64,000 bases of DNA from Macrostomum hystrix (lineage: Eukaryota > Animalia > Platyhelminthes): positions 1,984,001 through 2,048,000 of the forward strand of contig CATNEN010000010.1 in the NCBI GenBank assembly GCA_950097015.1, given 5' to 3'. The notes below the pieces were generated by a model. It was not told the origin of the DNA. It saw nothing but the letters and a program-made list of their open reading frames with translations, and made no database searches. How positions within the stretch are numbered: position 1 is the stretch's first letter; every line of letters begins with the position of its first letter. Below, one piece after another: positions 1 to 64,000 of the stretch. A program made the position numbers and the translations under genes.

Positions 1-3000
1 GATCCCGCTGCGGCCTCTGCCCTGACTGGGGGCAGCCGTGTGACCCGTCAGCTGCCAGAGAGAGTGGGGCAGAGGGAGAAAAGGGAGAAATAAAATCAAT
101 GAAAAATGCAGCGCTCAGCCAGGCAGAGGAATGGGGCAGACTGGAAGACGAGGAGCGGCCCCAGAAATTTCTCCCCGGCGGTTTTGGAGGCTTGAAGCGG
201 ACTGCTTGGAAGGGTCCTCAAGCGGAGACGGCCGTCTCTCTCAATGCTCGGGCAGTTTGTGAATTAGGCAAATCAAGTGGTCGGATTGGCGCTGCCTGTT
301 ACTGCCCCGGCCCTCCTAATTACAAGCCAGCGCTGCCGGCCTAGGGGCTTCCAATTTGATTTTTCTGGGTCGGAGAGCCTGGCCGTGTCGAGATGGAGTG
401 GGCCGCTCTCTCGCTTTTCTCTCATTCATTCTCTCTGTCTCATTCTCCGCATTCTCTGCAATTTTCTTTACTCTCAAACGGAGGGAGAAGGCGGCGGGCC
501 GTTTCCGGCTTGTTAGACGCCACGCTTGGCTTCACTGGCTGACGACAGCCCCCCTCCGCACTGACCGGTGCACTTTAAATATACTCCGAGCTGCCATCGA
601 TTGACTACTCAAAGAGTAGTATTATCTCAGGTCTTTAATTTCTTAATCAAGATGGGTGCTCATAAATTTACACCATGCACATTCAACCCATCGCTTCTCT
701 CAACCCTCCCCCAGTGTGTACATTCAGCCCACCTCTTACAACCCTCCCCCCAGTGTGTACATTCAGCCCACCTCTTTCAACCCTCCCCCAGTGTGTACAT
801 TCAGCCCACCTCTTACAACCCTCCCCCCAGTGTGTACATTCAGCCCACCTCTTACAACCCTCCCCCCAGTGTGTACATTCAGCCCACCTCTTACAACCCT
901 CCCCCCAGTGTGTACATTCAGCCCACCTCTTACAACCCTCCCCCCAGTGTGTACATTCAGCCCACCTCTTTCAACCCTCCCACAGTGTGTACATTCAGCC
1001 CACCACCTCTTACAACCCTCCCCCAGTGTGTACATTCAGCCCACCACCTCTTACAACCCTCCCCCAGTGTGTACATTCAGCCCACCTCTTTCAACCCTCC
1101 CCAAGTGTGTACATTCAGCCCACCTCTTTCAACCATCCCCAAGTGTGTACATTCAGCCCACCTCTTTCAACCCTCCCCAAGTGTGTACATTCAGCCCACC
1201 TCTTTCAACCCTCCCCAAGTGTGTACATTCAGCCCAGGGTAAATTTAAATCTTCTGAACCCCCAAGTGTACACTTTAGCCATTTGATTTGGAGGTGAAAA
1301 TCCTACTCACATCGATCTGTACCGGCTCGCCCAGTTTGTACCGGTGAATGAGCAGTCTCAGGTCGGTCTCAAACGTATCGCCCGACTGTGGCTCGGCGTA
1401 ATAATACCGACTGTACCAATCCGTCACGCTGGAGTTCTGGCAGGCCACGCGGAGCTTCACCTTCACGTCGGCGGGCTTGCGGCTAAGCGAGGCGGCCAGG
1501 CCGGTGAGCCGCTGCACGACTAGGCGGGACACCGAGATCTTGCGCTTCGGAGTCAGACAGCTGACTGTACCCGAATCGGTAGCTGTGAATGGCCTGGTGG
1601 CAGGGGATTAGCAGCAGCAGTAGTAACAGTACAGTAAGAGGACACACCACCCCAATATTTACCCGAGCTGATGCTCACACTCATTTTACAACCAGCAAAT
1701 GAACTGTCTTGCTGGAGGACACGAGTGGCATCCTTGGCTGTGACTCGAACTCCCGACCTCAGGGTCAGAAGTAAAATACTCTAACTAACCACTGAATTAC
1801 AAGCTCTCTTGTAGAATCAATACTACTTATAGTAGCAGTGCAGTATTACTCTGAGCTCAGACTCACCTGAGCTCAAATCCCATCACGCTGAAGGCCCTCA
1901 GAGTGAAGCTGACGTCGCCATTGTCGCCGAATAGCGGTAGCAGCACGTAGCACCCGGGTGGCAGGCTGGCTCCCATGGTGATCGCGGCTCGCCGCTCAGG
2001 CGCAGAGCGAGCCACAAGGCGCGCGGACGGCGGGCTGGAGTGCGGCGGTAGCCGGCATTCGCGGTTGTCCTCGGCCCGCAGCAGCTCCAGACCCATCGGC
2101 GCCAGGAGGTCGGGCTGGCAGGCGGCCTCGGGTCCGCCCTGCTCCAAACAGACTGTCACCGTCTGGAAGCTGTCACCGCGAACGCGAAGGCAGAACTGAG
2201 GCTCAGTTGTCGGACTGTCGAAGCCCCATCGACCAGTAAGTGTGCTGACGTGCCAGTGCCGGCTGTCCTCACTAGCCAGGCTCATGTCCAGGTCGCTGAA
2301 GCGCGCCATTGCATCCTGCAGGTTGATCCTGAGGTAGAGGATAGGCGCTGATGGAGTGTAAGCTCTTCTAAGCTTATTGATTAAGCTTCTGAGTTCGTGT
2401 GGGGAGAATATTTTTTATATTCTTTCCCTCATGTGCATACTACGCAGATTCGTTCATATAGGCGAAAATTCTTACATCCCTTACCCGAATGTCCACTAGT
2501 GCACATAGAAAAAACTCCTCAACCAAGAGTATTTTCTATACATTCTATACACTCAGCATACATTCTAAACATTCCTTACCCCAGAGTACATTCCCTTAGA
2601 GTACATTACCCTTAGAGTACATTCTAAACATTCCTTACCCCAGAGTACATTCTAAACATTCCTTACCCCAGGGTACATTCTAAACATTCCTTACCCCAGA
2701 GTACATTCTAAACATTCCTTACCCCAGAGTACATTCTAAACATTCCTTACCCCAGAGTACATTCTAAATATTCCTTACCCCAGAGTACATTCTAAATATT
2801 CCTTACCCCAGAGTACATTGTAAATATTCCTTACCCCAGAGTACATTCTAAACATTCCTTACCCGAATAAGCATTCCACTAACTCGTTCAGTTTAGTACA
2901 TATTTGTTTCTGGGTGTTTGTACTATTTAAAATCCAAAACTGCCGACTGCCAAAACGGAAATGAAAGTAACTGACACGCAAATCACATTCAATATCCGGA

Positions 3001-6000
3001 TTAAAAATTAAATGTCTAATGCGTGAGAGTTAGTCAATATTGTCGAGGCATAAAGAAACTGGCTTACTGGTAGTAAATACATGCTAGAGTGCTATTCGTG
3101 TTTAATCCACTGCAGAATTTATAAATATACTTCGAGTCTTAGTACTTTAGAAGTTAATCTATCGCGAACAGTTTAAATTGATGTTTTTAGCGATTTGAGT
3201 AAAAATAAAAAACTGCCATCGCTTCAAAAAATGCTCGCAACGCACTAATAAAGTAGTTGTGAAGGCAAACTTACCAGAAAATGCAATCCGCCTTGAACCA
3301 GTGATTCACTTTACTAGCTGACTCCACATCCAGCTGATTCCATTCAGGACCGCTGAGGTGTTTGCGAGGTGGTGGACTCAGTGAAAAGACACTAGCCTCA
3401 GTGAAGGGACAGTAGCCTCAGTGAATAGACAGTAGCCTCAGTGAAGAGACAGTAGCCTCAGTGAAGAGACAGTAGCCTCAATGAAGGGACTGTAGCCTCA
3501 GTGAAGAGACAGTAGCCTCAGTGAAGGGACAGTAGCCTCAGTGAAGGGACAGTAGCCTCAGTGAAGGGACAGTAGCCTCAGTGAAGGGACAGTAGCCTCA
3601 GTGAAGAGACAGTAGCCTCAGTGAAGAGACAGTAGCCTCAGTGTAAGGACAGTAGCTTCAGTGAAGGGACAGTAGCCTCAGTGAAGAGACAATAGCCTGA
3701 GTAGCCTCAGTGAAGGGACAGTAGCCTCAGTGAAGGGACAGTAGCCTCAGTGAAGAGACAGTAGCCTCAGTTTAAGGACAGTAGCCTCAGTGAAGGGACA
3801 GTAGCCTCAGTGAAGAGACAGTAGCCTCAGTGAAGAGACAGTAGCCTCAGTGTAAGGACAGTAGCTTCAGTGAAGGGACAGTAGCCTCAGTGAAGGGACA
3901 GTAGACTCATTGAAGGGACAGTAGCCTCAGTGTAAGGACAGTAGCTTCAGTGAAGGGACAGTAGCCTCAGTGAAGGGACAGTAGACTCATTGAAGGGACA
4001 GTAGCCTCAGTGAAGAGACAGTAGCTTCAGTGAAGAGACAGTAGCCTCAGTGAAGAGACAGTAGCCTCAGTGAAGAGACAGTAGCCTCAGTGAAGAGACA
4101 GTAGCCTCAGTGAAGGGACAGTAGCCTCAGTGAAGAGACAGTAGCCTCAGTGAAGAGACAGTAGCCTCAGTGAAGAGACAGTAGCCTCAGTGAAGGGACA
4201 GTAGCCTCAGTGAAGGGACAGTAGCCTCAGTGAAGGGACAGTAGCCTCAGTGAAGGGACAGTAGCCTCAGTGAAGGGACAGTAGCCTTAGTGAAGGGAAA
4301 ATATACTATTGACAATAGACCCCAATCTTACCCGTCTCGCCAGGGCCCCAGCCATTCGCTGCCGTCATGGAAGTGAGCAGTCTGCAGTTTGAGCAGCCAG
4401 ACTCGAGTGCCGTCCTGCAATTGCACCGGCTGCACATCAGTCAGCAGGTAGCCGCGGCCATAGACTAAATTCTCCGAAGTGCGGTCGCCAGTTTGCTTCC
4501 CTTTTCCTTCGGGCTAATTAAAAGAATGCAGGAATAACGAGAGGGAGCATAGACAATAAGCGATGGCCGTTTCTCGCTTGTACACCATCGCGACCAGTCT
4601 ATATAACCAAAGCCAAAATTCATCAAATCAGGATGCACATTGTTTATTCTCTATTTTTAAAACAAAGAATGTCTCTTATGTAGAAAACTCTGTTTAAAAT
4701 ATTCCGAGCGGAAAAAATCCAAGAGCTCTTTTCCATTTGATCCACGGCGCTCCCCGCCGCTGCTTTGGTAATCAAGCCCGCCCGGACCGTCAAAGAGCGT
4801 CGAAGGGAGAGAGAAAAGACGGGCCCAGACCACGGAAGCAGACGAGCCAGGCTGCAGAGGCAAAGAGAAGCTGATTTGGGCGGCATCTGAGGCCTGGGGC
4901 AGCGGGTTGGGATGGCCGCCATGGAGAATGTAATTTAATTTTCTCGAGAATTTAATCAGCCCGCGTCGAGGCCGGGTGCCAGGCTGAAACAAAAAAGGCG
5001 TTCTGTCTCTGTAGGCAAGCCCCCCGGCTTCCGGCGAGCCGCGAATCTGCCACGAAGGCGGGGTGGCTGCTGAGAAGGCGGCCCGCTTTCCAGCCTGGCG
5101 CCGTTTCAATTTTTTTGCTCAAAAAATGTTGAATTCCTAGCGCCTGCTCCGCAGAAATTTATTCAGACGCAATAAAGTCTTTACAGAATCGTTGCTGCGT
5201 TTTACAATTTTTATATGTATTACCCGCATTCGGGGATAAAAATACGATTAATTAAATGGCACTCGCAGATGACAGCAATGACAGCAGAACAAACCCGAGT
5301 GCTGAACAGCAGCAGCCCGTCCCTGCGCACGTGGCACTGCAATATGCGGGCTAGACGCTCTCGAGCGTCCGGGTTGGACAAGTCCACCTGGCCCTGCAGC
5401 AGCCGCAGGTCCCAGTGGTCAGGGATGCCTCGGCCGAAGCTGGCGACGGCGTCGGCCACGCGTCCGTGGGCGAGAGATGCATAGCCGCCATGCAGCCTGT
5501 GCAGACGAATTAAAAAGCAAAAAATAGAAACGTTTTTCATTCTCTTTCCGTTTTCCTCTGTTATGTGGTATACGGTCGCATCGTAGTAATGCATACGCTG
5601 GCTTTGAAGATCGAACATAAAAATACTGCCTAAAAGGAGAGAAAAACACTAAACATTTGAAAAATTCCGTTTCTAATGATTCACATGACTGTCAACTACA
5701 TACTCGCTATCTACTCAAGAAATCTACTAGTATTCATGGGGTAAAATTTGCTAGTCCTATATACTAAATCACAGGATCAGATACGTCTTACGATCCACAA
5801 TCGTACGAGCTACAAGTTCGCTAGCCAGAAAATACAAAGGGATTTGCTCTGCCTGTCGCGTGTTTCCACACTCTCACTTGGCGTAGGCCTTCTCCAACAA
5901 GGCGCTCCAAAACTCGGCCCCGTCCTCCGACCGGCAGCGCAGCAGCTGACCGTCCCTCGCTGGCAGACGATCGTCCACCACCACCTCGTAGACGCGACCC

Positions 6001-6446
6001 AGTCGGCCGAACGCAAACTGCACAATCCCCGGGTGGAATTTGCAGCCATAGTCCTGGTGAGCGTAGCCTGGGATCACCTGTGCGAGCAGGTTGGGCCGCA
6101 CCGTAAGTACAGCGCAGGCTGTGGCGAACCAGGCCGCTCCGCCGCGCTCACTGCCGACGACATCAGCGCCGGACACTCCATCAGAGAGCAAGTGCGGCTT
6201 CACGGCCAGCTCAGGCGGACGCAGCCACTCGACGCCGACGTTGCTGACGCCGGTGCCAACAGTCTGGGGAAACTCCGGGTCCTCGAATTTGCGCCGCAGA
6301 GTGATGTGATTCCGGCGCAATGTCTGCAACGGGGGTGAGGGGAGAGCATCGCATAGGACGACCCAGTTCGTATGCTATACGAATCTCGAATCAAATGTTT
6401 TGCTTACCCTAAAGCTCTGGCCCTTGTACTTGACGATTGACGACAT
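1..6446 (-). CDS. CAPN5-like: Calpain-5/6 (TRA-3)-type protein, predicted catalytically inactive; 3' end outside the window
   Basis: Exons with GT-AG junctions and consistent phase: 6446-6408, 6323-5878, 5496-5295, 4513-4332, 3376-3275, 2328-1867, 1560-1311 and probably 51-<1. The start MSSIVKYKGQSFRTLRR..KFEDPEFP resembles calpain-5. Calpain motifs present: VVDDRLP, EFWSALLEKAYAKLHGGY, EWLGPWRD, FWINL. These are followed by a domain-III-like exon and a C2-like exon (VSRLVVQRLTGL...HRYKLGEPVQID). Confidence 0.9.
700..1240. repeat. 38-39 bp minisatellite (ccctcccccagtgtgtacattcagcccacctcttacaa), in a calpain intron
   Basis: About 14 tandem copies visible; source of the spurious ORFs 568-1297. 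Confidence 0.97.
1606..1806 (-). mobile_element. tRNA-derived SINE, copy 1
   Basis: Minus strand: A-box-like tcagtggttag, B-box gagttcgagtc, central gtgtcctccagcaagacag, and a simple-repeat tail (tac/tgc). Confidence 0.7.
2575..2870. repeat. 28 bp minisatellite (cagagtacattctaaacattccttaccc)
   Basis: About 10 tandem copies in a calpain intron. Confidence 0.95.
3377..4300. repeat. 20 bp minisatellite (agtagcctcagtgaag(a/g)gac) abutting a calpain splice acceptor
   Basis: About 45 copies; the array ends at the acceptor AG at 3378-3377 (minus strand). Confidence 0.97.
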
Positions 6447-7227
6447 GGGAGAGTTTCAGAGCTTTCTCAAAACTCAGAAATCCATCATTTTGCGTTCTTC
6501 TTAATTTCTATGCCGAATTCGCTCTAATTCCTTAGCAAACTGAGCCGGCAGCTTTTGTTCTCTACTCGCATCTCGAGATTCGCACCCAGCTGCAGAACCC
6601 ATCCACTGTGCTCATGTGCACATTGAGTACGCTTTAAGTGAATGTACATTTGCTCAGCAGGTGTGCTCAGCGCATTGAAAAACTATTTTATTGTGCAAAA
6701 TTTATTTCTTGGTTGTCAAGCAACCCACTTTCCATTGTGCAGAGCGTTTCAGTGCTGCTCACGGGGCCTAAGGCGAAAATCTTACGCCTTCTTAGAAATA
6801 TGCGATATCGTTCCTACTGTGGGATCAAAACCCTCACAACTGCTTTGAATATTATGGTGTTTTTTAATTGAGCCCAAAACTGAAGAACACAGAAGTACGC
6901 ACAGAAGTTCGCATAATATTCATTGCTCTCTCGTGCTCGGAGAGCACACACGAGAATGCTTTGAGAAGATGGGGAAATTCAAGAAGCAAATTATTGGCAG
7001 TAGTCAGTACTCTGCGGCCTGAAAAGCTACTTATCGCATGCTAATTTGAGCAATTCTCTAACCTTAGTGTACGACTAATCTGCTACAAGGTCAAACTGCA
7101 GCTACTAAATTAATATCCTCAAATCAATGTCATCTATCCTCTCAATTGTAGAATCTTGGAGCAGTAGTTGCCTAGCTTGATGAGCTAACAATAAATGAAA
7201 TTAATTCACATCATATAGTCTACTTAC

Positions 7228-7560
7228 GATAGATAACTCTCCTCTCCTCTCCTCTCCTCTCCTCTCCTCTCCTCTCCTCTCCTCTCCTCTCCTCTCCTCT
7301 CCTCTCCTCTCCTCTCCTCTCCTCTCCTCTCCTCTCCTCTCCTCTCCTCACCTCTCCTCTCCTCTCCTCTCCTCTCCTCTCCTCTCCTCTCCTCACCTCA
7401 CCTCACCTCTCCTCTCCTCTCCTCTCCTCTCCTCTCCTCTCCTCTCCTCTCCTCTCCTCTCCTCTCCTCTCCTCTCCTCTCCTCTCCTCTCCTCTCCTCT
7501 CCTCTCCTCTCCTCTCCTCTCCTCTCCTCTCCTCTCCTCTCCTCTCCTCTCCTCTCCTCT
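7228..7560. repeat. (CTCCT)n microsatellite
   Basis: Near-perfect 5-mer run. Confidence 0.99.
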
Positions 7561-8084
7561 CCGCTGGCTGTTTGACCAGGATTTCAAATGCCACATGAGC
7601 TCTGGAGGTCAATAGTGGAATTGAGCACGACAAGAGGAGGCCGAATTCGCACGCTCCCCAGCCTCCAATATTCTCCGCAAACAGGCCGCAACAACGTTCG
7701 CAGCCTCTAAACTGGCCCTTCTATCCCCACCTTCCCTCTGCCTCCTGGGTGGACTCACTGCCAGTCTCTGCGCGACATCGATATGCGGCTTGCACTCGCA
7801 ATACAGCGACAAAGTAGGGCCCGCTCAACTAAGCCTTCTCAACTAAGCTTGGCTTTTTGCCCATTGCTACACCTCTCGCCCGCTGCATTCGCAGCTCGAA
7901 CACCTTCGAGTGACCTCAGCCGCTGCCTCGGTTGCCCCCTCATAAATAATAATTATCACTGGCGCTTTATTTTCTCTCATTCAGCAATTTCTTTCTCCGC
8001 TCTGCTCGTAAACTAAAAGTATCTGGTGTACTCTCTGTGCTTCTTCACCTTCTCCGAGTTACATATGCGAACTCCACAATCTAC

Positions 8085-8440
8085 CTCACCCTCTCACTGT
8101 CCCTCTCCCTCACCCTCACCCTCACCCTCTCCTTTTCCCTCTCCCTCACCCTCTTACTCACCCTCACCCTCTTACTCACCCTCACCCTCTTACTCACCCT
8201 CACCCTCTTACTCACCCTCACCCTCTTACTCACCCTCACCCTCTCCCTCTCCCTCACCCTCTCCCTCACCCTCTTACTCACCCTCACCCTCTTACTCACC
8301 CTCACCCTCTTACTCACCCTCACCCTCTTACTCACCCTCACCCTCTCCCTCTCCCTCACCCTCTCCCTCACCCTCTTACTCACCCTCACCCTCTCCCTCT
8401 CCCTCACCCTCTTACTCATTCTCTTTCTCACCCTCTCCCT
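8085..8440. repeat. (ctcacc/ctctcc/ctctta)n pyrimidine-rich repeat
   Basis: 6/18 bp periodicity. Confidence 0.95.
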
Positions 8441-8543
8441 CATTCTCGCAATCCCCTCCCCCCCTGTGCCCTATTTTATCTCTCTTCCCCTCTTTTCCCC
8501 TTCCCACTAAGCTTACATCTTCCTTCCCTTCATTTCTCGGCAC

Positions 8544-8688
8544 TATCTTGTCTTCCATATCTCACATGGCAAGGGCGGCGGTTGCATTTAATATCTTGTC
8601 TTCCATATCTCACATGGCAAGGGCGGCGGTTGCATTTAATATCTTGTCTTCCATATCTCACATGGCAAGGGCGGTGGTTGCATTTAAT
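8544..8688. repeat. 48 bp unit x3
   Basis: tatcttgtcttccatatctcacatggcaagggcggcggttgcatttaa at 8544, 8592 and 8640. Confidence 0.95.
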
Positions 8689-8859
8689 GAACGGATTTAA
8701 AAACTCGAAAACAACAAGTTGTCTTGCGCCACTGGGAGAGAAACAAGCTGAGCTCCTTTGGAGGCGGCCTCAGAGATGCCACACTGAGGGACCCAGTAGC
8801 TAATTAGATACTTCCCCTCAACCTTTCTTCTCCGAACCATTTCTTCCCCTCACACTTTC

Positions 8860-9730
8860 TTCCCCTAACCGCTCCTTCCCCTCACCCTTTCTTCCCCTCA
8901 CCCTTTCTTCCCCTCACCCTTTCTTCCCCTCACCCTTTCTTCCCCTCACCCTTTCTTCCCCTCACCCTTTCTTCCCCTCACCCTTTGTTCCCCTCACCCT
9001 TTGTTCCCCTCACCCTTTGTTCCCCTCACCCTTCCTTCCCCTCACCCTTCCTACCCTCACGCTCCATTCCTCTCACCTTCCTTCCCCTCACCTTCCTTCC
9101 ACTCACCTTCCCTCCCCTCACCCTTTCCCTCCCCTCACCCTTTCCCTCCCCTTACCCTTTTCTTTCCCTCATCCTTCCTTCCCCTCACCCTTCCTTCCCC
9201 TCACCCTTCCTTCCCCACACCTTCCTTTCCCTCACCCTTCATTCCCCTCACCTTCCTTACCCTCACCCTTCCTTCCCCTCACCCTTTGTTCCCCTCACCT
9301 TCCTTACCCTCACCCTTCCTTCCCCTCACCCTTTGTTCCCCTCACCCTTCCTTCCCCTCACCCTTTGTTCCCCTCACCCTTTTTTCCCCTCACCCTTCCT
9401 TCCCCTCACCCTTTGTTCCCCTCACCTTCCTTTCCCTCACCCTTCCTTCCCCACACCTTCCTTACCCTCACCCTTCCTTCCCCTCACCCTTTGTTCCCCT
9501 CACCCTTCCTTCCCCTCACCCTTTGTTCCCCTCACCCTTTTTTCCCCTCACCCTTCCTTCCCCTCACCCTTTGTTCCCCTCACCCTTTTTTCCCCTCACC
9601 CTTCCTTCCCCTCACCTTCCTTACCCTCACGCTCTATTCCTCTTACCTTCCTTCCCGTCACCCTTCCTTCCCCTCACCCTTTGTTCCCCTCACCCTTCCT
9701 TCCCTTCACCCTTCCTTCCCCTCACCCTTC
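8860..9730. repeat. Polypyrimidine minisatellite (ccctcaccctt(c/t)(c/g)ttc)
   Basis: Degenerate ~18 bp units, almost exclusively C/T on the + strand. Confidence 0.95.
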
Positions 9731-10072
9731 CTTGAAAATCTTACTTTCATTCTACGCGATGTTCCCGGCTTTAAGTCATTTCTGGCAAGTCGGCGTCGAA
9801 TGTTCGGGGAGGTGGAGGTTCGCGAGGACGGCCTCGGGAACTGCTGAGCTGCCGACCCAGCCTACTCAAATATCACTCACCTATATCCCAGCCATGTCAG
9901 GCCCTGCACTGTGCGTTGGATAAACACTTCTGAGTAGACTGTCATCCACGGTGAGGCAACTCATCTTAGCGGGATGGGGAGCTCGCGGAAGCTGGCGACT
10001 CGGGTAACCCGAGGCCTCCTTCCCAAACAAAAGATGAGGCCACGACTGAGGCTTGGCAGAGCACAGGAAACA

Positions 10073-10109
10073 TATAGATGGATTGATAGATAGATGGATA
10101 GATGGATAA

Positions 10110-10159
<50 letters not shown>

Positions 10160-10169
10160 GGATAGATAG

Positions 10170-10200
<31 letters not shown>

Positions 10201-10284
10201 GATAGATAGATAGATAGATGGATAGATAGATAGATGGATAGATAGATGGATAGATAGATAGATAGATAGATGGATAGATAGATG

Positions 10285-10315
<31 letters not shown>

Positions 10316-10416
10316 GGATAGATAGATGGATAAATAGATAGATGGATAGATAGATAGATAGATAGATGGATAGATAGATAGATAGATAGATGGATAGATA
10401 GATAGATAGATAGATG

Positions 10417-10447
<31 letters not shown>

Positions 10448-10468
10448 GGATAGATAGATAGATAGATA
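10073..10468. repeat. (GATA)n/(GATG) microsatellite
   Basis: Direct reading. Confidence 0.99.
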
Positions 10469-11589
10469 GTTTTTTGGCAGCATAGTTACAGGGTATCTGA
10501 AATATGAATGAAGCCATCAGAATACTGGGGGGGGATCCAGAGAGCCAGTCAGAATTCTAGTTGTCAAAACTGTCTGCCGCGTCACTCTTCAAATGCTTTT
10601 TCCGACTGTAAGCAAAAAAAATTGAAATAGTCGGCTCAAATAAATGACATTTATTTTACGACATGTTACAACAATAATTTATCCACTTCGCCTTTCATTC
10701 TAAAGAGGGGATATTTCTCAAATTTTATAGTTTTTAACTGTTTTACTTTCTCCATCTTCTTCTGCCTGTCATTCCATATTATACTTCCCATCCAGTCTCC
10801 CATCCAGTCTCCCATCCTGTCTTTCCCATCCTGTCTTTGCCTCCTGTCTTTCTCATTCTGTCCTTCCATCCTGTCTTTTCAATCCTGTCTTTCCCACCCT
10901 TTCCCATCTTCGCCAATCTTTACCGTGCAGTGTTTCCCATTCCGTCTCTCCTAATGCGCTTCCAGCCCAGCCCCACGGCAATAATTCTTTCAATTTTCGA
11001 ATCCCAGAACAGCACCCTTGGCGCAGCGCTTTCTCTGAAAGAACTGGGAGCCAAATCCCAGTGCTGTCGCTGCGCTCACCGCATGCGGCCATTGGCCTGA
11101 GGCAGAGGCCCCGGGGACGAACAGAGGCCGGGCAAAAACTGGAGGGAAAGCCTGAGAGTGGGGGAAGCCGGCTGGAATGAGTGGGGAAGAGTGGGACGAG
11201 AAGTAAGATGTGGGAGGGGAAGAAAATGGCTTTGGCAGGCTGCTGCTCTACCCTCCTCCAATGGACTGGGAGATTTCCCCGGCCGCAATCCCCGAAGCTC
11301 CGTGCACTACTTCAGGCCTTGCTCCTCACTCCTGGAACACTGACAGCGGCTGCAGCCTTCAGCCCCTTCTCCGAGACCCCGCCAGTCCCCCCCAGCTGAA
11401 TTTCTGGCGGATCCCAGCGCCAAATCGCCTGCCACTTCTGCCTACTGATCAGCAGCCAGAACCGAGACAGGTGCTGCGAATACCTGCCGGTAAGAATGCT
11501 CTTCAAGGGCTGACTGGAGCCTAGCTGCCCCACCTTCCAAACTTGTTCCCGTCCTCCCGTCCTCTTCCTCTCTTCCTTTATACCCCCAT

Positions 11590-12020
11590 TAATCCATGAG
11601 CCTCTTCAATCCTCTCTCCCTCATCCTCTTTTCCTCCTAATCCTCTCTCCCCATCATCATCTCTCCCTCCTCATCCTCTTTCCCCTCATCCTCTCTCCCT
11701 CCTCATCCTCTTTCCCCTCATCCTCTCTCCCCCTCATCCTCTCTCCCCCTCATCCTCTCTCCCACCGCTCTCCCTCCTCATCTTCTCTCCCTCCTCATCC
11801 TCTCTCCCTCCTCATCCTCTCTCCCTCCTCATCCTCTCTCCCTCAGCTCTCCCTCCTCATCCTCTCTCCCTCCTCATCCTCTCTCCCTCCTCATCCTCTC
11901 TCCCTCCTCATCCTCTCTCCCTCCTCATCCTCTCTCCCTCCTCATCCTCTCTCCCTCCTCATCCTCTCTCCCTCCTCATCCTCTCTCCCTCCTCATCCTC
12001 TCTCCCTCCTTATCGTCTCT
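11590..12020. repeat. 17 bp minisatellite (cctcatcctctctccct)
   Basis: Tandem copies; a related unit recurs at 13375-13570. Confidence 0.95.
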
Positions 12021-12479
12021 CTTCTATTTTCCTCTCGCCCTCTATCTGTTGTCCCCATTTTACCTCTATCATTATCCCATATCCCTTCGTCGGTCGTCCC
12101 TTTACAATCCTCTTTCAGATCCCTATCATCTCAAGCAGCATTCATTGTCCCGTTTCTCGTAATTACATTCGCTTATTTTCATTACAAGCGGGTCGCGCGC
12201 GCTCGATGCTTTAATTACACTCCCTTCTCAAAACATGTAGCCATTCATGCCCCTACACTCTGCCCCAGCTCTCGGCTTCTAGTGGTAACTGCTCAGCAAC
12301 AGAATCTGACCGCTAAGCTTGGGCAGGAATAGCCAATCAGAATGCCAACTTTGAGGTCAATTAACTGTCTAAGCGAGATAGCCTAATAGAATTACTCGAG
12401 CACGGACTCAGTAATTTCTTATGAATAATTTGAGAAAGTTTTTGTCCCACTGTAATAATAAGGGAGTGAGGAAAGAAGA

Positions 12480-12830
12480 AGGTAGGATAGATAGAGTGGG
12501 AGGAAGATAGAGCGAGAGGTAGATAGAGTGGAGGTAGATAGAGCGAGAGGTAGATAGAGTGGGAGGTAGATAGAGTGAGAGGTAGATAGAGTGGAAGGAA
12601 GATAGAGCGAGAGGTATATATAGTGGGAGGTAGATTGAGTGGGATGTAGATAGAGTGAGAGGTAGATAGAGTGAGAGGTAGATAGAGTGAGAGGTAGATA
12701 GAGTGGGAGGTAGATTGAGCGAGAGGTAGATAGAGTGAGAGGTAGATAGAGTGGGAGGTAGATTGAGCGAGAGGTAGATTGAGCGAGAGGTAGATAGAGT
12801 GGGAGGTAGATAGAGTGGGTGGTAGATAGA
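12480..12830. repeat. 16 bp minisatellite (aggtagatagagtg(g/a)g)
   Basis: Tandem copies. Confidence 0.95.
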
Positions 12831-13758
12831 GTTTGTCCAGTGAGGCAATGAGAAGCAGAGTCTAGCCGTGGCTGACTCAGAGACAAAGACTCGGTGAGGC
12901 TGAAGAACTGGACTGCCTGGCGATACTCAAGCGGGGGTAAGAGAGTTTAGTTGACAAGGCGCATCTCAGAGGCCGAACAACAAGCAAATAGGGAAAGCAT
13001 TTTAAAATTGACGAGAACCCGCAGCCAGCTCTGAGATTTGCTCTCACTCACAATAGGGGGGTCCGGCCTAGCAAGGAACCGCATGCGAGCTGCCTCAGTG
13101 AGTTGCTGAGGAGGGAAGCCCAAATTCCTCCGCCCTCCACTTCTTTTACCTGTCCGATACTCCTGTTTTTATTCCCATACCTGTCTCCTCCCTCTCTAAA
13201 ATCCTCAGCTGACAGGGAAAGAGGAGAAAAATCTAAAAATGAAGTGCGGGCAGAACTGCATCGACTGCAGCTCGCTGACCTCCCCAATTCAACCACGGAG
13301 CCCGCCCCAGATTGCACCGGCACTTGTTGCCGCCCTGCTCCCGTCTCCATCTCCCTCTTGTCCTCCCAGTTTGCCTCATCCTCTCTCCCTCCTCATCCTC
13401 TCTCTTCCTCTCTCCCTCCTCATCCTCTCTCTTCCTCTCTCCCTCCTCATCCTCTATCTTCCTTTCTCCCTCCTCATCCTCTCTACTTCCTCATCCTTTC
13501 TCCCTCCTCATCCTCTCTCCCCTTCATCTTCTCTCCCCACTCATCCTCTCTCCCTCCTCCTCATCTCTCCCCACAGCTGTGCTGTGAATAGCCTGTAACC
13601 TGCAAGCTGCGTCTGCTGAAACTGAAGCTTTGAGACACGCCGACAGACAGTCTGATTGACATACAGGCAGACTGACGGGCAGACTGACAGGCGGTCAGGC
13701 AGACAGGCAGACAGACTGACAGACACTGTTTATCCCACTCCAGGTGGCCATCAAAGCA

Positions 13759-16700
13759 ATGGGCAACGACTACTCTCGAATCCAGCGGCGCGCCTTCCCA
13801 TCCTCCTGCTTTGTGGTGGCCTTCCGCCAGCCGGACCACCTGCTGGTGCTGAACGCGGAGCCGGCGCTGCTGCAGCAGCTGCGCCAGACGGTGACGGCCA
13901 ACTGGCGCGGCGGCATTCGCTCCGAGAAGAAGTACCCGTTGGGTGTGGAGCTGCGACTCGACCGGGAGCCGTTCGACTCGGAGATTCACCCGCCGGACCG
14001 GCTGGTGCCCGTGTACAGACTTGTCACGGCCATGCTGAAGCTCCTGCTGGACCGCGGCTGCAGCCTCATTGCCAGCAGTGCCGTCGTGCGCGGAGTCGAG
14101 CGGAGCGCCTGGCTACTGCGCAAGGCCAGCGACCTCTGCCCGGCCAGGGAGGTGGACCTGCTCACAGTGGCCATGGAGGACTGGGGCAAGCTGCTGCTCA
14201 TCAACTCGCCTGCGGCTATCAGCTTGGCCCTGCTTGCCAAGGTACAACAATGCTCAACCCGACGAGGGACATGTTCGGTTTAGAGTAGGCTAGCAATGTA
14301 GCTCTCTTAGACTCAATGTTATTCCTTTGTTATTTCCCTATGTTACGACAAATGTCTTGCATTGGCAAAATGCAGTTGAGCGTACGAGGTCGTGAGTTCG
14401 CATCAAAAACGAAATTCAATAAAGTATATTAACGATGAGAGAAAATCAAGGCAAGACAACCTATTAGACTGCTTCATCTGCGCCTGCTTCTTCAGTTCTG
14501 TTCTCTTCCGGTGCGAATCGAAATACCGCGAGGGCCACTATAAGCAAAATATGAAGCCTCTGTGCACTTTTAGAATAAAAAAACACCGCGTGTGGTTCAC
14601 AAAACGCCACCCGCAGCTCAAGGAGGTGTGGCCAAAGGGGGTCGAGGTGGTTGCCGAGGAGCCGACGCACTTCGCCATGGAGCTGGGCGAGCAGCCGTGG
14701 GACAGTTACAAGGCCACCTCGCAGCGCAGCCCTATGATTGTTCTGGAGGTGGCCCGCCTTCTGCTCCAGACCCAAGGCTACAGCTTCCTGGCTGCCACGC
14801 ACGCCCGCGGCAGCATGGACTGCCTGACCTTCGTGAAGTCGACCTTCCCGACAACGGACAGTCACGAGGAGGAAACGTCTAGCGGAGCCGACGACTTGTT
14901 CGTCCTCAGCCTAAACCAGCGCGACCAGCTTCGGCTTTACGCGGCGCCAACTGACGTGCGCGAGTGCGTCGAGAAGTTCGCCGCTTCCCGCTGGGAGAAC
15001 GGCGTTCTGCGCTGCGAGGCCTCGCCCGGAGACGCACTGTACACGGTGCAGCTGAAATCCTCGCCCTGGTTCGTGGCCGACTGGGACAAGGACGCCGCGT
15101 TCTGCGCCAGAGAGTTCATGCAGGAGCTGATCCGGGAGCTCAGGAGCAAAGGCTGGCAGATTGCTGCCAAGGTGAGTGGCTCGTGAAAGCTCTCCAGCTT
15201 CAACTGGGGCAGGTCGATGGGTCTGTTATACTTGTATGAGCTTTGGTGGGTGTTACTAAAACCTTTCTTTTACCAAAACTCGTTGGTTTACACGAATATG
15301 TACGTGTACCAGCATTCGGGTGGCCAGAATCCCCTCTTACATAATCGGTAGATATACCATACTCGGTAGATGTACCAAAATCCGTAGCTTTTCCAATGCT
15401 GTAACGCGCTGGAGTAGCATGAAAACTAGAAGCTGTAATAGAATCTAAAGAATCGAGTGCAAAATTTCCTGAACGTCCAATCATGAACAAGAGACCCGAT
15501 TCTCCTCAGCATTCATTTCGATCCGTTTAAAGCTGCTTTGTCAATAGAGCAAAAAATTTACAACAAATATTTCTTAGTCCGTTGATTTCTCTGGTTTTAC
15601 TTCTGCCCCATCTGGCCGAGGGAGAGAGCTTAGCAACAGCAAACACATTTCTGCCCCTTAATCCGTCACGATGCTTGTGGCAGGTTTATGGACTTTGAAA
15701 TGAGACTCAAGCAACTGTGGCTTGGACGCAATCATTCATAGAAACGGCTGAAAAGGAAGTACTTCTACTTTTGTGAGGCTATAAATAGCCGAGCTGTAAT
15801 TTGACTCGAGTTGAATTAGCTTTTCTCCATCGAATTCAAATAATTGATGCAGTTTTTTGTCAGAGTCAAAAGAAAAAGCCAGCACTGGCGAACCTCAGAA
15901 TGAACCGGTGATTCTTGGAATAGCGTCATCGATTTGTACTTTTAGCAAAATCTGTGCGAATCCAGACTGAAAAGCTGAAAATGATTGCCATCAAGACAGT
16001 TTAGTCCGCAGACTTGTGCCTGATTTATCGCAGCAACTAGTACACAGCCACCGCCGTATGTTGCACTCGGGCATACCATGCTTCTCAGTGCACCAAAGTA
16101 GCACTGCTCATTTCTACTCCAACGGCTAGCATTACATTTCCCACTCAGGGCCCACTCCCAACCCGAACCCTCGGGGGAGTACGCCCATCTCCCGCCCCTA
16201 ATTGGATTGCCGGCTCTGCCGGATTCGCTGACCGAAATATTTGCTGGCGACCAGAGCAATGCTGGGTCTTCGCGGCCTCTCGAAAGCCCCGAGCTGAGGC
16301 TAATAGGCCTGTCGCAGCTGGGCTGCCGGCTTTAAGGGGACAATTACGGGGGGGACGGAGGCTGCTCCCAAGCCTGCCGTCTGTTTCTAATCAGAGTACT
16401 TTTAGCAGCTGAGCCCAAAACATTGACTATTTGGTTGGTGCTAATCCTTGCCAAATCTCAGGCTTTATTGGGATGAATTTACACAAAACAACATTTTATT
16501 TCAGGTGTGGTTCACTTACTACTCGACCGTTAAAAGTTTCCTCCAGACGACCGCCATTTTTTTAATTCTCTAGATTTTCTAATCTCTCGTTGTATCACAC
16601 CTTGTATCGCACAGCAGCAAATTATACTGATTGAAAAAGCTTGAGTCGCAACAGAACACCTGCAGATTAGCACAGGTGTTAACGCTAGTTTTTGTCCAAA

Positions 16701-17779
16701 CCTTACAAATCCATGAACTAGGTCATGCTGCTGAAATGGCTAAAACTGACCTTCCACATAAATTACACATATTTTTGTGTCGCTACATAAAAACAGCTTA
16801 GGGGTTGAGCAGGGAGTTGCTCAGCGCTTTCTCGAAGATTGAGTAAAAGTTCTTGAGAGATGCCTGCTTAAACTGCCCAGATAATCTAACATTTTCAACC
16901 GCTCAGGCGGACATCTACCGCAGCGCCTACGCCTGCTTAAACTGCCCAGATAATCTAACATTTTCAACCGCTCAGGCGGACATCTACCACAGCGCCTACG
17001 CCTGCTTAAACTGCCCAGATAATCTAACATTTTCAACCGCTCAGGCGGACATCTACCGCAGCGCCTACGACAAGAGTCTCTTGGTGCTGCGGCGCCAACG
17101 CAACATGGAGGCCCTGCCGCATCTCAGCGTCACCACGCATGATGTCAACAGACTGTGCGTTCTCGGCGCCACTGACTCGCTCAAGGCCGAGCTGCTCAGC
17201 GATGTCAAAGACGCCTGGTCGCGCGGACACCGCTGTGAGGCCTTCGAGTCGGCCAGCGGCTGGACGGTGGAGTTCTCCTTCGATCGCAAGCCCTGGCAGT
17301 GGGACCCGGAATCTCCCCTGACCAACCTGGAAGGCTTCGGCCTGGTCGCCACCCTGATTGACGTCCTGCAGCAGCGCGGATGGCGAGTGGAGGCCAGCCT
17401 GGACATCTGCAGCAGTAGTAAGTTCTCGCCCACCACAATCGTCCTGGTCCTGGATGTGCCACAGGTGAGGCCACTGCTGGTAACTCAGAGCTGAGCAATG
17501 TGAAACTGAAGCTCCTTGGGCAGCTAGAAAGTCTGCTAGCCTTGTGTGATTTGTAATATAACACTGATTTTATTAAGCTTTTCTATAGACAATTAAATTT
17601 ATGAAAAATCTCTTGTAAGATTTCAAATTGCACGAGACACTTTTGAATAGTTAATGTTTGTGAGGTATTTATTCTATGCCTTTTAACTCAATTTTGTGTA
17701 CAATAATTCAGCTTAAGTCCAGGTCTACCTGCGAGAAGGCTCTCTGTCACCGCCATTCCTGAGGCCCAGGTCCATCTGA
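13759..17779 (+). CDS. Uncharacterised ~504 aa protein with four ~115 aa internal repeats and an MGxxxS N-terminus
   Basis: Exons 13759-14241, 14617-15171, 17045-17464 (alternative acceptors 16907 and 16976) and 17723-17779 (last exon less certain), all phase 0 with GT-AG. The shared motif (hydrophobic strand-D/N-x-L ... W-x-x-G ... P-W/F ... L-x-x-x-G-W/Y/C) recurs four times. Confidence 0.82.
16862..17069 (+). repeat. 69 bp unit x3 spanning branch point, 3' splice site and exon start
   Basis: gcctgcttaaactgcccagataatctaacattttcaaccgctcag|gcggacatctacc(g/a)cagcgcctac repeated three times. Confidence 0.97.
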
Positions 17780-18460
17780 AACTCATTGTATATGCAAGTT
17801 TGACAATATTGCACTGCCAAGCGGCACGCACATGTTATACAACATCTGAATATATATTTTTGTTGTCCACGCAGCCACAGTGACAAAGACTGCTTCTCCA
17901 CCTCAGACCGAGCGCATATTCTTTCCTTTTCTCTCTCCATATTTTCTATGCAGCTCCGTTTTCGCTTGCTTTAACTGGTTCGGTTCTAATTGCTGGTACT
18001 TCAAACAGCACGGACATTTTGGCGCATCCTCTCCCATGAACCTGGCTATTTCTGGCACCAGTCTGCAGGCTAACTGCAAGCTAATGTGCACATAAACTCC
18101 AAATACAAATGGACACTTAAACAACTTTCAGTGTTACAAATCGATAATATTGCTTTGTCTTTTTTCTGTCTTTTTTCTGAGAGCGCCTTTTTAAACGAGA
18201 GTCAGAACCTGTTCGAGAAACGGTTAGGAAAAAACATAACGGTGAGAGGGAAAATTTATATTTTTTGTTTCTGGAACACAAAATATTTGAAAGATATCAA
18301 GAAAAATCGTACACAAATTTACGTCGTAGATTGCCGGTGAGCAGCTGCTCAAGATCTTGAGTAGTTTCAAACTTTACTATAATCAAGAAATCTTTTCACA
18401 CATCAATCAAACGTCCCAATAGACTAAAAAACTCAATCGAACGTTGGTCAAAGTTTTTTA

Positions 18461-19786
18461 TCAGTCGCTAAAATCAATTAGTGATGTATCCTGCGTAGCT
18501 GGCTGCTGGTTGATCGATAATCTGACACCTGCTGATGCTGATGCTGGCGGGGAAGCGCTAGGGGCTACTGACTCGCCAGCCGAGAAGCTGATGCCCCGAT
18601 CGTCGAAAACGATACGCGGCAGTGGCGGATCACTGCCACCGCTGAAGTCATCTTCGTCGAAGTAGCCTGCGCAGCGAAGTCTGTGGAAACGAGCCTCCCT
18701 CCGATGCCGCTTGATGAGGAGGAAAACCACACCAACTATTACCGCGCAGACCAGCAGTAATGCCAGTACAACAGCAGCTAACTGGCTCGGCGTCAAGACG
18801 CCACCGCCACCACCGCCGTCAATACCCGGCGTCGTGTCAGGTCTGGTCTCCTGAGTTGTAGAGAGCGTCGATTGAATCACAGTGCTATCTGTCAGCTCTT
18901 TAGTTGTCGTTTCCGTCGTGTCAAGTGCTGTAGTGTCTGTTGTTTCAAGTGCTGCAGTTTCCATCGTGTCAAGTACTGTAGTGTCTGTTGTGTCAATTGC
19001 TGTAGTGTCTGTTATTTCAAGTGCTGCAGTTTCTGTTTCATCAAGTTCTACAGTTTCCGTTGTGCCAAGTGTTGTAGTCTTGGTTTTGCCAAGCGTCGTA
19101 GTCTTGGTTTTGCCTAGCGTCGTAGTCTTGGTTTTGCCAAGCGTCGTAGTCTTGGTTTTGCCAAGCGTCGTACTCTTGGTTTTGCCAAGCGTCGTAGTCT
19201 TGGTTTTGCCAGGCGTCGTAGTCTTGGTTTTGCCTAGCGTCGTACTCTTGGTTATGCCAAGCGTCGTACTCTTGGTTTTGCCAAGCGTCGTACTCTTGGT
19301 TTTGCCAAGCGTCGTACTCTTGGTTTTGCCAAGCGTCGTACTCTTGGTTTTGCCAAGCGTCGTAGTCTTGGTTTTGCCAGGCGTCGTAGTCTTCGTTGAA
19401 CCAAGTGTCGTGATAGCAGGCGCCGGTGTTGAAGGCTTCATTGTAATAGGTTTCGTTGTAGTCGGTTCCAGTGTAGTTGGCGCCGCTGTAGTAGTAGTTT
19501 TCGCTTTAGTAGTAGCTGTAATTTTGTAGTAGAGTTTTTATGCAAACTTTCTACTTTTTTTAATTAACAAGAGACTCGAAAATTACTTTTTTTACACTGT
19601 CCTCGATTTACTAAGAAAAAATGAGGCCTCACCTGCATCGATATTGCTACGTCGGCCCTCCGTCTTGCCTCCTCCATCGGACTGCAGGGCCGCCGCAAGG
19701 ACCCGAGAGTCGACAGAAATTGCTTGCCCGATGCATCCTGCTGCAAACAGCAGACAAAATGTGACAGCGATTCGCTTTTTTGGCAT
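18461..19786 (-). CDS. Type I transmembrane mucin-like protein (~402 aa)
   Basis: Exon 1 (19786-19633) encodes the signal-peptide-like MPKKRIAVTFCLLFAAGCIGQA and ends at a phase-1 donor. Exon 2 (19515-18461) encodes Thr-rich 8-aa repeats, a TM segment LAAVVLALLLVCAVIVGVVFLLI, a basic stop-transfer KRHRR, and a cytoplasmic tail. Confidence 0.88.
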
Positions 19787-20734
19787 TCCTTGTTGCTTTG
19801 TGGTGCCTAATCTTTCTAGGTCAATCTTTTTAGCAATTCTTAGTCAATCAGACAAACTATTTATGCAGTACATGCAGTCTCAGTTCGAGTCAGGAGGTCT
19901 TTAAGCATTAGAAAGCACTGGTACAAGCTTCAGTTCATGCATTTTACTGAATCCATGTCTCACATGTCCCTGTGTGGATAGCAATCAAGCATTGTCCAGA
20001 TAAGATATGCTCGTGTAATGCAACAGTTATGAGGGTGCAAAGTCGGAGTTTCGCTCATTTCAGGCCGATATGTACACGTCGCACAGCGCCGAATGGAGTG
20101 AATCGAATTTAGTCACAATATATTTTAATTTATTTACTGTAATGTAAATTTAGCTGCACAATATATATCAGCTACACATAATACCCGTGTATAAAGGTCT
20201 ACGGGGCAACATGTGTCCGTTTTCGCGTGCTATGCACGTTGCATATGCTGATCTCAATCTTCCTTTCGGTACCAAGCCTCCACATGCGTTAAATTTGTAG
20301 GTATATGCGCTCTTAATTTGTATGAAGCGTTTCATATTCAAATTCATACAAATACAAATTAAAATCGCTTCTTCCATTCCTCAATAGTGTACATTTTCAT
20401 AGAATCGAAAGGCTCAATTGAGCCGTACCAACATTTAAGATCCTACCTGACCACAATTTAGCACTTTTTAGCACTGGATTTACACTTTTTAACGAGATTT
20501 CACTTCTTTGACTTACTAGCTACTACTTACAGGCTACAAAATATTATATACTTTAGTACATGGATGTGAATTAGGTAGTGTGCATCTAGACGCATCTACT
20601 TCAAAGGATGTACGTACGCATATACATATTTAAGCATGTCAGTAGTTAATAACAATTAATTCTTTATTTCACCTACCCCAATTAAGCCAGATATGCAGCC
20701 AAAAGCACAGCAGCAGCTATAGCTATTGCGCAGT

Positions 20735-20958
20735 AAGGCTGCGTAACGCGGCTACTGTTCAGTCCATGGACTGGGGGGACGCCATACCCACCATCAACAT
20801 ACCCCAGCTGGTGCTGGTACCCATTTAACAGCTTTGTGAAACGAAGCAATGCATAGTTAAGTGCCTTGCTAAAGGAAACAAATTGTTCCAGCCAGTGAAA
20901 TCGGGTTCGAACCGGCCGGCCTTTAAGTCGTGTGTCCGATGCTCCAACCACTATAGTC
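20735..20958 (-). mobile_element. tRNA-derived SINE, copy 2
   Basis: A-box-like tagtggttggagc, B-box ggttcgaacccg, core tttcctttagcaaggcacttaac, and 3' ccagtccatggactgaacag shared with copy 3. Confidence 0.78.
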
Positions 20959-21453
20959 TAAAACCTCCACTGTAGTAAAAAAATATGGTTAAGTAAAAAA
21001 TAGGGTATTTTATTAATTTTTTTGGTAATAGATAGATTTTTAACCGAACTGATGCCTCAACCTGAGTGTTTAAGGTGAAGCAAAATATAAGAAAAGCAAA
21101 ATAACCAGGTAAGAATATTTAAGATAACAGTTCAGACGTGCAAAAAATAATAAACATATGTTTCAAGATTTCTTAACTGAATAGTTCCTGCTTTTATTTC
21201 ATGTGGTTTAACTTAGTTTTACGACGATTAAATTTACTAAGCCGGTCCTAATTCGCACGAATTTAGTATTAATAATTTTTGTAAATTATGACGTCATATA
21301 CAAAACTTAGGGCACTGATTTATACATTTTTACACGTTTTTTGTGTACTCCACTAAAAGTATATTTTTTGCTGCCGAGTAGAATTTAACTGCGGTAGCAA
21401 AACTCAACTGATATTTGTCTCGATCTTCTACGAAATTGCACCATCGCTCCAGA

Positions 21454-21645
21454 ATGAGTCTGATTGAGAACGTCCAATTCCGTGTTTTCGTGTTTCTTCT
21501 GTCCATTGCATTCTGTTTTGGAGAAGCGCATGCTTTCAATGCTGGCGATACAATTGCTTTGATTCTCGGTCTTGCAATCGGAATTTTAGGAATTTGTGCT
21601 TGTATTGGTGTTTATGCTCGCAGAAAGGCAGGGAATTCTGGGTGA
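21454..21645 (+). CDS. SMIM30: Small integral membrane protein 30 orthologue (63 aa micropeptide)
   Basis: AGDTIALILGLAIGILGICACIGVYARRKAG matches human SMIM30 as I recall it (AGDAIALLLGVVLSITGICACLGVYARKRNG), preceded by a signal-like segment. Acceptor AG at 21451-21452 lies just before the ATG; a 5'UTR donor is at 21109. Confidence 0.9.
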   Translation: MSLIENVQFRVFVFLLSIAFCFGEAHAFNAGDTIALILGLAIGILGICACIGVYARRKAGNSG

Positions 21646-21904
21646 TTAAAAAGTAAGTTTAGTTCTTATTGTTGTCATAGATACTCTGTGCATTTTTAGT
21701 TATACATTAAATGTATATTTTCTCTTTTTTTGTTAGATTTTCTTTAGTATAGTAATAGAATTTATTGTGCTCTTGATCATATTTTGGCGAATTGCAATGT
21801 TGCGGAATTAGGTAATTAACTTATGTTTCTCTTTTTTGCTCAATGGAGTAGGCTAGCACACAAAAGGCAAATGTGCAACTGGTATACACTTTTTCTATTG
21901 AAAT

Positions 21905-22635
21905 TGTTTTTTTCACACTTTCTTCACTCAAGAAGCTAATTTTAGCATGTTTAGACATCCCCAAGCAATATAAATAGTAAAATCAACAACTCAGCATTTT
22001 TCTGTCTGCTAGCAATTCCTAACAATTTTAAGTTTTTAGAGTTTTTTATGGTATTTGATTATTCGTCCGGTTAACCGGTTAACCACCCAAGGACTTAATT
22101 TCTCCCCTTTCAACAAGCAGGAGCAACGGTCCTCCCAAAGACCACTGTTGCCCTGCTGAGAGCCATCTTGAGTCTTGACCTCACAAAGACCAAACTATAC
22201 CCTTGAACTAAGTTAGTCCCTGAAACAACCAAATTTCTGGAAAAGTTTTAAATTTTTTTTATTAAAAAATTGTCAGTTAACTGGACAAATAACAACTGCC
22301 GTTTTTTATTTTGATTTCAAATTAGTGTGAAAACATAGGAGTCATGTTGTCTGATATGGAACTAATGCTTGCAACTGTCTATGGCCCAAAGGAATGAGTT
22401 TAGGTGTTAGAGGGAGGGGAAGTATGAGCACTCAGACTTATGTTCTTGCTGCTAGGTTCTTGCTAAGACCATTTATCATTAAGTCTATCTATCTTATCTA
22501 AACTTTGCATTGTTAGGAATTGCTGGAGACAGAAAAAAAACAGAAAAAAAGTTGCTAATTTTTCTAGTTTAAATTGCTCCAGGGATGTCTAAACATGATT
22601 AAAATTAGCTTCCAAGGTATGCAAAGTGAGAAAAA
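21905..22635. mobile_element. MITE-like element with ~120 bp imperfect inverted arms
   Basis: Left arm aagctaattttagcatgtttagacatccc...tgctagcaattcctaacaat (21905-22025) is the reverse complement of the right arm attgttaggaattgct...gggatgtctaaacatgattaaaattagctt (22510-22635). Confidence 0.75.
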
Positions 22636-23029
22636 CTTAGAAAAATAGTTTAACTAACAATTCGAGACCAAGGCAGAAAATGCTATATTCTAAACTTTAA
22701 ATATTCAAATTCTACTTTTTAAACATGTAAATTGTATTTCCTCTTTTATTTCATTTCAGATCTGGTTGCCTTTCCTCTCTACAATGTGTAATTCTTCACT
22801 GATGACTAGCTATCTTAGGGTAGCAAGTTTACAGTAACAGTGTCTTACTATTAACACATTTTCTAGCTTAATGATTTTTGTTAATTGGTGCTAATCTTGC
22901 AAAAAATTTATTGTTTTACTCGAGCATGCACTGATCAATTATACACAAATTTCGAAATGTTTTCAGAACTGCATTCTTTGTTGGTTTTCTTCTTCGTTTT
23001 GCAATGACAGTGACTCACTAAAGTCTGAG

Positions 23030-23740
23030 GGAGTGCCTGAATAGAGACCGAGGGAGTGCCTGAATAGAGGCCGAGGGAGTGCCTGAATGAGGGCTGAGAG
23101 AGTGCCTGAATAGAGACCGAGGGAGTGCCTGAATGAGGGCTGAGGGAGTGCCTGAATGAGGGCTGAGGGAGTGCCTGAATGAGGGCTGAGGGAGTGCCTG
23201 TATGAGGGCTGAGGGAGTGCCTGAATGAGGGCTGAGGAGTGCCTGAATGAGGGCTGAGGGAGTGCCTGAATGAGGGCTGAGGGAGTGCCTGTATGAGGGC
23301 TGAGGAGTGCCTGAATGAGGGCTGAGGAGTGCCTGAATGAGGGCTGAGGGAGTGCCTGAATGAGGGCTGAGGAGTGCCTGAATGAGGGCTGAGGGAGTGC
23401 CTGAATGAGGGCTGAGGAGTGCCTGAATGAGGGCTGAGGAGTGCCTGTATGAGGGCTGAGGAGTGCCTGAATGAGGGCTGAGGAGTGCCTGAATGAGGGC
23501 TGAGGGAGTGCCTGTATGAGGGCTGAGGAGTGTCTGAATGAGGGCTGAGGGATTGCCTGAATGAGGGCTGAGGGAGTGCCTGAATGAGGGCTGAGGGATT
23601 GCCTGAATGAGGGCTGAGGGATTGCCTGAATGAGGGCTGAGGGATTGCCTGAATGAGGGCTGAGGGAGTGCCTGAATGAGGGCTGAGGGATTGCCTGAAT
23701 GAGGGCTGAGGGAGTGCCTGAATGAGGGCTGAGGGATTGA
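23030..23740. repeat. 22-23 bp minisatellite (gcctgaatgagggctgag(g)gagt)
   Basis: About 31 copies. Confidence 0.97.
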
Positions 23741-24638
23741 CTAATGTGATGAAAATGGCTTAAATTCTGTGTTTTCACCATGTGGCACTGAAGTATATAC
23801 ATTTGTTCAGTATTTTTTTGTTTTTTTCCGACTGCGCTCCTTCCTCGTGTGATGCTAGATTTTCCCAGTGCTGCCTATTATTTTCCCATTTTAAAAGAAT
23901 CCAAATTTTGAAATACATAATATACGGTCTATTCTGCTAATGGTGCTAATTGATCTAATGAAATCGTGGTATTTTCAGTCGGCTAGTTTTTCATTTTTCC
24001 ATATGCTTACTTTTTTATTAAGCGTAAAAACACATAAAAATATTCTTGATATTAACGAAAGTTCTAAAATGCTATGCTTGCTACTGACAGTAGAGTATGA
24101 AAGTAAATGAAACCGAAAATTCAGCGTTATTCTTGGCTATGACAAAGGTAGTTTTAATTAAGCAATAAAACATTATCGTTGGGCGATGATGCAGTTATTG
24201 AATGACCACCAGTTTAGTAGTCCTTGGCCGTTCGCTTGGTTGTCAAAGTTTGTATCGGGAGCAAAGAATACAGATTTCTGTATCTCATAATCTGCACTTC
24301 GATAGCACACCGCATAATTTCGCTTATTTTTCATGTACACTTTCAATTAAATATTACTAAATTATTACTTTTGATGCTGGCTCCGGGCAACTAGTCGGCT
24401 CTAATAGTACACGCAGTGCATCATGTAGTGTGCATCATAACTATGCAGTCTCTTATCTGCTCCTTGGCGTTGAAGCGAAAACAAAATAGAAAATTTTCGA
24501 TTTCGCAACCTAGTCGCCTCCAGCTTTGGGCCTGACGTAATTGTTATTTTAGGGGCAAATAATGTGTGTGCCATTTTTCTTTCTCTTGTCGAGGTAGATG
24601 CGGCTCACTGTTCTAAAAACGGCCCTGTTTTTTTGCTT

Positions 24639-24985
24639 GGAAATTCTTGGAAATTCAGAACGATAACTGCGTGATTTTAACTTGGAAAATCCAAGCTAAA
24701 TTATTGCTGCCTTGATGACGTCGACCTTCTGCCATCCAAAAATAACTGGATAAACAATCGAGTACTCAGAACTGCTCATAAAACTGCAGCCCTACACACT
24801 TGAACTGTTCGTCCAATGGTGTGCATTACAGTTTCCTGGCACTAGCCGATCCCAAGGCTACAGACATGTGTACAGCACGCCCTGCCGACAATTGAAGCTG
24901 CGTCAGGTCTAAAATTGGCGCCCAAACCGAAAACGAAAATGCTGCAGACAACGCCTTCCAACCGACCGGCCGCTGCAGTATAAAA
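24639..24985 (+). promoter_or_regulatory. Promoter of UBL-fusion gene 1: GAS-like, Rel-family-like, IRF-like and TATA elements
   Basis: TTCTTGGAA 24644-24652; TGGAAATTC twice; TTGGAAAATCCAAG 24682-24695; GAAAACGAAA 24929-24938; TATAAAA 24979-24985. Confidence 0.5.
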
Positions 24986-25085
24986 ATGGGAGCCCTGTCT
25001 GCAGCGGCACTAACTCAAACCACTGGCAGAAGGCTTTATATTTGATCTAGAAGTCTGTTAGCTTTAGCTTAGATAGCTTAGAACT

Positions 25086-25574
25086 ATGAGCCCTCAGCAG
25101 CAGCAGTTGATCCGGAGTGCCATCGCCAGCATCGCTAACGGTGACGCTGGTCGTGGTCAGCAAAACTCGGCTTCAGCCGAAGCCCAGCTTCGTAGAGCTC
25201 AGGAGCTTCACGCGGAGCTCAGCAGCGGCGGCCGGCAGCGCCCCGGCCTGCTCACTGAGGCCGAGACCGTCGCGCAAAATTACCTAAGGCTCGTTGGCCG
25301 ACTGGCGCCCAACGAGAGCCTCCGGGACAATTTGACTGTAAGGATCCATGGAACGGACGGTCGGCCTCGTGAGGTCATTGTGCCTCGGTGGGAGACCGTC
25401 CAGTATCTGCAGAACCAGATGGGTCAGGTTGGTGGACTGATCCTGGGCGGACGTCCGCTGGCTGGCGAGACACTAGTCTACGACTTGTGGCTGCGCGATC
25501 AGCTCGGTAGCCTGACCGTGGCCAACAATCAGCAGCCTAGGATTCAAGCCACTGTGCGCAACACAGCTGGCTGA
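25086..25574 (+). CDS. Helical (MIT-like?) domain plus C-terminal ubiquitin-like domain, paralogue 1 (162 aa, intronless)
   Basis: The C-terminal half aligns to the ubiquitin fold (LTVRIHGTDGR..ETVQYLQ..LILGGRPL..IQATVRNTAG*). Roughly 40% identical by eye to 28053-28556. TATA box ~100 bp upstream. Confidence 0.85.
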   Translation: MSPQQQQLIRSAIASIANGDAGRGQQNSASAEAQLRRAQELHAELSSGGRQRPGLLTEAETVAQNYLRLVGRLAPNESLRDNLTVRIHGTDGRPREVIVPRWETVQYLQNQMGQVGGLILGGRPLAGETLVYDLWLRDQLGSLTVANNQQPRIQATVRNTAG

Positions 25575-25944
25575 GTGCGTTTCTTGAGCGAAAAGACAAT
25601 TTTTAAGATTTGTGCAGGCACTCCTTGGTTTGTGTGTAAATATTTTATCACGGCCGTGAGACACTGACAGGTAGGCTGGGTAAAAATGGTTCATTCTTTT
25701 AACAACTAGCTCTCCACCTGCCCTGTTCTCCGCATCGATTCGATTGTCGAGCAAAAGTTTGGCGTCCCGACTCAGTCAGTTAATCCAGCTGATTTAATCG
25801 GGTTTGTCTAAACTCAATGGAAATATTTTAGCCAACTTTGATATCCAGACAGGAACAGTTTCCTCATATTTTGTCAAGCTTTCTCTCTCGCTGAAAAAGC
25901 CAAGAAAACACACTTTTAACCTGATATTTATGACGAAATTTTAC

Positions 25945-26740
25945 CAGTGACATTTTACCAATTAAGAAAGCAATCTAATTTTGCATCCGGCGAGAGAGCA
26001 AGCTGGTCTGGCCCTGCAGTGCGGCACCCCCTGTGGCTGCGGCCATCGATCGATTGGAGAATAAGGCAGCGGGAGAGCAGTTCTTAGAGAATGAACCATT
26101 TCCAGTAGAAAGGCTCACAAGTCCTCTGGGTTCTTCATCCGCCCCTCTCCGCTCTCCATCCGCCCCTCTCCGCTCTTCATCCGCCCTCTCCGCTCTTCAT
26201 CCGCCCTCTCCGCTCTCCATCCGCCCCTCTCCGCTATTCATCCGCCCCTCTCCGCTCTTCATCCGCCCATCTCCGCTCTCCATCCGCCCCTCTCCGCTCT
26301 TCATCCGCCCCTCTCCGTTCTCCATCCGCCCCTCTCCGCTCTCCATCCGCCCCTCTCCGCTCTCCATCCGCCCCTCTCCGCTCTTCACCGCCCTTCTCCG
26401 CTCTTCATTCGGTCGTTTCCATCCGTTAACGGACTGATTTTATGGACAAAAGTTCAATATTTTAAGAAAAAAGCATCGCATGTAGCTCGTAGACTGTTTG
26501 ACGCGACCAAGGACGTGACTGCGCGCTGAGAAAAGAAACGAACTGACCTAAAGTATCGATTAATTATCGGCCTTTAATTTTGAAAGAACTATATATTCTG
26601 CCACGAGCAGGTTATTGATTGATTACAAAATTTATTTATCCCGCTTTCGCTGCGCGTCGCCTCCGGGGCTGCCGCGCGGTGCAGCGCCAGACCTGCTTGC
26701 TCTCTCTCGCCCGATTCAATTTAAATCGTTTCTTAACTAT
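25945..26740. mobile_element. MITE-like element with inverted arms enclosing a 21 bp minisatellite
   Basis: ggcgagagagcaagctggtctggccctgca (~25989-26018) is the reverse complement of tgcagcgccagacctgcttgctctctctcgcc (~26680-26711). Similarity extends to the ttaagaaa / tttcttaa flanks. Confidence 0.6.
26130..26405. repeat. 21 bp minisatellite (catccgcccctctccgctct(t/c))
   Basis: About 13 copies. Confidence 0.96.
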
Positions 26741-27289
26741 TAACAGCGGCTAATAAAATCTTTTTGTAATATTGATTGATCATATTTATTTACTGTAATT
26801 TCAAAAAAAAAATAATTCAACAAAATTCCGTGCACTGAATCTCTTTTGCTAAACTTTAATTTATCCAAATATTCAAGTCTATTTTTCTGCATTAACCTGT
26901 ACCGCTTTAGAACTGCAATGAATCCCACAATAAAAAACTAATTCCTAATATAATATCGAAGGCTTTCTGTTTGTTACAAAGGCAAAATGACGCTTTTTCA
27001 AATTTTCTATAAAATTTGGAATACTAAGCAACATGAAATTCAAAAATAGCAATGAGCTCATTGCTGCTGCGTACTTTTTAGCTGTGCACACAAGTTTCCT
27101 CTTTTGCTTTTTACTCATTTTAACGGCCAATGGTGCAGAGAAAGAAGGAAAGTTGAAAAAAGTCACTAATCGTAGAAACATCGGATTAGTGACTTCTCTT
27201 GTTTTGTACATAACAGAAATTTAATATTTCACCTGATCTAATTTGGGCCAGATTTACAGTCGACAGGATAGAAATTGCGTGACGTATCT

Positions 27290-27490
27290 GCAGTCTGCGT
27301 ACCGCTGTTCAGTCCATGGACTGGGCCACAACCACCCTTAATAATACTGGCACCCAATAAACAGCTGAATGAACTGATTGTCCGTGTCTTGCTAAAGGAC
27401 ACAAATTGTTCTATGGGAGTCGGGAATCGAACCCCCGACCTATAAGTCCCGAGTCTGACGCTCTTATTACTAGCTAGGCTACTAGGCCGT
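27290..27490 (-). mobile_element. tRNA-derived SINE, copy 3
   Basis: Head ggcctagtagcctagctagt..., B-box gggttcgattccc, core tgtgtcctttagcaagacac, 3' ccagtccatggactgaacag. Confidence 0.78.
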
Positions 27491-27645
27491 AGGGCTCTCT
27501 AAAATTTCTCTAAAATTTGAAGAAATAGTTGGAAGTTTGGCTTAAAAAACACGCATATACTTGAAAAGCACAAAAAACTGAATCTCATTGAAACTGGCAT
27601 ATCTTTGATGCGTTTGTGATGCTTGCGTGCTTGTTAGGGAAACAT

Positions 27646-27956
27646 TTCTTAGAAAAGTATGAGAAACTGCAGTTGCAGTTTAGCAAGAAAAACTTTCTGG
27701 GGTTTATGCAATATTCTAAATTAAGGTCATTAGACCTTAGAAACAATGAGTCGTTGATATTTTTAGGAAATCAAATACTGCTGTTTTTTGGAAAATCCAA
27801 GTCAAAACTTGTGCTCTGCAATGTACTCGACAATCTACTCTGCCTTCCAAAGCTCGAATCTCGTACGGCTACGACGGCTGCAACAGTCGGTGTGACGTTG
27901 TCGCTAAATTTGGCCCTTAAACCGAAAATTTTGACGCGAACCGTCGGTTATAAATA
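27646..27956 (+). promoter_or_regulatory. Promoter of UBL-fusion gene 2
   Basis: TTCTTAGAA 27646-27654; TTGGAAAATCCAAG 27788-27801 (identical to gene 1); ctaaatttggcccttaaaccgaaaa 27904-27928 (homologous to 24909-24933); TATAAATA 27949-27956. Confidence 0.5.
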
Positions 27957-28052
27957 CGTGCATGCTGAGAGCTGATTCAGTGTGAGATGCAAGGCTTCCA
28001 AGCCAAGTTAGAACTCGGATCAAGTCAGCAATCAACTCCTTCTACATCGAAC

Positions 28053-28556
28053 ATGAGCCAGCGCGAGAATATTCTTATCCAGCGGGCCCTCGAAAGCATT
28101 GCAGACGGCAGCGCAGCCGCTGGAATGCCGCTGAGCCAGCCGGAAGCAGAGGCGAAGGCGCGGGAGCGAGCGAAGGTACTGCATGCGGAGCTCCGACGCG
28201 GCGGTCCAGTGAGGCCCGGTCTGCAGAACGATGCCGTCACAACAGCTCAGAGCTACCTAGAACTCATGGGGCATCTTGCGCCTTCGGAGAGCTTGCTGGC
28301 AGAAATGCAGTTCAAGGTGCGCAGAATCGACGGAAGAGAAGAGAAGTTCTCAGTGCTCCGTTCAGAGACGGTTGGCCAGCTCAAAAAGCGAGTCGAAGGC
28401 GCCAGCGACGGTGGCTTCGGCTTCATGTTGCTCGGCAAGCCGCTGACCGACGATGCTCAACTGGTGTACGACCTGTGGCTGCTGAAACGTCTGGGCAGCC
28501 GGACAGCTCAGAACCCGCCCTGGGTACAGCTCACTGTGCGCAGCTCTGCCGGATGA
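28053..28556 (+). CDS. Helical (MIT-like?) domain plus C-terminal ubiquitin-like domain, paralogue 2 (167 aa; in-frame upstream ATG at 27987)
   Basis: MQFKVRRIDGREEKFSVLRSETVGQLKKRVEG..LLGKPLTDD..VQLTVRSSAG* aligns with ubiquitin [50 protein letters not shown]. Confidence 0.87.
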   Translation: MSQRENILIQRALESIADGSAAAGMPLSQPEAEAKARERAKVLHAELRRGGPVRPGLQNDAVTTAQSYLELMGHLAPSESLLAEMQFKVRRIDGREEKFSVLRSETVGQLKKRVEGASDGGFGFMLLGKPLTDDAQLVYDLWLLKRLGSRTAQNPPWVQLTVRSSAG

Positions 28557-29059
28557 TACAAATACTTGGTGAACAAATTCCATGATGCTTTATTCACGGC
28601 TAACAATACTGTCAATTGTGCCTATTTTTAAAGACGAACTCCGTCAGTACACTTGTATTTGTGTTTTTTAGTGATTTGAGCTTTGCTGGCTGATTTTCGT
28701 GACCGAAAAGTTCTCCCGTCGGTCACCCAAATCCCCTTATAAATGTGTATCTTCCGCTTCATCTGTATGAACTGCGCCAGACAAGCTTGCTCTCTAGCCG
28801 CAAAAAGTACGCTTTGGATTTTTCTCTAATCCGTTTTGCTTTTTCAGTTTATCCTATGGATCTTTCCATAAGGGAAGAAAGTTTTTTTTAACTTGCAAAA
28901 CAGCATTGCTCCTATAAAATAAATTATTTCTACTCAAGATCATTCTCTTGTCCTACTAAAAGTAGAGTATTGAAAACTAACAAATTCTTGGTTTGTCTCG
29001 TTTTCAGCTCAAAATTCAAAAGAATAAAACGCAAAAAATGAAAGTGATTTAATTTCCGT

Positions 29060-29605
29060 AGCGATAGTCATAGCAGAATCGTATTAGCAATAGTCATATC
29101 AGAATCGTATTAGCGATAGTCATAGCAGAATCGTATTAGCGATAGTCATAGCAGAATCGTATTAGCAATAGTCATAGCAGAATCGTATTAGCGATAGTCA
29201 TAGCAGAATCGTATTAGCGATAGTCATAGCAGAATCGTATTAGCTATAGTCATAGCAGAATCGTATTAGCTATAGTCATAGCAGAATCGTATTAGCGATA
29301 GTCATAGCAGAATCGTATTAGCGATAGTCATAGCAGAATCGTATTAGCGATAGTCATAGCAGAATCGTATTAGCGATAGTCATAGCAGAATCGTATTAGC
29401 GATAGTCATAGCAGAATCGTATTAGCGATAGTCATAGCAGAATCGTATTAGCAATAGTCATAGCAGAATCGTATTAGCAATAGTCATAGCAGAATCGTAT
29501 TAGCTATAGTCATAGCAGAATCGTATTAGCTATAGTCATAGCAGAATCGTATTAGCAATAGTCATAGCAGAATCGTATTAGCTATAGTCATAGCAGAATC
29601 GTACT
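29060..29605. repeat. 26 bp minisatellite (tagcgatagtcatagcagaatcgtat)
   Basis: About 21 near-identical copies with no spacers. Confidence 0.98.
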
Positions 29606-30708
29606 ATTTTCTACTGCAATATCTTTTAGGTATATTTGGCTGCGTATCATTGCTTCATGAAAATTTCTGTTTTCCGTTTCGTCTAAATTCAATGCGAAAC
29701 GTTTCTACACTTAGCCTGATCTTGTCTGATGAATACAGAAGCAGCATGGTCTATTGAAAAGTCCTTTTGAATGGTGCAACCAGTGAGGGCTGTCGTGCAG
29801 CATATCCGCACTGTGGAAGGCCATCTGAACACACCGAGCATGGGTAATGCGGCAGCTGGGGTTCGACTTCATTCATATTTTCCCTGCAGCCTTCAACCGG
29901 CCTGATTGAATCGGGCTCCATCTGTCCCGATTCCATATTTGAAGTCGGATCCGTTTGATCCGCCCTAGCCAGCTGATTGAGGGGGCTGACTCGAGCTCGA
30001 TTCGAGTTCCAAATAAATTGAGCCCGAATTCGGGGAAAAGAAGCAGCCTTCTAAAAAATTGACAGCGCTCCTGGCAGGACAGCAACTGGGGTAAGTATAG
30101 GCTGAGTGTAAGCAGATTTTTTCTGGTATTTTCGAGAAGTGAATCAAGATAACAAGGTGCACTCACGTTTATCCTATAGTCTGCAGTGTAGCTAGCGAAT
30201 CGCGCATCAATATTTGAGTTGAGTGCTATAGTCAAAAGCAACCTGATGCTGAAGCAGATTAAATTGTGTTGGAGCAATACGGATTGCTAATTTGAGTACA
30301 AATTCCCCGCCTGCATATAAATAGCTCAATCATGTTTTCAGACAGGAAGTTGTTCGCATTTACCGGCACACTCTGCATCCAACAGCATTTCAGAGGACTC
30401 TCGAAGGCCTTGCTAAGAGCCGCTTAAAAATATTCCCTACTCAAGTATAGTCCCATACGTACGACCTATCCAGGCTAATTCAGAGTGCTTTCCCTGACTA
30501 TCGACCGCTTTTTCATAATCGACCAAAACATATTTTGTGTTTTTTATTGCCATGTTTGAGCAGCCAACTACCTGTGAAGACTAGCGTATAAATGCAGAAG
30601 CGTCATCTGCCTCATCGAATACTTTCGCAGGTTGCAATCCTACTATCATTTACTATATAGACCCCCTCTGCATGTTCCACAGGTTCTAACTGGTACCTGT
30701 GCATCTTT

Positions 30709-31809
30709 ATGGAAAATGAAACGCTGAATGCGACAGGTGCGCCGGACTACGAGGGGCCGCCACCGTGGTATTTTGACGCCGGTTGGAACCTGTTTGTGCG
30801 CGGCGCCTTCTCCTGGCTGTTCCCAATCTTTGTGCTAACGGGAGGCATCCTGAACGCAGCCTGTTTTATAGTTACTGCCGCCAACAGGAAGTCGTTTCCA
30901 AGAAACAGCCGGCTCTACATGTTACTCATCAGTGCTAATGACACTGTACTCCTGCTAGTGAAGGGGACCATCTACTACTTTGACGTCATGGGTACCCTGG
31001 TGACGGATCCCTGGCCCTGGTACAAACCTGTGCGCAGTTTGAACGCACCGGTAATGCGAATCTATTATATAATGTCCTACATGACAATGTTCGGGGCTCC
31101 GTTCTTCCAGCTAGGCCTCACGGTGGACCGAGCTGTCGCTGTTTGCTTTCCGTTGAAGGCTAAGCAGTTGATGAATCGGCGAAACAGTGCCATCTTGCTG
31201 GCTATTGTCTTGATCCTGGTCATGTCCTTCCCCATCTTGACAATCTACCTTATCCAGTTTGACCCAGTTCTTGGCGTCACTGTGGTGGCTGACGACCTCT
31301 ACTATGATTTCTATACGCAGTACGAGCTCTACGTCGGACGGCTGATGCTGGCGGCCCTGCTGATAATTGGCACTGCGCTTATCTGTGTAATGCTACTTCG
31401 CAGCGCCCGCGGCCTCGGCGAACCCAGCGGTGGCGGCGACGACAAACGAAAGGCTCGCGCCATCAGGCTGAGCCTAGTGCTGGTCATTCTGAATCTGAAT
31501 TTTATGCTGTTCACGCTGCCTTGGAGTCTGGCCAGTGCGGTGGAAACTTTTCACCTGATCGACTGGGTACCCCAGGCTCAGAGGGACAGAATGTTCGAGT
31601 GCTTTAATGTGCTGTTGTTTCTGAACAGCGCTTGCAACTGGATCGCCTACTTCATGGGCCAGGGATTTCGCAACAACTTCGTCGCCACGTTTCGGCTTGA
31701 CCGCTGCTGCTGCGTCGGCTCCATGGGCGGCAACAGCGGCAGCCGCGGCGGAGGACGCACCGGATCGACATGGAAGACAACGAGCTCAATGGCCGTTACC
31801 GCTAACTGA
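30709..31809 (+). CDS. Orphan class A (rhodopsin-family) GPCR, peptide/chemoreceptor-like, intronless CDS
   Basis: Seven hydrophobic segments; TM1 GILN, TM2 ISANDT, TM3 LTVDRAVAVCFPL, TM6 FTLPW, TM7 NSACNWIAY; N-glycosylation sequons (NET, NAT); C-tail CCC. Confidence 0.93.
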   Translation: MENETLNATGAPDYEGPPPWYFDAGWNLFVRGAFSWLFPIFVLTGGILNAACFIVTAANRKSFPRNSRLYMLLISANDTVLLLVKGTIYYFDVMGTLVTDPWPWYKPVRSLNAPVMRIYYIMSYMTMFGAPFFQLGLTVDRAVAVCFPLKAKQLMNRRNSAILLAIVLILVMSFPILTIYLIQFDPVLGVTVVADDLYYDFYTQYELYVGRLMLAALLIIGTALICVMLLRSARGLGEPSGGGDDKRKARAIRLSLVLVILNLNFMLFTLPWSLASAVETFHLIDWVPQAQRDRMFECFNVLLFLNSACNWIAYFMGQGFRNNFVATFRLDRCCCVGSMGGNSGSRGGGRTGSTWKTTSSMAVTAN

Positions 31810-32219
31810 GCAGCGAGGCCTTCAAGTGTAACTGTTATGAGACTTCAGCTCCTGTTATGAGAACCATGGAAACAAAGTACATTGCCTATCGGATAGTTTT
31901 GCAAAAATATGCCAAATAATCGGATAAACTCTTGAATGAGTATATTGTGAGGAAAAAACAGGACAGATAACTCCTGCTTTGGCCATATTTGGACACAAAA
32001 ATTGTTTTGAACTTCACGGTAAATTTTCAGTTGCCAGTCGTAAAAATTGTTGGATTGTTATTCTGTACTTTCTTCTAGCCTAGTTTTTGAGATTGTTGGC
32101 TCGTAAAAAGTTCCTTGTTTATAGATAGGCGCAGGCTTCTGCTGCTTCAATTGTCCGCTGGTTTTTAGTGCATTTAAAACAATTATAGGGGCCATGAAAA
32201 CTTACAAGGACAGTGCGCC

Positions 32220-32500
32220 GAATCTCATTTTCTCTTTTCATTCTCATTCAAATTCTCATTCTCATTCTCATTTTCCCAAATCTCATTTCAACGAATCTCA
32301 TTTCACCGAATCTCATTTTCCCGAATCTCATTTCACCGAATCTCATTTCACCGGATCTCATTTTCCCGAATCTCATTTCACCGAATCTCATTTCACCGGA
32401 TCTCATTTTCCCGAATCTCATTTTCCCGAATCTCATTTCACCGAATCTCATTTCACCGAATCTCATTTCAACGAATCTCATGTCACGAATCTCATTTCCC
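32220..32500. repeat. 15 bp minisatellite (tctcatttcaccgaa)
   Basis: About 15 copies. Confidence 0.96.
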
Positions 32501-33974
32501 GGAATCTAATTAATTATTTGTGGTCAAATAGCCGTTTATGAATCAAATGTATCAAAATACAATTATTTGGGGCGCACCGCAGCCACGGAGAGAAGGCTTG
32601 GAGGCTTGTCGTGCAATGTACGCCATTGAGGGTCAACCACCAAGGCACAGTGAGAGTGTACGCTGCCTGACGATGAATATGTAGGCTACATGCGTGTGTA
32701 CTCTGTAGTGAGCGAAATGAGTAGAATTTCTCCCTCGCTAGGTCAACTGTCTGACACCAGAAGATGTGCCGTTACCCGCAGCCTCCTGTAAATATTATTA
32801 TGACCTGGGAAATAAGCACTTTTCTAAACTCCAGACAATAAATTCTAAATCAGAAACGGTGGGGTTGGAAAGGTCAAAGTCGATCTTGTGGGGCGGGGCC
32901 TGGCACAAACGAATTCTGTTGCGTCACTGCAGACTCGCGGGCTCCCACCACTTCCTGTTTAACAGACATCTGTCTACTGTGACCCCACCACTCGCGAGCC
33001 TCCCATTCTCCACTCCTTCAGTGTCCAAATACTCTTTGTTCTTGATTTCGGATCTACAAGATCTCTTTGTCCGAGCACCCACTAAGTCATCGCTTATTCT
33101 GTTAGGCCGTGTAGATTAAGATTCTTATAACTGAATCAAGGCTGGCAGACAGGTTTCTTCTGATATCTAAAATCTACCTGCACGTGCGAATAAAAGCAGA
33201 AAAGTGCTCGACTTCCTTGCCTTTCCTTTGGCTGTAATACGCAACTGTCTAAGCTTGCTATTTATTCACTTGATGCATACCCAATTGTATGAACGATACA
33301 CGCGTTCAGCACAACATTACTTTAAAGGATTTTAAACTGTTTAAACAGAAAATTATTAGTTTATTGCTGAAACTTTCGGGATGACCCTGGCAGCAAGCAT
33401 TTCATAAGCGCAAATCAATTTGCTGCTTGCTTTGACGAAAACTGAGCTAGCTGTGTTATCATAAACATTGAGCTGGCCACCCACACAGGACAGTCGCACT
33501 GGTGGGAGATTTGAGTCGAGCTCAACAACAAGAACGTGATGCGGAAGACACGGGTGGGCAATGGGAAAAAACAAACTCACACCGATAAGAGCCGAGCAGA
33601 CGGGGCAACAGACTGGACCGGACCACACAGGCAGAATGTCATCCTTGCTGGGACAGACAGACAGGCTTAAAGTACATAAAGACTGGCGGATAAACAGTTA
33701 CCTGGAAGATAAGAAACCATGAGGGAACCAGAACAGACACTGGCTTGGTTTCTAAGCTGAAGACCCAGACAGACACTGTGGGAGTCGACACGCCAATTAC
33801 AAAACAAAGCAAGCAACGTCAAGAAATTTAAAATGGTATAAGAGGAATAGCACAAACTATAAAATAATAACAAGGCGCAAAATAACAGGAGCCATTAATT
33901 GGAAAGCTGGCAGTTTGGTTTATAAGCGAATACTAAAAATACGAGCAGTAAGATAAAGAAATCTGGGACATGAA

Positions 33975-36075
33975 AGAGGGAGACAGATGAGAGAGGGGCA
34001 GATGAGAGAGGGGCAGATGAGAGAGGGGCAGATGAGAGAGGGGCAGATGAGAGAGGGGCAGATGAGAGAGGGGCAGATGAGAGAGGGGCAGATGAGAGAG
34101 GGGCAGATGAGAGAGGGGCAGATGAGAGAGGGGCAGATGAGACAGGGGCAGATGAGAGAGGGCAGATGAGAGAGGGGCAGATGAGAGAGGGGCAGATGAG
34201 AGAGGGGCAGATGAGAGAGGGGCAGATGAGAGAGGGGCAGATGAGAGAGGGGCAGATGAGACAGGGGCAGATGAGAGAGGGGCAGATGAGACAGGGGCAG
34301 ATGAGAGAGGGGCAGATGAGAGAGGGGCAGATGAGACAGGGGCAGATGAGAGAGGGGCAGATGAGAGAGGGGCAGATGAGACAGGGGCAGATGAGAGAGG
34401 GCAGATGAGAGAGGGGCAGATGAGAGAGGGGCAGATGAGAGAGGGGCCGATGAGAGAGGGGCAGATGAGAGAGGGGCCGATGAGAGAGGGGCAGATGAGA
34501 GAGGGGCAGATGAGACAGGGGCAGATGAGAGAGGGCAGATGAGAGAGGGGCAGATGAGAGAGGGGCAGATGAGAGAGGGGCCGATGAGAGAGGGGCAGAT
34601 GAGAGAGGGGCCGATGAGAGAGGGGCAGATGAGAGAGGGGCAGATGAGACAGGGGCAGATGAGAGAGGGGCAGATGAGAGAGGGGCAGATGAGAGAGGGG
34701 CAGATGAGACAGGGGCAGATGAGAGAGGGCAGATGAGAGAGGGGCAGATGAGAGAGGGGCAGATGAGAGAGGGGCAGATGAGAGAGGGGCAGATGAGACA
34801 GGGGCAGATGAGACAGGGGCAGATGAGAGAGGGGCAGATGAGACAGGGGCAGATGAGACAGGGGCAGATGAGAGAGGGGCAGATGAGAGAGGGGCAGATG
34901 AGAGAGGGGCAGATGAGAGAGGGGCAGATGAGAGAGGGGCAGATGAGAGAGGGGCCGATGAGAGAGGGGCAGATGAGAGAGGGGCCGATGAGAGAGGGGC
35001 AGATGAGAGAGGGGCAGATGAGACAGGGGCAGATGAGAGAGGGGCAGATGAGAGAGGGGCAGATGAGAGAGGGGCAGATGAGACAGGGGCAGATGAGAGA
35101 GGGCAGATGAGAGAGGGGCAGATGAGAGAGGGGCAGATGAGAGAGGGGCAGATGAGAGAGGGGCAGATGAGACAGGGGCAGATGAGACAGGGGCAGATGA
35201 GACAGGGGCAGATGAGACAGGGGCAGATGAGAGAGGGGCAGATGAGAGAGGGGCAGATGAGAGAGGGGCAGATGAGACAGGGGCAGATGAGAGAGGGCAG
35301 ATGAGAGAGGGGCAGATGAGAGAGGGGCAGATGAGAGAGGGGCAGATGAGAGAGGGGCAGATGAGACAGGGGCAGATGAGACAGGGGCAGATGAGAGAGG
35401 GGCAGATGAGACAGGGGCAGATGAGAGAGGGGCAGATGAGAGAGGGGCAGATGAGACAGGGGCAGATGAGAGAGGGCAGATGAGAGAGGGGCAGATGAGA
35501 GAGGGGCAGATGAGAGAGGGGCAGATGAGACAGGGGCAGATGAGAGAGGGGCAGATGAGAGAGGGGCAGATGAGAGAGGGGCAGATGAGACAGGGGCAGA
35601 TGAGAGAGGGGCAGATGAGACAGGGGCAGATGAGACAGGGGCAGATGAGAGAGGGGCAGATGAGACAGGGGCAGATGAGAGAGGGGCAGATGAGAGAGGG
35701 GCAGATGAGAGAGGGGCAGATGAGAGAGGGGCAGATGAGAGAGGGGCAGATGAGAGAGGGGCAGATGAGAGAGGGGCAGATGAGAGAGGGGCAGATGAGA
35801 GAGGGGCAGATGAGAGAGGGGCAGATGAGAGAGGGGCAGATGAGAGAGGGGCAGATGAGAGAGGGGCAGATGAGACAGGGGCAGATGAGAGAGGGGCAGA
35901 TGAGAGAGGGGCAGATGAGAGAGGGGCAGATGAGAGAGGGGCAGATGAGAGAGGGGCAGATGAGAGAGGGCAGATGAGAGAGGGGCAGATGAGACAGGGG
36001 CAGATGAGACAGGGGCAGATGAGAGAGGGCAGATGAGAGAGGGGCAGATGAGAGAGGGGCAGATGAGACAGGGCA
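33975..36075. repeat. 15 bp (occasionally 14 bp) purine-rich minisatellite (gagaggggcagatga), 2.1 kb
   Basis: About 140 copies; source of the 716 and 730 aa spurious ORFs. Confidence 0.99.
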
Positions 36076-36814
36076 GTGGGCAAGCATTAGTAATTTAAGC
36101 GATTAAGACGAACACACATAATCATATACAGATAATACAGTGGCATGGCAATGCGGTACAATGGTAATTAAATTGAAACAGATGCCAAACATGTTGTTCG
36201 CGCCACACGACACAGCGCAAGTCGTGATGCAACACGCTGATATGTGTTACACATCCGCGTGGTAACCGGACACGACTGACCTTTCCCGTTGTACCAGCGC
36301 CCGACCCCGCGAGTGAGCAAGCGAAACTGAAAGCTGTGGTAACCTGACACCAAAGCAGCTGAAGACTGTAATCGCATCGATGCGAATTCTGACACCTCCG
36401 CCACCGCCACTGCCCGCAGCCGGGGAGCGGCGTGAAAAGTCAACAGAAATTTTCACCTGAGGATCGAGAAATTCGATCTCATGACGCTTGCACACTTTGT
36501 TGTTAGTAGCATCCAAACTATAACTCAATACGCATTGCATATAGTTCGCAGAGTATGAACGAAAGCGGAAATATGAGAAGCGATATCTGCTTTTTTATAA
36601 TGAACAGCTGTCAAAGTCGCAGATAATACCTAGTGAGCAAAGAGTTCCCTTGGTTACGTATTCACTCAGTCCGTTATTTGACATCAGTCCATCAAATCAA
36701 TGCCATTTTCGCTTTCATTTTCATGATCAGCGATTAGCAATTAGCATTAAACTGAGGGATAACTAGACTTGAATTATCTAATTGACTACAAGGGGCAAAG
36801 TGGGGCCGGGGCGC

Positions 36815-37900
36815 TTTGTCCCCTCTGTGTCGCCTTGTCCCCTCTGTGTCGCCTTGTCCCCTCTGCATCGCCTTGTCCCCTCTGCATCGCCTTGTACCCT
36901 CTGCATCGCCTTGTACCCTCTGCATCGCCTTGTCCCCTCTGCATCGCCTTGTCCCCTCTGTATCGCCTTGTCCCCTCTGCATCGCCTTGTCCCCTCTGCA
37001 TCGCCTTGTCCCCTCTGCATCGCCTTGTACCCTCTGCATCGCCTTGTACCCTCTGCATCGCCTTGTACCCTCTGAATCGCCTTGTCCCGTTGTCCCCTCT
37101 GTGTCGCCTTGTCCCCTCTGTATCGCCTTGTCCCCTCTGCATCGCCTTGTCCCCTCTGCATCGCCTTGTACCCTCTGAATCGCCTTGTCCCGTTGTCCCC
37201 TCTGTGTCGCCTTGTCCCATCTGTATCGCCTTGTCCCCTCTGTGTCGCCTTGTCCCCTCTGCATCGCCTTGTACCCTCTGAATCGCCTTGTCCCGTTGTC
37301 CCCTCTGTGTCGCCTTGTCCCATCTGAATCGCCTTGTCCCCTCTGTATCGCCTTGTCCCCTCGGTATCGCCTTGTCCCCTCTGCATCGCCTTGTCCCCTC
37401 TGCATCGCCTTGTACCCTCTGAATCGCCTTGTCCCGTTGTCCCCTCTGTGTCGCCTTGTCCCATCTGTATCGCCTTGTCCCCTCTGTGTCGCCTTGTCCC
37501 CTCTGCATCGCCTTGTACCCTCTGAATCGCCTTGTCCCGTTGTCCCCTCTGTGTCGCCTTGTCCCATCTGTATCGCCTTGTCCCCTCTGTGTCGCCTTGT
37601 CCCCTCGGTATCGCCTTGTCCCCTCTGCATCGCCTTGTCCCCTCTGCATCGCCTTGTACCCTCTGAATCGCCTTGTCCCGTTGTCCCCTCTGTGTAGCCT
37701 TGTCCCATCTGTATCGCCTTGTCCCCTCTGTGTCGCCTTGTCCCCTCTGCATCGCCTTGTACCCTCTGAATCGCCTTGTCCCGTTGTCCACTCTGCATCG
37801 CCTTGTCCCCTCTGCATCGCTTTGTCCCCTCTGCATCGCCTTGTCCCCTCGGTATCGCCTTGTCCCCTCTGCATCGCCTTGTCCCCTCTGCATCGCCTTG
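36815..37900. repeat. 19 bp minisatellite (cgccttgtcccctctgcat) with variants
   Basis: About 55 copies. Confidence 0.98.
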
Positions 37901-40900
37901 TTATGGCTTCGCTGATTGAATGTACCGGCAGCATAAGTAGGCCGTGTCGCTTGTGCTTGTGCATGTCTAACTGGTGCATGAAAACCAATGAATAGCTCAG
38001 ACTTCGCAGACAGACCAGAAGTTGCAATGATTTTTAGCTCCCTTGAAATGGCTCATAAAGCATTATAGCGGCACCAGTTTCATGCTAAAGAATTCAGCGC
38101 TCCAATTTTCTCCCAAATCCCAGTCTGGGCTGAGCGTAAATCGAAACGGAAAATGATGCAAAAATTTACAACTTCTTGTCTGCAACTGAAAGAGCCCAGA
38201 CCATTTCTTAGAAAGTTTTAATTAAACCTGACCCACTTTCACATCCAATCACGTCACCTGAATCTGAGTTTCATTAAGTTCTTGATACATTCGAACAAGT
38301 TATGTTTTGATTTATTCTACTTCCCCCCAGACCAGACAGAGTTCCCAGACTCGGGGGATCAAATAAGGACAAGAAAGGCATAGAATGCATAACATTCCGT
38401 TTTCTATGTATTTGTGTAGCAAAATAAACTAACAAAAATTAATAACATAACCGATGCTTCTCCGGATCCCACCCAGACACGATTGCCCCGTCTCCGAGAT
38501 CCCAGACACGTCATAACTCCCTCCCTCCCGCCTGTCCTGACTCTGGCTACATTTTAGTCAGACGCTGATTGCGTATAGCGGACCCGAATCCAGGCCACCT
38601 GTTTTGCCATCTGCAGGCTAATTTCTCTTCAATTCTCTTTTTTGCGAATTCCTCCATCTATCTCATTCTCCTCTCTTGCTCTTCTGCTTTTCAAAGCCTA
38701 GCAAATACACCAGCCGGTGTCTGTCTAGTCTGCTGTCTGCAGATTTTGCAGTCTGTCTCAAATACAATAACAGATAATAAGCTATTCCCCAGTGCGTCAC
38801 TTACTGCAAGCAGCTAAACAACTAATTTATTGCTGGGGAGATCACCCTGGCCGGATGAGCCGCATGCCCGCCCGCAGCTCCAGGAAAGACAGGAAAGACA
38901 AGAGAAGACGAGAAGACGGGGCGGGCGGGCCTTGCAGCGGGCTGCCCAATTATCCTATGAGCCCTGATCTAAAACGCTTCTTTTCGTGTGGCCTCGGATG
39001 GGGGTGGTGGCTGACATCTGGCGGATAGAGTGGGTGGCGGGCCGATAAGACCCCCCACCCCACCCGGTTTAAACCCAGGACCCCACGATTGCACAAGGCG
39101 CCGCCCCACCCCCTCCGCCCTCCGCGCCATTCAAGCCAACCCCAAGCCAGGGCCCACTTCAGTTCCAGTATAAAGACTAGGGCAGGAGAGGGGCGCCAAT
39201 CCCTCACCCACACTCGCTCGCTCGCTCCGTCTGCCGCGGTCTAGGCCCCCGAAAAAAGCGGAACCCCATCCAAGCAGAACACGTGCGCCCCTTTGTCTGA
39301 CCTCCTCTCTCCTCCGTCTTGTCTTCCCACCGCTCAAGCCACCGGGCTTCATTGCTAATCCAAGACTTCGTTTTATTCACTTCAGGTAAGTTCTTGCTGG
39401 CATGTCTGACTATAAGTATAGTCATACTTATTCGTACTATATTCAATAATAATACTTAATAAATTTGCTAGTAAAAATGTTTTTAGAAGCTGCAAAGCTT
39501 ACGTACTCGCCATGTTGGTTCCTTCAAATCCTTCATGTCGCTTCCAGCCTCGTCAATTCACAGTATCATATCTTGCCTGTCTAATCTTACCCCTGTCTTA
39601 TCTCTTATCCATCTCACCCCCTGTCTCATCTCATCTCACGCCTATAGTTGTTTAGATTGTTAGGCCCGCGAGTTATATTAGATTGCCGACCCCTGATCGA
39701 TATAAGTTATAAAAATAATCATTTGAGTAGGTTCAAAGTTCGAAGTGACACGTTGATTGTGTAATGTGTTTATATTGCATCTAATATGCAGCGAAGCCTA
39801 TTCTAAAAAAGCTAGGTTAGCCCATAAAATGCCAGTCTGACTGGATTCTCGCCTCAATAAATGTTCACATATTTATTCCTATTCTGATATGGCTTGGGTG
39901 TGACCTTGAAAACAGAATAGCCAGCTATTTATTCTAGGCCATAAAGTGTGCAGTGAGAGAGCCTCAACCAAACTATTCCATTGTGGGAGGGGTCGACGGA
40001 GGCTGGACATCTGGCTCCCAAGCCATCCCCATCCCGACACAAAGACACGAAGCAGGACAGTCCCAGTCCGAACCAATATAAATTGGGCAGAATTATCCGC
40101 ATTCAGTAGGCCCAGAAGATGAAGATTGCTAGCTAAGATAGGACAACAAAGAATAGATCCCATGTTGTTAGGAAACTAATTTATTGGCTTAGTACTCGTA
40201 CTGTGAGTCCCATGCAGAAATCCTGATGGGCAGTTGTAGCTAGCATTGGCACCCACCCAGATACAAGACAGAATGGCAGGCCTGTTGTTTTATCCTCAAT
40301 GGGATCAGACAGATTCCAGGTAATTGCTATGCAAATCTAACAGTTACTAGTGGCGCTGGTTAGCGAGTGTTTTGTTTGGGATTTCAAGACCAGAAGTGGC
40401 AGATTTCATCGTTCGTCTTTAGGACGGGTGATTAAATCAGGCCTATAGTTAAATAGTTGCTAAGCCGTCTCTGTCCCGCGGGCGGATCAAGTCCTGGGAT
40501 CTGTCGCGATGGCGAGCCTTCAAATTCCCCTTGTTTAAGAAGTATTCCCAGTTTGCCAACACGACTAGAGTAGATAATTAGGTGTCACAGCAGGAGGCGG
40601 CAGCGCAGGCAAAGCAGGACTCGGGTGTGTTGCGCAATCCGCCGGACTGGAGGGCTGAGGGCACGGAGGTAGGGCAGAGCTCTTAGACTCAACTCTTACA
40701 CAAACTTGGATGGCGCGGCAATGCGAGAAAGTAAAAGTACAGGACACGCACTTAGAAGCTGTAAAATGGGCACGGGCATCAGGTTGGGTGTCCACGGACT
40801 GAGCAGTTGTACACAGCCTTTGGAAGCGTAGCGGAATAGCTTCGGCTATGTCACTGGCTAGCTGTCATTTAAATCGATTTAACATTAACAGAATATTTAT

Positions 40901-41466
40901 AGATTTATTTTTACCCCAAAACAAGGTGTAGCGGCAGCCAGCCGAATAATTGTGCTCGACCTGCTCATTGGAGCGGCGTGAAGTTCATTTTTCACGGTCC
41001 AAGTCATGAATTATGAATTCATTAAATACCGAGCTGTCTATCTAGAGTGCATTGATTTCTATTGAGCCTTGTCGGACAGGATGTGGGAAGTGTTCTCACC
41101 CAGTGCCCAGTAACCAAGCGCTTCCGTCTTGCACTCTCCCCAGACCCTGCCAGTGGACAAAGGGGATCTCTACTGATGTGTGATTGAAGTGGCTTGCCGC
41201 TCCCACATCCAGTCCCATTTGGGAATTCAGGCATGCGCAAGCCACACCGAATGGGAATAATTGGGATAAATGTGCAAATAATGGACCGTATAATGAGCAG
41301 AAAAAATCCAGCAGAATTTTAAGTGTTTGCAGGTCTTGTTACCAAGCATCGGAATGGGAGCTTTTAACACTTTAACACTTGGGAATAATATCCTGGGGAA
41401 TATCTGGGAGATTTTAGCGAATAAAATATGGCTTCATTGTTCACCCGCTTCCAGACCGACCGAGCC

Positions 41467-42561
41467 ATGACGCGAGAGACCTCTCAACACTGGCCTATCT
41501 ACCGCCGGCCTTCGAGACGGCAGCTCACGAAGACGCTGAGAAAGCTGAAGTCTCTTTTGCCGCCGCCGCCTGCGGTAAGTGGCGCTCGCAGCGAGAGTAC
41601 CTGAGATGATCAGTTTATGATTCGATAGCACCTTAGTGATGTCCAGATATGCTGACTTTCTCATTTGACAGGCACACGGTGACAATACCGAGGATGTTGC
41701 TGACTTCCTCGACCGTCTGGTTGGAGTCTTTGAAGTGGCCACCAGGCATCCAGTTACTGCAGAATGCGGTGAGTGCAACTGGCAGATCGAGACATCGAGG
41801 TGGAGATGTAGGCGGAGAGGGAAGGTGAGATGTAGGCGGAGAGGGAAGGTGAGATGTAGGCGGAGAGGGAAGGTGAGATGTAGGCGGTGAGGGAAGGTGA
41901 GATGTAGGCGGAGAGGGAAGGTGAGATGTAGGCGGAGAGGGAAGGTGAGATGGAGGCGGAGAGGGAAGGTGAGATGTAGGCGGAGAGGGAAGGTGAGATG
42001 GAGGCGGAGAGGGAAGGTGAGATGTAGGCGGAGAGGGAAGGTGAGATGTAGGCGGAGAGGGAAGGTGAGATGTAGGCGGAGAGGGAAGGTGAGATGTAGG
42101 CGGAGAGGGAAGGTGAGATGTAGGCGGAGAGGGAAGGTGAGATGGAGGCGGTGAGGGAAGGTGAGATGGAGGCGGAGAGGGAAGGTGAGATGGAGGCGGA
42201 GAGGGAAGGTGAGATGGAGGCGGTGAGGGAAGGTGAGATGGAGGCGGTGAGGGAAGGTGAGATGGAGGCGGTGAGGGAAGGTGAGATGGAAGCGAAGGGG
42301 TTGAGATGTAGGAAAGCAAGTAAAGAAATCATTTCGTCACCCTGATTAATATCGCTTATTTTTTCAGTGGAGCTAAATCTTCCGGCGCAGCAACAGCAGG
42401 CTCAGCAGCCGCTAACTGAGCGGCAGGCCGACCCTAGCTCGGACAGTGATGAGCAGTCAGAGTCTTCAGATGTCGAATTACCTGTCGTGTCCTGCCTATC
42501 GCGCGAGGCCATCGAGGACATCACGGACGAGCTGTGCGCCCTCGGACCCGTGCGCCTGTGA
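41467..42561 (+). CDS. Putative 132 aa protein with an atypical HLH-like segment and acidic C-terminus
   Basis: Exons 41467-41574, 41672-41768 and 42368-42561 splice in frame (phases 0, 1) with good GT-AG sites. Translation: ...RRQLTKTLRKLKSLLP..DNTEDVADFLDRLVGVF... A likely 5'UTR exon has its donor at 39386, downstream of a GC-rich region. Confidence 0.55.
41800..42290. repeat. 24 bp minisatellite (gagatg(t/g)aggcggagagggaaggt), intronic
   Basis: About 20 copies. Confidence 0.97.
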
Positions 42562-42699
42562 GCTGAGGCTGATCGGACCTTGGGACTGCGGGTACCTGCT
42601 GCTGCTGCTGCTGCTGCCCCCTGTGTACTTGTTTTTGCGGCCCTGAGGATACAGAGGCCTGTATTCTCATCACTAGGCGTCATAGTGCCATAGTCTAAT

Positions 42700-43510
42700 T
42701 TGGCTAGGTGTCATTATCTATTAGGGCTAGGTGTCATTATCTATTAGGGCTAGGTGTCATTGCCTATCAGGGCTAGGTGTCATTGCCTATCAGGGCTAGG
42801 TGTCATTATCTACTAGGGCTAGGTGTCATTATCTATTAGGGCTAGGTGTCATTATCTATTAGGGCTAGGTGTCATTATCTATTAGGGCTAGGTGTCATTG
42901 CCTATCAGGGCTAGGTGTCATCATGTATTAGGGCTAGGTGTCATTATCTATTAGGGCTAGGTGTCATTGCCTATCAGGGCTAGGTGTCATTGCCTATCAG
43001 GGCTAGGTGTCATTATCTATTAGGGCTAGGTGTCATTATCTATTAGGGCTAGGTGTCATTGCCTATCAGGGCTAGGTGTCATTATCTATCAGGGCTAGGT
43101 GTCATTATCTACTAGGGCTAGGTGTCATTGCCTATCAGGGCTAGGTGTCATTATCTATTAGGGCTAGGTGTCATTATCTACTAGGGCTAGGTGTCATTGC
43201 CTATCAGGGCTAGGTGTCATTGCCTATCAGGGCTAGGTGTCATTATCTATCAGGGCTAGGTGTCATTGCCTATCAGGGCTAGGTGTCATTATCTACTAGG
43301 GCTAGGTGTCATTGCCTATCAGGGCTAGGTGTCATTATCTATTAGGGCTAGGTGTCATTATCTACTAGGGCTAGGTGTCATTGCCTATCAGGGCTAGGTG
43401 TCATTATCTACTAGGGCTAGGTGTCATTGCCTATCAGGGCTAGGTGTCATTATCTACTAGGGCTAGGTGTCATTGCCTATCAGGGCTAGGTGTCATTATC
43501 TATTAGGGCT
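42700..43510. repeat. 23 bp minisatellite (gggctaggtgtcatt + atctatta/gcctatca/atctacta)
   Basis: About 35 copies in three interspersed variants. Confidence 0.98.
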
Positions 43511-44029
43511 TTGCTTTGTTGAGAATTTTTGCATCCCAATTACCCCTAAGTAAATTATTCTCCATTGTAAATAGTAGCACTCCTACGAACTCACAACGGC
43601 GGATGTACACATTAAGAATTTTATTTGCTTGCTTTTCACATTACTTCGCTTTTAAAACCACTATGAAGCAGTTTAGTGCTATTTTTTCCCGCATGGAAAT
43701 ATTTTTGTAACTGCACATCCTAACTTTGATTTTATAGTTTAAAGTAGTGTCCGCTCACAGTTTGGAGAAGTCCTTGCCCCCTTGTAAATATCCTGTTATA
43801 TAATATTTATATTGTTATTTTCGTTATGAATGTGTAAATAAAATCACGAAACTGGTAACTTATTTTACCATTGCTAGTTCTAAAGAACAGCTGAGGTCAT
43901 ACTTAAAAATTTAGCCACCTAAAATAATTGCTGCCTAGCAAAGTCTTCACTACACAGACTAACGCACTTTGTGCAATACGCAATAGATTTATTAGAGAAC
44001 TTCTCCCGGAACACTGGGGGATTAACCTC

Positions 44030-44830
44030 AACTGCACACCCTGAGACTTCACCTACCTGAAACTGCACACCCTGAGACTTCACCTACCTGAAACTGCACA
44101 CCCTGAGACTTCACCTACCTGAAACTGCACACCCTGAGACTTCACCTACCTGAAACTGCACACCCTGAGACTTCACCTACCTGAAACTGCACACCCTGAG
44201 ACTTCACCTACCTGAAACTGAACACCCTGAGACTTCACCTACCTGAAACTGCACACCCTGAGACTTCACCTACCTGAAACTGCACACCCTGAGACTTCAC
44301 CTACCTGAAACTGAACACCCTGAGACTTCACCTACCTGAAACTGCACACCCTGAGACTTCACCTACCTGAAACTGCACACCCTGAGACTTCACCTATCTG
44401 AATCCACACACCCTGAGACTTCACTTTCCTGAATCCACACACCCTGAGACTTCACCTACCTGAAACTGCACACCCTGAGACTTCACCTACCTGAATCCAC
44501 ACACCCTGAGACTTCACTTTCCTGAAACTGCACACCCTGAGACTTCACCTACCTGAAACTGCACACCCTGAGACTTCACCTTCCTGAATCCACACACCCT
44601 GAGACTTCACCTTCCTGAATCCACACACCCTGAGACTTCACCTACCTGAAACTGCACACCCTGAGACTTCACCTTCCTGAATCCACACACCCTGAGACTC
44701 CACCTTCCTGAATCCACACACCCTGAGACTTCACCTTCCTGAATCCACACACCCTGAGGGACTTCACCTTCCTGAATCCACACACCCTGAGACTTCACCT
44801 TCCTGAATCCACACACCCTGAAACTTCACC
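44030..44830. repeat. 31 bp minisatellite (ctgcacaccctgagacttcacctacctgaaa)
   Basis: About 25 copies, with a variant gradient from left to right. Confidence 0.98.
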
Positions 44831-46009
44831 TAACTAAATCTTCACACCCTAAAAATTCAACAACCTGAATTAACCCACTCTGCAACTTATTGGCATTGAA
44901 TTACAGAAAAATCAAACTTGTTAACCGGTTCAAATAAAACATTTTGAACGAGGACTCGGAAACAGTTGCGGCTCCAAATCTTGCCAAGTTTTGAATTGGG
45001 AGATTCTGTCCTAGAAATATCAGTGCACATCAGTTTAGACAAGTCGTTGTCATTGTTGCTATACTTGCATGCTTATATGTGACATTATTTCGAGTTGAGC
45101 TCGATCTATCACAGAGGCGTGTGGCATGCCGCCTGCACGCGAAAAAAAATAGACTCAGAGCAGATCACCGCCCAGCTCATCCACTTGAGAGCAACCGGGG
45201 CTCGACCAGTTCTTGTGGGTCCCAGCTTTTTTCTTTCTTCTCCACACCACCCAATACAACAGTTGCCATGCCGGGTTAAGCGCTGGCGGGCCGCCCCGCG
45301 TTGCCATCGCGTGAGCAGAGCTGCTCAGCACGATCAGCACGATCGCTGGTTGCTAGGGGCCAGCGGGCGATCCTTCAGGCTGGCAAGGTCGCCTCGTGTT
45401 AAGCGGACGCACCGTCACCCGCATGTGGAGCTGTCAATGTGAAAAAAATGATTTTTAAGCTGACACTCGCCCGCGTCATCCCGGATGTCCGCATGTCCAG
45501 TCTGTGTTTGTCTTGGCTCAAACATTTCTGAATACATTATCACTCACATATGCAGCAAGTTGCTGTTATTTTTATTTTTACATTTGAATATTTTAGACTT
45601 TGACCAGCTGTCGCTTGAATAAATGACAGCTTGGTCACCTCATTCGCAGTAATATATTAGAAAAACAGCTCAGGCGCTGAAAGGTAAGAGATGTGCTCAC
45701 AGATACTCAGTTGTGATATAATGTATAATGATATACATGTATACTGTACAATGGCCAGGTGTTAGACAATGATAAACAAAAATATGTAAGCATTCTCGCA
45801 CTTCGCTACTTACTGGAGTAGTCAGGTATGCTAAAGCATGCAAAATATAATCCTATAAAAACTGACTTTAAAGACAAAAACAATGAGAAAGTAGACAGTA
45901 CTCAGTAATTCGAATGTTGGAGCAGGTGCGACATGGTGTCAAGGTGATTTGGCGCAGAAATTATTTGTCTCGACAGTTCACAATATATTCCAAACTGTTT
46001 TTGTCAACT

Positions 46010-47470
46010 ATCCCACTGGCCTGAACTCAGCCTGAACTCTCCCACTGGCCTGAACTCAGCCTGAACTCTCGCACTAGCCTGAACTCTCCCACTGGCCTGA
46101 ACTCTCCCACTGGCCTGAACTCAGCCTGAACTCTCCCACTGGCCTGAACTCAGCCTGAACTCTCGCACTAGCCTGAACTCTCCCACTGGCCTGAACTCTC
46201 CCACTGGCCTGAACTCAGCCTGAACTCTCCCACTGGCCTGAACTCTCCCACTGGCCTGAACTCTCCCACTGGCCTGAACTCTCCCACTGGCCTGAACTCT
46301 CCCACTGGCCTGAACTCTCCCACTGGCCTGAACTCTCCCACTGGCCTGAACTCTCCCACTGGCCTGAACTCTCCCACTAGCCCGAACTCTCCCACTGGCC
46401 TGAACTCTCCCACTGGCCTGAACTCTCCCACTGGCCTGAACTTTCCCACTGGCCTGAACTCTCCCACTGGCCTGAACTCAGCCTGAACTCTCGCACTAGC
46501 CTGAACTCTCCCACTGGCCTGAACTCTCCCACTGGCCTGAACTCAGCCTGAACTCTCCCACTGGCCTGAACTCAGCCTGAACTCTCGCACTAGCCTGAAC
46601 TCTCCCACTGGCCTGAACTCTCCCACTGGCCTGAACTCAGCCTGAACTCTCCCACTGGCCTGAACTCTCCCACTGGCCTGAACTCTCCCACTGGCCTGAA
46701 CTCTCCCACTGGCCTGAACTCTCCCACTGGCCTGAACTCTCCCACTGGCCTGAACTCTCCCACTGGCCTGAACTCTCCCACTGGCCTGAACTCTCCCACT
46801 AGCCCGAACTCTCCCACTGGCCTGAACTCTCCCACTGGCCTGAACTCTCCCACTGGCCTGAACTTTCCCACTGGCCTGAACTCTCCCACTAGCCCGAACT
46901 CTCCCACTGGCCTGAACTCTCCCACTAGCCTGAACTCTCCCACTGGCCTGAACTCAGCCTGAACTCTCCCACTAGCCCGAACTCTCCCACTAGCCCGAAC
47001 TCTCCCACTAGCCCGAACTCTCCCACTGGCCTGAACTCTCCCACTAGCCTGAACTCTCCCACTAGCCTGAACTCTCCCACTGGCCTGAACTCTCCCACTG
47101 GCCTGAACTCTCCCACTGGCCTGAACTCTCCCACTGGCCTGAACTCTCCCACTGGCCTGAACTCTCCCACTAGCCTGAACTCTCCCACTAGCCTGAACTC
47201 TCCCACTAGCCCGAACTCTCCCACTGGCCCGAACTCTCCCACTGGCCTGAACTCTCCCACTAGCCCGAACTCTCCCACTGGCCTGAACTCTCCCACTAGC
47301 CTGAACTCTCCCACTGGCCTGAACTCTCCCACTGGCCTGAACTCAGCCTGAACTCTCGCACTAGCCTGAACTCAGCCTGAACTCTCCCACTGGCCTGAAC
47401 TCAGCCTGAACTCTCGCACTAGCCTGAACTCTCCCACTGGCCTGAACTCTCCCACTGGCCTGAACTCTCC
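46010..47470. repeat. 18 bp minisatellite (cactggcctgaactctcc) with 11 bp inserts and a ~422 bp higher-order repeat
   Basis: Diagnostic variants recur 422 bp apart (e.g. actttcccact near 46439 and 46861). Confidence 0.97.
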
Positions 47471-47476
47471 CACAGC

Positions 47477-49155
47477 TCAGAACCTCAGGTCCAGCATCGA
47501 CTGTGGCGGATTCGCCAACACTTCTCGCCGACGCGCCAGGCCCTCCAGAAGCCGCCGCCGAGGGCCCAGCGGCAGCCCGAGGTCTTGAAGGTCGGCCTCG
47601 GTGCACTGCACGAGCCCGTCGAGGTCCAGCCGCTCTCGAGTCAGCAGGTGATTGTACTCAGCTAGGCCCAGGCAGTCCAGGAATGTCTCCATGGCCGAAG
47701 GTTCTCCACCGTCGACGTTATCCAGCCCGTCCACGTCATAGTCCGGCGCAAGCGTGGCCACCTCCGGCTCTGTCCAGGGCATCTCGCGCCACGGCCGCAG
47801 CGTCAGGCTGGCCGAGGTGCCAATCGATTCGCCGCCAAGAGTTCTCGTCGGCGACGCCGGCGACAGCGGGTACAACAGATTTGGCGACTGGGGCAGCTGA
47901 GGCGATTGCGGAGACTGCGGCTGCGTCGCCTGCAGGAAGGTGACGTTGCCGAAGCCCGGCCGTTCAAACAGGCCAGGAACAGCGCCGCGGGAAGGCGCCT
48001 CCGCCGCCGCAGCCGACACCAGAGAGCGACTGTCAGCCGAGCGGGCGTAGAGAATGTCCACGTCCGCTGAGTTGCGTGGCGGCATTGGCGAAGGCGCCGA
48101 ACCGAAGAAGGCCGACGAATTGGCGCCGGCCGCAGTCGAGTTGGCGGACGGCGAGCCGGCGATGAATTTTGAGAACGGCTGCGCCGTGCGGTTGGTCCGC
48201 TCCAGCACCACGCTGACGCCGTCGGAAGCAGCGGCCGCCGATGCCGCAGACGGAGCCGTCGCGTGTCGATAATTCGGATTGGACGCCGTCGAATGGAGTC
48301 CACAAGAGTCGGTGCCTCCCTCCTTGGCCGAGCGCTTGTCTGCCTTCTTCATCAGCTTGTCCAGCTTCTTGGCCCGCTTCTGTGCGTCCAAGGCGGCCCG
48401 CTCGCGCAGCTTGGCGACCGTCCGCTTGTTCTGCTCCGCCTGCTGGCCGGCGATGCCGTCGAGGAAGTCGACGATTTCTTTGTGCTCACCCAGTGCGGCG
48501 AGATCCAGCGCTGAGTGGCAGTCGACATCCAGGCTCCAGATGTTGGCGCCGAAGTTCACGAGGTAGGTGACGCAGTTCATGTGGCCGTTCAGTGCGGCAA
48601 AGTGCAGCGCCGTGCTGCCCATGTGATCAGCGCGGTCCGGGTTCGCCCTGCGGATGTCGAAGCGAGCCTCTTGAGGTGGTGGCATAAAAATAGACATTTG
48701 GCTCGAATTAAAAATATGAATATTGGCAGGGGGCTGTGGGCATTGACGGATCATTTGGCGACAGTCGTATGCAACCAGCAATTCCGCCCATTCTGCCGAC
48801 TCCTCAGCACACACGCACACAGATAAGTAGGCTGCAGGTACGCACTCAAGCAGGTGTGTATATATCTTGAATTTCTCATCTTCAGGCAGTGTACACTCTC
48901 ACTCTGCTTTGCGATTTGGGCCCGAATTTTGCGTCAAGCCCACAAGCCTAAAATGCAGCTGCAGAAGAGCATGCTGCCTCACCCGCGGCCCATGAGGACC
49001 CGCAGTGCATCCAGGTGTCCGTAGAACGCGGCCCACATCACCGGCGTCATGTTGTTGTCATCGACTGCGTCGCATTCGCTGCGCGTCGCCTCGCGCAGCA
49101 AGTCCAGGTAATTGTCCTTGGCTGCCTGGTGAAACCGCTCCCGGTGCCGCGTCAT
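47477..49155 (-). CDS. USH1G: Sans/USH1G/ANKS4B orthologue (ankyrin repeats, central region, SAM domain)
   Basis: Exon 49155-48982 encodes MTRHRERFHQAAKDNYLDLLREATR..MTPVMWAAFYG. Exon 48647-47477 encodes NCVTYLVNFGANIWSLD, the central motif LFERPGFG, and the SAM domain ETFL..LDLDGLVQC..LGLPLGPRRRLL. Confidence 0.93.
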
Positions 49156-49319
49156 TCCGCCGCTTGCTGAGCAGCTGGACTGGATGGAGCAAGAACTCGA
49201 CTGAGTTGGATGCGGAGGTGGGGTGGGTGAGAGCGAAACCTGTGGCTGATTACGAGGGTCTGTTGAATAAGAAGATTTCAGGGGGCATAGGCTGTAGAGG
49301 CGGGTGTAGCGAATGTTGA

Positions 49320-49980
49320 TGAGGGTAAGGCGGGTGTAGAGGAGGGTGAAGCGGATGTAGTAGAGGGTGAAGCGGGTGCAGATAAGGGTGAAGCGGTTGT
49401 AAATGAGGGTGATGCGGATGTAGATGAGGGTGAAGCGGATAGGTGAAGCGGATATAGATGAGGGTGAAGCGGATATAGATGAGGGTGAAGCGGATATAGA
49501 TGAGGGTGAAGCGGGTGTAAATGAGGGTGAAGCGGATGTAGATGAGGGTGAAGCGGATGTAGATGAGGGTGAAGCGGATGTAGATGAGGGTGAAGCGGAT
49601 ATAGATGAGGGTGAAGCGGATATAGATGAGAGTGAAGCGGGTGTAAATGAAGGTGAAGCGGATGTAGATGAGGGTGAAGCGGATGTAGATGAGGGTGAAG
49701 CGGGTGTAGATGAGGGTGAAGCGGATGTAGATGAGGGTGAAGCGGGTGTAGATGAGGGTGAAGCGGATGTAGATGAGGGTGAAGCGGGTGTAAATGAGGG
49801 TGAAGCGGATGTAGATGAGGGTGAAGCGGATGTAGATGAGGGTGAAGCGGATGTAGATGAGGGTGAAGCGGGTGTAAATGAGGGTGAAGCGGGTGTAAAT
49901 GAGGGTGAAGCGGATGTAAATGAGGGTGAAGCGGGTGTAGTAGAGGGTGAAGCAGATGCAGATGAGGGTGAAGCGGATGT
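49320..49980. repeat. 21 bp minisatellite (gatgagggtgaagcggatgta) upstream of USH1G
   Basis: About 30 copies. Confidence 0.96.
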
Positions 49981-50449
49981 AGAGAGGAATGTAAACCAGG
50001 TCTTTCTTTAGTTTTGAATTTAATTTATTTCTTCAATATTTAAATTTGGCATATTACTCATATTCATTCAACTTTGAGCTCGGTCTGCTCACACTTGCTG
50101 TGTTTACTCTCAGTTAAGTTCAGTAAAAAATTTCTCATTGTTAGCAGTGGAAAGCATTCCGAGCGCTCATTCTACTCGTATTCCATTCTATCTATTCCAT
50201 TCTGCTTTTTCAACGTAGCTAAAAATAGATCGAGGCGATTTGCCTGGCACTAAATTCTGCCACCACATTTCAGATTCTAATTGGCATTCGAAGATAAAAA
50301 TATTAAAATTCGAATTATCGGCAAATTTTAATTACACGTCTGCGTTTTTTTTGGCGCGTCAGTGCCTGGTCTCCTCTCTCTCACTCTCTCCCTCTGCCTC
50401 ACACTCACTGCGTCTCACCCCCATTCTAACTCAAACTCTCAACCTCCCA

Positions 50450-50830
50450 CTCAGTCTCACTCAGTCTCACTCAGTCTCACTCAGTCTCACTCAGTCTCAC
50501 TCAATCCTCTCACTCAGTCTCACTCAGTCTCACTCAGTCTCACTCAGTCTCACTCAATCTCACTCAGTCTCACTCAATCCTCTCACTCAGTCTCCCTCAG
50601 TCTCACTCAGTCTCACTCAGTCTCACTCAGTCTCACTCAGTCTCACTAAGTCTCACTCAGTCTCACTCAGTCTCACTCAGTCTCACTCAGTCTCACTCAG
50701 TCTCACTCAATCCTCTCACTCAGTCTCACTCAGTCTCACTCAGTCTCACTCAGTCTCACTCAGTCTCACTCAGTCTCACTCAGTCTCACTCAGTCCCACT
50801 CAGTCTCACTCAGTCTCGCCCAGTCTCACT
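50450..50830. repeat. (ctcagtctca)n 10 bp repeat
   Basis: Direct reading. Confidence 0.97.
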
Positions 50831-52480
50831 CAATCCTTTCACTCAGTGCCTGTGCCAATGTCATTCTCCTTCCATCCCACTCCCATAGCCTCCATCTGAG
50901 TCTCTCTCCCCTGTCTCTCCTCCCGTCTCCTTCCTTAATCCAGTCGTCCACAGACAGCTCAGCAGTTGGTCAACAAACTCACCAATACGGTGGGTGACAG
51001 TCACCGTGAAGTTGCAGCTGGGCCTGTCCGAACAGCCAGGTGGTTGCCAGGTGAACTTATCTATTCCGGCTCGCACCCTGCTCGATAGTTCACTGAAATT
51101 CAGTCTGGAAAAAGGCTCCCTTTTTATTTGCCGAGGAGGGCAATAAAGCCAATGGCCCGCCCACCCGGCCTCACCGGTTGTCTCAGTTTCCGAGTGGCTT
51201 TCAGAGAATGGCGGCTTCGCAGGGCGGGTCTCTAAGTCTCGAGTACTCAGAGAGAAGGAATTTGCTTCTCAATTGCTGGCCCTGCGCGATGCGCTCAGAG
51301 TGTACTCATGCGCAGGACCAGCTCCTTAGTTGCAGACTTTGCTACTGAAGCATTGCATGCCAAGCTCAGTGAGAGCGGCTGTGTTTTTCTCGTCCACCGC
51401 AATGCAAAACAAGAACTGGGCTCGAAAACTGTGAGCGAATTCCATGCAGAAGCGAGACACGCGCGAGGCTTCGTCAAGTGGAAATCCGCACCGCTAGAAA
51501 AATGCGAAAATTATGGAAACACAAATACGAGCTACAATACAATTCGATTTCACACCGGCTCAACACTATTCCCGCTAGTAGAAAAAAGTCTGGCAAAAGC
51601 GGCGAATCTAAAAACTATAAAAGTTGGAGTTCTAAAAGAATTTTTTTTTAGCACAATAGTCCCTAAGGTATCCCTGGGTAGACAAGGTATCCCTAAGGTA
51701 TCCCTAAGGTATCCCTAGGTAGACAAGGTATCCCTAAGGTATCCCTAAGGTATCCCTAGGTAGAAAAGGTATCCCTAAGGTGTAACCCCGGGTACTCGGG
51801 TCTCCCTGGTAACAAATGGATGACTACCTTGCCAATAGATGACCCCCTACCTGCGGTCTTCACCCCCATCGCAGTTGATACCCCTTGACAGTTGACACAT
51901 CGCAGTTGATATTTCAAATGCTTCGCGACATGGTTTCATGAGGAAATTTTGTGAGCAGAAAAATTATGCCTATATTGGTGGTTTTTGCGACTAGACAAGA
52001 ATCGTTGAATATACCGACGATGCTTTGTGATTCTGGAAATTTCTTCATCGGATAAAGCGGAAAATTTTAGGACTCAACCGCAGGGACATCCAGGTGTAGA
52101 GAATGCGGAGCATTTCACCTTCCCTCGGCCAAAATCCGGACCTGTGCAATGTTTTCAGAAAAAAAACCGGCGGACGCAATTCTAAAACGAAAATATAAAT
52201 TTCGAAGCTGTTGTATGTTCTTATCGAATCTGGCGCAGGTGAAAACCGACAGAAATGCAGGAGTCGCCAGAATGCCAGGTGGTAAGCACTGACTTGTAAA
52301 AGCGAGTTTCGTTAAAGGCTTATCTCTGGCTGATCGCATGGCAACAGATAACACAGCAAGCAGGTGGCCACACAGCCAAACAAGCCGCTGGCCGAGCTAA
52401 TTTGTGAGCTGACAGAGCCAGCCAGACACAGGACCGGTTTTTCATAAAGTCAGGCTTCCCACCAAACAGACAGCGAGGCC

Positions 52481-55400
52481 ATGGACCAGCTCAGCATGCA
52501 GGAGAAGGTCCGCCGCCTCGAACAGGAGCTGCAGTTCCGCGTACCCGGCAGCTTCAGCATCGGCGCCGTCGGCGGAGGCTTCAACACCCGCGGCAGCTGC
52601 GAAGCGTTGAACTATCGGTCCGCCTATTACGGCGCGACCCCGGCTATGCAGTCGGCGGATCAGAGACAGGCGCGACTGCCGCCGCCGCCTCCGCCACCGT
52701 CAACACCCCGACAGTCGCTTGATATGCCATTTGAGCCCCCGCCTCTCTCACCGCAGCAGCAGCAGCAGCCGAGCCTGCTGTGCGTGAGCAACGTGGCGAG
52801 CATCCAGGATGAGCCATATCGAGCCAGCGATGAAGCAGCAGGCAGCTCAAGCCGGCTTGTCAGCCAGGTGTTCAGCGACTTCACAGAGGACGAGGAGAGC
52901 GACGGCGGAGGCGGCGGCGGCGACCGTAGGACGGAAAGTCCAGCTAGCGACTTCGAGGAGGTGCCGCTAGACGCAACCGACAGTGGCGGAGGCGGCATCC
53001 GCGGCGGCTGGCGTGGAGCTGCTGCGGCGGCGGCTGCGGTCATGTCGGGACGGTCAGCCGGTGGCAGCGCTGGCCGCTCAAAGAATTCAGCCCCTCCATC
53101 AGGCTCGGACGTGAGCGAGTACATCGATGTGAACATCAGCGACTCGAAGCACCCGCCAGCGGAGCTGCCGCCCCAGCCGAAAGGTCTGGCAGGCGACCGC
53201 TTGAAGCGGCGGAAGGTGTTCGAGAGCCTCCTAGCCACGGAGGCGTCTTACCTGGCGGCGCTGCGAGAACTGCTGGATGTTTACGAGCAGCCGCTGATGA
53301 ACCATCGACCCAAGCTGGTGCCGCGTCGGGCCACCCGGCTGATCTTCTACAAGGTCGGTTTGATGCCCGAATCTGACTTGCTGAACAAGAATCAGGGATA
53401 AGCCATTTATCAGCAGTGACGAAACCCGGAACTATTTTTAATTTTCTTTGCAGCTTAAAAACTTTCAGTGCAATTTAGTCAGAAAAAAAGAATAAATATT
53501 TTAGCTACTTAATTATCATAGTAGTATAAGCTGTATATAAAATGCTGTCAACCCGTAGGTGCGCGAGCTGCACCAGATCCACCGGATTCTGCAGATCTCC
53601 CTCCACGCCGCCGCTTTGTCCTGGGACTCGAACGAGCGCGTCGGCCACATCCTGTCAGCCTCGTTCTCAAAGAGCCTGGTGCTGAAGACCTACGCCGCCT
53701 TCATCAACACCTATCCGCGCGGCCTGGAGCTGGTCAGGCGCCAGCTGAAGGATAACGCGGCATTCGCCAGCTTCCTTGGCGCGGCCCAGAAGCGGAGTTC
53801 GCACAAGCTGCCCCTGCTGGGCATCCTGGTGCGACCAGTGCAGCGATTCCCCCAGCTGCTGCTGGTGGTCAAGGACCTGTTGAAGTACACGGAGCCGGAT
53901 CATCCGGACCGCTACGACCTGCTCTATGCTCAGACTCAAATTGAGCACCTGGCCAGTCAGCTGAATGACATCAAGCGGGACAGCGAGCAGCTCATCGCCG
54001 CCCGCCTGATGCTCCGTGCTCTGGGCGTGCACTCAAAATCCGCTTTGAAGAACTCGCGAATTCGCATTGTGCGCGAGGACGATGTCAGCGAGCTTCGTGC
54101 TGATCAGCAGCAGCAGCAGCAGCATCAGGGAGGCACCAGACTCATTCTCACCACCTATTACGTGCTTTGCACCTGCGCCAAAAAGCGTGGCGGGCCGCAC
54201 GAGCTTCTCTGGTACGCAAAGCTGGAGGATGTGCGACTGTCGGGCACCTCTCTGACGCCGGATATGAAGGTGAGCGGTACAGGTGCAATCAAGAACCTTC
54301 AGGTGCAATCAAGAATCTTCAGGTGCAATCAAGAATCTTTAGGTGCAGTCTAGAACCTTCAGGTGCAGTCTAGAACCTTCAGGTGCAATCTAGAACCTTC
54401 AGGTGCAGTCTAGAACCTTCAGGTGCAGTCTAGAACCTTAAGGTGCAGTCTAGAACCTTCAGGTGCAGTCTAGAACCTTCAGGTGCAGTCTAGAACCTTC
54501 AGGTGCAGTCTAGAGTGAAAAATCCTCATGTAGACTGATGTAATTTGATGTGAAAATTCATTTAGAAAATATCAATACTCCCTCACCCCACCCTCTGCGC
54601 GACAGGTCAACCTGGAGGAGGTGAGTAGCTACCTGCGCATCGTGTCCCAGCGCAACTCGGAGGTTCCCGAAGAGCTAGAGGAGATCTACAACAGCCTGCA
54701 CAACCTGCTGCACGATCACGCGGTCCTGGTGAAGATCCTCAGCCTGGTGTCCTCACTGAACTTCATCTACCCGGACGTGCGGGAAGACCGGCTGCAAGCC
54801 CTCCTGACCAACATGCAGGTGGCCATTCAGCAGAAGAATGAGGAGCTGCGGGTGGCGCAGGGCACCGTGCTGGCTCTCACAGTGAGGCGCGGCAACATGG
54901 GCGGCGGCAGCGAGCTGGCGCAGGTCTCGGCGAGCCGGAAGGCGTTCGAAATGCGCAACTGCCGGGCCAGGGACGACTGGACAAGCGAGTTCACCATCCT
55001 GCGCCTGGCCCTGCAGCCCGAGAACAACGCGGCCTGGATCACGGAGACCCTGGACGATCTGGGTCTGCAGGCGCATCAGCGAACACCGCTGCTGGTGGGC
55101 GTGAAGGAGTGCGACCTCAGCAGGGCGAACTTCCAGGTTAGTCAACTGTGTCAGTGGGTGTCTCAGCTGGGACAGCGAGTGCCTCAGTAGCAAATTCCTG
55201 TCCCAACCACAGGTGACCAGCGCCACCCCGGTGTGCCTGCTGAACGGCAGCATCCTGAAGACGCACATCTGGTGTGGGGCCAGCGATGGCAGCGTGGCGG
55301 TGTTCTCCCTTTACAACCAGAGCCTGGACATGACGGAGACTTTCCGGCCAGTCGACGCCTACGTGACCGCGCTTGCCGTGGTACCCGGCTGTCCGTCCTC

Positions 55401-56835
55401 TAGCCAGAACAAGGAGGACGAGGTGTGGATGGCTACTGACACCGCCGAGATATTTCTGCACAGCACCGTCGAGTCCAAGCGAAGGGAGCCGCGCAAGAAG
55501 GTGGACGTGCCCGCCACGGTGACCAGCATGCTGTGCTGGGACAAGTCCATATTCTGCGGAGATGTAAACGGCAACCTGCTCTGCTTCAACCAGAACTTGC
55601 TGGGCAACTGGAACCTGCAGGATCCGGAGCTGCAGAGTGTCGCGGACTGGCCGCTGCGGAATCTGACTGTCAGCCAGGACGGCAGGCAGCTGCTGATGAG
55701 CAGCGGGCCTTTCATCATCGTACTAGAGCTGGAGAGCCTCAAGGAGCTCAGCCGCACGGACCTGTCGTTAGAGGACCAGGATGACAATGACGAGGCTACA
55801 ACAATGGGCGGCAAGGACGGAGGACAAGTGCGCAGCTTCCTGCTAGCCGGCGAGGGCCTCTGGGTTTGCTTCGAGAACCGGCCGTACGTGCGTCTGTACT
55901 ACCGTCCCGACATGCGCCTCGTGCAGACCTTCGACATTCGGCCGGCCTTCGCCAAGGTCAACGCCAAGACGCGCCGCCATCCGGAGGGCACAGTGCCGGC
56001 CGCCACTGCGGTGACAGTCACTCGCGGCCTGCTGTGGGTCGGAACCTCCGTCGGCCTGCTCTACCTGCTGCGGACCCCGCGACTGGACGGTGGAGTCCCC
56101 GTGGCGTTTGGGCCGCCGCTCATCTGCTGCCACTCGCACCGCGGCCCCATCACGGCGCTGCTGACCTACCGGAACATCAAGGACACTGTCGTGTCCACCG
56201 TCACCTTCGACGAGCCGGAGGAAGCCGCCGGAGCAGCGGCCGCGCCAGGCGTGGCAGTGGCTTCAGACGCCGAGTCTTCGGGCGGTCTGGACAGTTCGGG
56301 ATCGACAAGCGGACTCTACCGGCTGAAGATGGTGGTCGACGAGGCAGAGGCGGCCGATGCAGCCGACGCTTCGGCAGCCGAAGCGGCTGCCGCGGTGCTC
56401 CGCCGCAAGTCCACAGCCATCGCCCGTATGTCTGTGGCGCCAAACATGCAGCGCTGGGCCTCGAATCCCAACCTGCTGATCACGGAGAGCCTTCGGAGTC
56501 AGCATTTGCAGGAGACGGACATGCGGAAGCTCTACGGCTCGCTGCTGCAGCTCGACTCCGGCCGGGCGATGATCGACATCGAGTTCGGCGACGATGCCGA
56601 AGCTGCGGAGAACACCGAGCAGACAAATTCGGGCCACGCTGAACACCTCAGTGACATCGAGGAAGAAGACGTCGGCGATGGGAAGGAAGCGACGACAGCG
56701 GCGGCCGCCCCCATCGGTCGCGTTGGGCCAGAGATCGTTGTGTCCTTCGGCCCCGGCTACCGAGACCTGCTGCGCCGGCCGCAGTGCACCGGGGAGGAGG
56801 GCGCCAGCCTCATGGCGTTCTACGCAGTGTCCTAG
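52481..56835 (+). CDS. ARHGEF10: ARHGEF10/10L-like Rho guanine nucleotide exchange factor (DH, PH-like, beta-propeller)
   Basis: Exons 52481-53353, 53559-54269, 54606-55136 and 55213-56835, all phase 0. DH motifs ATEASYL, SFSKSLVL and LVRPVQRFPQLLLVVKDLLKYT..HPDR; C-terminal WD-like strands (IWCG, VWMAT, LWVGTSVG, CHSHRGPI). Confidence 0.92.
54281..54515. repeat. 20 bp intronic minisatellite (aggtgcagtctagaaccttc)
   Basis: About 11 copies starting ~12 bp after the donor at 54270. Confidence 0.96.
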
Positions 56836-57114
56836 AAGACTCCATGCCAATGAAACTGCTTCTGCTGAATGTTGAAACCGTTAAACACTCGATCAACTAT
56901 CCAGCATGAAACCTGTGGCACAAGCATCCAGTCTTTGTCTTAAACAAATTTCCCATTTTTATACTGACCAAAAAAATGATATATTTTACTGAAATAAGTA
57001 CACTGTCTTAAAGACTAATATTTCGACAAAGGGAGATTACCAATAATTGACAACTGTTTGATTAATAACTAATTGCAGCAAGTAAGGCTGTCAAAGGATA
57101 ACTTTTAAGGACTC

Positions 57115-57865
57115 CAGCTGTGTCAGTGAGTGCCTCAGCTGTGTCAGCGAGTGCCTCAGCTGTGTCAGTGAGTGTCTCAGCTGTGTCAGTGAGTGTCTCA
57201 GCCGTGCCAGTGAGTGTCTCAGCTGTGTCAGCGAGTGTCTCAGCTGTGTCAGTCAGTGCCTCACCTGTGTCAGCGAGTGTCTCAGCTGTGTCAGTGAGTG
57301 TCTCAGCTGTGTCAGTGAGTGTCTCAGCTATGTCAGTGAGTGTCTCAGCTGTGTCAGTGAGTGTCTCAGCTGTGTCAGTGAGTGTCTCAGCTGTGTCAGT
57401 GAGTGTCTCAGCTGTGTCAGTGAGTGTCTCAGCTGTGTCAGTGAGTGTCTCAGCTGTGTCAGTGAGTGTCTCAGCTGTGTCAGTGAGTGTCTCAGCTGTG
57501 TCAGTGAGTGTCTCAGCTGTGTCAGTGAGTGTCTCAGCTGTGTCAGTGAGTGTCTCAGCTGTGTCAGCGAGTGTCAGCGAGTGTCTCAGCTGTGTCAGTG
57601 AGTGTCTCAGCTGTGTCAGCGAGTGTCAGCGAGTGTCTCAGCTGTGTCAGTGAGTGTCTCAGCTGTGTCAGCGAGTGTCTCAGCTGTGTCAGTGAGTGTC
57701 TCAGCTGTGTCAGTGAGTGTCTCAGCTGTGTCAGTGTGTGTCTCAGCTGTGTCAGTGAGTGTCTCAGCTGTGTCAGTGAGTGTCTCAGCTGTGTCAGTGA
57801 GTGTCTCAGCTGTGTCAGTGAGTGTCTCAGCTGTGTCAGTGAGTGTCTCAGCTGTGTCAGTGAGT
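57115..57865. repeat. 21 bp minisatellite (gtgtcagtgagtgtctcagct)
   Basis: About 35 copies. Confidence 0.98.
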
Positions 57866-58569
57866 GCAATTGCTGATCGCAAAATGAACAGTACGCAGTG
57901 AGTCCGGCAGAGTTACGCAGCTCGCAAACCAGGGCAGCTTACTAAGACAGGACTGGAGCCTGTGTTGCCGCTAAATCAGTAGTATAGATCAGTAGTAGTA
58001 TATATTCGCCAGTTAGGGCTTGAAATAAGCCAACAAAAAACGGCTGCATGACAATGAAACCACAGGAACAAGCACAGAGGAACAGGTAAGCAGCATAAAA
58101 ATAGGCTAATAAATAAGCACTTCATACGGAGCTTGTGGGCAGCGCGGGTCACTAATGTTTGTTACGAAGCGAATAATTTTTCAAGTGCGACAAAAAAGTG
58201 AAAAAGTAACAGAACAGAATTCGAAGAAAAAAAACGACAGCTGCTTTGTACATCCGGAGTGCGCAAACGGACAACAGTCATAACTAGATCAATAAGGTAA
58301 TTGAAGCCATGGGGAACAGCATTGTGATTCGCTTGGACTAGTTAAACAATTAATGAGTTTGTAAACATTGTAATGACTAATTGCTAGTAGTGTAATTAAC
58401 TGACGCAATTGTGCTCGCAAAGTATAATTAGCCGGTGAGCTATTTATCTACAGGAAAAGGGCTTTGGAGCAGCCACACGGGAATGCTGGCTTGGAGTAGT
58501 ACTAGTAAAAATATCATAGTGCAGATGTATAGCAGAATAGCAGCTGGGGCGCACTCAAACACGGATGCA

Positions 58570-59525
58570 GGGGATATTGGGAGATGCAGATGGAGATGCA
58601 GGGAGTTGCAGATGGAGATGCAGGGAGTTGCAGATGGAGATGCAGGGAGTTGCAGATGGAGATGCAGGGAGTTGCAGATGGAGATGCAGGGAGTTGCAGA
58701 TGGAGATACAGGGAGATGCAGATGGAGATACAGGGAGATGCAGATGGAGATGCAGGGAGTTGCAGATGGAGATGCAGGGAGTTGCAGATGGAGATGCAGA
58801 TGGAGATGCAGATGGAGATGCAGGGAGTTGCAGATGGAGATGCAGATGGAGATGCAGGGAGTTGCAGATGGAGATACAGGGAGATGCAGGGAGTTGCAGA
58901 TGGAGATACAGGGAGATGCAGGGAGTTGCAGATGGAGATGCAGGGAGTTGCAGATGGAGATGCAGGGAGTTGCAGATGGAGATGCAGGGAGTTGCAGATG
59001 GAGATGCAGGGAGTTGCAGATGGAGATGCAGGGAGTTGCAGATGGAGATACAGGGAGATGCAGATGGAGATACAGGGAGATGCAGATGGAGATGCAGGGA
59101 GTTGCAGATGGAGATGCAGGGAGTTGCAGATGGAGATGCAGATGGAGATGCAGATGGAGATGCAGGGAGTTGCAGATGGAGATGCAGATGGAGATGCAGG
59201 GAGTTGCAGATGGAGATACAGGGAGATGCAGGGAGTTGCAGATGGAGATACAGGGAGATGCAGGGAGTTGCAGATGGAGATGCAGGGAGTTGCAGATGGA
59301 GATGCAGGGAGTTGCAGATGGAGATGCAGGGAGTTGCAGATGGAGATGCAGGGAGTTGCAGATGGAGCTGCAGGGAGTTGCAGATGGAGATGCAGGGAGT
59401 TGCAGATGGAGATACAGGGAGATGCAGATGGAGATGCAGGGAGTTGCAGATGGAGCTGCAGGGAGTTGCAGATGGAGATGCAGGGAGTTGCAGATGGAGC
59501 TGCAGGGAGTTGCAGATGGAGATGC
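58570..59525. repeat. 22 bp minisatellite (gcagatggagatgcagggagtt) with a 342 bp higher-order repeat
   Basis: The variant block at 58701 recurs at 59043. Confidence 0.97.
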
Positions 59526-59759
59526 TAAACTAATGATTAGTTTGACTTGCGCATGCTACAACAAGCAAGGAATTATCGGGCTTTCGAATACAAGAAAATA
59601 ATGTAAATAAAACAGGCTTTTAGCCGCAAACGACGGAAAACTCAGAGAGATATTTTTTTACAAAAAAGTTGGGAGCAAAATAAAGTCGTTGACTATAGGA
59701 CACACTCAGCTTATTGTAATAGACGGTCAAGTAGTCGCAGGTGTAAATGGACTGACCAA

Positions 59760-62700
59760 TCAGGCGAAGTACATGACCCGCATGGTCTCCGGGTGCACAG
59801 TGACGGCACGCAGCATGGCAGTCGGCGTGCGCTCGTCCGAGTTGCCGCTCTTCTGCGAGCCCTCGCCTGAGTCGATCTCCTTCTCAACCAGGTGGTAGCG
59901 GGCCCGGAAGGCCACCAGGTGAGCATAGTAGGCCGGAGCCGGGATGCTCACAGACCGGGTGCAGCGCACGTAGGTGTGGCACAGCTGGTAGGTCAGCACC
60001 TGCAGCTCGTCGGCTGTGAACCGATTGTCGTCCCACAGGACGTGATAGTGGGAGGGCCGGCTGGTGCCCTGGAGATTGGTGGGGAGAATTCAAAATCCTC
60101 ATTATTCCAGTGAATTAAAATCCCAATTAGCAATGTAGACTAAAATCCCACTTTCTAAAGTACATTGAGATTCAAATTTCAAGCAGATTGATCAAATCCC
60201 GTTTTTGAGTAGATTAGAATCCTTATTTAGATTTGATTGGAATCCTCATTTGGAGTGGATTGTAATCCTTATTATTGGAGTGGAATGGAATCCTCATTAT
60301 TGGAGTGGATTGGAATCATCATTATTGGAGTGGAATGCAATCTTCCAATCTAGATTTTAGGTAGATTAAGCTAAGATTTTTCACCACAGACAGTCAGTCT
60401 CACCTGGATGCCTGCGTGGCTGCACAGGTAGAAGTCGAACTCGGTGGGGTGGGTGATGGTCTGGTCGACTGTGGTTCCTGCCGGGATGTTGCCGCTGCGG
60501 CCCATCCGGTCCTTGGTGTCGGCGCAGAACAGGCGGGTGTGGTGCCGCTTCTGCACCACCACGAAGGTGATGCCGGGCTGGTAGCCCATCTCCAGGCGGG
60601 TGCAGGCCTCGCGGATGGCGCGCAGCTCGTGCGACTGGACCGCCTGCCAATGGCATGGGAGAATTATGGGAGAATTGCAGTAATTGCTTTTGTCGCGGGT
60701 ATTGAGACAATAGAAAGATGATTTAACAGATGATTTCCAAGGCTCACCTGAAATTGGCCCTCACTGACCCCATCCCGGTAATAAATGATGCGGGTCGGCT
60801 TGAACCGGGTGCTGCGATAAAAGTGCAGCAGCAGCTCGCGCACCATGGCGGTCAGCTCGGTGATTTTCTCCTCCCGGTGGCCCTGGACCCGCACTGTGGC
60901 TGCGTAGCGGCTGGGGTGGGCGTCCATGCTGGCCACCACGGCCGCGATGGACGGCTTGGAGCGGTCGCCGGCCGGCGGATGGGTGACGTCGCCGCCCATG
61001 AAGATGACCGGCTCGCGGAAGACGCCAGGCCGAACGCCGGGCACCAGGATGGAGTTGATGCCGCCGAGCTTGACGTTGATCTTCAGGCAGAGATTGCTGA
61101 GCGTCTGTGGCGAGGTCTTGATCACATTCTTGGCCTGCACGCACTGGGTGGCCAGGCCGAACAGGATGTCGCCCACTCGTTTCACCTCGGCGTACACCTG
61201 CGGGCGAGTTGGTTAAGATGGGGATTTAAGTGAGGCGGATTCGAACTTAATACTTCGATGAAACAGAGACACAGCCAAAAGGTAAATGGTAGAGGAGCAA
61301 CTATGCTTCTATCGACATACTCCAATCCTCGTCATCTTAAAAGTACATTAGCCAGTGGGACTCGGGAACTCACCGGAGTTTTGCCAGGCAGCACAACCAC
61401 AATGAGCTGCAGGCCCTGGAAGGTGTTCTTCAAATAGCGAAACATCGGCTCCACCTGGTCCTGACCGTTGGCGTACTTGCAGAAGCAGGGCTGACCGGTG
61501 ATGGCCATGCCGGCGTCCTGACTGATCTTCTGCAGCTGCTGGGTGAACTGGCGCAGCGAGTCCTCGCGCACCGTGCGCTGCGGCGCGAAGCAGGCGATGG
61601 CCCACACTTTGATCTCGATTCCGGCGAAGAACTGCTTGCCGCGCATGTCCCAGACACCCTGCTGGGGCAGCGCCTGCGCCTTCGTGCGGCCTCCGTACTG
61701 GATTTTCGGTGCAGGTAGAACGCGACCGCCGATCTCGGCCATGCGGGTTTGCACCTGCGGGGGATTATAGAACTGATTTTAGAACTTGAATACCAAATCT
61801 TGGGAAGATTCTAGTCCAGAATGTTAGGAAGATTCCAGTCCCTAATCTTGGGAAGATTCTAGCTCTGAATCTTGGGAAGATTCTAGTTCCGAATCTTGGG
61901 AAGATTCTAGTTCCGAATCTTGGGAAGATTCTAGTTCCGAATCTTGGGAAGATTCTAGTTCCGAATCTTGGGAAGATTCTAGTTCCGAATCTTGGGAAGA
62001 TTCTAGTTCCGAATCTTGGGAAGATTCTAGTTCCGAATCTTGGGAAGATTCTAGTTCCGAATCTTGGGAAGATTCTAGTCCCTTATCTTTGGAAGATTCT
62101 AGTTCCGAATATTGGGAAGATTTTAGTTCCGAATCTTGGGAAGATTCTAGTTCCTAACCTTAGGAAGATTATTGTTCCGAATCTGCTCACCTGAATGCCG
62201 AAAGTCTGCAGGTGGCTGTCGTGGCTGAAGTTGGCCTTGCGCACCAGGTTGTTGATCTCGCGCTCCCGATCAGGCGCGGACCTGGCCGTGGCCTTGATCA
62301 TGGTTGAAGTCTGCGAGTCAGTGAGCTTCTTGATGCAGCGCTGGCCGCTGACAATGTTGCAGACCTCCAGCGGTAGGTAAGTGTGCTTGTTCTCCAGGCC
62401 AACCTGCAGGCAGGGCAGCATGGGGTAGCGCAGTTTCATTTTGTATCGCTCAGCGAAGTACTTGGCCACAGTGCACTCCAGAGTCTGGCCGTTCTCCATC
62501 TGCAGCGGGAAGCTCTGGGCGCTGGCCGACCGTCTGGTGACATTGCAGACTCGGTACTTCCTGCGCATCTGGCCGCAGTGGGTGATCTCGATCTTCAGGC
62601 CCTTGATCTCCTTGGTGAACTTCACACGGTTGCAGTCGCTAAGTGGCTTCTTGTTGTACTCTTCCAGATCTTGCATCTGCGGAGGAATGTGTCAGAGAGT

Positions 62701-64000
62701 TGCTAGAACTATTTGACTGCAAGGAGAAAGAGATGCGAATATTGAACAACATAATTGTGAAAAAAAGAATTGGCTGGAATGTCAATAGCTTGACAAATCA
62801 GAGAAGGAAACCATTGTTAATGATGGTAGGGGATATCAGTAGCGCACCTGAATCTCCAGTACGTCGCAAAGGAATTCGCAGACAGTCTGAGCCTTGTAGA
62901 ACGCCGTGGCTGACACGTCAATGTTGAGCATCATCTTCCAGTGACTGGGCCGGACGCTCTGGTGGAAGCCGAACCAGACCTCTCGCCCGCTGCCCAGCGG
63001 ATGATCATTGAGTTCAGGCGGCTGGAAGAAGGACCTGCCCACGGGGGTGTACTGCAGGCTGGGCAGGTGGCGCATGACGACATCCAGGGCGTTCACAGCG
63101 TCAGCCGGGATGTTCTGACGCCGGCCTTCAAGGGCTTCCTCCAGAGCGAATAGCGACACCTCGCCCAAGTATTTCAGCAGCACCTTTGGGAAGGCGGGAA
63201 CACAGCTGCGACATTAATTAAAAGATTTATAGACTGTATGTACGATAAGTAAAGAGCAAGTGAACTTTCGTAAAGCACATTGCGGATGTCCACAGGTACT
63301 AAAGTACCTGTACAAGTCATTAGACACTGGAGCGGATACTAGAGAAGTGGGTCACAAAAGCTTTAACGCGGAGATGGTTAACAAAGGACAAACAAAGTAC
63401 TGGTACAATTACGAACCTTGAACACGCGATCCTTGCTCCCTTCACCGGGCAAGGTGACCTCCAGTTCCAGCCGGTCGCTGCCAAACGGCAGCGGATCTCT
63501 GGTGTAAAGATTCTTTCGACCGTCGAATACAGGCCGCTGATTGAAGAAATATTTTTGATGATGCATGGAGTTCACCATGATGTCCACAATCTCCCGATTG
63601 ATCCGCCTGGGACATTTGTCCGGCGTGATTGACACATCATAGTGATGCAGGAAGCCTTTGGGCAGCTTGATTTCAAAGTGATTGGCCCGCAGGCCAATGT
63701 GCCGGCCCTCCTGCCCGCGGCCTGGCCGAACCGGCGGCTGGAAGATGATGGCAGGCGGCGACGGCTCGCCGGAGTCGCTGCCGCCGGCGCCGCCGCCGAA
63801 GCCGGAGCCTGCAGCGGAGGAGCCAGAGGTCAGCGGACCGCCGCCTCCGCCGCCCAAACCGCCGGCGCTACTGCCACCGCCGCCACCACCAGCCCCGGCG
63901 CTGTGTACGCTGCCAGCTCCAGATGAGGGGGGCTGCGGCGGTAGCTGGTGCTGGTGGGGACCGACAGGGTTGAATGGCCCGCCAGCACCACCTGGCAGCA
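59760..64000 (-). CDS. AGO: Argonaute, AGO clade (miRNA/siRNA type); 5' end at or beyond the window edge
   Basis: Exons >64000-63417, 63183-62848, 62676-62191, 61754-61374, 61197-60748, 60643-60404 and 60068-59760. Motifs: [45 protein letters not shown] / HREE / [10 protein letters not shown] / [12 protein letters not shown], and C-terminus VMYFA*. Confidence 0.98.
61795..62175. repeat. 24 bp minisatellite with an internal palindrome (GAATCTT-GGG-AAGATTC-tagttcc) in an Argonaute intron
   Basis: About 15 copies including degenerate ends; perfect 7 bp stem and 3 nt loop in each core unit. Confidence 0.96.

Follow-up and report, generated by a model that had tools for sequence, protein, structure and literature searches.

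A tandem pair of Macrostomum genes joining a predicted three-helix domain to a ubiquitin-fold domain that ends in glycine

Two expressed paralogues and their relatives

The window, the whole stretch of 64,000 nucleotides of Macrostomum hystrix DNA analysed here, carries two real, expressed paralogues on its forward strand. Gene A is a single exon (25086–25574, +) encoding 162 amino acids that end in IQATVRNTAG-stop, and the longest ORF of gene B (27987–28556, +; 189 amino acids) ends in VQLTVRSSAG-stop, both as described in an earlier note on this DNA. RNA-like contigs are colinear with the genome over 25027–26165 and 28014–28889 without joints within either ORF, which supports the intronless state of both genes; such transcript-like contigs came from four runs in two studies. 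For gene A they start at 25027 or 25038, and one 1139-nt contig (run X2) matches 25027–26165 with zero differences; the 3′ untranslated part, seen in one RNA-like contig, covers at least 25575–26165 (+). For gene B they span 28002–28471 and 28014–28889. The promoter stretches 24300–24915 and 27534–27995 had no coverage by RNA-like contigs. Because all relatives start at Met23 of gene B and the contigs begin at 28002 and 28014, 3′ of the upstream in-frame ATG (27987, +), translation most likely starts at Met23 (28053) and not at that ATG. From this probable start, the coding sequence (28053–28556, +) would yield 167 amino acids, a three-helix domain followed by a ubiquitin-fold domain ending in Ala-Gly-stop. 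The family protein is small and cytosolic.

A tblastn search found no third family copy in the window, and both proteins were absent from the protein collection in an exact look-up. Their neighbours in the window are a rhodopsin-type GPCR, a RhoGEF, WD40 and Ank-SAM genes and a PAZ exon. The two genes are flanked by a minisatellite (26033–26437) and a high-copy element (27226–27533), and ARAGORN detected no tRNA gene in the intergenic repeat. A domain scan of the 18 larger ORFs in the window found no E1, E2 or E3 domain, in agreement with the earlier note, nor did any lie within 10 kb of the corresponding gene pairs in Macrostomum lignano.

The A and B proteins are 45% identical by BLASTP (E=7e-36) and 48% by MAFFT, slightly more than the 40% or so estimated by eye when their paralogy was, correctly, proposed. 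At the DNA level, similarity is found in the coding parts and one short promoter block, and nowhere else. A search with a family HMM among 1.84 billion representative proteins recovered full-length relatives from M. lignano only: A-type proteins (PAA58157/PAA83748) that are 64% identical to gene A, B-type proteins (PAA58158/PAA53219) that are 51% identical to gene B, and a third, intron-bearing paralogue (C-type, PAA62498/PAA59051). The A and B genes of M. lignano form an orthologous tandem pair in the same order as in the window. All M. lignano members share the two-domain architecture and a C-terminal Gly, and their deposited names are "hypothetical protein" or "Ubiquitin-like domain-containing protein". 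The copies counted are window A, window B and, in M. lignano, three of A, two of B and three of C. Searching with the C-type paralogue yielded nothing beyond the cluster to which it belongs and one M. lignano gene model with scrambled frames (P0024). With gene B as its sole query, a word-indexed protein search gave no relatives; gene B has no 5-residue words in common with the proteins that the full HMM search found. Literature searches by locus tag, accession and topic found no description of the family. Judged by these sequence searches, the family is so far known from Macrostomum flatworms only.

The ORFs are short and lack introns, are restricted to one lineage and have repeats on their flanks, and they could in principle be pseudogenes, chance ORFs or fragments of a virus or mobile element. 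We consider this barely credible. Nei-Gojobori estimates of omega between A and B are 0.26 for the N-domain and 0.28 for the ubiquitin-like domain (UBL), with saturated dS, and values within and between species range from 0.18 to 0.38 at saturated synonymous divergence (dS 1.2–1.8); both domains are thus under purifying selection. The tandem order kept in M. lignano, the transcript-like contigs, a confidently predicted fold and conserved promoters also argue against non-functional sequence. No family relative was found in IMG/VR viral contigs or in metagenome contigs, and BFVD returned generic viral UBLs only; a viral origin was accordingly rejected.

An orphan helical domain packed on a ubiquitin fold

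A single-sequence AlphaFold2 model of gene B was poor (pLDDT 56), and an alignment-based model of gene A was used instead (pLDDT 88.4, pTM 0.81). In this model, three N-terminal helices (residues 3–17, 29–46 and 55–69; pLDDT about 90) precede a C-terminal beta-grasp domain. The predicted three-helix domain covers amino acids 1–81 (25086–25328, +) and the ubiquitin-fold domain, delimited from the model, Foldseek and VIA-align, covers amino acids 82–162 (25329–25574, +) up to the Ala-Gly-stop.

Structural comparisons argue strongly for the ubiquitin fold. Foldseek matched the model to the C-domain of ISG15 with a TM score of 0.75 (by target) and an rmsd of 2.3. VIA-align gave Z scores of 9.6 to TINCR and the ISG15 C-domain and of 8–9 to ubiquitin, SUMO and the UBLs of parkin and Rad23, and its superpositions to many UBLs spanned 66–72 residues at rmsd 1.7–2.5. 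The PDB matches of the family profile were all UBLs, the best being ISG15 (E=0.003), with which the family shares only 15–20% sequence identity, and in a big protein library the profile hit multi-UBL proteins with E down to 1e-13. Pfam PF00240 matched gene B with 17.8 bits (E=0.0028), below the gathering cut-off of 25.4, and did not match gene A. The C-terminal half thus has a true beta-grasp ubiquitin fold, as the UBL assignment in the earlier note had anticipated. Atg5, the LUBAC core and RIAM also appeared as whole-protein Foldseek matches over 130–167 columns; with rmsd above 10 and TM scores no better than those of the UBL alone, they were discarded.

What is the N-terminal domain? The earlier note had likened it to MIT domains, with a link to ESCRT-III. 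This reading was dropped because sequence searches gave it no support: the five N-domains had no Pfam match at E<=10, MIT included, an N-domain profile had 0 PDB matches at E<=10, and an atlas search yielded no usable match. Matches in whole-model structure searches were filled by UBLs. The N-domain is therefore best described, from the model, as an orphan three-helix domain, and it is predicted to pack with the ubiquitin-fold domain as one compact unit.

Alternatively to a modifier, the protein may be one that is never conjugated. The UBL could dock non-covalently on the proteasome, a chaperone or a ubiquitin-binding partner while the head binds a client, and the terminal Gly would simply be where a short flexible tail stops. 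The majority of proteins with a UBL domain are not conjugated, adaptors being the commonest fate of the domain, and a pTM of 0.81 suggests that the two domains are held in a fixed arrangement. In a single-sequence PDB search, gene B matched DC-UbP/UBTD2 best (1ttn, E=0.045), though weakly and only through the non-conjugated UBL at the C-terminal end of that protein; this UBL is also in the Foldseek list, and UBTD1 and UBTD2 likewise place a UBL close to the C-terminus after a non-UBL N-domain. However, no Pfam match to UBD (PF16455), the N-terminal domain of UBTD proteins, or to UBA, UIM or BAG was found in the family. We regard an adaptor function as quite possible, if on balance doubtful, for reasons that also involve the C-terminus.

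The terminal glycine and a candidate modifier

Directly before the stop codon, the tails read NTAG (A) and SSAG (B) in the window and NAGG (A), NYGG (B) and CGSG (C) in M. lignano. Several features of this end emerged: (i) a terminal Gly without extension is invariant in all five lineages (two deeply diverged species, three paralogue lineages), every family member found ending in Gly-stop, and it is one of only 20 invariant columns among 162, an invariance that rests on few independent events because the five lineages come from one genus; (ii) its codon alternates between GGC and GGA while synonymous sites are saturated; (iii) the penultimate residue is always small (G, A or S); and (iv) both A and B of M. 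lignano end in diglycine, and so does gene A of organisms closely related to the window species (runs X10/X11), where 25567 C>G and 25568 T>C change Ala161 to Gly, the window copies ending in Ala-Gly and M. lignano C in Ser-Gly. In VIA-align, model residue 162 pairs with residue 76 of a ubiquitin variant and of the parkin UBL, residue 97 of SUMO1 and residue 154 of bovine ISG15, each the last aligned residue of its chain, which upholds the proposal that the domain ends where mature ubiquitin ends. An equivalent of Arg72, said in the earlier note to be conserved together with the Gly, is found in four lineages, whereas all five keep the Gly; equivalents of ubiquitin Leu73 and Arg74 are absent. 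The last residues of the model have a pLDDT of about 48. The tail is thus predicted to be flexible, with 4–5 small residues ending in an unprocessed Gly.

The predicted beta-grasp fold, the invariant unprocessed Gly at the right position and the flexible small-residue tail are the features called for in a modifier. Of the outcomes that the earlier note named as refuting its proposal, neither a terminal Gly that varies nor the lack of a beta-grasp fold was observed. We tentatively consider the family a candidate lineage-specific ubiquitin-like modifier, a reading to which we give nearly an even chance and in which the modifier role is one that we infer rather than observe. The protein would be built like ISG15 and FAT10, with an extra domain ahead of a conjugating UBL, and would be made in a ready-to-use form without processing, like FAT10, URM1 or ATG12. 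After adenylation of its terminal Gly by an E1-type enzyme, the entire protein would be joined to targets together with its helical head.

Known systems resemble the family only in part. As in ISG15 and FAT10, an additional N-terminal domain precedes a UBL that occupies the very C-terminus; sequence profile and fold both match the ISG15 C-domain best, and FAT10 has no propeptide to remove either. In contrast, the front domain of the family is a three-helix bundle and not a second UBL as in ISG15, the family tails (VRNTAG, VRSSAG, VRNAGG) differ from LRLRGG, and the family is found only in Macrostomum. A diglycine end is typical of ubiquitin, NEDD8, SUMO, ISG15, FAT10 and URM1, while a single terminal Gly after a non-Gly residue suffices for E1 activation in ATG8, ATG12 and UFM1. 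These three are absent among the fold matches listed, and three of the five family lineages do have Gly-Gly; the N-domain of the family has about 80 amino acids and three helices against about 25 and two in ATG8.

The terminal Gly bears on both alternatives to conjugation. The Ala-Gly end of the window copies and the lack of an E1 or E2 gene near the pair count against a modifier, as does the absence of Leu73 and Arg74 equivalents; the first two also suit an adaptor that has not kept the diglycine. An adaptor nonetheless leaves unexplained why, in five lineages at saturated synonymous divergence, the stop comes immediately after an invariant Gly equivalent in position to Gly76, and why G, A or S always precedes it. 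Alternatively, the Gly could undergo E1-like activation for other chemistry, such as lipid attachment (ATG8-like) or formation of a thiocarboxylate (URM1/MoaD-like). The invariant Gly column and the chain-end position of residue 162 are consistent with this, the unprocessed Gly or Gly-Gly end recalls URM1 and ATG12, the latter also needing no processing, and N-terminal helices packed on a ubiquitin core ahead of a single C-terminal Gly recall ATG8. However, the top fold matches are ISG15, ubiquitin and SUMO-type UBLs and not ATG8, URM1 or MoaD, and a family found in one genus contrasts with these ancient, universal pathways. We therefore hold other chemistry to be very unlikely.

A further property of the family is its depletion of lysine. 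Gene A encodes 0 K against 17 R, the M. lignano A-type proteins have 1–2 K and the B-type has 2 K against 21 R, compared with K/R ratios of 0.36–0.84 in other coding ORFs of the window. In a modifier, the near-absence of lysine from the A-type would let the tag escape chain extension and its own ubiquitination; in an adaptor, it would shield the adaptor itself from ubiquitination, and UBL shuttle proteins that are not conjugated have also been described as having lysine deserts.

The known ubiquitin-like modifiers are few, and every discovery of one (SUMO, NEDD8, ISG15, UFM1, FAT10) has opened a field. Since transgenesis is possible and RNAi works in M. lignano, the modifier candidate is concrete and cheap to test. 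If the family is conjugated, covalent delivery of a helical cargo domain would be shown to be possible, and a recent modifier birth would be at hand whose cognate E1 and E2 could be traced; if it is not, the family would be a clean case of a free C-terminal Gly that strong selection maintains on other grounds.

Shared promoter elements

The promoters of the pair share several elements. Upstream of gene A lie a palindromic GAS-like site, TTCTTGGAA (24644–24652, +), and GGAAAATCC (24684–24692, +) in the distal promoter, a conserved 25-nt block with an ISRE/IRF-like core (24909–24933, +) and a TATA box, TATAAAA (24979–24985, +), 107 nt 5′ of the ATG. Gene B has the same arrangement: a GAS-like site, TTCTTAGAA (27646–27654, +), and GGAAAATCC (27790–27798, +) in the distal promoter, the 25-nt block (27904–27928, +) and a TATA box, TATAAAT (27949–27955, +), 104 nt 5′ of the Met23 ATG. 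The block, defined by a four-way alignment of the A and B promoters with both M. lignano promoters (consensus CTAAAnTTnGCnnnnAAAyCGAAAA), is common, ISRE-like core included, to all A and B promoters, that is, four promoters in two species. Its pattern occurs in the window at these two places only, with 0 expected, and at two matching places in L001. GAS-like sites and TTCNNNGAA are each present in five of five family promoters, and GGAAAATCC in four of five against 0.02 per 500 bp in the window.

This shared grammar (GAS-like site, GGAAAATCC, ISRE-like block and TATA box) suggests that a signal-dependent transcription factor turns on both genes at once, possibly as part of an immune or stress response; the identities of the factors are guesses from short motifs. 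An ISRE-like core and GAS-like sites add to the likeness with ISG15 and FAT10. A bolder version of the modifier reading, which we think unlikely, is that macrostomids independently invented an ISG15/FAT10-style inducible modifier: a lysine-poor, ready-made tag with a three-helix effector head, placed under a STAT/IRF-type promoter switch like that of vertebrate interferon-stimulated genes and joined by an E1-E2 pair to proteins of the host or of pathogens. The conserved promoter grammar in itself gives a way into the study of signal-dependent transcription in flatworms.

The A and B genes and their probable transcription

Gene A (25086-25574, + strand, 162 aa) and gene B (full ORF 27987-28556, + strand, 189 aa) encode proteins that share 45% of their residues in a BLASTP alignment (E=7e-36) and 48% in a MAFFT alignment. 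Translation of the ORFs gives the tails that the earlier note had reported, IQATVRNTAG-stop for gene A and VQLTVRSSAG-stop for gene B. At the DNA level the two genes resemble each other in their coding parts and, outside these, solely in a short block upstream, and we found no third copy elsewhere in the window, whose other ORFs are a rhodopsin-type GPCR, a RhoGEF, a WD40 propeller, an Ank-SAM protein and an Argonaute PAZ exon. With synonymous sites saturated, omega between A and B (Nei-Gojobori) is 0.26 in the N-terminal half and 0.28 in the half carrying the ubiquitin-like domain (UBL).

We aligned four public sequencing runs (X2, X9, X10 and X11) to the window. In run X2, a 1139-nt contig and an 876-nt contig correspond to 25027-26165 and 28014-28889 with zero differences in both; contigs of run X9 cover 25038-25620, 28002-28265 and 28300-28471; and gene A is covered in X10 and X11, which are labelled as other organisms and are nearly identical to the window in sequence. 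Contigs of all four runs leave the promoter stretches 24300-24915 and 27534-27995 uncovered. Because this coverage pattern is that expected from transcripts, we infer that A and B are expressed as unspliced mRNAs. That A and B are not genes at all is effectively excluded. No contig of the four runs has a joint inside either ORF, consistent with the proposal that both genes are intronless. TATA boxes lie at 24979-24985 (gene A) and 27949-27955 (gene B). For gene B the second ATG (28053) is the probable start, which leaves a protein of 167 aa, because all relatives begin there and the contigs start downstream of the 27987 ATG.

A 25-nt block, CTAAAnTTnGCnnnnAAAyCGAAAA, is common to all four A/B promoters of the window and Macrostomum lignano, 117-162 nt before the ATG (window 24909-24933 and 27904-27928; M. 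lignano locus L001 4869-4893 and 7297-7321), and is conserved between the two species, whose synonymous sites are saturated. Its core in M. lignano, GAAATCGAAAA, fits the ISRE/IRF pattern GAAAnnGAAA. A palindromic, GAS-like TTCnnnGAA site occurs in 5/5 family promoters. Four of these promoters also contain GGAAAATCC, a motif whose density in the rest of the window is 0.02 per 500 bp.

Relatives in Macrostomum lignano and the terminal glycine

A word-indexed protein search with gene B gave no match, and the exact A and B sequences are absent from the protein collection searched. An A+B profile scored against 1.84 billion representative proteins recovered three relatives, all M. lignano proteins: two full-length ones (E=4e-50 and 1e-47) and a weaker one (3e-8). 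The remaining matches were to the UBL part alone and came from multi-UBL proteins, their sources being diatoms, plants and unnamed ones. The A-type protein (160 aa, three copies) ends in TVRNAGG, the B-type (167 aa, two copies) in TGNYGG and the C-type (189 aa), whose gene is interrupted by an intron where the two domains meet, in GRCGSG. Further relatives were found neither with an eight-sequence family profile in a 5.8-billion-cluster index, nor with a C-type query, nor among viral and metagenome contigs, and we found no literature naming these genes. In the C-type gene, the first intron holds a long (SIYL)n microsatellite (L002 6120-6760), and the WormBase-derived model P0024 is frame-scrambled and mislabelled in UniRef as 'Integron gene cassette protein'.

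M. lignano A and B are single-exon genes in tandem, ordered as in the window (L001 5001-5483 and 7457-7960; also L003). Compared between the window and M. lignano, the A proteins are 64% and the B proteins 51% identical. Therefore, the window species is another, deeply diverged macrostomid, and the A/B duplication is older than its split from M. lignano.

The terminal Gly on which the earlier note had built is one of 20 invariant columns of 162 across five lineages (window A and B; M. lignano A, B and C), and in all five the stop codon follows it directly. Between the window and M. lignano, dS is 1.2-1.8 (saturated), gene A has an omega of 0.18 and gene B one of 0.38, and the Gly codons of the four A/B genes are GGC, GGA, GGA and GGC. 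Because dS is saturated and the codons differ, the Gly is held by selection and not by short time. The preceding residue is small in every lineage (G, G, A, A or S), and the Arg72 equivalent is retained in four of five. In the close relatives sampled by X10 and X11, adjacent changes in gene A (25567 C>G and 25568 T>C) turn Ala161 into Gly, giving a Gly-Gly end. The A/B/C family is Macrostomum-restricted, under selection and, on the contig evidence, expressed; its proteins combine a three-helix head with a ubiquitin fold and end in a Gly that is invariant and needs no processing.

Predicted fold and possible function

An AlphaFold2 model of gene A, built from an eight-sequence alignment (pLDDT 88.4, pTM 0.81), has helices at 3-17, 29-46 and 55-69, followed by the beta-grasp domain (82-162) that the earlier note had supposed. 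Neither of the two sequence-level findings by which that note would have been refuted, variation of the terminal Gly or lack of a beta-grasp fold, was seen. The high pTM suggests that head and UBL form one body; the last residues are of low confidence, as expected of a free tail. The top Foldseek matches in the PDB were ISG15 (C-domain: TM by target 0.75, rmsd 2.3), NEDD8, the DC-UbP UBL, SUMO and ubiquitin. VIA-align, run against 48,161 chains, scored many UBLs at Z 8-9, with the TINCR ubiquitin-like protein and the ISG15 C-domain both at 9.6. Model residue 162 aligns with the ends of a ubiquitin variant (76), the parkin UBL (76), SUMO1 (97) and bovine ISG15 (154); because the model range ends at these chain ends, the protein stops where these UBL chains stop; the earlier note had claimed this with respect to mature ubiquitin. 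At the sequence level the UBL is weak, falling under the Pfam cut-off, with ISG15 as best PDB profile match (E=0.003). The MIT-like reading of the N-domain lacks support at this level: there was no Pfam match at E≤10, no PDB profile match and no usable atlas match.

The A/B proteins contain no cysteine. Gene A (Lys 0, Arg 17) and its M. lignano relatives (A, Lys 1-2, Arg 17-18; B, Lys 2, Arg 21) are a 'lysine desert'; window B has Lys 8 and Arg 15, and K/R in other window coding ORFs of similar GC content is 0.36-0.84.

What might the family be? Tentatively, and at slightly short of even probability, A and B would be ubiquitin-like modifiers of ISG15/FAT10 architecture, activated at the terminal Gly. 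The main rival, a UBL adaptor that has a lysine desert and is not conjugated, is a real though rather doubtful possibility: it accords with prior expectation, with tails ending in Ala-Gly and with the absence of nearby enzymes, but leaves the conservation of Gly-stop unexplained. Other E1-dependent chemistry, ATG8- or URM1-like, is improbable.

Sequences surrounding the gene pair

Between genes A and B lies a high-copy repeat (27226-27533) with a run X2 depth of up to about 700, numerous contigs, differing joints and loose ends. From its sequence it may be a SINE, as it looks tRNA-derived with a T-arm-like GGGAATCGAACCCCCGAC on the + strand; ARAGORN found no tRNA in it. Downstream of gene A, a minisatellite (26033-26437; SPL(S/F)IRP repeats on +, GEGRM(E/K)S on -), at which contigs from every run break, is probably inside the 3' UTR. 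Upstream, a long imperfect tandem array (22963-23802), which on the - strand reads as a repetitive ORF of 279 aa with units PQPSFRHSSALIQAL, is probably a non-coding satellite. Downstream of gene B, at a distance of 2.1 kb, is the single-exon rhodopsin-family GPCR (30709-31809, 366 aa, 7tm_1 E=7.5e-10). Extreme strand composition skew marks 33895-36087 and 8000-10000 (GC skew +0.72 and -0.68), where there are long repetitive ORFs, one of them matching an extensin-like low-complexity sequence.
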